From Lama guanicoe (taxonomy: Eukaryota), in assembly GCA_013239625.1 (NCBI GenBank), contig MU053557.1, positions 3,936,123 to 4,000,122 of the forward strand: a DNA stretch of 64,000 bases, given 5' to 3'. A program made the translations under genes and the position numbers. Below the pieces are notes generated by a model that was not told the DNA's origin, made no database searches, and saw only the letters and a list, made by a program, of their open reading frames with translations. Below, in pieces: positions 1 to 64,000 of this stretch (position 1 is the first letter of the stretch; the number at the start of each line of letters is the position of its first letter).

Positions 1-800
1 CCTGCACGTGAGGCAGTGAGGAGAGGCTGTGCTCCATTCCAGGAGCAGCAGGGCCCCTCGGAGCCCCCCACCCTGCCCAGGTCCTCCTGACCAGGGGCTC
101 CTCGACTCCTCCTGACTCAGCCTTGGAGCCCACCCAGGCCAGAGAGAAGATGGATTTCCCATTGTTTGAGTTGCTCTCTGTTAGAGAAGCCACTTTGGGG
201 ATTAACTGAGAGGAAACACCTATGTGAGAAAATGAGGTAGGAAGTAGCCAGGCTGGCTGAGCCTGGGACTTGCAGGCTCCCTCCTGGGGAGGGGACAGGA
301 AGGGAGGTGGGGTGATGTGTCCTGAATGCCATGGAGTTCAGGAGACCAAGTGGACCATCAGAGGAGTTTCTTCCTGGCAGGAAGTGCTCAATCTGAGGGA
401 TTTAAATTTCTGTAGTCAGGCTGGTTTCTTGCTCAGTCCTGCTCCCTGTAGCTCGGCGCTACACTGTGGAGATTATCATTCAGTGTCTGGACTTCTGAAT
501 TACATTCTATTGGTCACCAGACTGCCGTTAGTAAGTCATAATAATTAAATTAAGTTAAATTGATTCCTGCTTTTGCAGAATATCCTGGAGGGATATGTTG
601 AGAGGTGAAATCAAAAGTACTTTTAGAAACGAGAACTTCAGGGAAAGGTACAGGTGTGTTTTCTGTGGCTTTTACAGAGAGAGCACAGTTATTTCCCATT
701 TACACTGTGTCTAGACTATCGGAAGCATGGGTGTTCCTCTCATTTTGTGGTGGTTTCTTCATTATTTTGGAAGAGTCAGTATTTAGTCTTGTGTTCTTAC

Positions 801-2906
801 AGCTTTTCACTGCAGAAAACGCATCTGTTGGAATAAGTTTGGCCATTGGTTGCACAGACTGGATCCATTTCTCTGGTGCAATAATGTAATTGATCCACAT
901 ACACATCACAGTTTGGCTATTAAAGAGACAACAAAATTTTTCAGATAATGAATTTTTGGAATAAAATGTTCTTTGTTCTTAATACAGTATGCTATGCATC
1001 AAAATGGAATGTATCCCTACATTGAGGTTTAAAAATAAACATCAAGGTACTTACATAATGCTTAGGAAAAAATTATTGATATATTTTTACAACTCCAATG
1101 TTATTTTTTTATAGAAATGGCTGAATGCTCTTTTATAATTTAGCCTCTCTGCCCCTACTTCTCCTCATATCTGGGTCAGATTTTCCCCATTATCTCAGAA
1201 GAAATCATAACCCTGAATTGGTTATAATTCCCCTGTCTCATTAGTTCCACTAGTAGATAAACTGATAGTTTCCGATTATCACCACATATGTATGTATTCA
1301 TATATGTGAGTATGTGTGTTTATAACCATGGACATATATATGGAATTTGTTTAGTGATGGCAGTAATTGCACACATAATTGTGTGTATTCTTATGTGGCC
1401 TGCTCTTTAAATGTCTTTTGATACCACTATCTATTTAGATGTTTATAACTGAAGGTGGTACTCTTCACCTCCATATTTCAGTCTGTGAGTATATGAAAAC
1501 TATTATATTTTATTCGTGTATGAAGAAATTAGCTTTTTTAAACCCTCTTGTTTTGCTAGGATAAGCAAATCTACTTTAAACCCCCTTTAACAAATCTTTT
1601 CGGATGCTTGTCTAAAACAAAGTTTATGCCCAATAATAAACTTTTGAATAATGGGATTTTTTACCTTGTCTGAAATGACAAATGGTTGTATATGGCTGCA
1701 AGATTCCATTTCTAGAACTTAGTATAATAATACTTTTTTTCTTACTTTTTGAAGGATTATTCTGTTGTATATTTGATAAAATTTGCTGTTAAAACTTAAA
1801 AAAAATTTAAAGTTTACCTTTTTCAATTTCCAAATTAATCAGTATAAACTTACCTTTTCACGTGTGTCTGCTGAAGGTGCAAAACCAGTTTCTGCAGCCA
1901 AGACACAAAAGGAAAATTTAAAAGAGGAAGAAGAGGGGAAAACAATCAGTCTTTGGTGGGAAGTACCTGTATCTTTCAGCAGCAAAGTACTATGTAAATT
2001 GCCTAGTGAAAATCCTGTAACTAAGGAAGCAAAGCTTTTTGGCAGTATCAAAACAGTAAGTTCACCATATATAACTCCAAATTTGGAAACAGAATTCGAA
2101 ATTCATCTCACTCTGTGAAAAGTAACTTTATGTATTGTTTACTGATTATGAAAACCTCCTGTGGAGATACTATAGTTTTTCTTTTTCTTTTTATAAATGA
2201 AACATACTAGTCAGAGAAGACAGTGCCTTGCTTAATGCCACTTAATATGTGTTGTATGCAATCACTTACTATGACAAAATTAGTACTCAATTAATTAGTA
2301 CTTAGCTCGAGAATCACGGATCTATCCAATACCTCACAGCTACTTTAGTTTGCAATTCATGGGCCACCTTGTGCTTTCAGATAGATAAGCTGTCAGCAGA
2401 GGAGTCAGTGAATTCTCTCCTTACACAAACCCTTGACTTTAGCAGACTCAGAGCTGGCAAACAACAAATCAGATTGTTGAGGAATACCAGATCTAGAAGA
2501 CAGCATTACTCCTGACTTTACTCTGTACTTAGCAACCAAAGAATCTGAAAAGGGGGAAAAATGAGGTAAATGTCTTTAGTCAAAAATGAACAAACAGCTA
2601 AGTTCTACTGCTCATTGTAACCCCCTTCTCTGTCTCCTCCTTTCTAAGGTGGGAAATGAGAAAAAGCAATCTACTGATGCAATTTTTTAAGAGGTACTTG
2701 GTAACAGGACCCATTCATTTTGCCAGTTTAAGTATTAGAATTTCAGCACATCAAGCTCCTCCATTCCTGGATAATAGCAGCTGTTCCTGCATTTTCTAAA
2801 ATGTGAATTGCTTCATCCAGGAATGGAAAATTGACTCACCAGAATAAAGAGGATATACCAAGGCAATGATGAAAATAGCTTTGATCCACGATGAAAATAG
2901 AGACAT
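801..2906 (-). CDS. Sperm-associated acrosin inhibitor-like Kazal (SPINK) gene, 3'-partial. Coding exons 2906-2840 (67 nt), 1891-1854 (38 nt), 916-801 (116 nt); final exon presumably left of position 1
   Basis: All three exons have canonical AG/GT sites and compatible phases (1, 0, 2). They splice to MSLFSSWIKAIFIIALVYPLYS-ETGFAPSADTREK-PNCDVYVDQLHYCTREMDPVCATNGQTYSNRCVFCSEKL: a signal peptide plus five Kazal cysteines, with P1 = Arg (CTREMDPVC). Closely resembles the porcine sperm-associated acrosin inhibitor as recalled (LCSETGFA...PDCDVY...CTREMDPICGTNGKSYANPCIFCSEKL). Confidence 0.88.
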
Positions 2907-3790
2907 TTTATCAAGTCTGTAGGAGAAACACACAGGAATGTTTATAACACACAGCACAAGGACAAACTGCTGATTTCCAAGTGTAAGTTCCTTACAGATA
3001 AATGAACTGCTCCACTCCCCTAAGTTCCTAATTACAGTGGACTGTTCCCTTTTTCCTTTTTTCCGACCCAGAGGATCAACAAGACATACATGTGAACCGA
3101 AGGCCTCACAGAGACTCGAAGGAAACACCAGGTAAGTCCTCTGCCCATTTAAGGAGCTGTTTACTCTCCCAGCCCCTGGCTCAGCCCACAAGGAACCTGG
3201 CTGCATTTAAAGAAATACACACTTTGGAATTTCAGATTTTCCTCAGAAAATAGTAAGTTAATTCAGGAAGGACTGATCTGGAGCAGTCCTCACAGCAGTG
3301 CGACACACCTGGGCTAATGCCATAGTCCCCAGCTGACCTACCTGAGATGGAGAAGACTGGAGAGTGAGGTCTCCGGCTCCAGTGGCTCTGCCTTCTTTGC
3401 TGCTCTCTCCTCCTCGGCGACCTCCCCCAGCTGAGGCGGCTCCCTTATGGGACTGTCGGTGAGGAGCCCTACGGGGTAAACCAGATGGCCCACAGCAGAT
3501 ACAACCCTGAGGTTTTTCTGTGTTCTGTGTCACAAAGATGTCTCAATAGATCATCTCTCAGCAGGAATTTGAGACAGTTTTATCAGATGAACACAGGTAT
3601 ACGAGGAAGGGAGAAGGTCACAATGTGTTTTGAAACCCTAAGATAGAGATGTGAAAACTTTCCCAGCTGCTGAGTTGAAAAGAAAGGAGAATCAAAACAA
3701 AAAAGAGAAGAGTTTGCAGAACTATAATCAGATGCAAAGTAGTAAACGTGTAGGTGTGTAACACTGGAAGCACATTAGCCTCAACTGGAG
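1770..3790. repeat. Old tandem segmental duplication, copy A
   Basis: Collinear diverged similarity to 4640-6965, e.g. tttttcaatttccaaat / cttttcaacttccaaat, atgggccacctt / atgggccacttt, cagagctg...aaatcagatt...ggaata...gatctaga, gagaatcaa...aagagtttg. Confidence 0.8.
3342..3450 (-). other. Probable non-coding first exon of the acrosin-inhibitor-like gene (5' boundary uncertain)
   Basis: The ATG exon is preceded by an acceptor (tttctcctacag, AG at 2918-2917), implying an upstream UTR exon. A donor CAG|GTAGGT at 3342/3341 is conserved in the duplicate copy (~6540). Confidence 0.45.
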
Positions 3791-3960
3791 ATTTGTTTTT
3801 TATTAAACTTTTCATTTTGAGATAAATGGAGAACTCATAAAGCTGTAAGCACTGCCACAGAGTTCTCATGTTCCTTTGAATCCATTTCCTCCAGTGGGAA
3901 CATCTTGTAAAATTACGGTACAAATTCACCACCAAGAATGTTCAAAAAGCTCCGAGATGA

Positions 3961-4021
3961 TGTGCTGTATGCTAGAAATTGACACAGCATTTTAAACTGA
4001 CTATACTTCAATTAAAAAAGA
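3961..4021 (+). mobile_element. Very short L1 3'-terminal insertion
   Basis: tgtgctgta...gaaattgacac...tgactatacttcaattaaaaaa tail flanked by a 17-bp TSD aaaaagctcc(g/c)agatga (3944-3960, 4022-4038). Confidence 0.8.
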
Positions 4022-4131
4022 AAAAAGCTCCCAGATGAGTGTCAGGTCAGGGCAGCCAGCTTTGGGAACTTAAGAACTTAAGATGAGAAAGAATGCTTGT
4101 TAGTTTCAGGTGCACAGCAAAGTGACTCAGG

Positions 4132-4636
4132 TACACATACATACATACATACACACATACATACATACATACATAATGGGTGGTAGGATGGGTAGGTAGA
4201 TGGATGGAAGGGTTGATAGGCAGGATAAAAGGGAGAGAGAGAGGAAAGGTAGGAAGAAAGAAAGAAGGAGAGAAGAAAAAAGAAATGTTGATGGGTAGGT
4301 AGGTTTGTGGGTTCATAGGTGGATGGATCGATGGGTGGGTGGCTGGTTAGGTAGGTTCGTGGGTTGGTGGATGGATGAAGGGTTGATAGGAAGGAAGGAA
4401 GGGAGAGATACAAAGAAAGGTGGGTGAGTGAATGCATGGATAGGTACGTAGGTAAAGGTGCATGGCTAGACAATTGGATAGGTAGGAAGAGAGAGGGAGG
4501 GAGAGGGGGAGAGAAAGAAAGAAAGGAGAAAGAAAGAAAGAAAAATGCGTAGGTAGGTGCATTCGTTGGTAGATGGATGGATCGGTTGATAGGAAGGAAG
4601 GAAGGGGGAGAGAGGGAGGGAGGGAGAGAAAGAAAA
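4132..4636. repeat. Composite microsatellite: (TACA)n followed by purine-rich (GGAT/GGTA/GGAA/GAAA)n
   Basis: Visible directly; the motif ggatgg...ggttgatagg recurs about three times (~4200, 4370, 4575). Confidence 0.9.
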
Positions 4637-4719
4637 CAAGTAATTTTGCTATGATTTTTAAAAATGAAAATTGTTAAAATTTTACTTTTCAACTTCCAAA
4701 TGAACCCGTAGTAACTTAC

Positions 4720-6094
4720 CCAATGCGTGAAACTTGATGTTTTTGTAAAAGCAGTTTCTGTAACTAAAGAACAGTAAAAACATAAGAAGCCCGTACATAT
4801 GTGGGTAGCATAAATCTATGTCAGTGACCTATTCAAGGAACTACAACTAATGAGGGAAGAATTTTGTGGTAGTAACAAAAATACAAATTCTCAAATATAT
4901 CCAAATCTTAGGAAAAAAAATCCCCAAATTAACTCTGTGAAAAATAGTATATATTATTTTTTTAATAACTCCTAATACCCTCCTTGAAAATACCAATTTA
5001 TTAAGCTTTGTAAAAGATATTTAGTTGTGATGAAAGTAGATGTCCTGGGTGACATTACTTAATTATGAAGCAATTCATACTTGATACAAATAAAATTTAC
5101 ATTAAGAATGGAGAAATATGAGGGTTGTTTTCAATACCTAACGGTCACTTTTTTCCTAACTGTATGGGCCACTTTGAACTTTATGATAACTGATCAACTG
5201 AGGTATGAAGGCCTTACAGAAAGGCCTTAATTTCAGGGGCTCAGAGCTGTTTATTGAAAAATCAGATTTTCAAGGAATATCCGATCTAGAGTAGATCATT
5301 CTTTCCCTACACTTGAATTTAACTACAATAGAATCTGGGCCCCAAAAGGAAAAAGAATTTAATTAAGCAAAGAGCAAAGGTCTATCGCCTATTCTAACCC
5401 ACCACATTGTTTTTGAGAAGGAAAAGCCGGGCTGGGCTAACAAGCTAACTCGTAAATTTAAATTAATAAATGTCGGTTTACTGATCTCAGTTCTGCTGGG
5501 CTAACTCGTAAATCTGAAGTTTAGTAAGTGTCGGTTTACTGGGCTAACAAGCTAACTTGTAAATCCAAGCTCAGCAAGTGTCAGTAACATGATCTGTTTC
5601 TACTAGATAAGTTCTAGTGTACTGATTCCCTGCTTTTGCTGTTTGTGCCTTATTGGCTAATAGCCCCATGCTTGTAATTAACCCTGTAAAACCCCACGCA
5701 CACGTCTTGGAGGTGCTCAGAGCTTCGGAGCAGAAGCCCCTCTGAACCCACCAGTGTAATAAATCTGAGTACTCCAACCCTCCAAGTAGTGCTTGTTTCT
5801 TGGCTGGCCTGTCGTTTCCATAACATTTCACCTTCTCTAATATGGGAGATGAGAAAAAGCAATTTAGTGATAAAGTATTTAAAAGGAATTTATAACAAGC
5901 CCTGTGTCATTTTACCAATGTCAGTATTACAAACTTAATAAAACCACCACTGATTTCTCAGGTACAGCAAACAGCTTCCTGTGTTTCTAGGATATATGAA
6001 GTTGTTCTACCCAGGACTGGAAAATTTACTCACCAGAATAAAAAGTAAAGGTCAAGATGATGAAGATCGCTTTGATCCATGGTAAGAGAGGCAT
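4720..6094 (-). other. Duplicated 5' module of the acrosin-inhibitor-like gene: signal-peptide exon 6094-6034 (61 nt) and linker exon 4757-4720 (38 nt); no Kazal exon of its own (partial paralogue, pseudogene, or alternative 5' exons)
   Basis: Splices to MPLLPWIKAIFIILTFTFYS-ETAFTKTSSFTHW. Frame is open, donors are intact (GTGAGT, GTAAGT) and the linker-exon acceptor is intact. The acceptor before the ATG exon reads CG instead of AG (6106-6105). Confidence 0.75.
5414..5825 (+). mobile_element. ERV1-class solo LTR, copy 1 of inverted pair
   Basis: TG...CA termini, internal repeats of ctgggctaac(aagctaac)tcgtaaat, AATAAA at 5758-5763; near-identical reverse complement of 7643-8052. Confidence 0.85.
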
Positions 6095-7043
6095 TTTTTC
6101 GAGTCGGTCAAAGAAACCCTTCAGAATGTTTGTAACAATGGCAAAGAGACACATGCCCATTTCAAGGGACAGGCAAATAAAACCCACAGCCTCAGAAAGT
6201 GTCTTATTTGCAGAGGAATTACTCCAACCCCTAGACCCCAAGTTAAGATGGACTGTCCCCTCTGCTGCTCCCCCAGCCCTATAATTCACAAGAAGTATCT
6301 TGTCATCAGAAGACCGCCCTAAAGTGTAAGAGAAAACTCATGAGAAGTGCTCTGTGAACATGAGAAGAAGCTGATTACTCTCCTAAACCTTTGAGTCAAC
6401 CTACGAGGAACCTGGCTGTATTCAGAGTAAACATGCACATCAGAATCTCCACGTTTTCTTATGAAAAACAGGAAAGGCTGTTTCTGGAAGGACGAATCTA
6501 CCCCCAGGGCTCGCTCCCTACGTGCCTCACTTGACCTACCTGACATAGAGGTTAACAGGCAGTGAAGCAACAGTGGCTGTCTTACCTTTCCTTCCCGGTC
6601 ATCCCCCTCTGTCCAGGTAAGTCATTCTTGCTGATTTACAAGGGAGGTGATACAGAGAGCTCAGGGCAGCCAAGAGGCAGAGATGCTCCGTGTCCTCCCT
6701 GCGGGATACACAAAGGTCAGGAGAGATGCGTCACAGGTACTTCACAATACGTCTTCCCTCAGCAGGAGGCCTGGGACAGTTTGATCTGATGAACCCAGAA
6801 GTATGAGGAGCAAAGAAGAAAATACGTGCAGTTACAGATTTTAAGATAGAGAAGATATGTAAAAACTTTCCAAGCATGAAAGTTGGAAAGGAACAAGAGA
6901 ATCAAGCAAGAAAAAGAAGAGTTTGGAAATGTTAATTCAACAAGGGCCTAAACCCTTGGAACTTTAAAAAAATATATCACTGTTTTCTAAAACATCTCCT
7001 ATACAAACTACCTATAAAGGAAAGGACGAAACTTGGTTCGAAG

Positions 7044-7460
7044 TGTTGGAGAGAAAAATTTTCTCCACCCTTCTAGGTTCTTCTGGCTGGTCCAAGAATT
7101 AAATTGACGTAAGATAGAGTGACAGGCCAAAATCAGATCTGATTATGTAACTGTGGGGAATCTGAGCATGAGAAATTCCAAAAACAGGCAAAATGAAATA
7201 GATACACACATACACAATCAGACACCGAGAAGGATTTGCTAGGTTCCTCCCTGTCTCCCACTCCTAGTTTATATTATACTCTAGGTACCTCTAGTGATAA
7301 CACCCTTCCTGGGACAGGTCCTCTGTCTAAATTCTTTTAGGTGGTTAGGGGGAAGGTCAAAGGTTCCTCCTGAGTCTTTTGTTTCTTAAAAAGTATCAAT
7401 CCAAAATAATCCTCATGCCAAAGAGATATATTTAGCAGTGGCAAATTTTGCCTCCTTACA
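7044..7460 (-). mobile_element. Older ERV1-type solo LTR (MER34-like by recollection)
   Basis: TG...CA termini; near-TSD gaag/aaag; minus strand begins tgtaaggaggcaaaatttgccac...tctttggcatgaggattatttt. Confidence 0.6.
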
Positions 7461-7642
7461 AAAGCAAATCTATTGAAGGCCAAGTTAGTGTTGTCCAATA
7501 AATTTTCATTCTAATGAATATATAGAATAGATGCTTGAGATGTTAAGTAAACAGGACTCTTTCATGCCAGCAAATGCTTATGAAGTCATTACCATGAACC
7601 TGACAGTAATTATGGTACACTGTTGTTTTCAAATACTAATTC

Positions 7643-8052
7643 TGTTACGGAAATGACAGGCCAGCCAAGAAACAAGCACCACTCGGAGGGTTGGAGTACT
7701 CAGATGTATTACGCCGGCGGGCTCAGAGGGGCTTCTGCTCTGAAGCTCTGAGCACCTCCAAGACGTGCACATGAGGTTTTATAGGGTTAATTACAAGTAT
7801 GGGGCTATTAGCCAATAAGGTTCAAACAACAAAAAGCAAGGAATCAGTACACTGGAGCTTATCAATTTGGAACAGATCACGTTACTGACACTTGTTGAGC
7901 TTGGATTTACGAGTTAGCTTGTTAGCCCAGTAAACTGACACTAAACTTTAGATTTACAAGTTAGCCCAGCAGAACTTATATCAGTAAACCGACACTTATC
8001 ACACTTAGATTTGTGACTTAGCTTGTTAGCCCAGCTGGGCTTTTCCTTCACA
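7643..8052 (-). mobile_element. ERV1-class solo LTR, copy 2 of inverted pair
   Basis: TG...CA termini, perfect 4-bp TSD ATTC (7639-7642, 8053-8056); minus strand carries ATTGG and CCTATAAAA (7785-7777). Confidence 0.88.
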
Positions 8053-10222
8053 ATTCTACATTTCTTTAGTAAAACACATTTTAAATGAGCATTTGGCCTT
8101 CCAGTTAAACCTAATTCTCATTGACCCAGAAGTGGAGAGGAATGGACCACTATCTACCATCTGCCCTAAAGTGGACGACTTAAGTTGTGGATGGCAGGAT
8201 CTCCTCCAGCCCAGATCGATCCATCTACCTTGGAACCATTATGGGAAAATAAATAAAATTATAAATGAAGGTGCTATACTCTTCTATGTCTGTTATATTA
8301 AGTTAGCCCGTATCCCAACAAATCCAGTGAACTTCAACCAAACTTGCCTAGGAACTGCATTTCTTTGAATGTTAATCACATCTATTAAGATGGTCTCAGT
8401 CTAATGATGGAGATGCTAATGACTGGGAATGCCTGAGGCCCTGAAAACTTGAGGCAGCCCCATTTCCAGTGAGTCAATACAGGGCTGGACTGGCCTTTGT
8501 AGTTCTTATGATTACAGGACACAATTCAGGAATCCAAAGTGGATTGTACTGTCTGTTTCTCCAGTTTACACTCCAGACTTGAGACCTGGCCTCGTGCAAT
8601 TTTATGTGCTCTTCAAATTAATCCGTATTTTGGCAGGGGGTGGGCAGGGAGATGTGTGAGGAGATCTGATTTAGCCAGGCGTCATTTTCCAAGAGGGATC
8701 AGGAAATCTTAATGTTAGTGCCTTTTTCTACCTGGCAAAACTAAAATTATGCTGGTACACAAAGGATCACTTAAGCTCTTGAAAACAAGGGAAAAGGAGC
8801 CCCAAGGAAGCAACAGGTAATTAGCAGCCAAAGGCCTCTGAATCTTAGCAGATAAAACTCCCTTTAGTTAGAGGGTGCAGGCATTTTTCTTTCCTCATAT
8901 GTTTAATTTATAAACTGCTTCTAAAGACACCGAAAAGGTTGGCACTAGTACTAAGCATATTTAAAGCCCTTCTAACTTATCTGTCCCTTCTCTTCACTTT
9001 TTTTCTTGTGATCCATATTCATTTCAACCTCCATCTCCTACCCCAGAAACCAGAAGGTTCCAACGTAACTTTGTGTCCATCATCAGCTGAACATGGTTCA
9101 TGGATATTCATGAATAAGTTGATTTCAGTTATACAAAATAATGTTGCATTTCTTCACATTCAAGTTTTACCATAAATAATAACCCCGTAATATAAGCAAT
9201 GAGGAGCCAATGGAAGCTCTGAGTAGGGCAACAGGATCAGATTTGTGTTTTAGAAATAGCATTCTTGAAATTCCTGTATATCAAGAGAATGGATAAATTT
9301 CCCTGCAAGTCAGAAAGACGGTATATCACATTAATGTATGAAAAGATTAATAAAAGACATTACTTTTACCAAATTTATGTGGCTCTAATCAAAATTCCAG
9401 TAGGGTTATGTCTTAGTGGACTAGACAGTGTCTCTATAGTACATCTGAGAAGACACTCTCAAAAATATGCAAGAACATAGTAAAAAAACAAAAACAAAAC
9501 CCAACAGCAACAACAAAACAATGGATGGATTTCTTCCTTTCATACATATTACTGAATACCTATCAAGTGATTAAAAAAAAACTTGCACTGCAGAACTGGG
9601 TAGATAGGGTCTTTTCCTTCATAGAACATGCAGTCTAATTACCTAGGAGGCATTTTTTGGAGACTGAGTGCTGACTGTGGAAAGAGGGAGACAGAAAAAT
9701 CAAAGACACTTCCAAGAAAGGCACAGGGCATCATACAAGATGATGATGGTACTGGGCTTAGAAGTTTATGGAAAGTAAACTAAAGGGAACATTCATTCTC
9801 TAAGATGAAAGAAAACAGAGAAAGTAAGTGAACGTAGGTTTAGGATTAAATGTACCTGTGTTTTAATCCTATCTCTGCCCATTTGTAGCTTTGTTAGTAG
9901 CTAGTTAGCTTCCACAAATGAATTTACTCCCCTAAGCCTCAGTTTCTTTTTCCCTTGTGCAAGTTTCAAAGTAGTTTAAACCTCATGGAATTATTGTGAG
10001 GAATAAATATGATGAGGAATGTAAACCACATAGTCAGGTACTGGCAATAAGGAAGGAATGGATGGATGTGTAGCTCCCTAGGTAAACTGAAACGGAGAGA
10101 AAGGTAAAAATAGACATAAAGGTATATGGTAAAATTTCCAGAATTACAAGGCAAAGGGAAAAAAAAGTGGAGCTAGTTCATCCTGAGGCTTCCCTACTCA
10201 GTAAAGAAGAGGTGAAGTTTCC

Positions 10223-10378
10223 ACAAACTTATGGTTTCCAAAGGGGGAGAGGAGGGATAAATTAGGAGTTTGGGATTAGCAGATACAAACTCCTATATAC
10301 AAAACAAACAGCAAGGTCCTACTGTAGAGCATAGGGAACTATATTCAATAGCTTGTAATAATCTATAATGAAAAAGAA

Positions 10379-10410
<32 letters not shown>

Positions 10411-10486
10411 TGTGTATAAATGAATCACTATGCTGTTACACTAGAAACTAACAAAACATTGTAAATCAACTATACTTAAATAAAAA
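10223..10486 (+). mobile_element. L1 3' UTR fragment with internal (TG)n
   Basis: cttatggtt...gggataaattaggagtttgggattagcagatac...gggaactatattcaata...tatacttaaataaaaaa; TSD-like aggtgaagttt on both sides. Confidence 0.8.
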
Positions 10487-11399
10487 AGAAGGTGAAGTTT
10501 TCTAAAGTAACGTAGTGGAGGTGTGATCAAATAGTTGAAATTGGACTTAAAAAAAAAAAGGAAAGGAAATGATATGGGGATGGGTGGCATGGGTAGCAAT
10601 ATGACATTAAATAAGAGGCCTCCTTAGGAGTCACAGAAGGCTTAAGTAAGTAGTAGTGATAGCAGGATTATAGAGTCCACTGAAGGAATTTGTTCTAGCC
10701 TAGCTCAACAACCAAGGTCTAGAGCAGGAAAATAGGATGCTGGATTTATCCCAGGTTGGAAGAAAGAGGGAAGAATAGAGAACAGGATGTCAAGAGAATA
10801 TGGTCATGCCAAGGCGCTAAAAATAAATGCCAGTCTATGGGACTCAGGCTGGGAAGAGAAGACAAGCAGCAAAAGGAGTACTAACGACTCTAGAGAGTTT
10901 AAAGTGTGTGAGAGAAATTTTCCAGACAGTGGCAAATTTTCAGGCTTGCCTATATTAAGGTGGATGGAAGGAAACAAATGAAGAAATTGGAAACCTAGGC
11001 AATGCAAAGATTATTGCTTGTGGTGCCGGAATGTCTCTGTCTGATGTCAGAAATCAAGCCAGAAAAATAAAATGGATAAACCTTTTGAGAAGTAAGATGG
11101 ACTAACTGACTTCTGGAGGCAGAGCAGACCAGGAAAATGAATCAGCCTTTCCTTGGTGAAATGTTCACCAGATCCTCTGGAATGAGGTAGGTAATTAATC
11201 TGCTTTGCAAATGACATTTGATATTTAGGATGCTAGTCCTTCTTGTTCTCATAATCTACAATCAAAACCCACAAGAACAGAACCTCCAGGTCTGTCCCTG
11301 CCTCCTGGAGCATGAAACATCAGAGGAGGTGGTTCAAGAGAGAGGTCAAAAGAGGAAACAGCCCTTAGAGCAATTTCTTGCCTATCTAGTGGTCATGCA

Positions 11400-11534
11400 A
11401 CTATTCAAGAAGGCTGCCTCCTCTGCTCAACATGCCCCTGGCCAGACTCTCATGGAACAACAACTTTGCTCAAGGCTAGCTGTGACCTCAGGATGACTAC
11501 AGAGAGGCTCACATTTTGCAGCGAGCTCATTCAG
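11400..11534 (+). other. SPINK13: Possible non-coding first exon of SPINK13 (start approximate)
   Basis: Donor CAG|GTAAAC at 11534/11535; the ATG exon has its own acceptor (tttcacag, exon start 12657), which implies an upstream UTR exon. Confidence 0.4.
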
Positions 11535-12689
11535 GTAAACATCTTGTCACCTCCTTAGTCTAAGTCAGTGATAGGATCTCTTTGGCTTGCTTCTCTGTCA
11601 CTAGATTTCCTTTAAGTCTGTTTTCCTCCAACACCGTCCTTTTGTTTCCTTTGCACATGAACATGGGGAAAACTTCACTGCTAATGTAGTTCTCCCTCAT
11701 TTCTCTACATGCCCACAAGCTGCAATTTGGAGAAGAGACAGAATGAATAGCATATGGCACAAGGAAGCTGGGTAAATGACTTGGAAAGTATCTTCCCTCT
11801 GGCCCTAAATATTTCCATCCTTAGAAAAGAAGAGTTTGGCTAAACAAATTAGTTCTTATCAGCCAATCCTCTCAATATCCTATGATGTTCATACTTTTTC
11901 TGAGGTTCACACTTCTAAGAGATGTTGAAGCTAGAATTTGAACTTAGATTTCACTAATAGTTAACAGAGGTCATGAAAATCTTATGTACCTACATATGAG
12001 TCATAAAAATTATAAAAATCAATTATCCTGATTCATGCATCAGGAAAGATGTACATAATTTTTATGACCTCAGACTAACAATTCCATTTTCAATCCATTC
12101 TTTGTATTGGAGTGTATGTAACTGGCTTGGAAGAATAACTTAGGAAATGGAGGACTTCAATGTGGGAGAAACTGGTCCATCCCATGGAATCAAACAACTT
12201 GCATTATAAAGTGACAAATCCCTGACAGTGCAGAACAGTCTTTAGTGCGTACCTATTTTCCCAGAATTCCTATAAATTCTTAAAGTGTCCATATTCACTA
12301 ACATCAATGTCTCAGTTTAGATTATATATTGTAGGAGGAACCTATTTATTCATAAATTACATGATGGGGCCCTGATGAGAGCCCTAATGCTAATTCTTCT
12401 TCAAAGCCAAAATTGTGATTGTACAATGGCTTCTGGTAAGAAAAAAACAAAAACAAAAACGTTATTTTAATGTTTTTCCCCCCCTCTTTAGAGCAGAAGG
12501 GCCCTCTCAGGTCTGAATCCCTGGAGACCAGGCCACTGTGGGACCACCCTGGCCAAATTCATGGGAACGGCACCACCTCAGAGTAGTGGGTCTCTTACCT
12601 TTGGAAAGCCAGTTGTGCAAGAGATTAGGAATAAACTATTCTGAGCATTTTCACAGGCCTCACCAAAGCAGTACATTAGAGGAGGTCAA

Positions 12690-15600
12690 ATGGCTGCCCT
12701 TCCCTGCATGACCACGTTTTTCCTGGTATCCTCCACTTTGGCACATATTGTTTTTGCAGGTAAGGAAACATAGGTCTTGGGAGAGAAACATCTGGTTTTC
12801 TTTTACTTTGTAGGAAAGAATGAATCAATTTTCACTGGATTGAAAAAGTTTTGTTGAAACATAGGCCTTTGGGCTTGGTAACACAAGCTGGATGTCAACT
12901 GGCTATCGCTGTTAGAAAGGGAGTTACTGTGGAAAATCCTTCACTATGTCAAAAGTTAATAACATACTACTACGTAACCCATGGGTCAAGAGAAATCAAA
13001 AGGCCAATTTAAAACTATTTTGAATATGACGAAAATGAAACAAAATGAACAGAAGTTCAGATTCAAAGACATGTCACTGCCTCCATACCAGTTTCCTTCC
13101 CCTGCAGGCCCACCATCACCCTGTATGTAACCCACCTTACTGGTCTCTGATGTAGCTTTTCTGTTCTTTTGTTCAAATAAACATGCATATGAACATTTTG
13201 TTATGTTACTCTTCCTACTCTCTTACATAAAAGATAACATACTACAGGCACCTGTTTGCATCTTGCTTTTCTGAATTTACAAATGTCCTGAAAATTAGTA
13301 TGTTATCAGCTCACAGGGATTTCCTCATTCTTTTACACAATTGTACAAAACCTCATCAGACAGATGTACCTAAGTATATTTAACCAGTCTTAAGTGAGCC
13401 AGAAGGAGAAAAATACCATATGATATCACTCATACGTGGAATCTAAAAAAGAAGACACCAATGAACTCATCTACAAAATAGAAAACAGACCTGCAGACAT
13501 AGTAAACACTCTTATGGTTACCGGGGAAAGGGGGTGGGAAGGGATAAATTTGGGAGTTGAGATTTGCAGATATTGGCCACTATATATAAAAACATTTAAA
13601 AAAAATGTTTCTTCTGTATAATGCAGGGAACTGAGTTCAGTATCTTGTAATAACCTTTAGTGAAAAAAAATACGAAAACGAATATGTGTGTGTGACTGGC
13701 ACATTATGCAGTAGACCAGAAATTGACACATTGTAAGTGACGGTACTTCAATTAAAAAAAAACTCTGCTGCAATAAATAATCTTGTGCATACTGTACTGT
13801 TGGAGGTTTATCTTCAGAGTAAATTCCTTGAATTGCTATTCAATGTAAATGCAAAGTAGTTTTGTTCAGCACTGCCGAGTTTCACTCCATAAAAGGTTGT
13901 GCCAATTTGCATTCCCACCAATTGTAGACTAAAGGATCTCTTTCTCAGTAATTAACCTGACAGGTGAGAAATGGTATCTCAGTATAGTTTTAGTTAGCAT
14001 TTTTCTTATCATAGTGAATTTGAGTATCTTTCACAGATTTGAGGGTCACTGACATATTGTTGGGGTCTGTGTGTGTATATGTGTGTGTGTATGAATTGTA
14101 TCTGCATCCCATTTAGCAACTGGGGTTTTTCCTTCTTAAAGTATTCTTTATATATTAGGTATATTAGCCTTTTACCTGTGATATGTGTTGCAAATTTTTT
14201 TCCAGTTTGTCAGATACATTTTTAGTTTGTTTATGTTTATATTTTGTCACGAAAAAGTTATTTTTATTTGGGTGTAATAAAAGGAATCAGTCCTTTCTGT
14301 TATCACATGGAGATTAATGAGTCATTATCAGAAAGTCTTTCTTACATTAAGATTAAAGAACAATTCAGTTGTGTTATATTCTGATCCTTGTATGGTTTTG
14401 TTTTTTTATGTTCAGATCCTGATCCATCCTAAGTTTGTTCCTACGTATGGTATGCAGTATTTATATACATACATATGTTACTTTGTTTTACTTTTATTAG
14501 ATGAAGGCTTTTATTTTTCTTTTCTCGTAACTATGTCCAGCTGCTTTTGTCTTTAAAATATTCTGGCCTTTTAGAATCAGAGAGGAGCATTCCACCTTTT
14601 TTAGTCTCTGAAAGAGTATGTATATAATCAGCATAGTCTATTCCTGGAGAGACTCGTTTCCTTTGTGAGAAGATTTTAAAATATTCAAGTTTTCTCTTCT
14701 AACTTCGTAAATTCTAACTTTTGGAAAGCTAGACTTTCCTAGGACATTTTAAATATCTGACAGTGAGAGATAGGGAAGAGCAGAACTTTGATAGGTCTTT
14801 TCTCACTTTATTCTCCCACAGCCAGCTGGTCATCCTCTATCCCAAGGCAACACCAGCACCCCTCGCAGGAACTAGTTCACCGTATCCCTTGGGCTCTCCG
14901 GAGTCAAGGAACTCTGAAGTTTTCACATCATCACTCTTAGTATCCCCTTTAGTTCAGCATCCTGGTAGGAACTGGCCTAATATTTTATTTACTATATCAC
15001 ATTTAATTTTTACAGCAATCTTTGAAATGCATATATTTATTCCAACAGTAGTGAAGAGGAAACGGTAGCCAACAAAAGTAACTGAATGAAAATCACATGA
15101 TTTGCAAATTATGCATACAACCCCAAACACTACCCACAAATTTTGCTGCCATAAATTATTTTGTATACTTTGTGCAAATGAATATTCAGTGGGTGAAATC
15201 ATATCCTATGGAAAACAATTTCTTTTAACTTACTATGTCTGTACTTTATTTGTAGGTATAGTCAAACCACGTGACCACTCTAGATGGCCTAAGGTAAATT
15301 TAAATTTCTCAGTTCTGAATTCTGATTCTAATTTGACCACTCTCTTGACATGAGAGACCTAAAACTTCATTGTGGTAAAGTAGAATGGAAGTTTTCTATG
15401 GGACTTTGGGCAGGCATCTTAACTTCTCCAGGCTTAGATTTACCCCCATGTAGCACAAGCAATGTAATAGTACAATACATCTCTGAACATTAAAAGAAAT
15501 AATATCTGTCACTAGTCCAAGACCATGAAGTGTAACAGTGGTATACACAGAATTTGATCTCAGTCTCAAAACAGAACCTTCACTTTAACAGCTACATTTG

Positions 15601-17169
15601 AGCCCGTCTCCTAGGAATTCACGAACACATAACTATCTCTACTTACACACTTTTTATAATGAGTTACTAGCATTGGGACATTGGGACTCCAGGTTTAAAT
15701 GAAAACTTTGCATTTGGAGTTTAAACTGAGTTATTATAATGCTTATGACTTTAAGAGATGATAGATGGGCGAGGACATTATAGTCAGAAAAAAACTTGCC
15801 TGACCAAAGCACAGAGAGGAAATCCCTGAAAAAGATCAACTGATTAGTAATATCTGATATTATTTCTGTGTAGGGCAGAAGTGACAGGCCAGGAATAGAT
15901 GAAGGAAAATCTATCAACTGTTATTCATATGATATTTTATGACATCTGCAGCCCAATTGTAAAATGTACTACCCAGTGGATCCTTCTTATGACTCAACCT
16001 GTCCTGATGTAACAGCATATGTTTGTGCTACAAATGGCCAGATTTACCAGAATGAATGTTTTCTTTGTCTTGCTCAGTGGTAAGTTCAAAAAAAAGTACC
16101 ATTGTTTTTTTCTCTTTAGTTCTTCACAGAAATTTCAAAGTAAGTTCTGAAATGGTTGATAGTATTTCCAAAAAATCAGATTTTCTCTAAAAATATAGAT
16201 TTCCAGCATCTTTAAAAAAATCAAACATTATACTGTTAGTAAGCTGGATTTCACAGACAAGAAATAAGCCACAGCTGTCTAGTAACGCTACCCATCTAAA
16301 GGGGGTTTGGGTGTTCCGGAAACCTGCAGTCCCATCTCTTTCTGTTGAGGGAGGGTGGCTCGCTTCACATTTTATAATACCAGCTCGACTCTTACAAGGA
16401 GTTATGTTTATAGCCCCTGAACCACGTGAGAAACTAGGTATGTATCAAATATGAACCTGATATGGGGGTCAGTGTGGGAAGTCTCTGAAAGGAAGAGGCA
16501 GTTAAAGTATTCTTGAAGAAAAATGCAAAAGAAAATAGAATGGGTGATTTACACAGGGCTCACTGCTTGGGAAAACACGTGGAACTGCAGAAACGCACAA
16601 TGTCTTTAGGGAAATAGTGAAGATAAAAATTGTGTTGAAAAGAATGTTATGTATTTAAAGAATAGTAATATATAAGGGTGGAAAGTTAGGCAGAGGTCAG
16701 TCTTCTGGGAAACGTAAACACCACAGTAAGGAAAATAGATTCGTCTATGGGCAGTGTAAACCTAGTGAAGATTTGAACAGAGAATGTGAATTATGCACAA
16801 CATTATTACTGTGGTTATCTTTTACTGCTTGGTAGAAAAATCTGGCATTGCTACATTGACTGGAAAGGTATTAAAATGGGAATGGGTTAGGGACTGAAAG
16901 ACTCTCTTTTGGAAACCTTCACAGAGCACTTGCTGAATAATCAAGACATAGAGGAGGAATGTACCAACTGTGGTGGTGATGGACAGGCCGGGAAGGGGTA
17001 GGGGGAAGGGAACTGGAGAAGCAGCTCCATTTCTCAGGACTTCATTTAGAAGAGAAGGGAAGGTGAAGTAAGACCCATTTTCCTTTATGATACTAATCTC
17101 TTGTTTTCTCTTTTCTTTAGGGAATTGGGTCATCGTATTAAATTTGATAAATATGGAAAGTGTTACTAA
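12690..17169 (+). CDS. SPINK13: Serine protease inhibitor Kazal-type 13, 94 aa. Coding exons 12690-12759, 15256-15293, 15952-16079, 17121-17169
   Basis: 70+38+128+49 = 285 nt with GT/AG introns. MAALPCMTTFFLVSSTLAHIVFAGIVKPRDHSRWPKPNCKMYYPVDPSYDSTCPDVTAYVCATNGQIYQNECFLCLAQWELGHRIKFDKYGKCY*. Six-Cys Kazal domain; matches recalled human SPINK13 in length and motifs (RWPKP.CKMY, QNECF.C, RIKF.KYGKC). Confidence 0.95.
13050..14560 (-). mobile_element. Old decayed L1 (L1M-type) fragments
   Basis: Antisense L1 motifs such as ttgcattcccacca, ggtgagaaatggtatctc, tgttgcaaatttttttccagtttgtc; boundaries approximate. Confidence 0.6.
13392..13762 (+). mobile_element. Young L1 3' fragment inserted into an older minus-strand L1 within a SPINK13 intron
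   Basis: aagtgagccagaaggagaaaaataccatatgatatcactc...acttcaattaaaaaaaaa. Confidence 0.85.
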
Positions 17170-17244
17170 TGGGTAACAGAGTACTATACTTGTTTATTCT
17201 CTTTACTAATTCTGAAAATTATTTCTTTTGGAATCTGAGGGTGT

Positions 17245-17250
17245 AATAAA
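17245..17250 (+). terminator. SPINK13 polyadenylation signal
   Basis: AATAAA about 75 nt after the stop codon. Confidence 0.7.
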
Positions 17251-17399
17251 TAACATACCTCTAAGCTGTACCCAAATCTGGAACAAATGATAAACAAAAG
17301 AAAACGAATGGACAGCAGAATGTTACATTTATCACAAACACAACAATGAAAGAGGTGGTAAATATTCATCTCTGGGCACTGATTGTTTGAAGTCAGCTT

Positions 17400-17852
17400 T
17401 CGTTTTGCTTAGGTCTGAGGTATGTTACCCAGTGGTCTCACAAACACTTCCCTGAATTCAGTTTACCCCACAGCGCAGGGTCATCTGCAGGGTCATCTGC
17501 AGGGTCAGACCCTGCCCCGCTAATCTCACTTAAAGACACGAGCCAAAGAGAAACTGTCCCCCTCACATGTGCACACAGTTGTTTCAGGCTTTCTGCCTCA
17601 TATTCATGAATGAAGCCCACCTTCATTAAGAGAGGAAAAGGTCCACATGCTAATAGAAGGAGGCAGAAGGAGAGCTAAGAGTTTTGGAGAGAAAGGGAAA
17701 GAGTGGATACCATCTGATCCCCTAGTTCCAGCATACCTAATTCTCACTCCATCCCACCGTTCCCATTACATCAGTCAATGAATTCCCTTTTATTTTCTTT
17801 GCTTAATATGCTCTATAATCTGTCACTTATAGCTGAAAGATCTTGACTAATA
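17400..17852 (+). mobile_element. MaLR (MLT1-like) LTR remnant
   Basis: Characteristic 3' end (tcagtcaatgaattccctttt...tgtcacttatagctgaaagatcttgactaata); 5' boundary approximate. Confidence 0.5.
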
Positions 17853-19499
17853 TAGGGAAGTGAAGTCACTATTATACTTGAGGCCGGGGAAATGAAGTGA
17901 AAAGCTCTGTGTTTTTACCTGGTGTGGCCAATAGATGTCAGTGTTACTCATCTAACTTAATCATTTAACCAGAAGGGTCCAGAAAGCACACAATTCTACT
18001 TTCTCCATCACCTATCCAGCTAATACACAGTCCACCTGTGCCAGGATGGAGACCCTTGTCGTCTTATGTCTTCCTTACCCCTGTCCCCAGTGCCCTTGGT
18101 CAGTAGGGTCCATCTGAGTGGCTCTCTTTGGAGTTGATGCAATAAAGTTTCAGGTATTTCAAGTCCCTCAAACTAAAGGGTCTCTTAAAATACAGACCTT
18201 CTCTTGTTAAGTTTGATCATCTTGTATAGTTACAACACTATTTCATTATTTCATCTTACCATCTCTGCCTCACTAAAAATAACAAAAGCAAAATCTTCTC
18301 CCACAAAGAGGGATGGAGGTACAACTCATCCCACCACAGAATAAAAAGGAGAGAATTGGGAAACTTCTAATTTATTTTTCCCTTTTCAAAAGAGAGCCTG
18401 CAATTATTCTACTTTACGAGGGAAATAAAAAGGGCATAGTCAGAAATCCCTGATTCCTAAGTGTCTTCTCTATTGTGCGAAATGCTGCCTGGGAGACAGA
18501 TGTGAACACACACGTGGTAACTAAGCACATACAAAGTGTCAGCTGAGAATGGAAATAATCACCTAAAGTTTCATATGAGAACACAAGTGTTCCAGTGAAG
18601 GAAGGGCAGTTTGACATCTTTACCAGCTTTATGGGCAGAGGTAGAGTTCTGAGAATAGTTTGCCCATGCTGAGTGAGCACACGCACCTTGCCAAGTGCTG
18701 TAAGTGTTTTCTTTGTCGCAGTTAATCTTCTCCACGGTCCTGTAAGCCTGATACCATTATCATCGCCATTTGACAGATGAGGAAATTAAATTTAGACAAG
18801 GTAAACTATACAATCTTGTAGTTTATAAAGAAGGAATGAAATTTAAATTCAATTATCCTGTTCCTAACCACAACCTTATGTTGTCTGTGGACCCAAATGG
18901 GACTAGAAAAAGAGAGCCTATAGATGCAGTAATGGACAAGTAACATACCAAAATAAAACTCTGCTTTCAGAATTATGAAAACAATTCTCAAACGGGAGTC
19001 AGTTTTCCTGCTTACTTTTCACATACTTGAAACAAATTAGTTAATATAACATCAGCTTTTTAGGTCTGGTCTGCCATTTCTCTGTTTTCTGATCTCCAGA
19101 TCTATTTATTCTCCATTAAACTGTAAGAAAAAATTTTGGAGCACAGGCAAATAAAATCTATTCATTTAGCAAACATTAGGTCCCTATACTGTGCCAGACG
19201 TTGTTGTAGGCACTGGGTAGATAAGGCCTCTATTCTCAAGGAGTTCACATTCAGATGGCCTTCTGCAAGAGCTTAGTGTTGAGAACAACAACAACAAAAT
19301 AAACAAAACATGGAATAACAGTATCAGGAGGGGACACTGCCTGCTGTAAGCAGAGAGATGGCCAGAGGGGACCAGCAGTCAAGAGCAGCTGTTGAGATCA
19401 GAGAGATCTGGGAGATACAATGATGTTATGTAGGTAGGCTTTAAAGCCATGGATATAAGGCTCAGTCTTATTCTAAATGAGATGAAAACCAATTAAAAG

Positions 19500-21415
19500 G
19501 ATATTCCTATTAACATACAGAAACCAGTTGCATTTCTTTACACTAACAATGAAATAGCAGGAAAAGAAAGTGAAGAAGCAATCCCCTTTAAAATCACATC
19601 CAAAACAGTAAAATACTTAGGAATAAATTTGACCAAGGAGGTGAAAGACTTATACATGGACAACTACTGATTAAGGAAATTAAAGATGACTTAAAGCAAT
19701 GGAAAGATATCTCATGCTCTTGGATTGAAAGAATCAATATTGTTAAAATGGTCATACTGCCCAAGGCAATCTACAGATTTCATGTGATCCCTAATTACCC
19801 AGGTCATTTTTAACAGAAGTAGAACAAATAATCGTGAAATTTATATGGAATCACAAAAGACCCAGAATTGCCAAAGCAATACTGAACAAAAAGAATGAAG
19901 CTGGAGGAATAACCCTCCCAGACTTCAGACAATGCTTCAGAGTTACAGTTACCAAAACAACATGGCATTGGCATAAAAACAGACATATAGATCAATGGAA
20001 CAGAACAGACAGCCCCGAAATAAACCCACAGACCTAGACTCAATTAATCTTGGACAAAGGAGGCAAGAATATATAGTGGAGAAAAGAGTGTCTCTTCAGC
20101 AAGTGGACAGCCACATGTAAATCAATGCAGTTATTAGAACACTCCCTCACACCATACACAAAAATAAACTCAACATGGCTTAAAGACTTAAATATAAGAC
20201 AAGACATAATAAACCTCCTAGAAGAAAAATAGGCAAAACATTCTCTGACATAAATCTTAGCAATGTTGTCCTAGGGCAGTCTACCCAGGCAATAGAAATA
20301 AGAGCAAAAATAAGCAAAGAGGACCTAATTAAACGTATAAGCTTTTACACAGCAAAGGAAACCATAAGTAAAACAAAAAGACAACCTACAAAATGGGAGA
20401 AAATATTTGCAAATGATGAGACTGACAGTGGCTTAATTTCCAGAATATATAAACATCTCACACAACTTAATAACAAAAAAACGAACAATCCAATCCAAAA
20501 ATGGGCAGAAGACCTAAACAAGCAATTCTCCAATGAAGACAAATGGCCAACAGGCACATGAAAAAATGCTCAGTATCACTAATTATCAGAAAAATGCAAA
20601 TCAAAACTGCAAGTGAGGTATCACCCTACACCAGTCAGAATGGTCATCATTCAAAAGTCCACAATCAATAAACAGTGGAGATGGTGTAGAGAAAAGGGAA
20701 CCCTCCTACACTGTTGGTAGGAATGTAAACTGGTGCAGCCACTCTGGAAAACAGTATTGAGATTCCTCAAAAAATTAAAAATAGACTTACTATATGATCC
20801 AGCAATCCCAGTCCTGGGCATATATCTGGAGGGAACTCTAATTCAAAAAGCTACATACACCTAACGTACATAGCAGCACTATATACAATAGCTGAAACAT
20901 GGAAACAACCTAAATGTCCATCAGCAGATGACTGGATAAAGAAGCTGTGGTATATTTATATAACGGAATACTACTCAGCCATAAAAAAGAATAAAATAAT
21001 GCCATTTGCAGCAACATGGATGAACCTAGAGATCGTCATTCTAAGTGAAGTAAGCCAGAAAGAGAAAGAAAAATACCATATAATATCACTCATATGTTGA
21101 ATCTAAAAAAAACACAGGACACTAATGAATTAATCTACAAAACAGAAAGACTCTCAGACATAGTAAACAATCTTATGGTTACTGGGGGAAAGGGTGTGGG
21201 AAGGGATAACTTTGGGAGTTTGAGATTTTCAAATGTTAGCCATTTTAAATATTTTAAAGAACAAGTTTCTTCTGTACAGCACAGGTAACTATATTCAATA
21301 TCTTGTAACAACCTTTAATGAAAAAATACGTATATGTGTGGCTGGGACATTGTGCTGTACATGAGAAACTGACACACTGTAAATGATTGTACTTCAGTTT
21401 ATTAAAAAAAAAAAA
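19500..21415 (+). mobile_element. 5'-truncated L1 (ORF2 C-terminal part, 3' UTR, poly(A))
   Basis: ORF2 peptide [30 protein letters not shown]; frameshifts and stops; A-tail at ~21404-21415. Confidence 0.95.
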
Positions 21416-22629
21416 GGTTGAATTATCTTAAGTTCCAGTGAAGTAGCCTTCATTTCTTTTTAAATTCACTGATGTTAAAGACTACTTCTCCTAAGTGCTG
21501 GGTGCATTCTGTGTTACTCTACCTTTTGACTAATAATGTGGAGTCTTAGGGCTATTCATTCATTTAGTAATTATTTAATAAGTAGTTCCTACTCTGCCCA
21601 GTGCACTCTGCTAAGGTCAAACAAGACAGGCAAGATTCTGTTCTGGTGGAACCTGCATTCTAGTGGTGAGAGATGAATAATATACAAATAAAGGAACAGG
21701 CAATGCCAGATTGTAAGGAATGCTGTAATGAAAATGAATTAAAACAATATATATATAATAACAAGTAAGGCATATAACAGAGCTCAATAAATAGATGCTA
21801 GATGCTAAATGAATACTGGCAACCATAACTCCTAGACACAGACTCCAACTGAAATCAGCATAATAAAAGCTTATAATAGAAAATAAGAAAAATGGGGAAA
21901 AAAGGCAATTTAAATAAAAAAATAGATGAAAGAATTTTTCAGTCCAATCTCACATAGAATTCACTATAAAAACATTTAGCCTAACCATGGAAAACATGCT
22001 ACAGCCTATCCGATTTACAAGTTGAATGTTTTAAAGAAAAACCAGCTACTGTATATAACACTGGAACTGGAGAAAATGGACTCCCTCAGCAGGGGACGTT
22101 GCCAGCGGCCAATACACCTGCTGTTCCCTCTACACTATCTGATTCCCTGGCTCAAAGAGGGTTCCAACTTCTTCGCACACAATCCTCAACCTTACTTATC
22201 ACTTTTACATATTAAGGTTCCGAGGAGGGGTTTTTCAACTTGAAAACCTGAAGCACCAATCTAGGTTAGCCTCAGTATCTGTGGCGAAAGAAGAAAGCAC
22301 CGGGTGGAGAAGGACGGTCACAGCACTGCACCTTTGACAGATGAGACTATGGGCACAGGGAAGGAGCCCTTGCCTCCTGATTCTCAATCTTCCCCTTTCC
22401 CACTGGGAACCTCCTTTCCAGATGCCTCCCCTCTCCACATGAAAATGCTGTGCACTCTGACCTAGTGCTCACCCCTCTGCCTACTCAAAACATCAGCTAT
22501 CCCTCCTGACTGCTCTGATTTGACGGCTGTTTACTTCTGTAACTCCAATTTCCAATGCCGTCTCCAAGTTTACCTCTTAGATTTAGATTTAAAGGCAATA
22601 CACAAGAGTGATCAAAAAGAATGGGCTCT

Positions 22630-22717
22630 TGGGTGCATATGGCTCAGTGGTAGAGCACATGCTTAGCATGCACAAGGTTCTGGGTTCAATCCCCAGTATC
22701 TCCATTAAAGAAAAAAA
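22630..22717 (+). mobile_element. tRNA-derived SINE (camelid vic-1-like)
   Basis: A box tggctcagtggtagagc, B box ggttcaatccc, A-rich tail, degenerate TSD aaaagaatgggctctt / aaaagcatcggttctt. Confidence 0.8.
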
Positions 22718-23946
22718 GCATCGGTTCTTAACCTTAAACCTACCACTTCTCTAAGCCCCTCTAGCCTCAGCTGAGTAACAGGGCAAATAACTGCACCTGT
22801 CTCATAAGACTGTCTTAAATGAGATCATGCACACTTTTCTCTAATTTTTATGTTTGCCTGCATTAATTCTATCCTGCCTTCCCTAGAATTGAACCATGGG
22901 CCCAGGGATCCTCTGTGAGAAGGCCTCAAGTTCCCACCCTGACCCCTTGCAGGAATAGGAGGAGGAATATACATACTGCCCTCAGTCTGAAATGGACTGC
23001 TTTTCTATCTTCACAGTCTTCATCTTTCACCCTCAATGGACCCTCCACAAATTTGTGGCTCACTGTGCAGCCTGAAAATTTTGTCTCCATAAAAACAGCT
23101 ACCGAAACTCAAAGCAACCAGACATCTGATCCTCTGACCTTGACCAAAGAGGTCAGGAGACATTTTTTGAATCTAAAGACCTTCTCCACCCATTCTTTAT
23201 CTATTCTATCTTTGGATACACCTTGAGGATCATTATCTCAGCCCCACCCTTGAGAAACTAAATCTGGCACTTTGCCTATTAGCCACAGCCTCCACTGACA
23301 ACTGTTTATATCCCCCACCCAACTAGGTCCACAATTTACCTGAACTTTGACCTCTAAACCTACACTGCTGGCATCATGCATAGTTTATCCGAACCTTGTG
23401 AGACACTTGACTCCCTTGCAAGCCTAATAGTCTTTACAGCCCCCTCAAGTCTCTGATGAACATACTTTCTATCCATAAAAGCATCTTTTTTTCCCCATTT
23501 CTCACTCCCAGAATATTTGGGGAGAAATATTAAGCATGGTACTGACTGGGCCTACTGAAAACTAGTACTAAGTCTGTCTAGTGGCCACTAATTTTTATAT
23601 CTTTTGTTGATTATCTGACTTGCTCCCATCAAGGTCAGTGCCAGGTCTTCTTCATTCTTCTCCAGCTTCCAAACCAATTTGATTCTTCCACTGCAAAAGG
23701 CAACCCCAGAACTCACCAGTCAGAGCCAACCTTATGATGGGTTCCCCTTTATCTTTCTTTCTCTCCTTTTCACAGTATCTGACTCTACACTCATCCACTC
23801 TTCTCTGTCTTCCATGTAAGAGGGAATGGTGATTCACCTGTGCTCTTCATCTTATTTCTAACTTTTCTATACTCTAACTAGACACCCACCATCATGTATC
23901 TTAAATTTCTTCTTCTTCCCTTTGGCTTTAAAATATGCTCAGTCCA

Positions 23947-24867
23947 GTAGAATAGATAAACAAGATTATACTGTATAGCACAGGGAAATATATACAAGAT
24001 CTTGTGGTAGCTCACAGCGAAAAACAATGTGACAACGAATATATGTTCATGTATAACTTAAAAATTATGCTCTACACTGGAATTTGACACAACATTGTAA
24101 AATGATACACTGGAATTTGACACAACATTGTAAAATGATTATAACAATAAAAAATGTTAAAAAAATAAATGAAATATAATAATGATGCAGGAAAACAGAT
24201 GTGGGGTGTGAGGAGAGCCAAGTCCCAGGTCTTGGTTGAGCCCCTGGGACATGCCCCACCAAGTGTGGGTCCTTGGCTTCGCGCAGTAAAGAATTCAAGT
24301 GTGAGCCACCATTGAGTAAAGGTAGATTTATTTAGAGTGATACATACTGCATACATAGAGTGTAAGGCAAGAGAAAAGCAAGGGAAGAGATACGGGAATT
24401 GGGTGCTCAGGTTAAAAGTAAAAGTAGGTACACACTCCATAGACAGAGTGCGGGCCATCTTCAAAGGAGAGAGAGCGCAAAGGGGCCACTAGGTGTGGTG
24501 GTGTCACTTTTTATGGTTTCAGCAGCTTCACACGCCTACAGGTGGGATCAATCCAACTGCCCTGGGGAAGGGGCTGGGACTACCAGGAGTTGGGCCACCG
24601 CCCATTCTTTGGCCTTTCGCGGTTAACCTTGGGGCTGTCATGGCGCCTGTGTGCATGTTATTTGATCACATTGTTACAATGAGCATATAATGAAGCTCAA
24701 GGTCTGCTAGAAGTTAAACCTCTTAATCCTTAAGGCCAACTAGGAGGTGAACCTTCCACCATTTTGGTGAATCTTCCACCATTTTGGTGTTAAATTGCTG
24801 TCATTCCTTGAGTGGTTGTGCCCTACCCCCTTCCCTCCTGTCTTAATAACAGTCTTATACAAAAAAA
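23947..24867 (+). mobile_element. L1 3' end insertion with a nested LTR and a 33-bp internal tandem duplication
   Basis: Perfect 17-bp TSD aaaatatgctcagtcca (23930-23946, 24868-24884); tacactggaatttgacacaacattgtaaaatga duplicated (24073-24105, 24106-24138). Confidence 0.85.
24183..24845 (-). mobile_element. ERV1-class solo LTR
   Basis: 4-bp TSD ATAA (24179-24182, 24846-24849); minus strand begins taagacaggagggaaggggtagggcacaacc and ends in CA; AATAAA on the minus strand at ~24332. Confidence 0.85.
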
Positions 24868-25385
24868 AAAATATGCTCAGTCCATCCTAGACCTTGCTGA
24901 AGCCTTGCTTCTTCCATTCCCCAACTTGACTATCAAACATTTTAAAACAACAACAACAAACAAAACAAAACCAAAACCCAAACAAACAAAACCTACCTTT
25001 TCGCTTCATCCTGATTACCCTTTGATTCCATTTCCAATCCTTTTAGCTACAACTGCATTTCAAATTCCAGCAAATTTCTGCTTGAAACATAATGGCTTTT
25101 TCTCAGTATTCATTATCTCCAAACGTTCATAGCAAACAATAAAACTTATAATTAACTCTTTATTAGGACATTCACTGCCCTTTTTTTCCATGACTTAACT
25201 CAACAGTTTCCTACATTAATTAGTATCATAATCTTGGTAAGATTACTTAAATCCCGAGTCTCATCTTACTCACTGATAAAATTAGGGTAATAAAAATTCC
25301 TCCCTCGATGAGTTGTCATAAAGATCACATTCCATATTATTAGTTACCCTATACTGAGCTCTAATTATGACCTTAGCACTGGTAC

Positions 25386-25527
25386 ACAAACACACACATA
25401 GACACCAGAGACTATACACACACACACTATATACATTATATGTGTGTATATATATATATAGTCTCTGGTGTGTGTGTGTGTGTATACATACATATATACA
25501 AGCACACACACACACACATATATATAC
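25386..25527. repeat. Composite (CA)/(TA)/(TG) microsatellite inside MIR-like sequence
   Basis: Visible directly. Confidence 0.85.
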
Positions 25528-25984
25528 TTGCATTTCACACTCAAAACCACTCTATGAGGTAAATATTATTTCCATGTACAGATGAGGAAACTAAATATCC
25601 AGAACTTAGCCTACATATTCAAAGTCAAAGGTCAACGTTTATTAGAAACAAAGTTCCAAATAAGATCCATGGGACTCAATGGCTGTGCTTCAGAATGTAC
25701 TACAATAAACCTGCCAAGCAAAGCACTGGTGGAGCAGAGTCTACTGCCTTCTCCCAGCTTTTCATACGTATGTCCTCCAGCCCAACAGACAAACAATGGC
25801 CATTTGGATAACTGTGCTTGGACAATACAGTTTACAATCTCAAGTCAGTAATTCATAGCAGAGACTATTGCCTGTCAATAATAATAATCACAGTAACAAT
25901 TACATGCACTGCACTTTATGTGAACTCCGGTGTGGTTAGCAATAGGTCCCACTGGACAGGGGATGAAAGTAAGGGTCCAGGGTG

Positions 25985-26352
25985 GTCTCTGTGTCATCTA
26001 CTAACTACTTCTGGTTCTCCCCTTTCTGGTCTTCAAGAGACAAGGTAAGACTGCACTCCAGAACCTCCAGGCCACATGATAGTGAGGGGAAAGAGATACT
26101 CGTGTCATTTTTGAGCTGGAATATCCAACTGTAAATGGAAATCTGTAAGAAAGCATCTTCACTTCACCTTGACAATCAACAATATTCCAAACAGTGACTA
26201 CCCTGTCTACTTGGAATCCATTGAAGGCAATGCAGCACCATCAGCTGACCACCCTGTGTATACAGCTTGAGTAAAAGTAAACTTGTATTGTTTTAAGTCA
26301 CTGAAATCTTGGGGTTATGTTACAACATAACCAGGCCTTCCTGGCTGATACA
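25985..26352 (+). mobile_element. MaLR (MLT1-like) LTR remnant
   Basis: 3' end aacttgtattgttttaagtcactgaaatcttggggttatgttacaaca...ctgataca. Confidence 0.55.
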
Positions 26353-26850
26353 CATAACTGACTTACTCAAGATCACAACGGTAGAAAACGTCAATGGCTT
26401 TCTCCAAGCCTCATAAATGCTAAGGTCACTGTTCCTTCGACTACGTCCCTACTTGTTTCATAGGTTTACAGTCTCAAAAATAAAACTTTTTCCTAGGAAC
26501 TAAAATATAAACATAAGTATAATCTGTCTCATCTGGGTTTAAAATCTTCTATTTTGGTGAAATAAAGTTTGGTATTTTCACTTATTTCATAAATGAGCCA
26601 AGCTGCCTATACTTAAATCTCTTCTACTATATGAGGTTTAGAATTCTAAGTAACAATTCCTACCTCTAGAGCATGCAGAAAAATACTTCTCATCTTGAAT
26701 AATCAATTTGTTGGGCAAACAGGAAGTAGCAATTAAGTGACAAGGACTGTAACACCACCCAGGGTGTGACATTGTGCTTTGAGAGCCTCTCAAAGCCAAG
26801 ACTGACTTTGGATGACCTCACAGGAGAGGCGGAGAAACAAAGCATCACCT

Positions 26851-26856
26851 TATAAA
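26851..26856 (+). promoter_or_regulatory. SPINK7 TATA box
   Basis: TATAAA 80 nt upstream of the ATG. Confidence 0.7.
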
Positions 26857-26930
26857 CATGACCCTTTCCTAGGGCATGGCAGGTGTAGTTGTACAGCCCA
26901 GACAGCCTCTGCATCACAGCCATTTCCATC

Positions 26931-29900
26931 ATGAAGATCACTGGGGTCCTCCTTCTGCTCTGTACAGTGATCCATATCTGCAGTTGCTCAGGTGAGTTAA
27001 CGGTAGATAGTGCCCTAAACAGCCATTAAGCTTGTTTTCTCAAATAACCCCTCACAGGATATAAGCATTTGAGAGAAATATCTTGTCCTGTGGATTTAAA
27101 ATGTACTGGTTTGTAACAGAAACAACCCTGGCCTGGAAAGGGGAACTCTTAGGTCCCACTTGGAGTTGGGGGAATTTGGATCTAGTGCATTCCCTCTCAA
27201 GGATTTTTATTCCCATTCATGGAACCAAAAAAAAAAAAAACCAACTAATTTTTTTTTAAAAGCCTACATTTCATAAGGACACTGGAAATTGTTGGTAACG
27301 TCAGATACTATTCCTCAGCACAAAGATGCAGGAAAACTCGAATGTCTCTCCAAATCAATCCAGGAAGATCGAAATAAAACACAGTTCTCCAAAGCCCAGG
27401 AGTCAATAATTAAACTTTTATATGGTAAAAAAATTTACTTAAATAAGATTCTACACCTTAATGATATTCCATTACACTCCTTTATATCAATTGGCAGGGG
27501 GAGAATATCAAAGATGGTGCTTCAGGCTCTTAGAAGTGGCTCCTATTGCCATCTGACTTAGAACATTATCAGAGACACAATGAGCTCCAGAAAACATCCT
27601 ATGGTCAATAAAGGGAGGAAATTTGGATAATTCTGTTACTTGAACCAAGGACTTGGTTAGCCATTTGCTTCCTCAGCAAAGAGCTGGATTTTGTGAAAGG
27701 ATGCGATAGGTGCTGAAACTCATCACCAGAAGTGACGTCTTCATCAATAGGACCAAATTTACATTAAATACTGAGATCTCACCACTTTGCTTAATTTTTT
27801 AACATTTCCATCTGTACCTCTCTTTCAGAAGCTGCTGGTCAGTCTTTAGCAAAGGTGAGTACACGGAACTACCCTTTCATTTCAGTTCCTATTGACTGTC
27901 CTTTAGCTGACAAATACTTATGAAATACATATGTAAGGTTAACTCCGCATGTTTGGGAGGGGGCTAAAAGGGAAGGCAGACACAGATAAAGAAACTGCCT
28001 CTGCTTTTCAGAAGGCGGTTGAAGAAATATGACATACATATATGTAAATAACCATAGCCTAAAAAAATATTCCAGAGTTAAAAAAGATAGAGAAGACTTC
28101 CAGCTGGGAGGTTGGTAGAATCTTCAAGGAAGGGGCAACATGTGAGAGGCAGGAGAGAGTTACCCTGGTTAACTGCATAGGCTCTGGATTCAAACTTCCA
28201 CCCTACCACTTACTAACTTTTATGTAATACAAGTTCTCTCTTCTTAAGCCCAAATTTCTCTCATTTGTAAATAGGTATAATAGTAGAATCTTCCCTATTA
28301 AGTCGCTCTGAAGATTAAACAAAGAAAATTCATGTAAGATTTAAGTTTAATGCCTAGCAAAAAAAATGCCCAGGAACTGTTAATGGGGTGTGCTAGCAAT
28401 AATAGAAGTGGTGCTGGAAGTACCAGTATTTGTCACAGTGGTCATATTATCAATAGAAGTAGTCACAGCAGCATCAGAATATCAGAGTGGGACCTCCAGG
28501 ATGGTATCTGACTTCTTGTGCAATAGAGGCAGGGTAGCCTAGCTTGAGAGCCGGGAGAAAAGCAGGACATTCTCTTGTGTCTGTCGCAGGTGGACTGCAG
28601 CATTTACAAGAAGTACCCACTGGTGGCCATCCCCTGCCCCATCACATACCTGCCTGTTTGTGGGTCTGACTACATCACCTACGGGAATGAATGCCACTTG
28701 TGTATTGAGAACTTGTGAGTACCTCATGGGAAGGAGAAGAAGCTGGGGCAGTGTCCTCCACTGTAATCCTTTCCTCTTTCCACGAGCCTGCTTAACTCTC
28801 CAGAACCTGTACTGTGCTGTCCCAGAGCAGCTGGGAAAGAGAAAACTTGCTGCCTCACTGTCAGACTAGGGTTGAGCCACCTGCTCTGCCAGCTGGGACT
28901 GGTCATTCCACGGCAGAACCTCTAATTCCTGCCTATCAATTGAGTCTAACAAGATCATGCGCTTTCAAATTACTGTCCCCAGAGTAATTAATGGCCATAA
29001 TTCAGATGATTCTTAGATAAAATATGGCCAGAGGGCCTTTGTACTCCTCAATTTCTTAAGGCTATAGATATTTCTATAGCCTTAGGGGGACAGGGAGGAT
29101 AAAGCTACCAAAAAGATTTTTTTCTTTGCTCTGAAACTGGGGAATGCAAGCTGTCAGTACTTGGACCAGAATCCCATGGACATGTTTTGTTTCAGTTTTG
29201 TTTTTGGCCTGCACAGGGGTTTTGGAGGCAATATAACCAGGCAGATGTCACTTCCTTGGTGTAAAATGGGCAATTTAGCATTTACTGTCTTAAACCAAGT
29301 TCGCTTTGCTCATTGTTAACTCTCTTACAGACCACTGGATTCTGGCCACTCATCTCAGATCTTGTGGTTTTTTTCACCTTTGTAATTATCTTTACAAGTT
29401 AAAATACGTTAACGGCTTGAGCCCAGAAGAATATATTTACATATTTATTCCAATTCAGGAACTTTTATTTCACAAAAGAGAAGATTCTCTAATGTGTCCA
29501 CACATTGGGCCCTCGGCCTAGAAACCAGCTTGTTTCATGGACACTGAAGGGACATGTGGTTGAAATTGGATCCTCACCAAGGCAGGATCCAGCCTCACCA
29601 CAGGCCCTGCTGACCAGGGAAGGCTGAGGAGCAGGCCACCTCAGCTTCCCTTGTCAGAAGGCCTCCTTCTTTGTTGTTGTGAAACACTGATTGATCAGCC
29701 TGGGCTCTGGGATCGGTGGAGGCAGCAGGTGGGGTGGAAGTATCACTGGGCTAGGGAAATTCTGCTTCTGCCTCTGTCAGAAAGTGCCTGTGGCAAGGAC
29801 ATTCCTTCTCAGGAACTAATTTTCCTCATCTATAAAATGAGGTTCTGCCTCACAATTTCTATAGTTCCTTTCAGTTCTAATATTATATAAAATTTCCTCT

Positions 29901-29981
29901 TGTGTTAATGAATCTTATTAACTGTCTTCCCACAGGAAGAGTAACGGAAAAGTTCAACTTCTACATGAGGGAAAATGTTAA
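26931..29981 (+). CDS. SPINK7: Serine protease inhibitor Kazal-type 7 (ECRG2), 85 aa. Coding exons 26931-26991, 27829-27854, 28590-28714, 29936-29981
   Basis: 61+26+125+46 = 258 nt with GT/AG introns. [85 protein letters not shown]. Kazal domain nearly identical to recalled human SPINK7. Confidence 0.97.
28170..28385 (+). mobile_element. MIR in SPINK7 intron 2, one example of many MIR remnants (others at about 9830, 18700, 25550, 47230, 52790, 54370, 55640, 56070)
   Basis: Core motif ttctctcatttgtaaataggtataatagtag...gaagattaaa. Confidence 0.65.
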
Positions 29982-30181
29982 CTTCACCAGAGACATGGCT
30001 ATAGAGCAGTGATATCCCCACTGTCATCTCCATCTTCCCTGGGCCCTGCCTGCCTTTTCCTTCATGGTGGTAGAGGTTCCGGGGGCTGGTGCTCGGGATG
30101 GGGCACAGAAGATTCAGGGTCATCTTTGCTGAGCAGAGAAAGCTGTGCTCTCCCTCCAGACTCCTGCCTCACTGACTGACA

Positions 30182-30187
30182 AATAAA
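30182..30187 (+). terminator. SPINK7 polyadenylation signal
   Basis: AATAAA about 200 nt after the stop codon. Confidence 0.7.
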
Positions 30188-30749
30188 AACATATCAAATA
30201 AACTAAAAAGTATAATGAAATTCTAATAATTCATTGCTGAGTTCTAAGTGTCGAATGAAATAATTACATTTACAAGAAACTTTGCAGAACTGTTATCTAC
30301 CTAGAAACCTTAATAGTTCAAAAGATATAAACCCATTTAAAATGGAACACGAAAACCAAAATACCTATAATACCTAACAGCATTCACCATAATTCTTTTA
30401 GGAATTACATAACTATGTAACTAGATATTTATTTCATAAATAAATTATATAGTAATAATTTTATAGCAAACATTATCAAAATAAATCAGTGACATTTCTG
30501 ACCTATCCTGAACAATCTAACTTGATCCTAAGATTTTAAAAGTGTATTTTTGTAATAAATTGACCAAAAAAAAAAGTTCATCTGCAGTAGAGGCCCTATT
30601 TGGGTAATTTATTTTCTAATTGTTCGAATGAAACTCCAATTACTTGTCAATTCTTCTTTACTTGACATACTTAGTCCATTTTATCAAGGATGTTGTGTGA
30701 TTCTACACAGGGAGTCCAGCATGCTTGGAAAATGCTTCTCTAAATTCAA

Positions 30750-33700
30750 TGTGGCAGATTGCCAAGAAGGCGGAGTAGAACGACACTGTGTTCACCTTCT
30801 CCCATGAATACAACGAAAACTATATCTACATATGGAACAATTCGCACAAAATAGCTGCTGAACTTTCTTACTATTGGAACTACAAGGAAAATCCTCACAA
30901 AACTGGGTAGGAGAAAAGAAAAAAGAAAAAAGAAAAATTAAATCAGGGCAGGATCTGTCCCCGTGGGAGGGAGCAGCAGAGGAAGAAAAGTATCCTCACC
31001 CTAGGAAGCCCCCTCTCCAGCAGGGAGTTCAGCTGAGAAAGAAAGGGGTCTCCAGAGGCTTGGAGGAGAAAGCAGCAAGCGCCTGGCAGACATAACAGAG
31101 AAAAACCAGCACAGAGGGCTCAGGCAATCCCCAGCCTGAGACGCAAGCCTGTGGGGTTGGGCCGGGACTGGGTACTGGAGTTCAGCCTTATGTGGATGAA
31201 CCCAGGGAGAGGACTGGGGCTGAGTGTGGTGTGGGCTGAGGCTGGGTGTGCAGAACAGAACAGCCTGGGTCCCCCAACAGAGAGCACCACTGCTGGTGTG
31301 CATGGAGAGAGGGGCACAACACAGCCCGGCCACAGCCGCCATCTCCACTAGCCCAGAGGGTGCTGCTGGGCACCGCTGTAGGCGCCACGCTCTCACAAGT
31401 GGAAGGAAGGGCTCCAGATGCAGCTGTCTTCTCATTTTGCTCTGGAGGGGCACAGTGGCTGGCGTGCAGCTCCCAAACTGAGGCAGGGCTAGAACATGAA
31501 TCCATTACCAGGGGTCTCAAGACTCTGCAGGCAGGACTGAGATTTGAGTCAAGCCCCAAGCAATGGTAGTGGATTTGTTCTGCTGATGCCTTTGTGGATC
31601 AGTGCCTCTGAGACAATCAGAGTTCTGGTGCGTGGCGGGAGCAAGTCTGTGTTAACAGTGGGCCTGCATACACGGACATGAGGAAGGGGTCTGGTCTGAT
31701 CCCAGGCTCATGGTGGACTGAGTGCGTGACTGCACACACACTGTAGGTGCAGAACCTCAGGGATGCCAGGGCAGTTGCCAACATTCCCGTGGCTAAGAGA
31801 GGGACAAGGGGAGTGTCAACAAAGTATACTTTCTAAACCTGGACAACGAGAGCACTGTCAGGTGGACCTCTGTTGCGGAGGTATACTCAGCAACTGCTCA
31901 TCCAGCAGAAGTGTTCGAGTCCTGCCTATCACATGACAGCTCAGAAACGGGTCTGGGAGCCTCTATTCCAACAACAGGGAAGCAGTCCCGGCCCCTGTCA
32001 GGGCTGTGACAACCACAAAGCAAAGAGGAGGCCTTGCTTAAACCAGGGCAGGCTGTGGTCACCACAATATCAACCACATCCCTAATCAGGGGGTAACAGC
32101 CAGCACACACTGAGAAGACACGTGGCAATCATCCATACTAAAAACAGCCCTCATGACAAAATAATAGACACACAGTCTACACAGGGACACTCCCACTTTA
32201 AAACAAAAAGACCTTCAAGACCAAAGTAGATAACTGTTACTCCTAAATTCATAGAGTCAGAGAAATAAAGTAAAAGCAGAGGAACTACTCCCAATCAAAA
32301 GAACAAGAAAAGTCTCCTGAAAGAACAAAGAAACAGACCTCGACAGCTTAGTAGATCCTGAGCTCAAAAAGAAGATAATAAAAGCACTGAAGGAAATGAG
32401 AGGCTATCAATAGAAATGCAGAATACTATAAAAATGAATTAAAAACTATTAAGAGGAGCCAATTAAAATTAGATAACACAACTGCTGAGATAAAATCTGA
32501 GCTAAAGGCAGTCAGGAGTTAACTAAATAATGCAGAAGAATGAGTAAGTGATTTAGAAGGTAGGATAATGGAAATCACCCAATCAGAAGAACCGACAGAA
32601 AAACAAATAAACACAAATGAAAGCAACATAAGAGACTTATGAGATAACATAAAGTGTGTCAACTTATGCATAATAGGGGTTCCAGAAGGAGAGGAAAGAG
32701 AAAAGGGGATCAAAAAGGAATTTGAAGAAATCATAACTGAAACCTTCCCAAAACTACAGAAGGAAACAGGTATCAAAGTACAGGAAGCACAGAGGGTCCC
32801 AAACAAGATGAACCCAAACAGACTTACACCAAGACACATTATAATTAATATGGCCAAAATTAAAGAAAAGATTCTGAAGGCAGGAAGAGAAGAACAAAGT
32901 TAGTTACAAGGGAACCCACATAAGGCTATCACCTGATTGCTCTACAGAAACACTACTGGCCAGAAGGGAGTGGTAAGATACATTCAAAGTCCTGAAAGAA
33001 AAACCTGCACAGTAGGATACTCTACCAAGCAAGACTATCTTTCAGAATAGGAGAGAGAAAGAATTTCTCAGACAAGCAAAAACTAAAAGAATACAACAAA
33101 ACTAAATTCATCCTGAAAGAAATATTGAAAGATATTCTCTAAATTAAAAAGAAGCAGGAATCTATAAAAAGAGGACACCACAACTGGAAATGCAGTATCT
33201 ATAATGAACAGCAAGAGAATAAACATGAAGATGTAAAAGAAGACATCAAAAGCATAAAATGTCAAAGAGGGGAGCAGGGAAATGTACATCCCCCCACCAC
33301 CGTTCTTCTTAGGATGTGTTTGGGCCTGTAGGATTACTGGTCTAAAGCAAAAGGATATAGTAGCGGGTTAACATACTTCAAAAACTGGGTAACCACAAAT
33401 TAAAGGCATACAATAGAGTCACAAAAGCCAAAGAGAAAAGAAATTAAGTGAATACAAAAAAACACTATTACACCACAAAAGGAAAAACAACAACAAAAAG
33501 AAAAGAACAAAGAAGAAACACAAAATCAACTGGAAAACAAAGTTTAAAATGGCAATATAGACATCTATCAATAATTACCATAAATGTCAATGGACTAAAT
33601 GCTCCAATCAAAAGACATACCGTGGCAGACTGGATAATAAAACAAGAGCCTACAATATGCTGCCTACAAGAGACCCACTTTAGGGTGAAGGACACACATA

Positions 33701-36660
33701 GATGGAAAGTGAGAAGATGGAAAAAGATATTTCATGCAAATGGAAATAACAAGAAAGCAGGGGTAGGTAGCAATACTCATATTAGACAAAATATACCTTA
33801 AAACAAAGGACAAAGAAAGACAAAGAAGGACACTCTATATGATAAAAGGAACAATACAAGAAGAGTATACTATGCTCATTAACATATATGCACCCAGTAT
33901 AGAAGTACCTAAATATATAAAACAAATACAAACAGACATAAAGGGAGAAATTAACAGAAATACAATAATAGTAGGAGATTTTAACACACACCTAACATCA
34001 TTTGATAGATCTGCTGGACAGAAAATCAATAAAGCAATGGAGATACTAAATGACACAATAGAATAGTTGGACTTAGTTGATATTTTTAGGACATCTCCTC
34101 AAAACAGAATATACATTCTTTTCAAAACCAGACAAAGACACTACCAAAAAAGGAAAGTACAGACCAATATTGTTGATAAACATAGATGCAAAAATCCTCA
34201 ACAGAATTTTAGCAGACAGACTCCAATAACACACAAAAAACATTGTGCACTATGATAAAGTTTGATTCATGCCAGGGACACAAGGATGGTTCAACATATG
34301 CTAATCAATATGATACACCACATCAACAGAAGAACTCTTAGCAAAATGGGTATAGAGGGAACATATCTCAACATAATAAAAGCTATTTATGACAAACCTA
34401 CAGCCAACATAATACTCAATGGTGAAAAGTTGAAAGCCTTTCCACTAAAATCTAGAACAAGACAAGGATGCCCACTCTTATGACTTCTTTTTAACATAGT
34501 ATTGGAAGTCCTAGCCATAGCAATCAGACAAGATAAAGAAATAAAGGGGATCCAAATTGGAAGAGAAGAGGTAAAATTATCACTACATTTGGATGACATG
34601 ATACTATATATAGAAAACCCTAAAGGCTCCACACAAAAACTACTAGAGCTGATAAAAGAATTTGGGAAGGTAGCAGGGTACAAGATTAACATAAAGAAAT
34701 CAGCTGCATTTCTTTACACTAATAATGAAAACTCAGAAAAGGAGAGTAAAAAAAAAATTCCTTTTATAGTAACAACAGAAAAAAAAAAAAAACTTAGGAA
34801 TAAACCTGACCAAGGAGGTGAAAGACGCATGAAAAATTACAAAACACTGATTAAGGGAACTAAAGATGATTTTAAGAAATGGAAAGATACCTCATGCTCT
34901 TGAATTGGAAGAATATTGTTAAAATGGCCATACTACCCAAAGCAATCTACACATTTAATGTGATCCCTATCAAATTACTCAGGACATTTTTCACAGAACT
35001 AGAACAAATAATCCTAAAATTTATAAGGCATCACAAAACACCAGAACTGCCAAAGCAATACTGAAGAAGAACGAAGCTGGAGGAATAACCCTCCCCAGAC
35101 TTTGGACGATACTACAGAGCTACAGTAATCAAAACAGCATGGTATTGGCATAAAAACAGACATGTGGATCAATGGAACACAACAGAGAGCCTAGAAATAA
35201 ACCCACACACTTACGATCAAGTAATCTACAAAAACAAACAAACAAAAAAAACAAAAAAAAAAGGAGGCAAGAATATACAATGGAGAAAAGATAGTTTCTT
35301 CACCAAGTGCTGTTGGGAAAGCTGGACAGCTGTATGTAAATCAATGAAGTTAGAACACTCCCTCACACCATACAGAAAAATAAATGCAAAATGGTTTAAA
35401 GACTTAAACATAAGACAAGACACAATAAACCTTCCAGAAGAAAACATAGGCAAAACATTCTCTGACATAAATATTAGCAATATTCTCCTAGGGCAGTCTA
35501 CCTAGGCAATAGAAACAAAAGCAAAAGTTTAAAAACTGGATCTAATTAACTTATAAGCTTTCATACAGTAAAGTTAACTAAATGCAAAACAAAAAGACAA
35601 CCTACGGAATGGGAGAAAATATTTGCAAATGATGCGTCTGATAAGGGCTTCATTTCCAAAGAATATAAATAGCTCACAGAACTTAATAACAGCAACAATA
35701 AAAACAACAACAACAAACCAGACAACCCAATCCAAAAATAGGCAGAAGACCTAAACAAGCAATTCTCCAATGAAGACATATAAATGGCCAATAGGAACAT
35801 TAAAAAATGCTCAATATTGCTAATTATCAGAGAAATACAAATCAAAACTACAATGAGGTATCACTTCATACCAGTGAGAATAGCCATCATTCAAAAGTCC
35901 ACAAGGGATAAATGCTGGAGAGGGTATGGAGAAAAGGGAACCCTCCTACACTGTTGGTGGGGATGTAATTTGGTGCAGCTACTATGGAAATGAGTATGGA
36001 CGTTCCTTAAACAACTAAAAATAGACTTACCATATGATCCAGCAATCCCACTCCTGAGTATATATCTGGAGAAAGCTCTAATTTGAAAAGATAACTACAC
36101 CATAATGTTCATAATAGCACTATTTACAATAGCCAAGATGTAGAAGCAACCTAGATGTCCACTTGCAAATGACTGGATAAAGAAGTTGTGGTATATTTAT
36201 ACAGTGGAATACTACTCAGCCATTAAAAAAGAAATGAACTAATGTCATTGGTAACAACACAGATGGACCCTTAGATTGTCATTCTAAGTGATGTAAGCCA
36301 GAAAGAGAAAAACATATACCATATGTTATCACCTATATGTGGAATTTTAAAAAAGGACACAAACTTATTTACAAACCAGAAACAGACTCACAGACATAGA
36401 AAGCAAACTTATGGTTACCAGGGAATAAAGCAGGTGGGAAGGAATAAATCAGGATTTTGAGATTTGCATACAGTAACTACTATATATAAAATAGATAAAC
36501 AACAAGCTTATACTGTATAGCACAGGGAACTATATTCAATATGTTACAGTAATCTACAATGTAAAAGAATATGAATGAATATTTGCATGCATGACTGAAA
36601 CATTATGCTGTACACCAGAAATTAATACATTTCAAACTGACTATATTTCAATTAAAAAAA
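30750..36660 (+). mobile_element. Near full-length decayed LINE-1: GC-rich 5' UTR (~30750-32250), ORF1 remnant (~32270-33140), ORF2 remnant with internal deletions (~33550-36300), 3' UTR and A-tail
   Basis: 5' motif ccaagaaggcggagtag; endonuclease peptides INVNGLNAPIKRH, ICCLQETH, IIVGDFNT; RT peptides [19 protein letters not shown]; many stops and frameshifts. Confidence 0.95.
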
Positions 36661-39600
36661 TTTTTAAGGCCAAAATATTTTAAACACATGGAAAAGACAG
36701 AAAGAATAATATAGCCCACACCCTGCTGATTCCAATCTGAACAGTTTCCATATTTACTTTAGACTTCTTTTAAAAAACTAAAACCTTCCAGACACAGAAA
36801 AAGATAAATTTTAATTCAGTTCTAAACCATCTTGATTATTTTAATTCTGATTCTCAATGTGCCACAGAATCAGCTATTCCATGCTAATAACTACTGAGCC
36901 ATGATATTAGACTACCAACCCCCTAATCCTAATGTTAAATGCACAATATATCCAAACCTAACCAGCTCATAGTATTTAACTCAAATCTATGCTTAACAGT
37001 AAGCTCACAATCTTTCACTCCAATGTGTTCATCACAGTAAGACACCTAGTAATCTAGCGTTTCTCAGCCTTTGATCTTTCAGACACACCTCCTCAACCCA
37101 ATCATAGATTCGAAGAACCAGTGCATAAATTCACAAAAGAGAAGAAATACTGGTCCAGCGATGCTGAGTAGTTGAAGAAACAAAAGCTCACTTTTCTCCT
37201 TTCTTTTCATTTCCTTTTCCCCCTAGCTCAAATAGTTTTCCTTCTCTTTATCCTACTTTTCCTCTCCCTACATATTCCTTTCATAACTTTTTATTGCTCT
37301 TCAAACTTTTCCTACCTTTTCCTTAAACTCATTAGCTTTTTCTCATTTTCTCTAGCTCCCTAAATATCTTTTATATATATAAAGTCTTCCAGCCTCCATA
37401 CTCCAAGGTCTGACCATAAATCCCTTTGCAGTGATGGTCAAGTGCGTATAAAGGCCCATATACACCCCTGTAAAAACTTTATATTATTAGATATTTGTCT
37501 CACAATGAAGAGTGTTGGAGAACTCATCCAAAATTTTTACCACATATATTACTTTACAGCCAAATCCTTACCTAGGCTTGAAGCCCAATTTACAGCTTCT
37601 ATCTCAACATGTAGAATAAATTCTAATTTCACATAAACCCAAACAATGTTTACCTTACATCTAAATCTCAACTGCTATCTCTCACAGCTCCTTCAAAAGC
37701 CTAATGCTTAACCTTCCCCCTTAAAAGCTAACTCTTAATTCTCTTTTAATTCAAAGCTCAAAATAAAAATCTTTAACACTTACTTGCATACAGTTCATCT
37801 CATGCAGCCGAATCTGAGAACCAACATTGAACCTAGTACTGAACTTTTAAGAGCCAACCTAATTTTTCATTGTCTCTAGGTCTTCGTTCTACTCATTGAG
37901 TTAGTTAAAGTGCCTGTATTTATATAAATATTGTGTTCTGTTTGTGTGTCATTGTGTCACTGGATGCTACAATCTCACTTTGTTTGTTAATAAATACATA
38001 GGTGCATCTTCACATATGACTCTCTTTATAGCTGACCTGATCAGGGCTAGTGGTCCCAGTGACCTGGCCATAAGAACTGTGTTGGAAAGCTAGCCATTAT
38101 ATACATGAGAATACAATGAGTTATTAATTTTCAGTTAATGAACATGTAGACTGTTCCATTTAATATCTTATTCAATATTTACACTGGTACAAGTAAGTCC
38201 CTGTTGGTTTCCCAGAGTAATGAAAGGCTGAAACTGAATTAAAATAAAAAGAGCAAACACAAAATAACATAAAAAATAAAAAATGGCTAAGGAATATTCA
38301 TTCCTGACAAAATCATTTTTCAACTTGAACTGATGTTTCGACCCCAGCCGCTTTAAGTTAAAATGATCTCAGTCAATTCTGTGCCTCTGTGATAAGTTGC
38401 TTTTACTGAGACCTGATCGAGTCTGCCTAACTCACTGCATGTATCTCTCAGTATGGGTCTCCTTTTGGTTATCAGTTTGTGGTTATAAAGCTAACAGGAA
38501 GTGTTTAATTCTAATAATCTCCTTTGTTTCCCACTGTGTCTGTAAGCAATCTCAGAGTTGCCTGAGAGCTGGAACAAGCAAACAGGTTCCTCACATTCCA
38601 CAATCATTCTGCCTGCACCAGTGAAGATAATGATGCACTTGTGGCTTCCTCAAAACAATGACCTGGGACCTCTGTGCCCTTTGGGAGCTTTGGAGAAGAA
38701 GGGATCAGTCTTGCCCCCATACTTGGTGCTCTGCATTATAAGCCTGGATTTAGAAAGCCAGACATCCAACTATAAATGTAAATATGAAGTGAATTTATTT
38801 TAAAAATTTAACCTTTCCAAGTTTAGGCCTTGGAGAAGAAATGACTTTAATTTTATTTGCTCCTCTGTGTATTCATCAACATTTGCATCACTGAGGTCTT
38901 TATCATCCTCATCATCGTCTTCATTATAAAACTCCACCAAGCAACTCAGGAAAATGCAACAAATCTTGAAATAGAAGACTTGTGTTGTGCTTACCACAAC
39001 CTGAACATTTACCAGGGATGTAGCTGTGGGTAGGCCACTTTATGTGTGCAATGTCTCTTCCCCTACTGCTAATAAAGAGAATAATAATCCCTAACTGAAA
39101 TTGTATTTTGTGAGAGTCAGGTAAGATACGCATGTGAATGTGATTTGCGAACTATGCAGTCCTATAGAAACGAAAGGGATGATTATGGTCTGTATGCCCA
39201 GTCTTCAACACCTATACCACATTCTCTGCAATATGCTTGGCCAGTAAGTTCTCAGGTACTTTTTCTTGGTTTGAGAAATGGGAATGTTTATGTTGATTAG
39301 AAATTGATACTACAAAGTGAAAAGTGGAATGCGTAGTTTAAACATGTAAGAATATACACATTTACTTACATAGTTTGCCCCATTTAAACATGGCCTCACT
39401 TAACTCAATAGAATGAATAAAACTGCAATAAAAATTAAATATTTACATCATTTCAAGAAATATTATTACAAAATATTTATTAATTTTAAAAGGAAAAGGT
39501 AACTTCATAGTGGAAAACCTGGCAGACACTAACTTAAGTGATTAAAGTTAGCATCATTAGTGATGGGGCAAATCAGCATCATGTACACTATCTGAAAGGA

Positions 39601-39685
39601 TGCAATGCAAAGAACATAGTGTAACTTCGGGATTTCCCTGCCAAAAATGCACAGCCTGAATATAATCATTAAGAAACATCAGACA

Positions 39686-39932
39686 GGGGAAAAGGGGTGA
39701 GAAGGGATAAATTTGGGAGTTTGAGATATGCAAATGTTAGCCACCGTATATAAAAATAGATTTGAAAATTTCTTCTGTATAGCACAGGGAACGATATTCA
39801 GTATTTTGTAATAACCTTTAAAGAAAAAGAAAAGGAAAATGAATATATGTATGTATATGCATGACTGGGACATTGTGCTGCACACCAGAGATTGACACAT
39901 TGTAACTGACTACACTTCAATTAAAAAAAAAA
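39686..39932 (+). mobile_element. L1 3' end insertion inside an older L1M fragment (~39480-40060)
   Basis: 15-bp TSD aagaaa(c/t)atcagaca (39671-39685, 39933-39947); poly(A) tail. Confidence 0.85.
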
Positions 39933-40061
39933 AAGAAATATCAGACAAACTCAAATTCAGAAACATTTTACAAAAATAAGTGGTCTGTAATTCTTAAAGC
40001 CCAAGGAAGGGGTTCTGCATTGAAAGATACTGGAGGACATGACAGTGAAAGATCCTGAATG

Positions 40062-40062
<1 letters not shown>

Positions 40063-40104
<42 letters not shown>

Positions 40105-40120
40105 GATGATGATGATGATG
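40063..40120. repeat. (ATT)n(ATG)n trinucleotide microsatellite
   Basis: Visible directly; lies at the tail of the minus-strand L1. Confidence 0.9.
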
Positions 40121-41650
40121 AAATAGTTTACATATCATAAAATTCTTGCTTTTAAAGTATATAATTCAGTGGTTTCTAGTCTACTTACAAAATTGCACAA
40201 CTCTCACTACTATCTAATTCCAGCACATTTCATCACCCCTAAAAGAAACTCCATACCCATTAGCAGTCACTCCCATTTCCCTATTCTTCTAGCCCCTGGC
40301 AATCTCGAGTCTAATTCTTGCCTATGGATTTTCTACTCTTGACACTATATGTAAATAGAATCATCCATTATGTGGTCTTTTGTGTCTTGCTTTTTTCACT
40401 GAGCATAAGATTTTAAAGGTTAATCCGTACTGTAACATGTGTCAATACTTCACTTCCTTTTATTGAGTAATATTCCATTCTATGGCTGCACTACATTCAA
40501 TCATTCATCAACTGATGAATAGGTGGATTGTTTCCAGTTTGGGGCTACTATGAATAAAGGGGCTATGAACATCCATACACAAGTGTTTGTGTGGATATAT
40601 GTTTTCAATCCTCTTGGGAAAATACATAGAAATGAAATTGCTGAGTCATATGGTAACTCAACATTTAACTTTTCCAGGAACTACCAAATTATTTTCCAAA
40701 GCAGACGCACCATTTTATATTCCTATCAGCAGTGAATGAGGGTTCCAATTTCTCCACATCCTTGCCAATACCTTGTCTATTAAAAAAAAATTTTCATTTT
40801 GGCCATCTTAATGGATGTGAAATGGTATCTCATGTTGGTTTTCATTTGCATTTCCCTAGTAACTAATGATGATACACATATTTTCATGTGCTTATTGGCC
40901 ATTTCTATATTTTTTTTGGAAAAATGCCTATTGAAGTCCTTCGTTTGGTTTTAAACTAAATTATTTGTCTGATTATTGTTGAACTGTAAATGTTTTTTAT
41001 ATATTCTAAACACTAGTCCCTTATCAGAGATATGATTTGCAAATATTTTCTCCCATTCACTTGTTTTAAGTGTAAAAGTCTTTAATTTTGATGATGTCCA
41101 ATTTATCTATTTTCTGTTTCTTGAAGTCTTAGCGTCATATCTAAGAAACCAATGCCTATTCAAAGGTCACAAAGATTTACACTTATGTTTTCTTCTAAGA
41201 ATTCTACAATTAGGTATTAATTTAAGTCTCTGATCAATTTTGAGTTAATTTCTATTATGATTTTTTACACAAAATGAAGAGGGGGTGTCCAATCTAATTG
41301 TTTTTATCTGTGGACATCCAGTTGTCCCAATACCAATTTCTGAAAAGGCTATTCTTTCTTCAGTGAATTGTTTTGTCATTCATGTCCAAAGTCAACTGAC
41401 GATAAATAGAAGAATTTATTTTTGGATTCTTAGTTCTATTATACATTTTCTTGATTATCATAACATTGTAGTAACTTTTTAAATTGGGAAGTGTGAGCCC
41501 TCCAACTTTTCTTCTTTTTCAAGACTGTTTTGGCTATTCTGGGTACCTTGTATCTCCATAAGAATTTTAGGATCAGCTTATTCATTTTCCAAAAAGGGCA
41601 GGAAAAGACTTTGATAGGGAGTACTGCAATCCTAATAATATTAAATCCTG
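40121..41650 (-). mobile_element. Old L1 (L1MB-like) 3' part
   Basis: Antisense L1 3' motifs (ccattagcagtcactccc, tttccagtttggggctactatgaataaag, gtgaaatggtatctcatg). Confidence 0.8.
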
Positions 41651-42379
41651 TTGGATGGGGTCATTTTGTTATAAAGGCATTATTGGCACAGACAACAAAA
41701 TTTGAATGGAGTCTTGAAGAGTACATAATAAGCTATTTGTTCTATTCTTGCAAAAATTATTTAAAAATAAAAATTAAAAATTTTAAATGTGTTCTTCCTA
41801 ATTGCTTGCAAAACAGGTACAGTAACCTGATAAAACTGTTCTTCCAAGAAAGCAAGGTCAAAGGACAGCAGTGATTTCAGAATGTAAAATAACACGAGAA
41901 TATGGAAAGGATATGCTACACAGGCTGAGTTTTTAAGTAAATTCTCAAACAAACCTTAAGACTCTCTCTACCTCCCCCCAACCAATAGACAAAGAAAATA
42001 TTTCAGAATTCCTTAGGAAAAGAAACCTCTATTTCATAGTGGTATTTAAAAAAAAATTTTTTTTTTCAGTATTAACCCGGGGTTGCCTGAAAGGTCTTGT
42101 TTACATCGGAATAAAGAACTGCCGTGCTATTGAAAGACATTTTTGAGGAGTTCAAATGACTTTGTATCAAGGATTTCCTGGTTCCCACATGCTGCAATAT
42201 TTCCCTTTCAAGAAGTAAACAGGTAACCCATGTGTGAACATTAATAGGCTCCAAACTCTGGGGCCCATTTTCATCAGAAGCAGAAGTTTAACCAACTATA
42301 GCCCCATTCAGCCCAATCCTCAGAGAAGCACGTTTATATCAGTCCTCCTCTGACCTTATGTCTAAATTCCTGATCTTCA

Positions 42380-44157
42380 GGAAAGCCTTCCTGCTAAAAT
42401 CTGGAATAAAACAAGGATGCCTAGTCTCACCATTTCTATTGAACATAATACTGGAAGTTCTAGCCACAGCAGTCAGAAAAGAAAAAGAAATTAAAGGGAT
42501 CCAAATTGGAAGAGAAGAGGTAAAACTGTCATTATCTGCAGATGACATGATACTATATAAAGAAAACCCTCAAGACTCCAGACAAAAACTACTAGAGCTG
42601 GTAAACAAATTCAGCAAGGTAGCAGGATACAATATCAACATACAGAAATCTGCTGCATTTTTTTACACAAATGATAAAATAGAAAGGGAAAGTAAAAAAG
42701 CAATCCCTTTTAAAATCACATATAAAAAAAAACACTTAGAAATAAACCTGACCAAGGAGGCGAAAGACTTACAGGTAAGATAACTATAGAACACTGATTA
42801 AAGAAATTAAAGATGATTTAAAGAAATGGAAAGATATCCCATGCTCTTGAATTGGAAGAATTAATATTGTTAACACGGCCATACTATCCAAAGCAATCTA
42901 CACATTTAATGCAATCCCTATCAAATTACCCAGAACATTTTTCACAGAAATAGAACAAACAATTCTAAAATTTATACGAAATCACAAAAGACCCAGAATT
43001 GGCAAAGCAATACCGAAGAAAAAGAACAAAGCTGGAGGAATAACCCACTCAGACTTCAGACAATACTACAAAGCTACAGTAATCAAAACAGCATGGTAGT
43101 GGCACAAAAACAGAAATAGTTCAATGGAACAGAATAGGGAGCCCAGAAATAAATCCATACCCGTATGGTCAATTAATCTATGACGAAGGAGACAAGAATA
43201 TACAATGGAGAAAAGATAGTCTTTTTGGCAAGTGGTGTTGGGATAGCGGGACAGCCACACGTAAATCAGTAAAATTAGAACATTCCACCACACCATATAC
43301 AAAAATAAACTCAAAATGGTTTAAACACCTAAATATAATATGTGACACCATAAAACTCCTAGAAGAGAACATAGGCAAAACATTCTCTGATATAAATCAT
43401 AGCAATGTTTTCTAATCCAGCCTACCAAGGCAACAGAAACAAAAGCAAAAATAAACAAATGGGACCTAATTAAACTTACAAGCTTTTGCACAGTGAAAGA
43501 AAGTATAAACAAAATAAAAAGACAGTCTATGGAATGGGAGAAAATATGTCCAAACATTGCAACTGACAAGGGCTTAATTTCCAGAATATATAAACAGCTC
43601 ATACAACTCAATAACAAAAACACAAACAACCCAATAAAAAGAGTGGGCAGAAGACCTAAACAGACATTTATCCAAAGACGACACACAGATGGCCAAGAGG
43701 CACTTGAAAAGATGTTCAATATCACTAATTATCAGAAGAACACTAATCTAAACTCTAATGAGTTACCACCTCACATTCATCAGAATGTCCATCATTAAAA
43801 AGTTTACAAATAACAAATGCTGGAGAAGGTGTGGAGAAAAGAGAACACTCCTACACTGTTGGTGGGAATGTAAATTGATAGTCACTATGGAAAACGATAT
43901 GGGGTTTCCTTAAAAAGCTAAAAATAGAATTGCCCTATGATCCAGCAATCCCACTCTTAGGCATATATCTGGAGAATACTCTAATTCAAAAAGATACGTG
44001 CACCCCAATGTTCACAGCAGAACTGTTTACAATAGTCAAGACATGGAAGCAACCTAAATGTCCATAAAGAAGGTGTGTGTGTGTGTGTGTGTGTGTATAC
44101 AGACATACACACAATGGAGAATTACTCAGCAATAAAAAAAGAATGAAATAATGCCAA
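42380..44157 (+). mobile_element. L1 ORF2 fragment, truncated at both ends
   Basis: [59 protein letters not shown] (RT domain). Confidence 0.95.
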
Positions 44158-44234
44158 ACTTGGAAAGGTTAAATTGTTAAAATAAATTCATTTCATGGTG
44201 ATATGGTGCCATTATTAGCTTCACCCTGCAAGCT

Positions 44235-44685
44235 TGTTAAAGAAAAGTTATTTGAAATGTTAAAATAGTAAGGAAGACATTATTCAAGGTATAATCTTGA
44301 ATATCCCTATTGCAATGAGGGAGAGAGATTGGGCTCAACTCTGAATACAACAAGCAGGGATTTTAACCAAGAAGCAGGGTGAGGAGGTCAGCAGATGGAA
44401 AATTACTAATGCAAGATATTAAAGATGATTCTTGCTAAAGGCAGGCCAAGGACTTATACACTAAAAGTGGGGGATGAAGAATTTGATCAGATATCAGGGA
44501 TGCTCAGATATCAACAGCAGAGGGATGAGTTAGCAGGATTCTATGTTAAGACAGGGTTGGGCAGGCCAAAGACACGAGGTAGATGGGAGGAGAGGGTTGC
44601 AGGGTGGGAGCAAGGTCAAGGCCTAGTTGAGAAGAGAACTTAGAGGAGCCTAACTCAAGTTTGTTCAAGAAGAAAATCTCTGTCA
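44235..44685. mobile_element. ERV1-class solo LTR (MER4-group-like)
   Basis: TG...CA termini and a perfect 4-bp TSD AGCT (44231-44234, 44686-44689). Confidence 0.75.
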
Positions 44686-46123
44686 AGCTAAACAAAAGAC
44701 AGTGGCAAAGTTTTTCATTATTTATGGTATACCCAAGATGTAATATAGCCTCTAAGAGTAAATGCTCATTAATATTTACTGAATGATCAAATGACTATCT
44801 GAAGAAACTAAGGCTTCTAGCAGTTCAATAATTTACACAAGGTCACAGAGGGAATGGTGGACACGGCAATGAATTCAGGTTCACAACAATCTCAAAGTTT
44901 CAGCTCTCAGTAATAGTATGATGCTTGTCCTCCAGACCATATCAGCACAGGTTCCCGTATTTTATCCTTTTGAAGGGAAACAAATGTGATTAGTCTCTCA
45001 ATCTCTGGCACTACTTCTATTAGTGGTACAGGCAACGTCTTCCAACTCTATCTGCCAAAACTGCAAGAGTTGCTTCCAAGGTCTTTTCATAGAGTCATTC
45101 TATTTGAAAACTGGCACATTCCAAAATAAGCATCCTTATAACCATTTTCAAAGACTTCGAGTGAAACATGGTTTGATGAAAGCACAATTAAGCTTATTTA
45201 AATCACGCCAAATGGTTGGTGGCTTGTCTATTGAAACTTACTGTATTAATGGAAGATGTCAGTGGCCATGTATGTTAACTATGGCCCAGAGCAAAGTTAA
45301 GATATCATTCTTGAACCATCAGCCTGCATTTAGGGGTTAGACTAGAAAATCATGGCCAAAACTTCAGAGATAGTCCAGCCACGGCAACCACTAGATCCAT
45401 TCTTGGTCAAGACAGTCATATAACTCTTTATTTTGGCCTTGAGGAAGCCCTCCCTACAAGGACCCTAAAGCTTCCACCAGAAATCTGGCAGGTAAATGAG
45501 GTATGACTGCTTATTACCAGCTCCACCCATTGTACCATCTCCCCAAGTTTGGGATACTTGGGGAAATTATCCCCCTTCTAAAAAGCATGAATTACTGCTT
45601 GTTCGCACTGAATCAAGACTCAGATAGATGTTGATACCTTTCCTCTGTGTCCAGTGTGGGGTCTCAACTGCCAACACTTTCCATGTGGTGCTGGAGAAGA
45701 GAAGAGGAAAGAGGGGAACCTGAGAAATGGTAAAACCTATGCAGCTGCCATGCTGATGACTGCTCCCGAAAAAAGTAGCGCAGCAAAGACTATGCAGTAA
45801 ACCCAGTGAAATTACTTAACTTCTTTGTGACTTCACAACCTCATCAGTAGAACAAAGAAAATGGTAGTAACTATCTGTCAGATGTGTTATAAGGATCAAA
45901 GTGTGTAACAGATGTTGAAAGCATTCAAGTGTTTAAGTACCTAAAGAGGTAAGGAAATAATGCCAGTTTTACCGGGTCTTATCATCTATTAAAATGACAG
46001 GTATAATCATCTCTTTTTCATAATAAAATAAATTCTATACCTAGCAGATGTTTCTGACCTCTTCCCAGGATGCTGTTGATGGAAGTAGCTATTTCACATT
46101 TGAGGCAGGAACTCTTGACGCTG

Positions 46124-46128
46124 TATAA
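46124..46128 (+). promoter_or_regulatory. TATA-like element of the SPINK9 locus
   Basis: TATAA about 87 nt upstream of the mutated start codon position, similar spacing to SPINK7. Confidence 0.5.
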
Positions 46129-46210
46129 GGCAGAAACCAAATGGGCTGGGCAGACACCAGAAAGTCACTTCTTTTTCCTCCATCTGACTGTCCTTGGCCA
46201 CTGGAGCAGT

Positions 46211-49200
46211 AGGAGAGCAACAGCCTTTGTCCTGCTCTTGGCTCAGACACTTACAACCATAGTCAGTGAGTATCTCCCTCATAACTCTGCCCCTGCCCTG
46301 ATACCAACAGCTCATGTCATCTTCTGCCCATATAATTCTGGAATAAACACATCATATAGATAACAAGGGAAGCTTTTTGAAATGCATTCTTTCGTCTCTA
46401 CCAATAAACCACGAAATTGTGTCATCTCGGGGCCAAGTGGACCTAAATGTCAACTAACGCCAAATTCTTATCCATATAAACATTTTGTGTAGCTTCTTTG
46501 GGAAATGTTCATCCAAACTATGCTTTTGACTTAACACCACTTATACAGACCTCATTTCATCATAAAACAGTCCAACCATCGTTTGGCAACATGACCTATT
46601 CTTCCATTACTGAGTTGACATATGGCTCCCAAGAATTTTCAACTGCTGGTCCAAAATTCTACCATCTATGCTTGCTACATAATAGCAAATAACTTCCAAG
46701 ATATAAAATTTGTTGATTTTTCAGTATATTCTAAGTTCTGATTATGAAGTTGAAAAGAACAGGAGAAACTTATCAATATCACAGAAACTTTTCCATCCTT
46801 TGGGCTACACTCTAATCCCACTCCAAAAAAGAAAAAGTTCCATATGAAGAGCTTTAACCTTTGATATTATGCTCATACACAGCTCTGAAGAAAATCTTAT
46901 ATTTTTATGACAGTCTGAGAGCTGAAATAAATCAAAGATATTTTTTCTACTAAGATTACATTCTTCTAGAATTTCATTTAATTTTCTCATTTTTGTTTAC
47001 CTTACAGACATAGAATGTGTCAAACACTGTCAACAGGTCAGTATACCCATCTGGATGCAAAAAGTCCTGCTTTCATGTAATTTTAAAGTCAGTATCAGTA
47101 AGGAACTGTTTGATACTATACCTAATTAAATTTCTATATGTTTCAAGATTTATGTTTTAAGTTTCAAAACTGGTTTTATTTAAAACCCTGTAGACAGAGC
47201 TTTCTAAAGTGGGAGTAGTAGAACAAACTGTTTAGAGACCTGGCGTCAGAGTGATAAAGTCCTGGGCTTAAATTCCAGCTCTTTGATCATGTGGCCAAGG
47301 GAAAAAATATTTGCCTCATAAGATTATTGTGAGACTTAGAGTCAAAATGTTTGAAAAGGGCTTAGCACAGTACCTGACACGTAGAAAAGCTCAACAATGA
47401 CAAGTTATGATTCTTATAATGTTTAAATGGGTCACACGTCTTTGTTCTAGAACTACCATAAAGAATAAAGATTTTAATTGAATCATTTTTCATGATTCAT
47501 AGTAAGTAATGACTACTGTTGAGAAAATCTAGATGTGGTAGTCAAAACTTAAGCCAGCTGTCAGGTAATCTGGGCTCTGGACAAGCTCTACCACCTTTTA
47601 GCTGCATAACCCTGTGGACCCAGGCAGCTCCTTCCACCTTTTTGAGTCTTTTATCTTCTCTGTTAAAGAAAACAAGAGTGTAAAGAATATAAATTTTGGA
47701 GTCAGGACTGAGTTTAAGCCTTCCATCAAGATTTAACAGCTGTGTGAGAATAAAAATCGTTAATGAACAGTAAGCTTTAGCAGCTTCCTGGTCACACTGT
47801 CTATATGACATAAATCTTGCACTGAGATTTGAGCGAACAAGAAGTGGAATGATGCCAGCATTTACTCATCATGGGCACTATACTTTCATTCTCCACTAGG
47901 CTCCACTAGCCTCTGAAGTCCATCTACCATCATGTCATGCTTATTCATCTTTGCAATGCCAGCACTCAGCTCAGCCCTAAAACCTGGAAGGTACATGGAG
48001 AATAGTAACTAAAGAAATGAACGAATGAATGAATGAATAGAACATATCTGGAGGGGAAAATGAATTCAACTTTAAGTCTGAGCATATCTCAGGCTCTCCA
48101 AGTGGAGATATCCAACAGTTAGAAAAATAATCTGTCTGGAAGTCTGGGACAGAAGGAGCTGGAAATAAAGACTGTGTGTGTGTATGTGTGTATATGTATA
48201 TGTGTGTGTGTATATACAGACACTGGATATATATGACTGGATAACTTCTTTATCCAGTCATCTGTTGATGGACACTCAAGGCTTTTTATATGTATTTCCA
48301 GATTGACTGTAGTAATTACAAAAAGTTATTAACAATAGCAGAGAGATTTTTGTTATGACATATATGCAACAATTTGTGTATCTGATGGCAAAACTTATGT
48401 CAATGACTGCTACTTGTGTTATGAAGTTGATTAAGTATTGAAGTATATTTCTTTTCTATATTTAAGGTGTAATAATAATGTGTTAAGAGAAATGTACCTC
48501 AAGTAGAAGTTGTTTACCATGTAAGGAATATGTGAACCACCTCACGTTGACCATGATGAATTCTCACTATTCACAGGATTTTGGAGTCCCTGGTGTCACT
48601 GTTATCACTACACATTCTGAAGGTAAGAGTGAATCAGAGAATTTCTAAGTTGGAAAGAAACTTAAGGGTCATCCAGTACAACTTCTACCTACTAATCTAC
48701 TGCTTAAATTCACTCTACAAAAAGGTTACCAAGTCATCTTGCAGTCTATGCTTGGTATTTTTCCAGGGACAAGGAATGTCACTCCTCCCAGATGTACCAG
48801 TCCACATCTGTTCGGATGAGTCATGTTTATTGTTGGGCTTCAAAAACTAAGTTTGGAAATATTAGAGCTCCTTATTGATTGGGACAAAAGGGGGCACTAA
48901 CTGAAAAACCTAAGAACTTGTTTTGCTTCAGACTATGATTTCTCAACAAAATATATGTTGGAGGTATAATAAAAGTCAAATTTAGAAAATCAAATAGCCA
49001 AAAGCAGTTTGAAAATTACAAAGTAATCATCCAAAAAATTTATTACTATCAGATCAAAAAGCATGAAATGATGAATAATCTACTAGAGTATACAGAAACA
49101 TACAGTTCCTTTTAGGTATTTTCAAAACAAACATAACTGAAAACAAGTATCTAATATATATAATATTGTTCTGATTCCTTTTTTATTAAGAAAAAACACA

Positions 49201-51868
49201 AACAAATGCATGAAAAGCATTTGATAAAACTCAACACCCATTTATGATAAAAACTCTTACCAAAGTGAATATAAAGGGAACATATCTCAATATAATAAAA
49301 GCTATTTGTGACAAACCCACAGCCAGCATAATTCTCAACAGTGAAAACTCATAGCCTTCCCATCAAAATCTGGAACAAGGATGCCCACTTCTGTTCAATA
49401 GTCTTGGGGGTCCTAGCCACAGCAAGCAGGCAAGAAAAAGAAAAGGGATCCAAATTTGAAGAGAAGAGGTAAAACTGTCCCTATATACAGATGACATGAT
49501 ACTATATATATAGAAAACCCTAAAAGCTAAACACAAAAACTACTAGAGCTGATAAAAGAATTTGGCAAGGTAGCAGGATACAAGATTAACATAAAGAAAT
49601 CAGTTGCAAGTCTTCATGCTAACAATGAAATAGCATGAAAGAAAGTATCGAAGCAATCCCTTTTAAAATCACATCCAAAACAATAAAGTACTTAGGAAAT
49701 AAATCTGACCAAGGAGGTGAAAGACTTATACATGGAGAACTACAAAACATTGACTAAGGAATTAAAGATGACTTAAAGTAATGGAAAGATATCCCATGCT
49801 CTTGGATTGGGAGAATCAATACTGTTAAAATGGCCATACTGCCCAAGGCAATCTACAGTTTTAATGAGATCCCTGTTTCTCACAGGGCTACAACAAATAA
49901 TCCTAAAATTTATACGGAATCACAAAAGACCCAGAATTACCAAAGCAATATTGAAGAAAAAGAACTAAGCTGGAGGAATAACCCTCCCAGACTTCAGACA
50001 CTACTACAGAGCTACAGTAACCAAAACAGCAAGATATTGGCATAAAAGCAGCCATATATCAATGGAACAGAATAGACAGCCCCGAAATAAACCCACAGAC
50101 CTACAGGCAATTAATCTTCAACAAAGGAGGCAAGAATGTACAATGGAGAAAAGACAGTCTCTTCAGCAAGTAGTGTTGGGAAAACTGGATAGCAGCCTGT
50201 AAATCAATGAAATTAGAACACTCCCCCACACCATACTCAGAAACAAACTCAAAATGGCTTAAAGACTTAAACATAAGAAAAGACACTATAAACCTCTCAG
50301 AAGAAAACATAGGCAAAACATTCTCTGACATAAATCTCAGCAATGTTCTCCTAGCGCAATCTACCCAAGCAATAGAAATAAAAGCAAAAATATACAAATC
50401 GGACCTAATTAAACTTATAAGTTTTTTGCACAGCAAAAGAAACCATAGGCAAAACAAAAAGAGAACCTACAGAATGGGAGAAAATACTTGCAAAAGATGA
50501 GACTATAGGGACTTACTTTCCAGAATATATAAACACTTCCTACAACTTAGTAACAAAAAAACAAACAACACAATCCCAAAAAAGACCTAAACAAGCAATT
50601 TTCCAGTGACGACATACAAATAGCCAATAGGCACATGAAAAAATGCTCAATATCGCTAATTATCAGAGAAATGCAAATCACAACTACAATGAGGTATCAC
50701 CTCACACCAGTCAGAATGCTCATCATTCAAAAGTCCACAAATGATAAATGCTGGACAGAGTATGGAGAAAAGGGAGTCCTCCTACACCGTTGGTGGGAAT
50801 GTAAACTGGTACAGCCACTATGGAAAACAGTATGGAGATTCCTCAAAAAATTAAAAATAGACTTACTATATGATCCAGCAATCCCACTGCTACGAATATA
50901 TTCAGAGGAAACCTTAATTCAAAAAGATACATGCATCCCAATGTTCACAGCAGCACTATATATAATAGCCAAGACATGGAAACAACCTTAATGTCCATTG
51001 ACAGATGGCTGGATAAAAAAGCTATGGTATATTTATACAATGGAATACTACTCAGCCATTAAAAAGAATAAAATAATGCCATTTGCAGCAACATGGATGG
51101 CCCTGGAGATCATCATTCTAAGTGAAGTCAGCCAGAAAGAGAAAGAAAAATACCATATATGGAATCTAAAAAAAAGACAAAAAGTGGACAGTAATGAATG
51201 CATCTACAAAACAAAACAGAAACAGACTCACAGACATGGAAAACAAACTTACAGTTACCAGGGGTGCAAGGTAGTGGGAAGGGATAAATTTGGGAGTTTG
51301 AGATCTACAAATGTTAGCCAGCATATATAAAAATGGATTTTAAAAAACCAAATTTCTTCTGCATAGCACAGGGAACTATATTCAATATCTTGTAATAACC
51401 ATTAATGAAAAACAATATGAAAACAGGCATATGTATGTATATGCATGACTGGGACATTGTGCTGTAAACCAGAAATTGATTCATTGTAACTGACTACTTC
51501 AATTAAAAAAATAATAAAAGAAGAAAAAAGAAAAAGCAAACTCTTACAAAAAAAGGTTTCTAAACATGTGTCTTCTTTAATTTAAAAAGATCCATTAAGA
51601 TATGCTTTTAGTGACATAAACTGATTGTGACGTATTATGAGCCTCATCCCTAGGTAATGAGCACCAATTGCTAAAATATTCCTAAATTGCAGTCACTCCT
51701 TTTAAAAACATCAATAAGTGGGGAGTAGGGTTCATTGTTGGGGGTTCACTGGTGAAGTCTGCATGTTAATGACATCCCTATGGCTCCAGCATTTCTCATT
51801 TGTTGCTATTTTCTCTCCACAGGAAAACTAACAACAAACTTACATTTGTACAGTTTGGAGAATGTTGA
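46211..51868 (+). pseudogene. SPINK9: SPINK9 pseudogene. Exon remnants 46211-46265, 47008-47036, 48302-48430, 51823-51868
   Basis: Reconstructed [M>R]RATAFVLLLAQTLTTIVNIECVKHCQQIDCSNYKKLLTIAERF[+T]CYDIYATICVSDGKTYVNDCYLCYEVEKTNNKLTFVQFGEC* aligns with recalled human SPINK9. Lesions: AGG at the ATG position (46211), an extra T at 48347-48351 giving TGA at 48356, and an exon-3 donor TTAAGT instead of GTAAGT (48431). AATAAA at 51988-51993. Confidence 0.9.
49205..51535 (+). mobile_element. 5'-truncated L1 (~2.3 kb) in SPINK9 intron 3
   Basis: ORF2 peptides ([15 protein letters not shown]...YDPAIPLL...WIKKLWYIYTMEYYSAIKKN), 3' UTR and A-rich tail. Confidence 0.95.
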
Positions 51869-54800
51869 ATCCATCTTGTGATTACACTTCACAAAAGACA
51901 CATTTTTTTTCTCCCATAGAGTCTATGCCATAATGCCTAATCTTGTCCCTAGTATGTCTTGATTTCTCTGTATAATATAGAAAGTGAAATAAATATGTCT
52001 CTTTTGTTGAAAAGTTGAATCCTCTAGATTGGTTTCGCTTTTGGGTAATGTCTAATAGACAATCTTAGCACCACATACTGGGAGAAAAAGGGACAATTAA
52101 AACTGGGAGTGGGAAACAGAAAATCAAAGGATGTAAAGCTGATGCCTTCTCTTGCCCAGGCTAGGAAACCATTCCCCGTGCACAACTCAGTTCTTGTGTA
52201 TCCCTGAAACATGAACAGATATAGAGGGACACTTCAAACTTCAAGCACCAGAATCAGGAAATACTATTGCTAGATGTCTCTTGTATTTAAGATGCTGAAA
52301 GCTGTCCTGAATTGAGAACATTCTCTATTTTCTGCCAGAGAACAACTGTAAAACATGGCTGGTAAACGTGCCAGGAAAGTTGTATAAGTTCCCATGAATA
52401 ATTTATCTGATGTCTTCCATGTTCTTCTTTCCATAAACTTTGGTCTCAGGTCTAGGACCTAAAACTTACCTTATCCCATTATTACATTATATATTCTAAA
52501 AACCACATTATTAAATGTTTCAAAGATCTTATTATTTCTCCCAAAGAACAGAGAATGTGCCTTGGAGTGGCCAAAAGTCTCATCTGAACCAGGTACTAGC
52601 ATTTAAGAATCATTCATGAAGACCAGTGGTCCTCAAATAGTATCCTAAGGAACTCTTAGAAGTCCCTGGGGTTGCCTGAACAGCACCATAAAGAAAAAGC
52701 AAGCCCAGAAAGTCAGAATCCTTTATTCCCTCTTCAATTCAGAGATACTTCTCTTTCATTTATTTTTATATTGGGTTATAGAAAGATTTCCCAGCTCCAC
52801 CACTGGATAGCTGTTTGAACTCGGGCAAGTTTTTAATTTCTCTGGCTCAATTTCCTTCATCATTAGTTATGCTGGGATTCTGTCTGTACCCTCTTCATAC
52901 CACTGTAGGGATTAAACGCATGCATGAATGAAACGTGCTTAGAATAGTCATGGTATGGTACAGAATAAGCACTCAATAAGTACTATTATTATTGTTAAAA
53001 TATATAAAATATAAAAATGTAATACAATCCTCACACTCAATGCAGGAATTGTCCTTACAGGATTCTAACAGGTACTCTTGCAGTTTTTTCTGAGTCCTCT
53101 TGAGTGAGAAGGAGCTCACTCCTTCCTGAGGCAATGGTTAATGGGGAAATCTTACTATCAAAACATCCTATTTTTATCAAGCTTAGATTTATCCCGTATT
53201 ATTTACCCTCTCATTTGTCCTAAATACAGCCCTCGGAGCCACAAATAAAAAGTCTAATTGGGACCCCTTTCAGTAAAGGTAATTCTTTTGTACCTCCTGA
53301 GTTTACAAATATTAGTTGAAGAAAACCTTGGAACAGGTCCTATACTAAATGCTTTACATTGTGACATCATTTAATTCACAAAACAATCTTAATAATAAAT
53401 TTAAGTATATTATATATATAGATACATGAGTGTTTTTAATATTTACTATGATACATTTAACAGCTAATCCCTATCCCCAGAGCAGCTCATTGGATCAGAT
53501 TCTGGCTGTCTTTACTCATTTATGGGGAAAAAAATGTGAGTTCAGCCTTTCCAGGCCATATGCACTATGTCCATTTAGTGTTACAGAGAATGCCTTCTAG
53601 CCCAGGAACTTAAAAGGCAGGAGTAGCTATCAGTGGCCCTCTCACAGAGCAATGGAACAGCTCTCTGAAGTTGTCATTTTGCATCGTCAAGAGTCCTTGC
53701 AGCATTTAGCAAATATTAAGAATGTTTTATTGAAATCTTGATTCAAGATAAGTAAGTAATTTCCTAATGTTTGGTATAGTGAGAAGTGCACATGCTGCCC
53801 TTCCTTTGGACAATGTCAGTGCATGGTATCACTAGCTTAGTATGCCCTTTAACAATGAGCACAAGTAGCTCTTGACCCATCAACCTGTACTTGATTTCTT
53901 AGGGTTAATCCTATTTGGAGACAAAGCAATCATGGTCCAAAGCATGAGGGACAGCCCAGCTTCTGAATCATGGGGTTCTTAAGATATCCACATGGACCCT
54001 ACATACTTGTGCTTGAAGATGCCAGTGATCTTCTTAGGAAACTTGAATAAACATCTTCTAAAAAAGAATGAGTGTTTTCCCAGTAGGTATCTGGCTAGCT
54101 CTCTCACTAGCTCCACTTGTACCACAAAATTTGGGGCTCTCGAGAAAGCCATTCTCTACTGTAAAGCATGCATCACTGCTTAAGCTTTGTTGACAAAGAT
54201 CAACGAATGGATTCCTCTGCTTTGTTTCTGTCCCGTCTGGAACCAGATTTACAGGCTTCCAGTTGATGAGGACTCTGAATAAAAGGCCAAGACAGCTGGT
54301 GTTGACAGACATACTGATCACTTCATCAGATGAATGAAAATGGCACTACTGCAGAAAATGAGTACTGAACCCAGAAACCAGGAACCAGAAATGTCTGTTA
54401 TTTCAGACATTTACTGGTTCTGATATCTTAGGGAAGATGTTACCTTCTCTAAAGACCCAGTTTCCTCTTCAGTAAATTGGAGATGATTGTAATTCCCAAC
54501 TGAGACTTACATGTGAATCAGATAACACATGTGAAAGCACTAAGAATTATTAATACACCATGCAAATGTAAATTTGTATTGTATTCTGGGTCATACTAAG
54601 CATTCATTTGGGTCATATTATGTAATCATCTTTTACAAGAAAATCTTTCCCATGATACATTAGGTCTTTTAAACCTGTTCTAAGTCCCGTTCTAGGAAGT
54701 AACCATCTCTTAATAGAGATGACACATCTGACCAGGATATTATGCAAACGTCAAATAGGCTAGGTTGATAATAGGAGATCATTTCTACTGACTCCACCTT

Positions 54801-57519
54801 ACTGCCTTTGGCCACTTTCGGCATCGTGGGTTGCAACAACCCCTCTAGGTACTCGAACATTCATTTATCTTTAGTATCTCAACTAAGAACCCATGTCTAG
54901 GAAATTCTGAGATTTTTGCATCTCAAAAATCAGTAAGTCTGTTTTTTTTAAAATTTTTGTTTTATTTTGTTTTCCTTTCATTTTGTTTTGTTTTTTCCTC
55001 TCTCCAAGATGAAATCACTGAATCACATGTCACAGTTGGAGTACACCATGAAACTCATCTAAACCAACTTCCTAACTATGAGGAAGTTTCTTCAGAGATC
55101 CTTGAGAAGTGATCATTTAGCTTCCAGTTTGATGCAAAATTTTCTTAAAAAAAAAAACAACAAAAAATAACAGCCCATTCTTGATCTGAGTCAGCTGAAT
55201 ATTCTTACTGTGATGTGTAGAAATCAATACTGACTCAACTTGTCATCTATGACTGACACAAGATTTTAAGAATTTCAAAATTTACCACTTATATGTCCAT
55301 TCCATATTTGTTGACTAGCTTAAGTAAAAATCAGATTTTTACAAAAACAACTGACTTTAATTACACAAAGTGATCACTTCACAATATGTGGTACAGAATT
55401 ACTAAATTTATTTAATCTCAAAGTTGGGATGAATTTTTCTATCTCAAAATGAAAAGGTCTTCCATACATCTTTTAAAATGTATAAGATGATTTAGAATAA
55501 TTTATCTAGAACTATTAGAGATAAATCTGATATGCTACATAATTTTAATATGTAGCCAAGTATTTACCCCATCAAGTGTCAAAGCTGGTTTTATTAAAAA
55601 GAATTTTAGATTCAAACCATTATTTAATGGAGTCAGTGGAGCACAGTAGTCAAGTGCACTGCTTTTAGAGTCAGACAGAATTCTGTTGTTTCCTAGCTTT
55701 GCCACTATAAGACTAAGACAGATTACTTTCATTTTCTGTACCTCAACTTCCTGATTTATACAGTAAGGATAGTTGTAAAGTCTACCTCTTTGAATTCCTG
55801 TGAGTTTAAATGCTATAATTTCTGTAAAGGGCTAAATATAGCCCTTTGTACATAGTAAGAATTCTAGGATGTTTAGTATTATTATAAAATGTCATGTTTC
55901 TTTACTTACTCATCAGAGGATGAAGAACATGACCAAACCTTTTCATTTTGATTCACTGTGAAAATTATTAACATATTTTAGAGAATTCTTATATGTGGTG
56001 ATAAAAGCTTTCAACTAAGTGACACTCAATTCTCTCTGAGGTTATGCCTTAAAAGTAAAAGAGAACAAGTAATTAGCATAGAAGTTAAGAATATATACTT
56101 TGAAGTCACACACTTTGGTTCAAGTAATAGGTTCATCAAATACTAGCTCTATGGTCTTAGAAATTATACTTAATTTTTCTGTTTGGGTTTTCCCTTTCTG
56201 AAGGAAATATTAATAGTATCTACCTCAAAGAACTGCAGCAATTAAAAGGTAAGCCACATTCTTCAGGGTTCTCAGAGGTTGCTGCTCATGCTGAATACTT
56301 CCAGTGGCAGGAAGCTCACTCCCTGTGAGTTTGCACAACACATCCCTCAGCAGTACTGACAGCTAGAAAGAGGTCATGTTTTTTTGTTTTATATGTTTAA
56401 ATTTGCAAATGGTTTAAGTGTTTTGCTAAACCTAAAACAATTTTGCTATTCTAGGAGCCACAAAGGAGGATTTGAAGAATAAATTATATAAACTAGCCTA
56501 ATAATTTCAAAGTGATCATTCTAAAGAACCCATTAGTACTGTTGAAAGAAACAGAACAAAATTACAATTGACCTTAAGACATACATATTCTTCATTTAAA
56601 TTATTTCCAAACTGTATTACTTATGAAGGAAAAAAAGCATGAAGTATTTACTGGACAACTATTTAGGTGTCCTTATCCCCTGCCAAAATTAAAAAAAATA
56701 ATAATCCAGGATAAAAGAAAGTTTATAAATTCTTTTGATTCCCTTGAAAATAAAAATTAATAAAATCATGACTTACAGGATATTAATTGAGTGTGGTAAA
56801 CTTTGAAAGCTAATTTTCTTTACTGCATTACATTAGTCACTAAGATATTCTTGGGCTGTAGTCCTTCCCTTCAAAATTGTTGACAATAGGAGCAAGTTAT
56901 TTAAGTCATAATAGTGAAGTCTGATCTAAGCAAATGTTCACTTAGTATCCATCATTTGTCTTTATTATTTCTCCATGAAGCAAGTAATAAATAAATTTGA
57001 ATTTTTACAACTGGGAAAAGAAAGTGGTTTACCTCTTGTGCTTAGAATGCATTATAAGTTATTTCAAACCACCTCTTCTTTGAGAAGAGTTGAATTAAGG
57101 GACTGTTTACTATGGGCACAGTGAAGAGGTAACAGTGTAACAGGTAACCTGGAGCTCGTGACAGCAGTAGACCATTACCATCCCTATGCCTGCAGGGGAA
57201 ACAGGAGGAGACTGGAAAGAGGGAGGCGTATGTGGAGAGGATGGCCTGACAGAACCTGACACATGGAGGGAAAAGTAGTTTGTGGGGACCCTACAGGGAG
57301 GGAGCTTCCCTCCTTGATCTTCTGCCTGCACTCCCCATTGGATGAATTAACCAGTAGCTCCAGGGCAAAGAGCCCTGTGATAGATTCCACAACGATTAGT
57401 GTCCGAGGGCACAGAGCAGGGTGAAGAAGGGAGTGAACTGAAGACACCCCGTACAACCCCTGCAGCTGCTTGGATTTTTCCACTTACCCTGGAACTGGTC
57501 TTCAGTTAAAAGCCATTTG

Positions 57520-58653
57520 ATCTGCATTTCTCTGATAATAAGCGATACTGAGTATTTTTGCATGTGCCTATTGGCCATTTGTATGCCTTCACTGGAGAAT
57601 TTCTTGTTTAGGTCTTCTGCCCATTTTTGGATTGGGTTATTTGTTTTTTTGTTATTAAGTTGTTTGTATATTCTGGAAATTAAGCTCATGTCAGTCACAT
57701 CATCTCACACCAGTTACAATGGCCATCATTAAAAAGTCCACAAAGAATAAATGCTGGAGAGGGTGTGGGGAAGGGGAACCCTCTTACACTTGGTGGGAAT
57801 GTAGTTTGGTGCAGCCATTATGGGAAACAGTATGGAGATTCCTTAAAAAACTGAAAATAGAATTACCATATGATCCAACAATCCCACTCCTGGGCATATA
57901 TCTGGAGGGAACTCTAATTCAAAAAGACACCTGCACCCCAATGTTCACAGCAGCACTATATACAATAGCCAAGACATGGAAGCAACCTAAATATCCATCG
58001 ACAGATGACTGGATAAAGAAGTTGTGGTATATTTATACAATGGAATACTATTCAGCCATAAAAAAGAATTAAAACAATGCCATCTGAGGGGGAGGTTATA
58101 GCTCAGCAGTAGAGCGCTTGCCTAGCATGCATGAGGTCCTGGGTTCAATTCCCAGTACTGCCATCAAAATAAAGAAATAAACTAATTACCTTCCCCACCA
58201 CACACACAAAAAAAGAACAGTAATGCCATCGCAGCAAAATGGATGGACCTGGAGATTGTCATTCTAAGTGAAGTAAGCCAGAAAGAGAAAGAAAAATACC
58301 ATATGATATCACTTATATTTTGCATCTTACAAAAAAGACATAAATGAACTTATTTACAAAACAGAAAGACTCACAGACATAGAAAACAAACTTATGGTTA
58401 CGAGGGGGGAAGGAGGGTGGGAAGCAATAAATTGGGAGTTTGAGATTTGCAGATACTAACTACTATGTTTAAAATAGATAAACAACAAGTTTATACTGAA
58501 TAGCACAGCAAACTATATTCTATACCTTGTAGTAATATACAATGAAAAAGGATGAAAAGGAATATATATGTATATGTATGACTGAAACATTATGCTGTAC
58601 ACCAGAAATTGATATATTATAAACTGACTATACTTTCAATAAAAATAAACTTT
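57520..58653 (+). mobile_element. L1 with 5' inversion (57520-57700 inverted; ~57701-58650 sense)
   Basis: 14-bp TSD ttaaaagccatttg (57506-57519, 58654-58667); adjacent ORF2 segments lie on opposite strands. Confidence 0.9.
58085..58221 (+). mobile_element. tRNA-derived SINE (vic-1-like) nested in L1
   Basis: gggggaggttatagctcagcagtagagcgc...gggttcaattccc; TSD aatgccatc (58076-58084, 58222-58230). Confidence 0.85.
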
Positions 58654-61600
58654 TTAAAAGCCATTTGGTTATAATATTAGAGTACTGGCATTCTGAATTT
58701 CTAGGACTTCACAGAACACCAAAGGCATCCAGATAATGAATGCAGAAATCCTCTTTTTAACACCCCTGACAGCTTCTGCTTGGACATCTGTAGCCATGAA
58801 GAACTCATCAACGTGACATGGACACAACTGAAGGCTTCTAATGGTTGGAAAGTTCTTCCGTATGCTGAATCCCTCGCTCTCTCCCTTTAGCTTCTAACCC
58901 TTGGTTCTAGTTCTGCCTCACAGGGCCTACACAGACCAAGTCTGTTTCTTCTTCTCACTATCAAAGATTTCAAATGACTTTCATGGATCATACTTAGTCT
59001 TCTCTTTCACAAGTTAAACATTCTTGGAAAATATTCCCATCATCTGAGCATGCCCTGTAACAATACTTAACAATCTGAGTGAACCAACTGAGCCAAAAGA
59101 CGGCTCAAGGACTGGTTGTGCCATGGGACCATGGACCAGACATTTCAGCTCTCTGAGTCAGAGTGCTCATCAACTGGCAACAATGGAAATAGAAGTAACC
59201 CTGCTTCATAGAGTTGAAATGAGGATCATGTCAGAATTAATGTGAGAGGGAACATGGTGTGGTGGAAAGAGTAAAGGCATTCATGTCAGAGGGTGCTGGT
59301 CTCAGATCTAGTCTCATTATGACAATAAGCCAGTCACTGTCATCTTGGGGTTAACACATGTTGTAAATGGGCTCTGAGCCCATGTGTAATATTTGGAGGC
59401 TCAGAGTAAAAACTAAAATTGAAGCCCACGTACTATTTGTCTATAATTTATTTAGCCCAACTATTTAAAATTTATAGCTAACTCACATTTAAATAAAATT
59501 ATATCCTCCTATCTTGGCAAATAATAGCTTCATTGCCACACTGAAATTTAAAATTCTCAGACTCCTTAGAGTTATTCACTGGAATATGGTGTCATGGCAG
59601 AAGGTGGCGCTGCCGAGTCACTGGTTCCTTTGCTGGCCTGCTCTTCCCACGCATAGCTCTGTTCTGCATCATGAAGATCCTTGTGCACATGGGCCTGCAC
59701 ACCAAAGCCTGCATGTCCAAACTTCACCCACACCCTGGTAAACAGCATCCCCTTGGCCACACCCTACACCCTTGGGTAGGGTGTGCACCTGAGCAGCATG
59801 GACTGCCTTGGAGATTGGAGCTGAGGAAGAAATTTACATAGGCCCTGCAAGGTGGATCAAGCCTGCTTGGGAAGGGAATTCAGGAGTTGATGGTTCCAAG
59901 GTATAGTCCAGAAAGAGATTACAAGTGTAAGCAAGGCATGTCTTTGACCTGTAAGCTCCTAGCCCTATGGGGAAAGGGAGGGCTGGAGAACCTTGGAGTC
60001 CAGGGCAAAGGAGTCCCTTCTGCAAAGGTTTAAAGATGGTACCAGTGATACTTACTTTTCAAAAATATTACAAGGGTTAACAGACAAAATATGGAAGTGC
60101 CTAGAACATACGACAATGTTAACAATGTTAACAATGTTAAATTATACAAATGTTGTAACTGTTGTTATTAGAATATGCTTGGAAAACTACTAGGTACTAT
60201 AGGAACCCAGGTAACATTTTTGGTAATGCTGACTCCTCTGGATCTTACAAGCCCTTTTAATGAATTACTCTGTCCAGGAGAATCTACATTTGTCATGGTT
60301 GTGAGTTTGAACAAGCTCTTCTGACCTTTAGTATCTTAAAATACAGACCAGCAGTACAGGTGGTATCCCTGAGGGGTAGGAGGTCTTGTACCCCTATTTT
60401 TACTTTCTGGCTCTAAGCTTTCTTTTCCTAAATGAACCGTCTCCCTTCTCCCAGCACAGCAAAAGCTTCTAGCATGCTTTACTACCCAGAATCATTACGA
60501 GATAATTTAACAATCAAGATGAATTCTCTTGCTTGAATATAGTGCAAGTGCGGGAGGCTGGGCAGACACTGCTAGGCCACGGGTCTTGACTTCATTGCAG
60601 TGCCCTGGTCTCTTCAAGCCCAGGAGAGAACAGCACTTGCCTCCTGTCCCTTTGCCTTTGCTTTGCATGGGTCTTCAGTGCCTCTCTTTTCAGTGCTGTA
60701 CTACCCCTGCCCCAGGCAACAGCAGGCCCACCTCTGCCCAAAGAATTCTCAGATACTGTCACCTCACAGTTGCCTGAAGACACTGCGAAAATGCATTTTT
60801 ATGACTATCAAAAAATCATAGACGCATAGAATCACGGAGCTTGAAAAAGGCGAAAGATCTTTTCCTTCAATTTTTCCATTCAGAGAGGAATCTTATTCCA
60901 TATCTCTGAGAGATCATCATTCAACTTTTGTTCCTGCCTGGATAACCCTGAAGATGCAGAATTCAGGCCTCCATAAAGCAGCCTGTTTCACTGTTAAGCA
61001 ACTGGAGTGTTCAGAAAATTGTTTTAATACCACAGTCTTTTAACCAATTCTTAGAGGCCAAAGATGCAATGATGAGTAAGATGATCCTTGTCCTCAGTGA
61101 GCTCTTTATGATGGGCCAAAATGCTAAATAATGGAGTGGTTAGGTTGGTGACCTCTGGAGTCAAATTTCCCAGGAAGAAGTTCTGGGAAAAATCTCAGAA
61201 CTGATGGTATTTTTAAAATAAGACATCCTTCCTTAAAAGTTAGGCCTGATTTTCTCATGTCTTTGTTTTGGTAACAATCTGAACTAAGCCCCATTACACT
61301 TGGTCATAGCACAACCTTCAGTACAGAATTACTGATTTTTCACGACCTTCAGGACCCTGCCTTGTTATGCAAGCCAGGTTTTATGGCAGAAATCACACAT
61401 AATGGACTTGAGTTTCTACGCATGCCTCCTGATTATTTCTTTAATATGTTTCATATTAAATATGAGATAGTAGATGCTATGACTAGGCAAGTAGGAATGA
61501 GTATGGTAATAATAAAGAATAAAGAGACTGACCTAACGGAATAGAACAATTGCCTTCAAGAAGTAAGGGAGTAAAGGACCCAGATTTTCTTTAGTAGAAA

Positions 61601-61689
61601 ATTGTGGTCTCCTAATCCATTGGTTCTCAGTTAAAGAGGTAAATCAGACAGCACCATGCACTTAAGTGTGTGTGTTTGTGTTAGGTCTT

Positions 61690-61878
61690 TTATTTCTTGT
61701 GTTTTTTTCATTTGTTTTTGGTTGGGGGGGTTGTTTTGTTTTGTTTTGTTTTGTTTTGAGCGGGGGAGGCAACTAGGCTTATCTGTTTATTTTTAAGGGC
61801 GGTACTGGGGATTGCACCCAGGACCCTGTGCATGCTAAGCACTGTACTCTTTCACTGAGCTATACCCTCCCTCCCCCC
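61690..61878 (-). mobile_element. tRNA-derived SINE (vic-1-like) with (AAAAC)n tail
   Basis: Reverse complement reads ggggagggagggtatagctcagtgaaagagtac...cctgggtgcaatccccagtacc. Confidence 0.85.
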
Positions 61879-62357
61879 ATGTGTTATATGGCTTGAGTCA
61901 CACTCTGTATCTACTGAATCAGAATCTTTGGGTCGAGGGGAGCAGGTGTTAAAGGCAGATACGTAAATTTTGAAATAGTTTCCCAGAATTACTCATTAAG
62001 TTCATCTTTTTCACATTTGTTTCTTCTAGCTAGTTTTATATATATATATATTTCTATGAAACTGAATAATAATTTGACAATCAAACAAAACAATGTTAAG
62101 GCATGCTATCATGCCATAGCTCCATAGCCTGTCAAGAATTAAACAGTTCCCCCTGGAAGTCTTCTTGGTCTTCAGAGACCTGGTGACTTCACCCTTGGTG
62201 TCACAGATTGTTTGCCGAGTGACTTCATAATGGGGTCTGAGGTTCTCATAATGGAACCACAGCCCTCGGAGCAAGAGAACTGAGCCTTAGAAGTTGCTAT
62301 CAAACTTTTAACTGAAAGAACTCCTGTGGCTAAATCACACTGTTCCCTAGGGAAAAG

Positions 62358-62926
62358 ATGAAAACTTTCTTTGTGGCTGTCCTGGCTTTTGGCTATTTCA
62401 CACGTAAGGATTTATCAAAGAATCTCAGGACGGGGTAAACAATTAATCTAAGGGAAGTAACAAGCCGACAGTAACTAGTTTTTAGATGTAGAGATTTGTG
62501 AAACTTTGAAGTTTCTCTCAGAGATAAAGAATTCAAGGCCTCAACTAAAATGAGTATCAGTGGTTCAATTCATTTTCTAACATCCCAAGAATTCTGCCAA
62601 AGACAGGTTTAGACTCAAGACATTTTAAGGGATGATCCATAAAGGGTGTAACTAACATTTGACAAATAATTGGTTTCCGAGTTGATAATCAATATCCTCT
62701 CTCCTGCTTCTTCCTAGTCCTTGCCCACCAGACATTGCCACACACTTGTATTTTGTGTGTGAATGCACACAAATGCCTCGTACACAAAGAAGTGTCAGTT
62801 TTGGACACGGCTTACCATTACAGGACAACCCGATGCTACCAAAACAAAGCTCAAGAGAGGGCTCAGCTCTTCCTAACTAACTCCAGCAAAATGCCACCAA
62901 CAAGGGAGTCCATGATGGCAAACTGA
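62358..62926 (+). CDS. Candidate unrecognised secreted Cys-containing peptide, 84 aa; coding exons 62358-62403 and 62718-62926
   Basis: Acceptor tgttccctag (62350), ATG with A at -3, donor CAC|GTAAGG in phase 1, strong acceptor ctctctcctgcttcttcctag. The spliced frame is open: MKTFFVAVLAFGYFTLLAHQTLPHTCILCVNAHKCLVHKEVSVLDTAYHYRTTRCYQNKAQERAQLFLTNSSKMPPTRESMMAN*. Confidence 0.45.
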
Positions 62927-64000
62927 ATCTGCTGGCAGGATGGTGCAGGCTGAAGGGGAGGCAAGAAGCCTCAGCTGCAGCAGCTGAAAGAAGTCAAGGC
63001 TATGAAATGGGTATAAGGTACGAAGGTAACAGGAATCCTTAATAGTCTGGGTAAGCACCTGTTGACACAGAGGCCCGAACAAAGGAAGAGGCTTCCTTAG
63101 AAGCAGAGAGATTTTGGAAAAAGAGTATTTCAAGACAGGAAATAATAATTTTAAAAAATGAAGGCAGGTATCTAAGAGTTCTGTTAGCAGGTGACTAGGA
63201 GGACAACTATCAAGAACTAGACTTTTCTCTAAAATGAGTCCACACAATGTGTGAGATGCCCAGTAGCGGATGATATGCTGAGTCCCAGAGGATGAAACTT
63301 GGGTTTAAATCTCTCCGGCCTAAGCTCAGAATTAAAGCAGGAATGGGCTAAGGTTGAATTCTCAGGTGGCACATTAAGCGTCTCAGGCAAGCGAAGAAGT
63401 AAACAGTGGGAATCAGGCATGGCCAGATAAAGCTTGGGTGGAGCCACGTGTTTTTCCATGATTTTCATGGTAATTAATTTACATGGGATTACTTAATGGG
63501 TGAATTAGTTGTTCACGTCTCAACACTACATTTTCTTGGATCCTTTTTTCTAGACATTTTTTTTGCAAACAATCCTGGTAACACTGACTACGAGGTAAGT
63601 CTGCTACTTCCTGCCTAAGAAAGATTTTTCCAATCGTAAGCATATAGCATTTCTTTTAGGTTGACCCATATTAAACCATATGTAACTGCTAATATTTGAC
63701 CATTTTGATCTATAGAAATGCCAGTTTATATGGTTCTGAGGAAAACCAGGACACATCCCTATCTCTTACTGCTCTTTCACCTCCTTATCTATTACCAGCA
63801 ACTAAAGCTAAGTTTTGTTTTTTTAATACTTTTTCCTCCAAGTTCACTGCTGATGTTTCCATTCAAGCCCTTCTCAATTCTTGCCCATATTATTGCAAGA
63901 GCCATCTCCTTGCACTTAGTCTAATCCAGAGGTTGGCAAACTATGGCCACTTGTTTTTGAAAACAGAGTTTTATTGCAACACAGGCACAATCATTTGTTT

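Follow-up and report, generated by a model that had tools for sequence, protein, structure and literature searches.

The 64,000-nucleotide stretch of Lama guanicoe DNA that was analysed, called the window here (contig MU053557.1, positions 3,936,123 to 4,000,122), carries on its minus strand a Kazal inhibitor gene, designated gene A, and directly upstream a related unit, copy B (Table 1). The last exon of gene A begins at window -82, just beyond the window edge. The leader exons of both gene A and copy B had been missed by the initial annotation.

Table 1. Features of gene A, copy B and the interval between them (window positions)
Feature	Start	End	Strand	Description
Gene A Kazal exon	801	916	-	116 nt; phase 0 at start; matches the PF00050 profile
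Gene A linker exon	1854	1891	-	38 nt; ends in phase 0
Gene A signal-peptide exon	2840	2916	-	AG acceptor intact; ATG at 2906
Gene A leader exon	3342	3468	-	127 nt; camelid models splice the B linker donor (4720) to this exon
Simple-repeat tract	4135	4634		Sits where the B Kazal exon, last exon and 3' UTR would be expected; B intron 2 homology ends at its edge
Start of B intron 2, surviving	4640	4719	-	Aligns to intron 2 of units A, C and G
Copy B linker exon	4720	4763	-	Ancestral acceptor gives 4757-4720: 38 nt, AG/GT, ends in phase 0
LTR-like insertion in B intron 1	5413	5825	+	88% identical to an opposite-orientation copy at 7643-8053; LTR label assigned visually rather than from a repeat library
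Copy B signal-peptide exon	6034	6104	-	ATG at 6094; 61 coding nt (6094-6034), open; GT donor after 6034; skipped in camelid RefSeq models
Dead acceptor of B signal exon	6105	6106	-	CG for AG; retrocopy L031 joins the upstream exon exactly at this boundary
Copy B leader exon, 3' part	6586	6625	-	Donor after 6586; ATG at 6602 in frame with the gene A ATG in models; short overlapping out-of-frame uORF from 6625

The Kazal exon of gene A by itself scored 48.5 bits against PF00050 (cut-off 21) and therefore belongs to the Kazal family; P0224 scored 59.9 bits against the same cut-off. Its arginine is, in the usual Kazal numbering, presumably the P1 residue. The exon was 67% identical to pig sperm-associated acrosin inhibitor, and the order of a B unit followed by an A unit was common to the pig models and this locus, so that both sequence and position match gene A to the pig gene (P26461, NP_999042), which also lies behind a B unit. 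The name sperm-associated acrosin inhibitor was taken from the database records of the camelid proteins; acrosin inhibition and a location on sperm are predicted functions.

The similarity between gene A and copy B, 70% over 318 nt (E 4e-25), was far above chance and extended to the promoter-side blocks 6365-6499 and 6742-6925. The initial annotation had described two open copy B exons with good donors and a linker ending in phase 0, all of which held on the minus strand at the positions it gave. The phase match of this linker to the gene A Kazal exon is trivial, since the units share one ancestor and the 38-nt linker of gene A likewise ends in phase 0. The B linker also had a second acceptor 6 nt upstream, used by the camelid models, that yields a 44-nt exon (4763-4720) in a different reading frame. 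The annotation was also right about the degenerate acceptor of the signal exon and the weaker AG near 6120: 6106-6105 reads CG, whereas all four other units printed (A, C, D and G) have AG, and the nearest AG upstream is 6120-6119.

The reported absence of a Kazal exon between 4720 and gene A was borne out, as neither the pig peptide nor the retrocopy described below detected a remnant. The pig B-type Kazal peptide scored 35 against 2900-4720, a value matched by 28 of 100 shuffled sequences. On the minus strand of 3470-4719, the 3' half of the retrocopy did no better than shuffled sequence (the score was reached by 39 and 97 of 200 shuffles), although in a wrong-strand control the retrocopy Kazal exon scored 23 on the plus strand, which only 7 of 200 reached. 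When the retrocopy 3' half was searched against the genome, a search that gives lower bounds, all six matches were either paralogues at 68-75% or one 50-nt piece of the gene A Kazal exon, leaving no parent. Consequently, neither the window nor the genome search placed a PF00050 member of copy B's own behind its linker. Only 785 nt separated the B linker donor from the upstream homology of gene A, as compared with the 1980 nt that lie between donor and stop codon in gene A, and the simple-repeat tract is the probable deletion site.

The counterparts of copy B in other mammals have the part that is absent here. The B linker shared 9 of 13 residues with that of pig and 10 of 13 with those of hippopotamus, dolphin and pilot whale, versus 2-3 of 13 for the gene A linker in the same comparison, and in all four species the B-type linker leads into a different Kazal exon, its own. 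Altogether, 26 stored proteins, from only three lineages, had the B linker joined to its own Kazal exon. On this evidence copy B is taken to be orthologous to the upstream unit of pig, hippopotamus and whales, and it is probably orthologous to the first unit of rat Spink10. The hippopotamus 'SPINK6-like' protein (P0214) and the toothed-whale 'SPINK10-like' proteins are direct orthologues, with the same signal and linker and their own Kazal and last exons. P0214, unlike copy B, looks complete, while the dolphin and pilot whale proteins have lost cysteines, which indicates that decay of the B unit is recurrent. The pig models XP_020936183-200 likewise run on from unit B to unit A, but pig keeps the B Kazal exon, in frame, and has two domains, whereas in camelids that exon is gone and the B frame is broken. 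Rat Spink10 (D3ZRP0, XP_002728606) similarly has two signal-linker-Kazal units in one frame, and its first Kazal domain grouped with the B-type domains with rough support; both Kazal domains are present in rat, only the second in camelids. A two-unit read-through of the Spink10 type was not found at this locus, where one Kazal domain is left and the B frame, continued into the nearer gene A exons, stops after 40 or 34 residues. Where it is listed in a review (PMC13639018), SPINK10 is described as computationally annotated, without functional data, and another article gives Spink10 as a marker of mouse caudal principal cells that was not detected in pig (PMC11011153).

The history of copy B is recorded elsewhere in the guanaco genome. 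The locus L031 on contig C6107 is a processed retrocopy: it is intronless, retains the trace of a poly(A) tail and bears a target-site duplication, the hallmarks of L1-made processed pseudogenes as set out in PMC5470649. It differs from the usual case in that the 3' half of its parent is gone, so L031 is the sole record of those exons found in the assembly. It contains, in order, distant exon 1, distant exon 2, the B signal exon, the B linker, a Kazal exon, the last exon and the 3' UTR. The signal and linker parts differed from the B exons by 10% and 14% and from the A exons by 27% and 30%, and its Kazal exon differed by 25% from that of gene A. Its Kazal peptide clustered not with gene A but with the pig, hippopotamus, whale and rat unit-1 domains (support 90/90, 36 columns), a rough and unstarred grouping in a tree of weak support that had no starred branch and 12 of 17 forks open. 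L031 enters the B signal exon precisely at the acceptor that now reads CG and thus shows that the B transcript formerly began in a distant leader lying 75-81 kb upstream; one distant exon is at C1176:4011265. The retrocopy retains the mRNA of the lost gene and so dates the changes relative to one another: the retrocopy arose before the deletion and before the acceptor was lost. The initial annotation had named a Kazal exon of copy B's own, in other assemblies or long genomic reads, as one of the observations that would count against its model, and in substance such an exon was found in the pig, hippopotamus and whale proteins and in this retrocopy. Because copy B once had its own Kazal and last exons, the gap represents a deletion. 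With intact orthologues, absent essential exons and a further disabling change, copy B shows these features of a partial-deletion pseudogene in a tandem cluster. L038 contains a 3' UTR fragment only. Genome-wide DNA searches with the B exons revealed no additional retrocopy: one returned four matches, all already known, and a second, insensitive enough to miss the known retrocopy, returned one, also known.

It is very likely that an old tandem paralogue of the sperm-associated acrosin inhibitor gene survives in copy B as its 5' half, that the 3' half was deleted and that the remnant is now a leader for gene A. The evidence above shows that the unit once ended in a Kazal exon, a last exon and a 3' UTR of its own and was fed by a distant leader. 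A deletion in a camelid ancestor, at least some 2 kb long and located at the simple-repeat tract, would have removed the 3' half including the poly(A) site, and transcripts from the B promoter or the distant leader would now continue into gene A. Such read-through may skip the acceptor-less signal exon, take the linker via the nearby acceptor and join the gene A leader exon, the surviving B exons thereby serving as a 5' leader. The working product is most likely the ordinary 88-residue secreted Kazal inhibitor of gene A, started at its own ATG.

The predicted camelid gene models agree with this route. They start in the B promoter exon, skip the signal exon, pass through the linker and splice 4720 to 3468 in a shifted frame. 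The path 6602..6586, 4763-4720, 3468-3342 and gene A reproduced the 154-residue alpaca model XP_072811251 exactly, and nine of the ten camelid cluster members contained the B linker in the shifted frame, the tenth being gene A alone. The B 5' region is therefore probably an alternative leader of gene A. The suggestion of an alternative promoter made by the initial annotation thus survives insofar as the models begin in the B promoter exon and enter gene A; it fails in that the signal exon is skipped and the linker joins 3468 rather than 916.

Whether copy B, having lost its Kazal exon, was put to new use in camelids as a functional front end for gene A, providing either a second secreted form through the 4720>916 junction or a membrane-tethered 154-residue form, is a separate question, and we give this only an outside chance. 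Were that to be borne out, the locus would offer an elegant example of exons reused once their gene had been lost. In the tethered form, the 66-residue extension is partly the B linker in a new frame and the gene A signal peptide becomes an internal anchor; the form can be likened, in its internal signal sequence, to the two-unit architecture of Spink10.

The better of the two variants, in which translation from ATG 6602 places 66 extra residues before the gene A signal peptide and converts it to an internal membrane anchor, is itself unlikely. Several observations are consistent with it, 1) the frame is open in the alpaca, wild camel and Bactrian models, 2) there is a purine at -3 of the ATG, 3) the sole hydrophobic 19-residue window begins at residue 68, with a mean of 1.72, and 4) unit B is joined in frame to unit A in the pig and rat models too. 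However, camel and alpaca differed at 4 of 66 positions in the extension and at none of 66 in the linker, Kazal domain and tail, and two of the three frames of the gene A leader exon are free of stops in any case. Moreover, the upstream ATG at 6625 is out of frame and overlaps the start, and the 5' exon that supplies the start varies among the models, as expected of a predictor that chooses the longest frame. The camelid RefSeq 'isoforms' of 154-242 residues are thus to be viewed with caution, being probably read-through leaders.

The other variant was the central proposal of the initial annotation: that the B signal and linker exons were kept to be spliced onto the gene A Kazal exon, so that the inhibitor would be unchanged but its mature N-terminus different. 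The path from B signal and linker to the Kazal and last exons of gene A is open and encodes 86 residues, and the signal peptide was identical in wild camel (EPY79632) and the window. In addition, in models from bear and seal a single signal-plus-linker is attached to two different Kazal exons (P0174 vs P0196, P0191 vs P0204), so that splicing of a linker to another Kazal exon has at least been modelled in the cluster. However, the signal exon has no acceptor, and the transcript must skip three gene A exons, the nearer of which stop the B frame. The 4720>916 junction was present in none of the 280 stored proteins, approximately 150 of which are mostly unrelated multi-Kazal proteins, compared with the 26 in which that linker runs into a Kazal exon of its own. 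Neither of the two retrocopies examined had the junction. A variable N-terminus on a constant Kazal exon is thus unsupported by the models, which follow the leader route above, and we regard it as very improbable, although a minor 4720>916 form may exist.

Evidence of constraint on the B exons was weak. Over 30 codons compared with L031, there were seven amino-acid-changing differences, six on the retrocopy and one on copy B (one-sided P=0.06; P=0.035 when the lost ATG of the retrocopy was counted), a weak sign, in favour of the splicing proposal and against simple decay, that selection acted on the B exons during much of the period after the retrocopy formed. Between camel and alpaca, one change was seen where 2.4 were expected (P=0.32, 33 codons only), which is not significant. 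The argument that open exons imply function used the wrong clock, since the relevant time starts at the loss of the Kazal exon and not at the A-B duplication; the simulated probability of neutral survival since that loss was 0.17-0.66, under our assumptions of a transition ratio of 3, one indel for every ten substitutions and a frameshift in three of every four indels.

Clustered protocadherins and UGT1A are loci with variable first exons and constant 3' exons, and at first sight the guanaco locus resembles them in that tandem 5' modules precede a common set of 3' exons. Here, however, every 5' module was once a whole gene; in pig, hippopotamus, whales and the retrocopy, the B unit has a Kazal exon of its own. 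The two retrocopies carry a common distant leader spliced to alternative whole inhibitor units, the reverse layout. The locus thus reflects mostly ordinary gene decay and not a mix-and-match splicing system, and the main value of the analysis is to correct an attractive but wrong reading.

That copy B is in truth an intact gene, its 3' half lost during assembly by collapse or omission over the simple-repeat tract, is hardly credible, because, although a low-complexity tract coincides with the gap and the assembly is in 55231 contigs, there is no N within 244 kb around the window, the lower-bound search found the missing exons on no other contig, none of the ten camelid cluster members, some on contigs of 119-164 Mb, has a B Kazal exon while the pig models do, and the dead acceptor is an independent sign of decay. 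To judge from those models, the exon would be absent in Camelus.

Protein searches with short regions were insensitive, returning one match and none, and the family was reached only by an alignment search (75 of 1045 candidates); the Atlas search gave generic Kazal clusters only, all below 0.9. Querying sequencing runs with the last exon and 3' UTR of gene A returned no RNA run, a result that weighs neither way. No paper on the evolution of the cluster was found in the open-access literature searched. A plus-strand exon at window +89.5 kb, beyond a CpG-rich stretch at +80-82 kb, may be the start of FBXO38; a Pfam search of it gave no match and Atlas only a 0.76 F-box lead. Downstream of gene A are more Kazal-less stubs, C and D, and the promoter-only E; in camelids, the Kazal half seems to be gone from three adjacent units (B, C and D) of this male-tract inhibitor cluster.

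The window (G000:C1176:3936123-4000122 of the 2.05-Gb genome) lies within a cluster of Kazal exons, and its exons were closer to alpaca than to camel protein models, which points to a South American camelid. Gene A has the full exon set of a Kazal gene, and its Kazal exon was 67% identical to that of the pig sperm-associated acrosin inhibitor. Sequence comparison confirmed that a diverged duplicate, copy B, lies upstream of A with the signal (6094-6034) and linker (4757-4720) exons described in the initial annotation. Both exons are open and, when joined to the Kazal and last exons of A, encode 86 residues. No Kazal exon or remnant was found between 4720 and A, where the search score was reached by 28 of 100 shuffles, and the acceptor preceding the B signal exon is indeed CG, the equivalent being AG in A and in the paralogous units C, D and G. 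The phase 0 of the B linker does fit the A Kazal exon as claimed, but the agreement is uninformative because the linker of A itself matches it in length and phase. The B promoter and signal exon lie between two LTR-like copies (5413-5825 and 7643-8053) of 88% identity and opposite orientation; the upstream one, about 1 kb before the B leader exon in B's sense, might act as a promoter.

Exons of gene A and copies of the unit located around it (window positions; negative values lie to the left of the window)
Feature	Position	Strand	Basis
Gene A leader exon	3468-3342	minus	
Gene A signal exon	2916-2840	minus	
Gene A linker exon	1891-1854	minus	
Gene A Kazal exon	916-801	minus	PF00050 passed
Gene A last exon	start 82 nt past left end	minus	
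Signal-exon copy, B	6094	minus	nucleotide search
Signal-exon copy, A	2906	minus	nucleotide search
Signal-exon copy, C	-2557		nucleotide search
Signal-exon copy, D	-8892		nucleotide search
Signal-exon copy, F	about -27730		nucleotide search
Signal-exon copy, G	about -39116	opposite	nucleotide search
Promoter-only block, E	near -12400		nucleotide search

A query taken from far upstream in a camelid model hit two exons, C1176:4011267-4011371 and C1176:4016595-4016705, as well as a single uninterrupted match on contig C6107 (locus L031). At L031 a poly(A) remnant and a target-site duplication identify a processed retrocopy, both features being among the hallmarks of such copies given in PMC5470649. 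It carries, in order, distant exons 1 and 2, the B signal and linker exons, a Kazal exon, a last exon and the 3' UTR. The divergence from the four parent exons was 7.6%, 9.0%, 10.3% and 13.5%, as compared with differences from A of 27% (signal), 30% (linker) and 25% (Kazal). The Kazal peptide grouped with the unit-1 domains of pig, hippo, whale and rat (rough support 90/90). L031 joins the B signal exon at 6104, right behind the present CG dinucleotide, which means that this acceptor was once functional. No parent of its 3' half was found among six genome matches or in 3470-4719. The alignment of B intron 2 with its paralogues ends near 4640, at the start of a simple-repeat tract, and 785 nt are left at B versus the 1980 nt needed in A.

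A second retrocopy, L037 (C4963, about 3163480-3164100), is 5'-truncated and derives from an A-type transcript starting in the distant leader: it has distant exon 2 followed by signal, linker, Kazal and last exons of the A type; the deer model P0168 apparently has the same join. In the two retrocopies, different whole units are spliced behind a common distant leader, which inverts the layout first proposed. The distant leader exons (L026, window-equivalent +75143 to +82000) begin in CpG-rich sequence (observed/expected about 0.7), and the transcript runs across three or more Kazal exons of the plus strand (window 15950, 28600 and 48350). It resembles a divergent transcript of a putative FBXO38 promoter. 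Retrocopies must be formed in germ-line or early embryonic cells. Their germ-line origin is noted in PMC5470649, and their formation here is compatible with, but no proof of, a male reproductive transcript.

The B linker matched those of pig (9/13 residues), hippo, dolphin and pilot whale (10/13 each), which shared only 2-3 of 13 residues with the A linker. In all four species the B-type linker is followed by a Kazal exon differing from A's; the hippo protein is complete and passed PF00050. The view that the B modules lacked 3' exons of their own was contradicted by these proteins and by L031: copy B was formerly a complete gene, its 3' half is absent here and its acceptor is dead. In pig read-through models the B Kazal exon continues in frame into the A leader or signal exon, a two-unit layout also seen in rat Spink10. 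A weak match to an upstream exon of the pig models (window 8450-8560; 43%, E 0.095) is possibly a shared repeat serving as an exon in pig.

Predicted camelid models (alpaca, wild camel, Bactrian, dromedary) send the B linker into the A leader. Nine of the ten proteins in this cluster contain the linker exon in a shifted frame followed by the A leader exon, and the remaining one is A's ordinary 88-residue protein. The path runs from the B leader exon (ATG 6602, donor 6586) through the linker, via an acceptor at 4763, to 3468 onward and reproduces alpaca XP_072811251 exactly; other models start from the distant exon. The suggestion that B is an alternative front end of A was supported only in part, as regards use of an alternative leader in these predictions; the signal exon is skipped in all of them and the linker joins 3468. 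EPY79632, an old wild-camel prediction, starts with the B signal exon, yet joined to the A leader exon; it also has the G signal exon in place of A's. In B's own frame, translation across a join to the leader exon or the signal exon of A terminates after 40 or 34 residues. Two camel models leave the A last exon early for a cryptic exon within C intron 1 (L013, window -3009 to -3116), another sign of loose read-through between units.

It is highly probable that B, once whole, suffered a deletion at the simple-repeat tract in a common camelid ancestor, which would have removed its poly(A) site and allowed read-through into A, with translation chiefly from A's ATG. A working extended form of A would be compatible with the same deletion history but is unlikely, as camel and alpaca differ at four positions of the 66-residue extension and at none of the last 66 residues; the extension behaves as an untranslated or unconstrained leader might.

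A working 4720>916 form, with the B linker joined directly to the A Kazal exon, is very unlikely. Among 280 proteins compared, about 150 of them mostly unrelated multi-Kazal proteins, 26 (pig, hippo and toothed whales; many redundant isoforms) had the B linker followed by its own Kazal exon, and in no case did an A-type Kazal start follow it. The relevant clock for the open exons is the time since Kazal loss, which postdates the retrocopy. In a simple simulation of neutral change, the start codon, reading frame and three splice sites survived with probability 0.66, 0.42 and 0.17 at divergences of 2%, 4.2% and 8.4%, falling to 0.00 at 28%, the A-B distance used originally as the yardstick. Six of seven amino-acid-changing differences between B and L031 fell on the retrocopy side (P=0.06; P=0.035 with its ATG counted), which counts against the reading of B as a decaying remnant. 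The pattern is expected if B long stayed a whole gene after retrocopy formation, but continuing constraint would look alike. Camel and alpaca B exons had one change where 2.4 were expected (P=0.32). Carnivore models P0174, P0196, P0191, P0204 and P0042 have one signal-plus-linker with two alternative Kazal exons, the mirror image of the B finding and candidates for mutually exclusive Kazal exons. Bear and seal models pair a single linker with two Kazal exons, so that splicing between units has at least been modelled within the cluster. An assembly artefact, the remaining explanation, is most improbable.

The cluster is of the birth-and-death type, and copy B is a half-deleted paralogue within it whose fossil record is unusually clear. 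This kind of event is already known and B is a further case; no publication on the remnant or its cluster was found in the open literature searched. The nucleotide searches covered 244 kb around the window. Kazal exons were present in units F and G and were not found for C or D, where 17 and 74 of 100 shuffles, respectively, equalled the score; the C signal-exon donor is GC. Because C and D are situated on the downstream side of A, the stubs have no special placement ahead of the A Kazal exon. The similarity among units, about 70-80%, marks the duplications as old. C, D and E (L013, L014; window -2500 to -12600) are further 5' stubs. The D signal peptide matches the complete sheep protein P0207 at 17 of 22 residues and the C linker, judged by eye, resembles that of the protein P0155; several Kazal halves seem to have been lost in camelids. 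A broken second Kazal-like exon (L016, window -35965 to -35810) lies between the G Kazal and last exons. About 600 nt of the A promoter and leader exon (2900-3500) are 99-100% identical to inverted unit G, 42 kb away (L016, window -39700 to -39100, opposite strand), within flanks that are only 57-82% alike, which points either to recent gene conversion or to an effect of the assembly.
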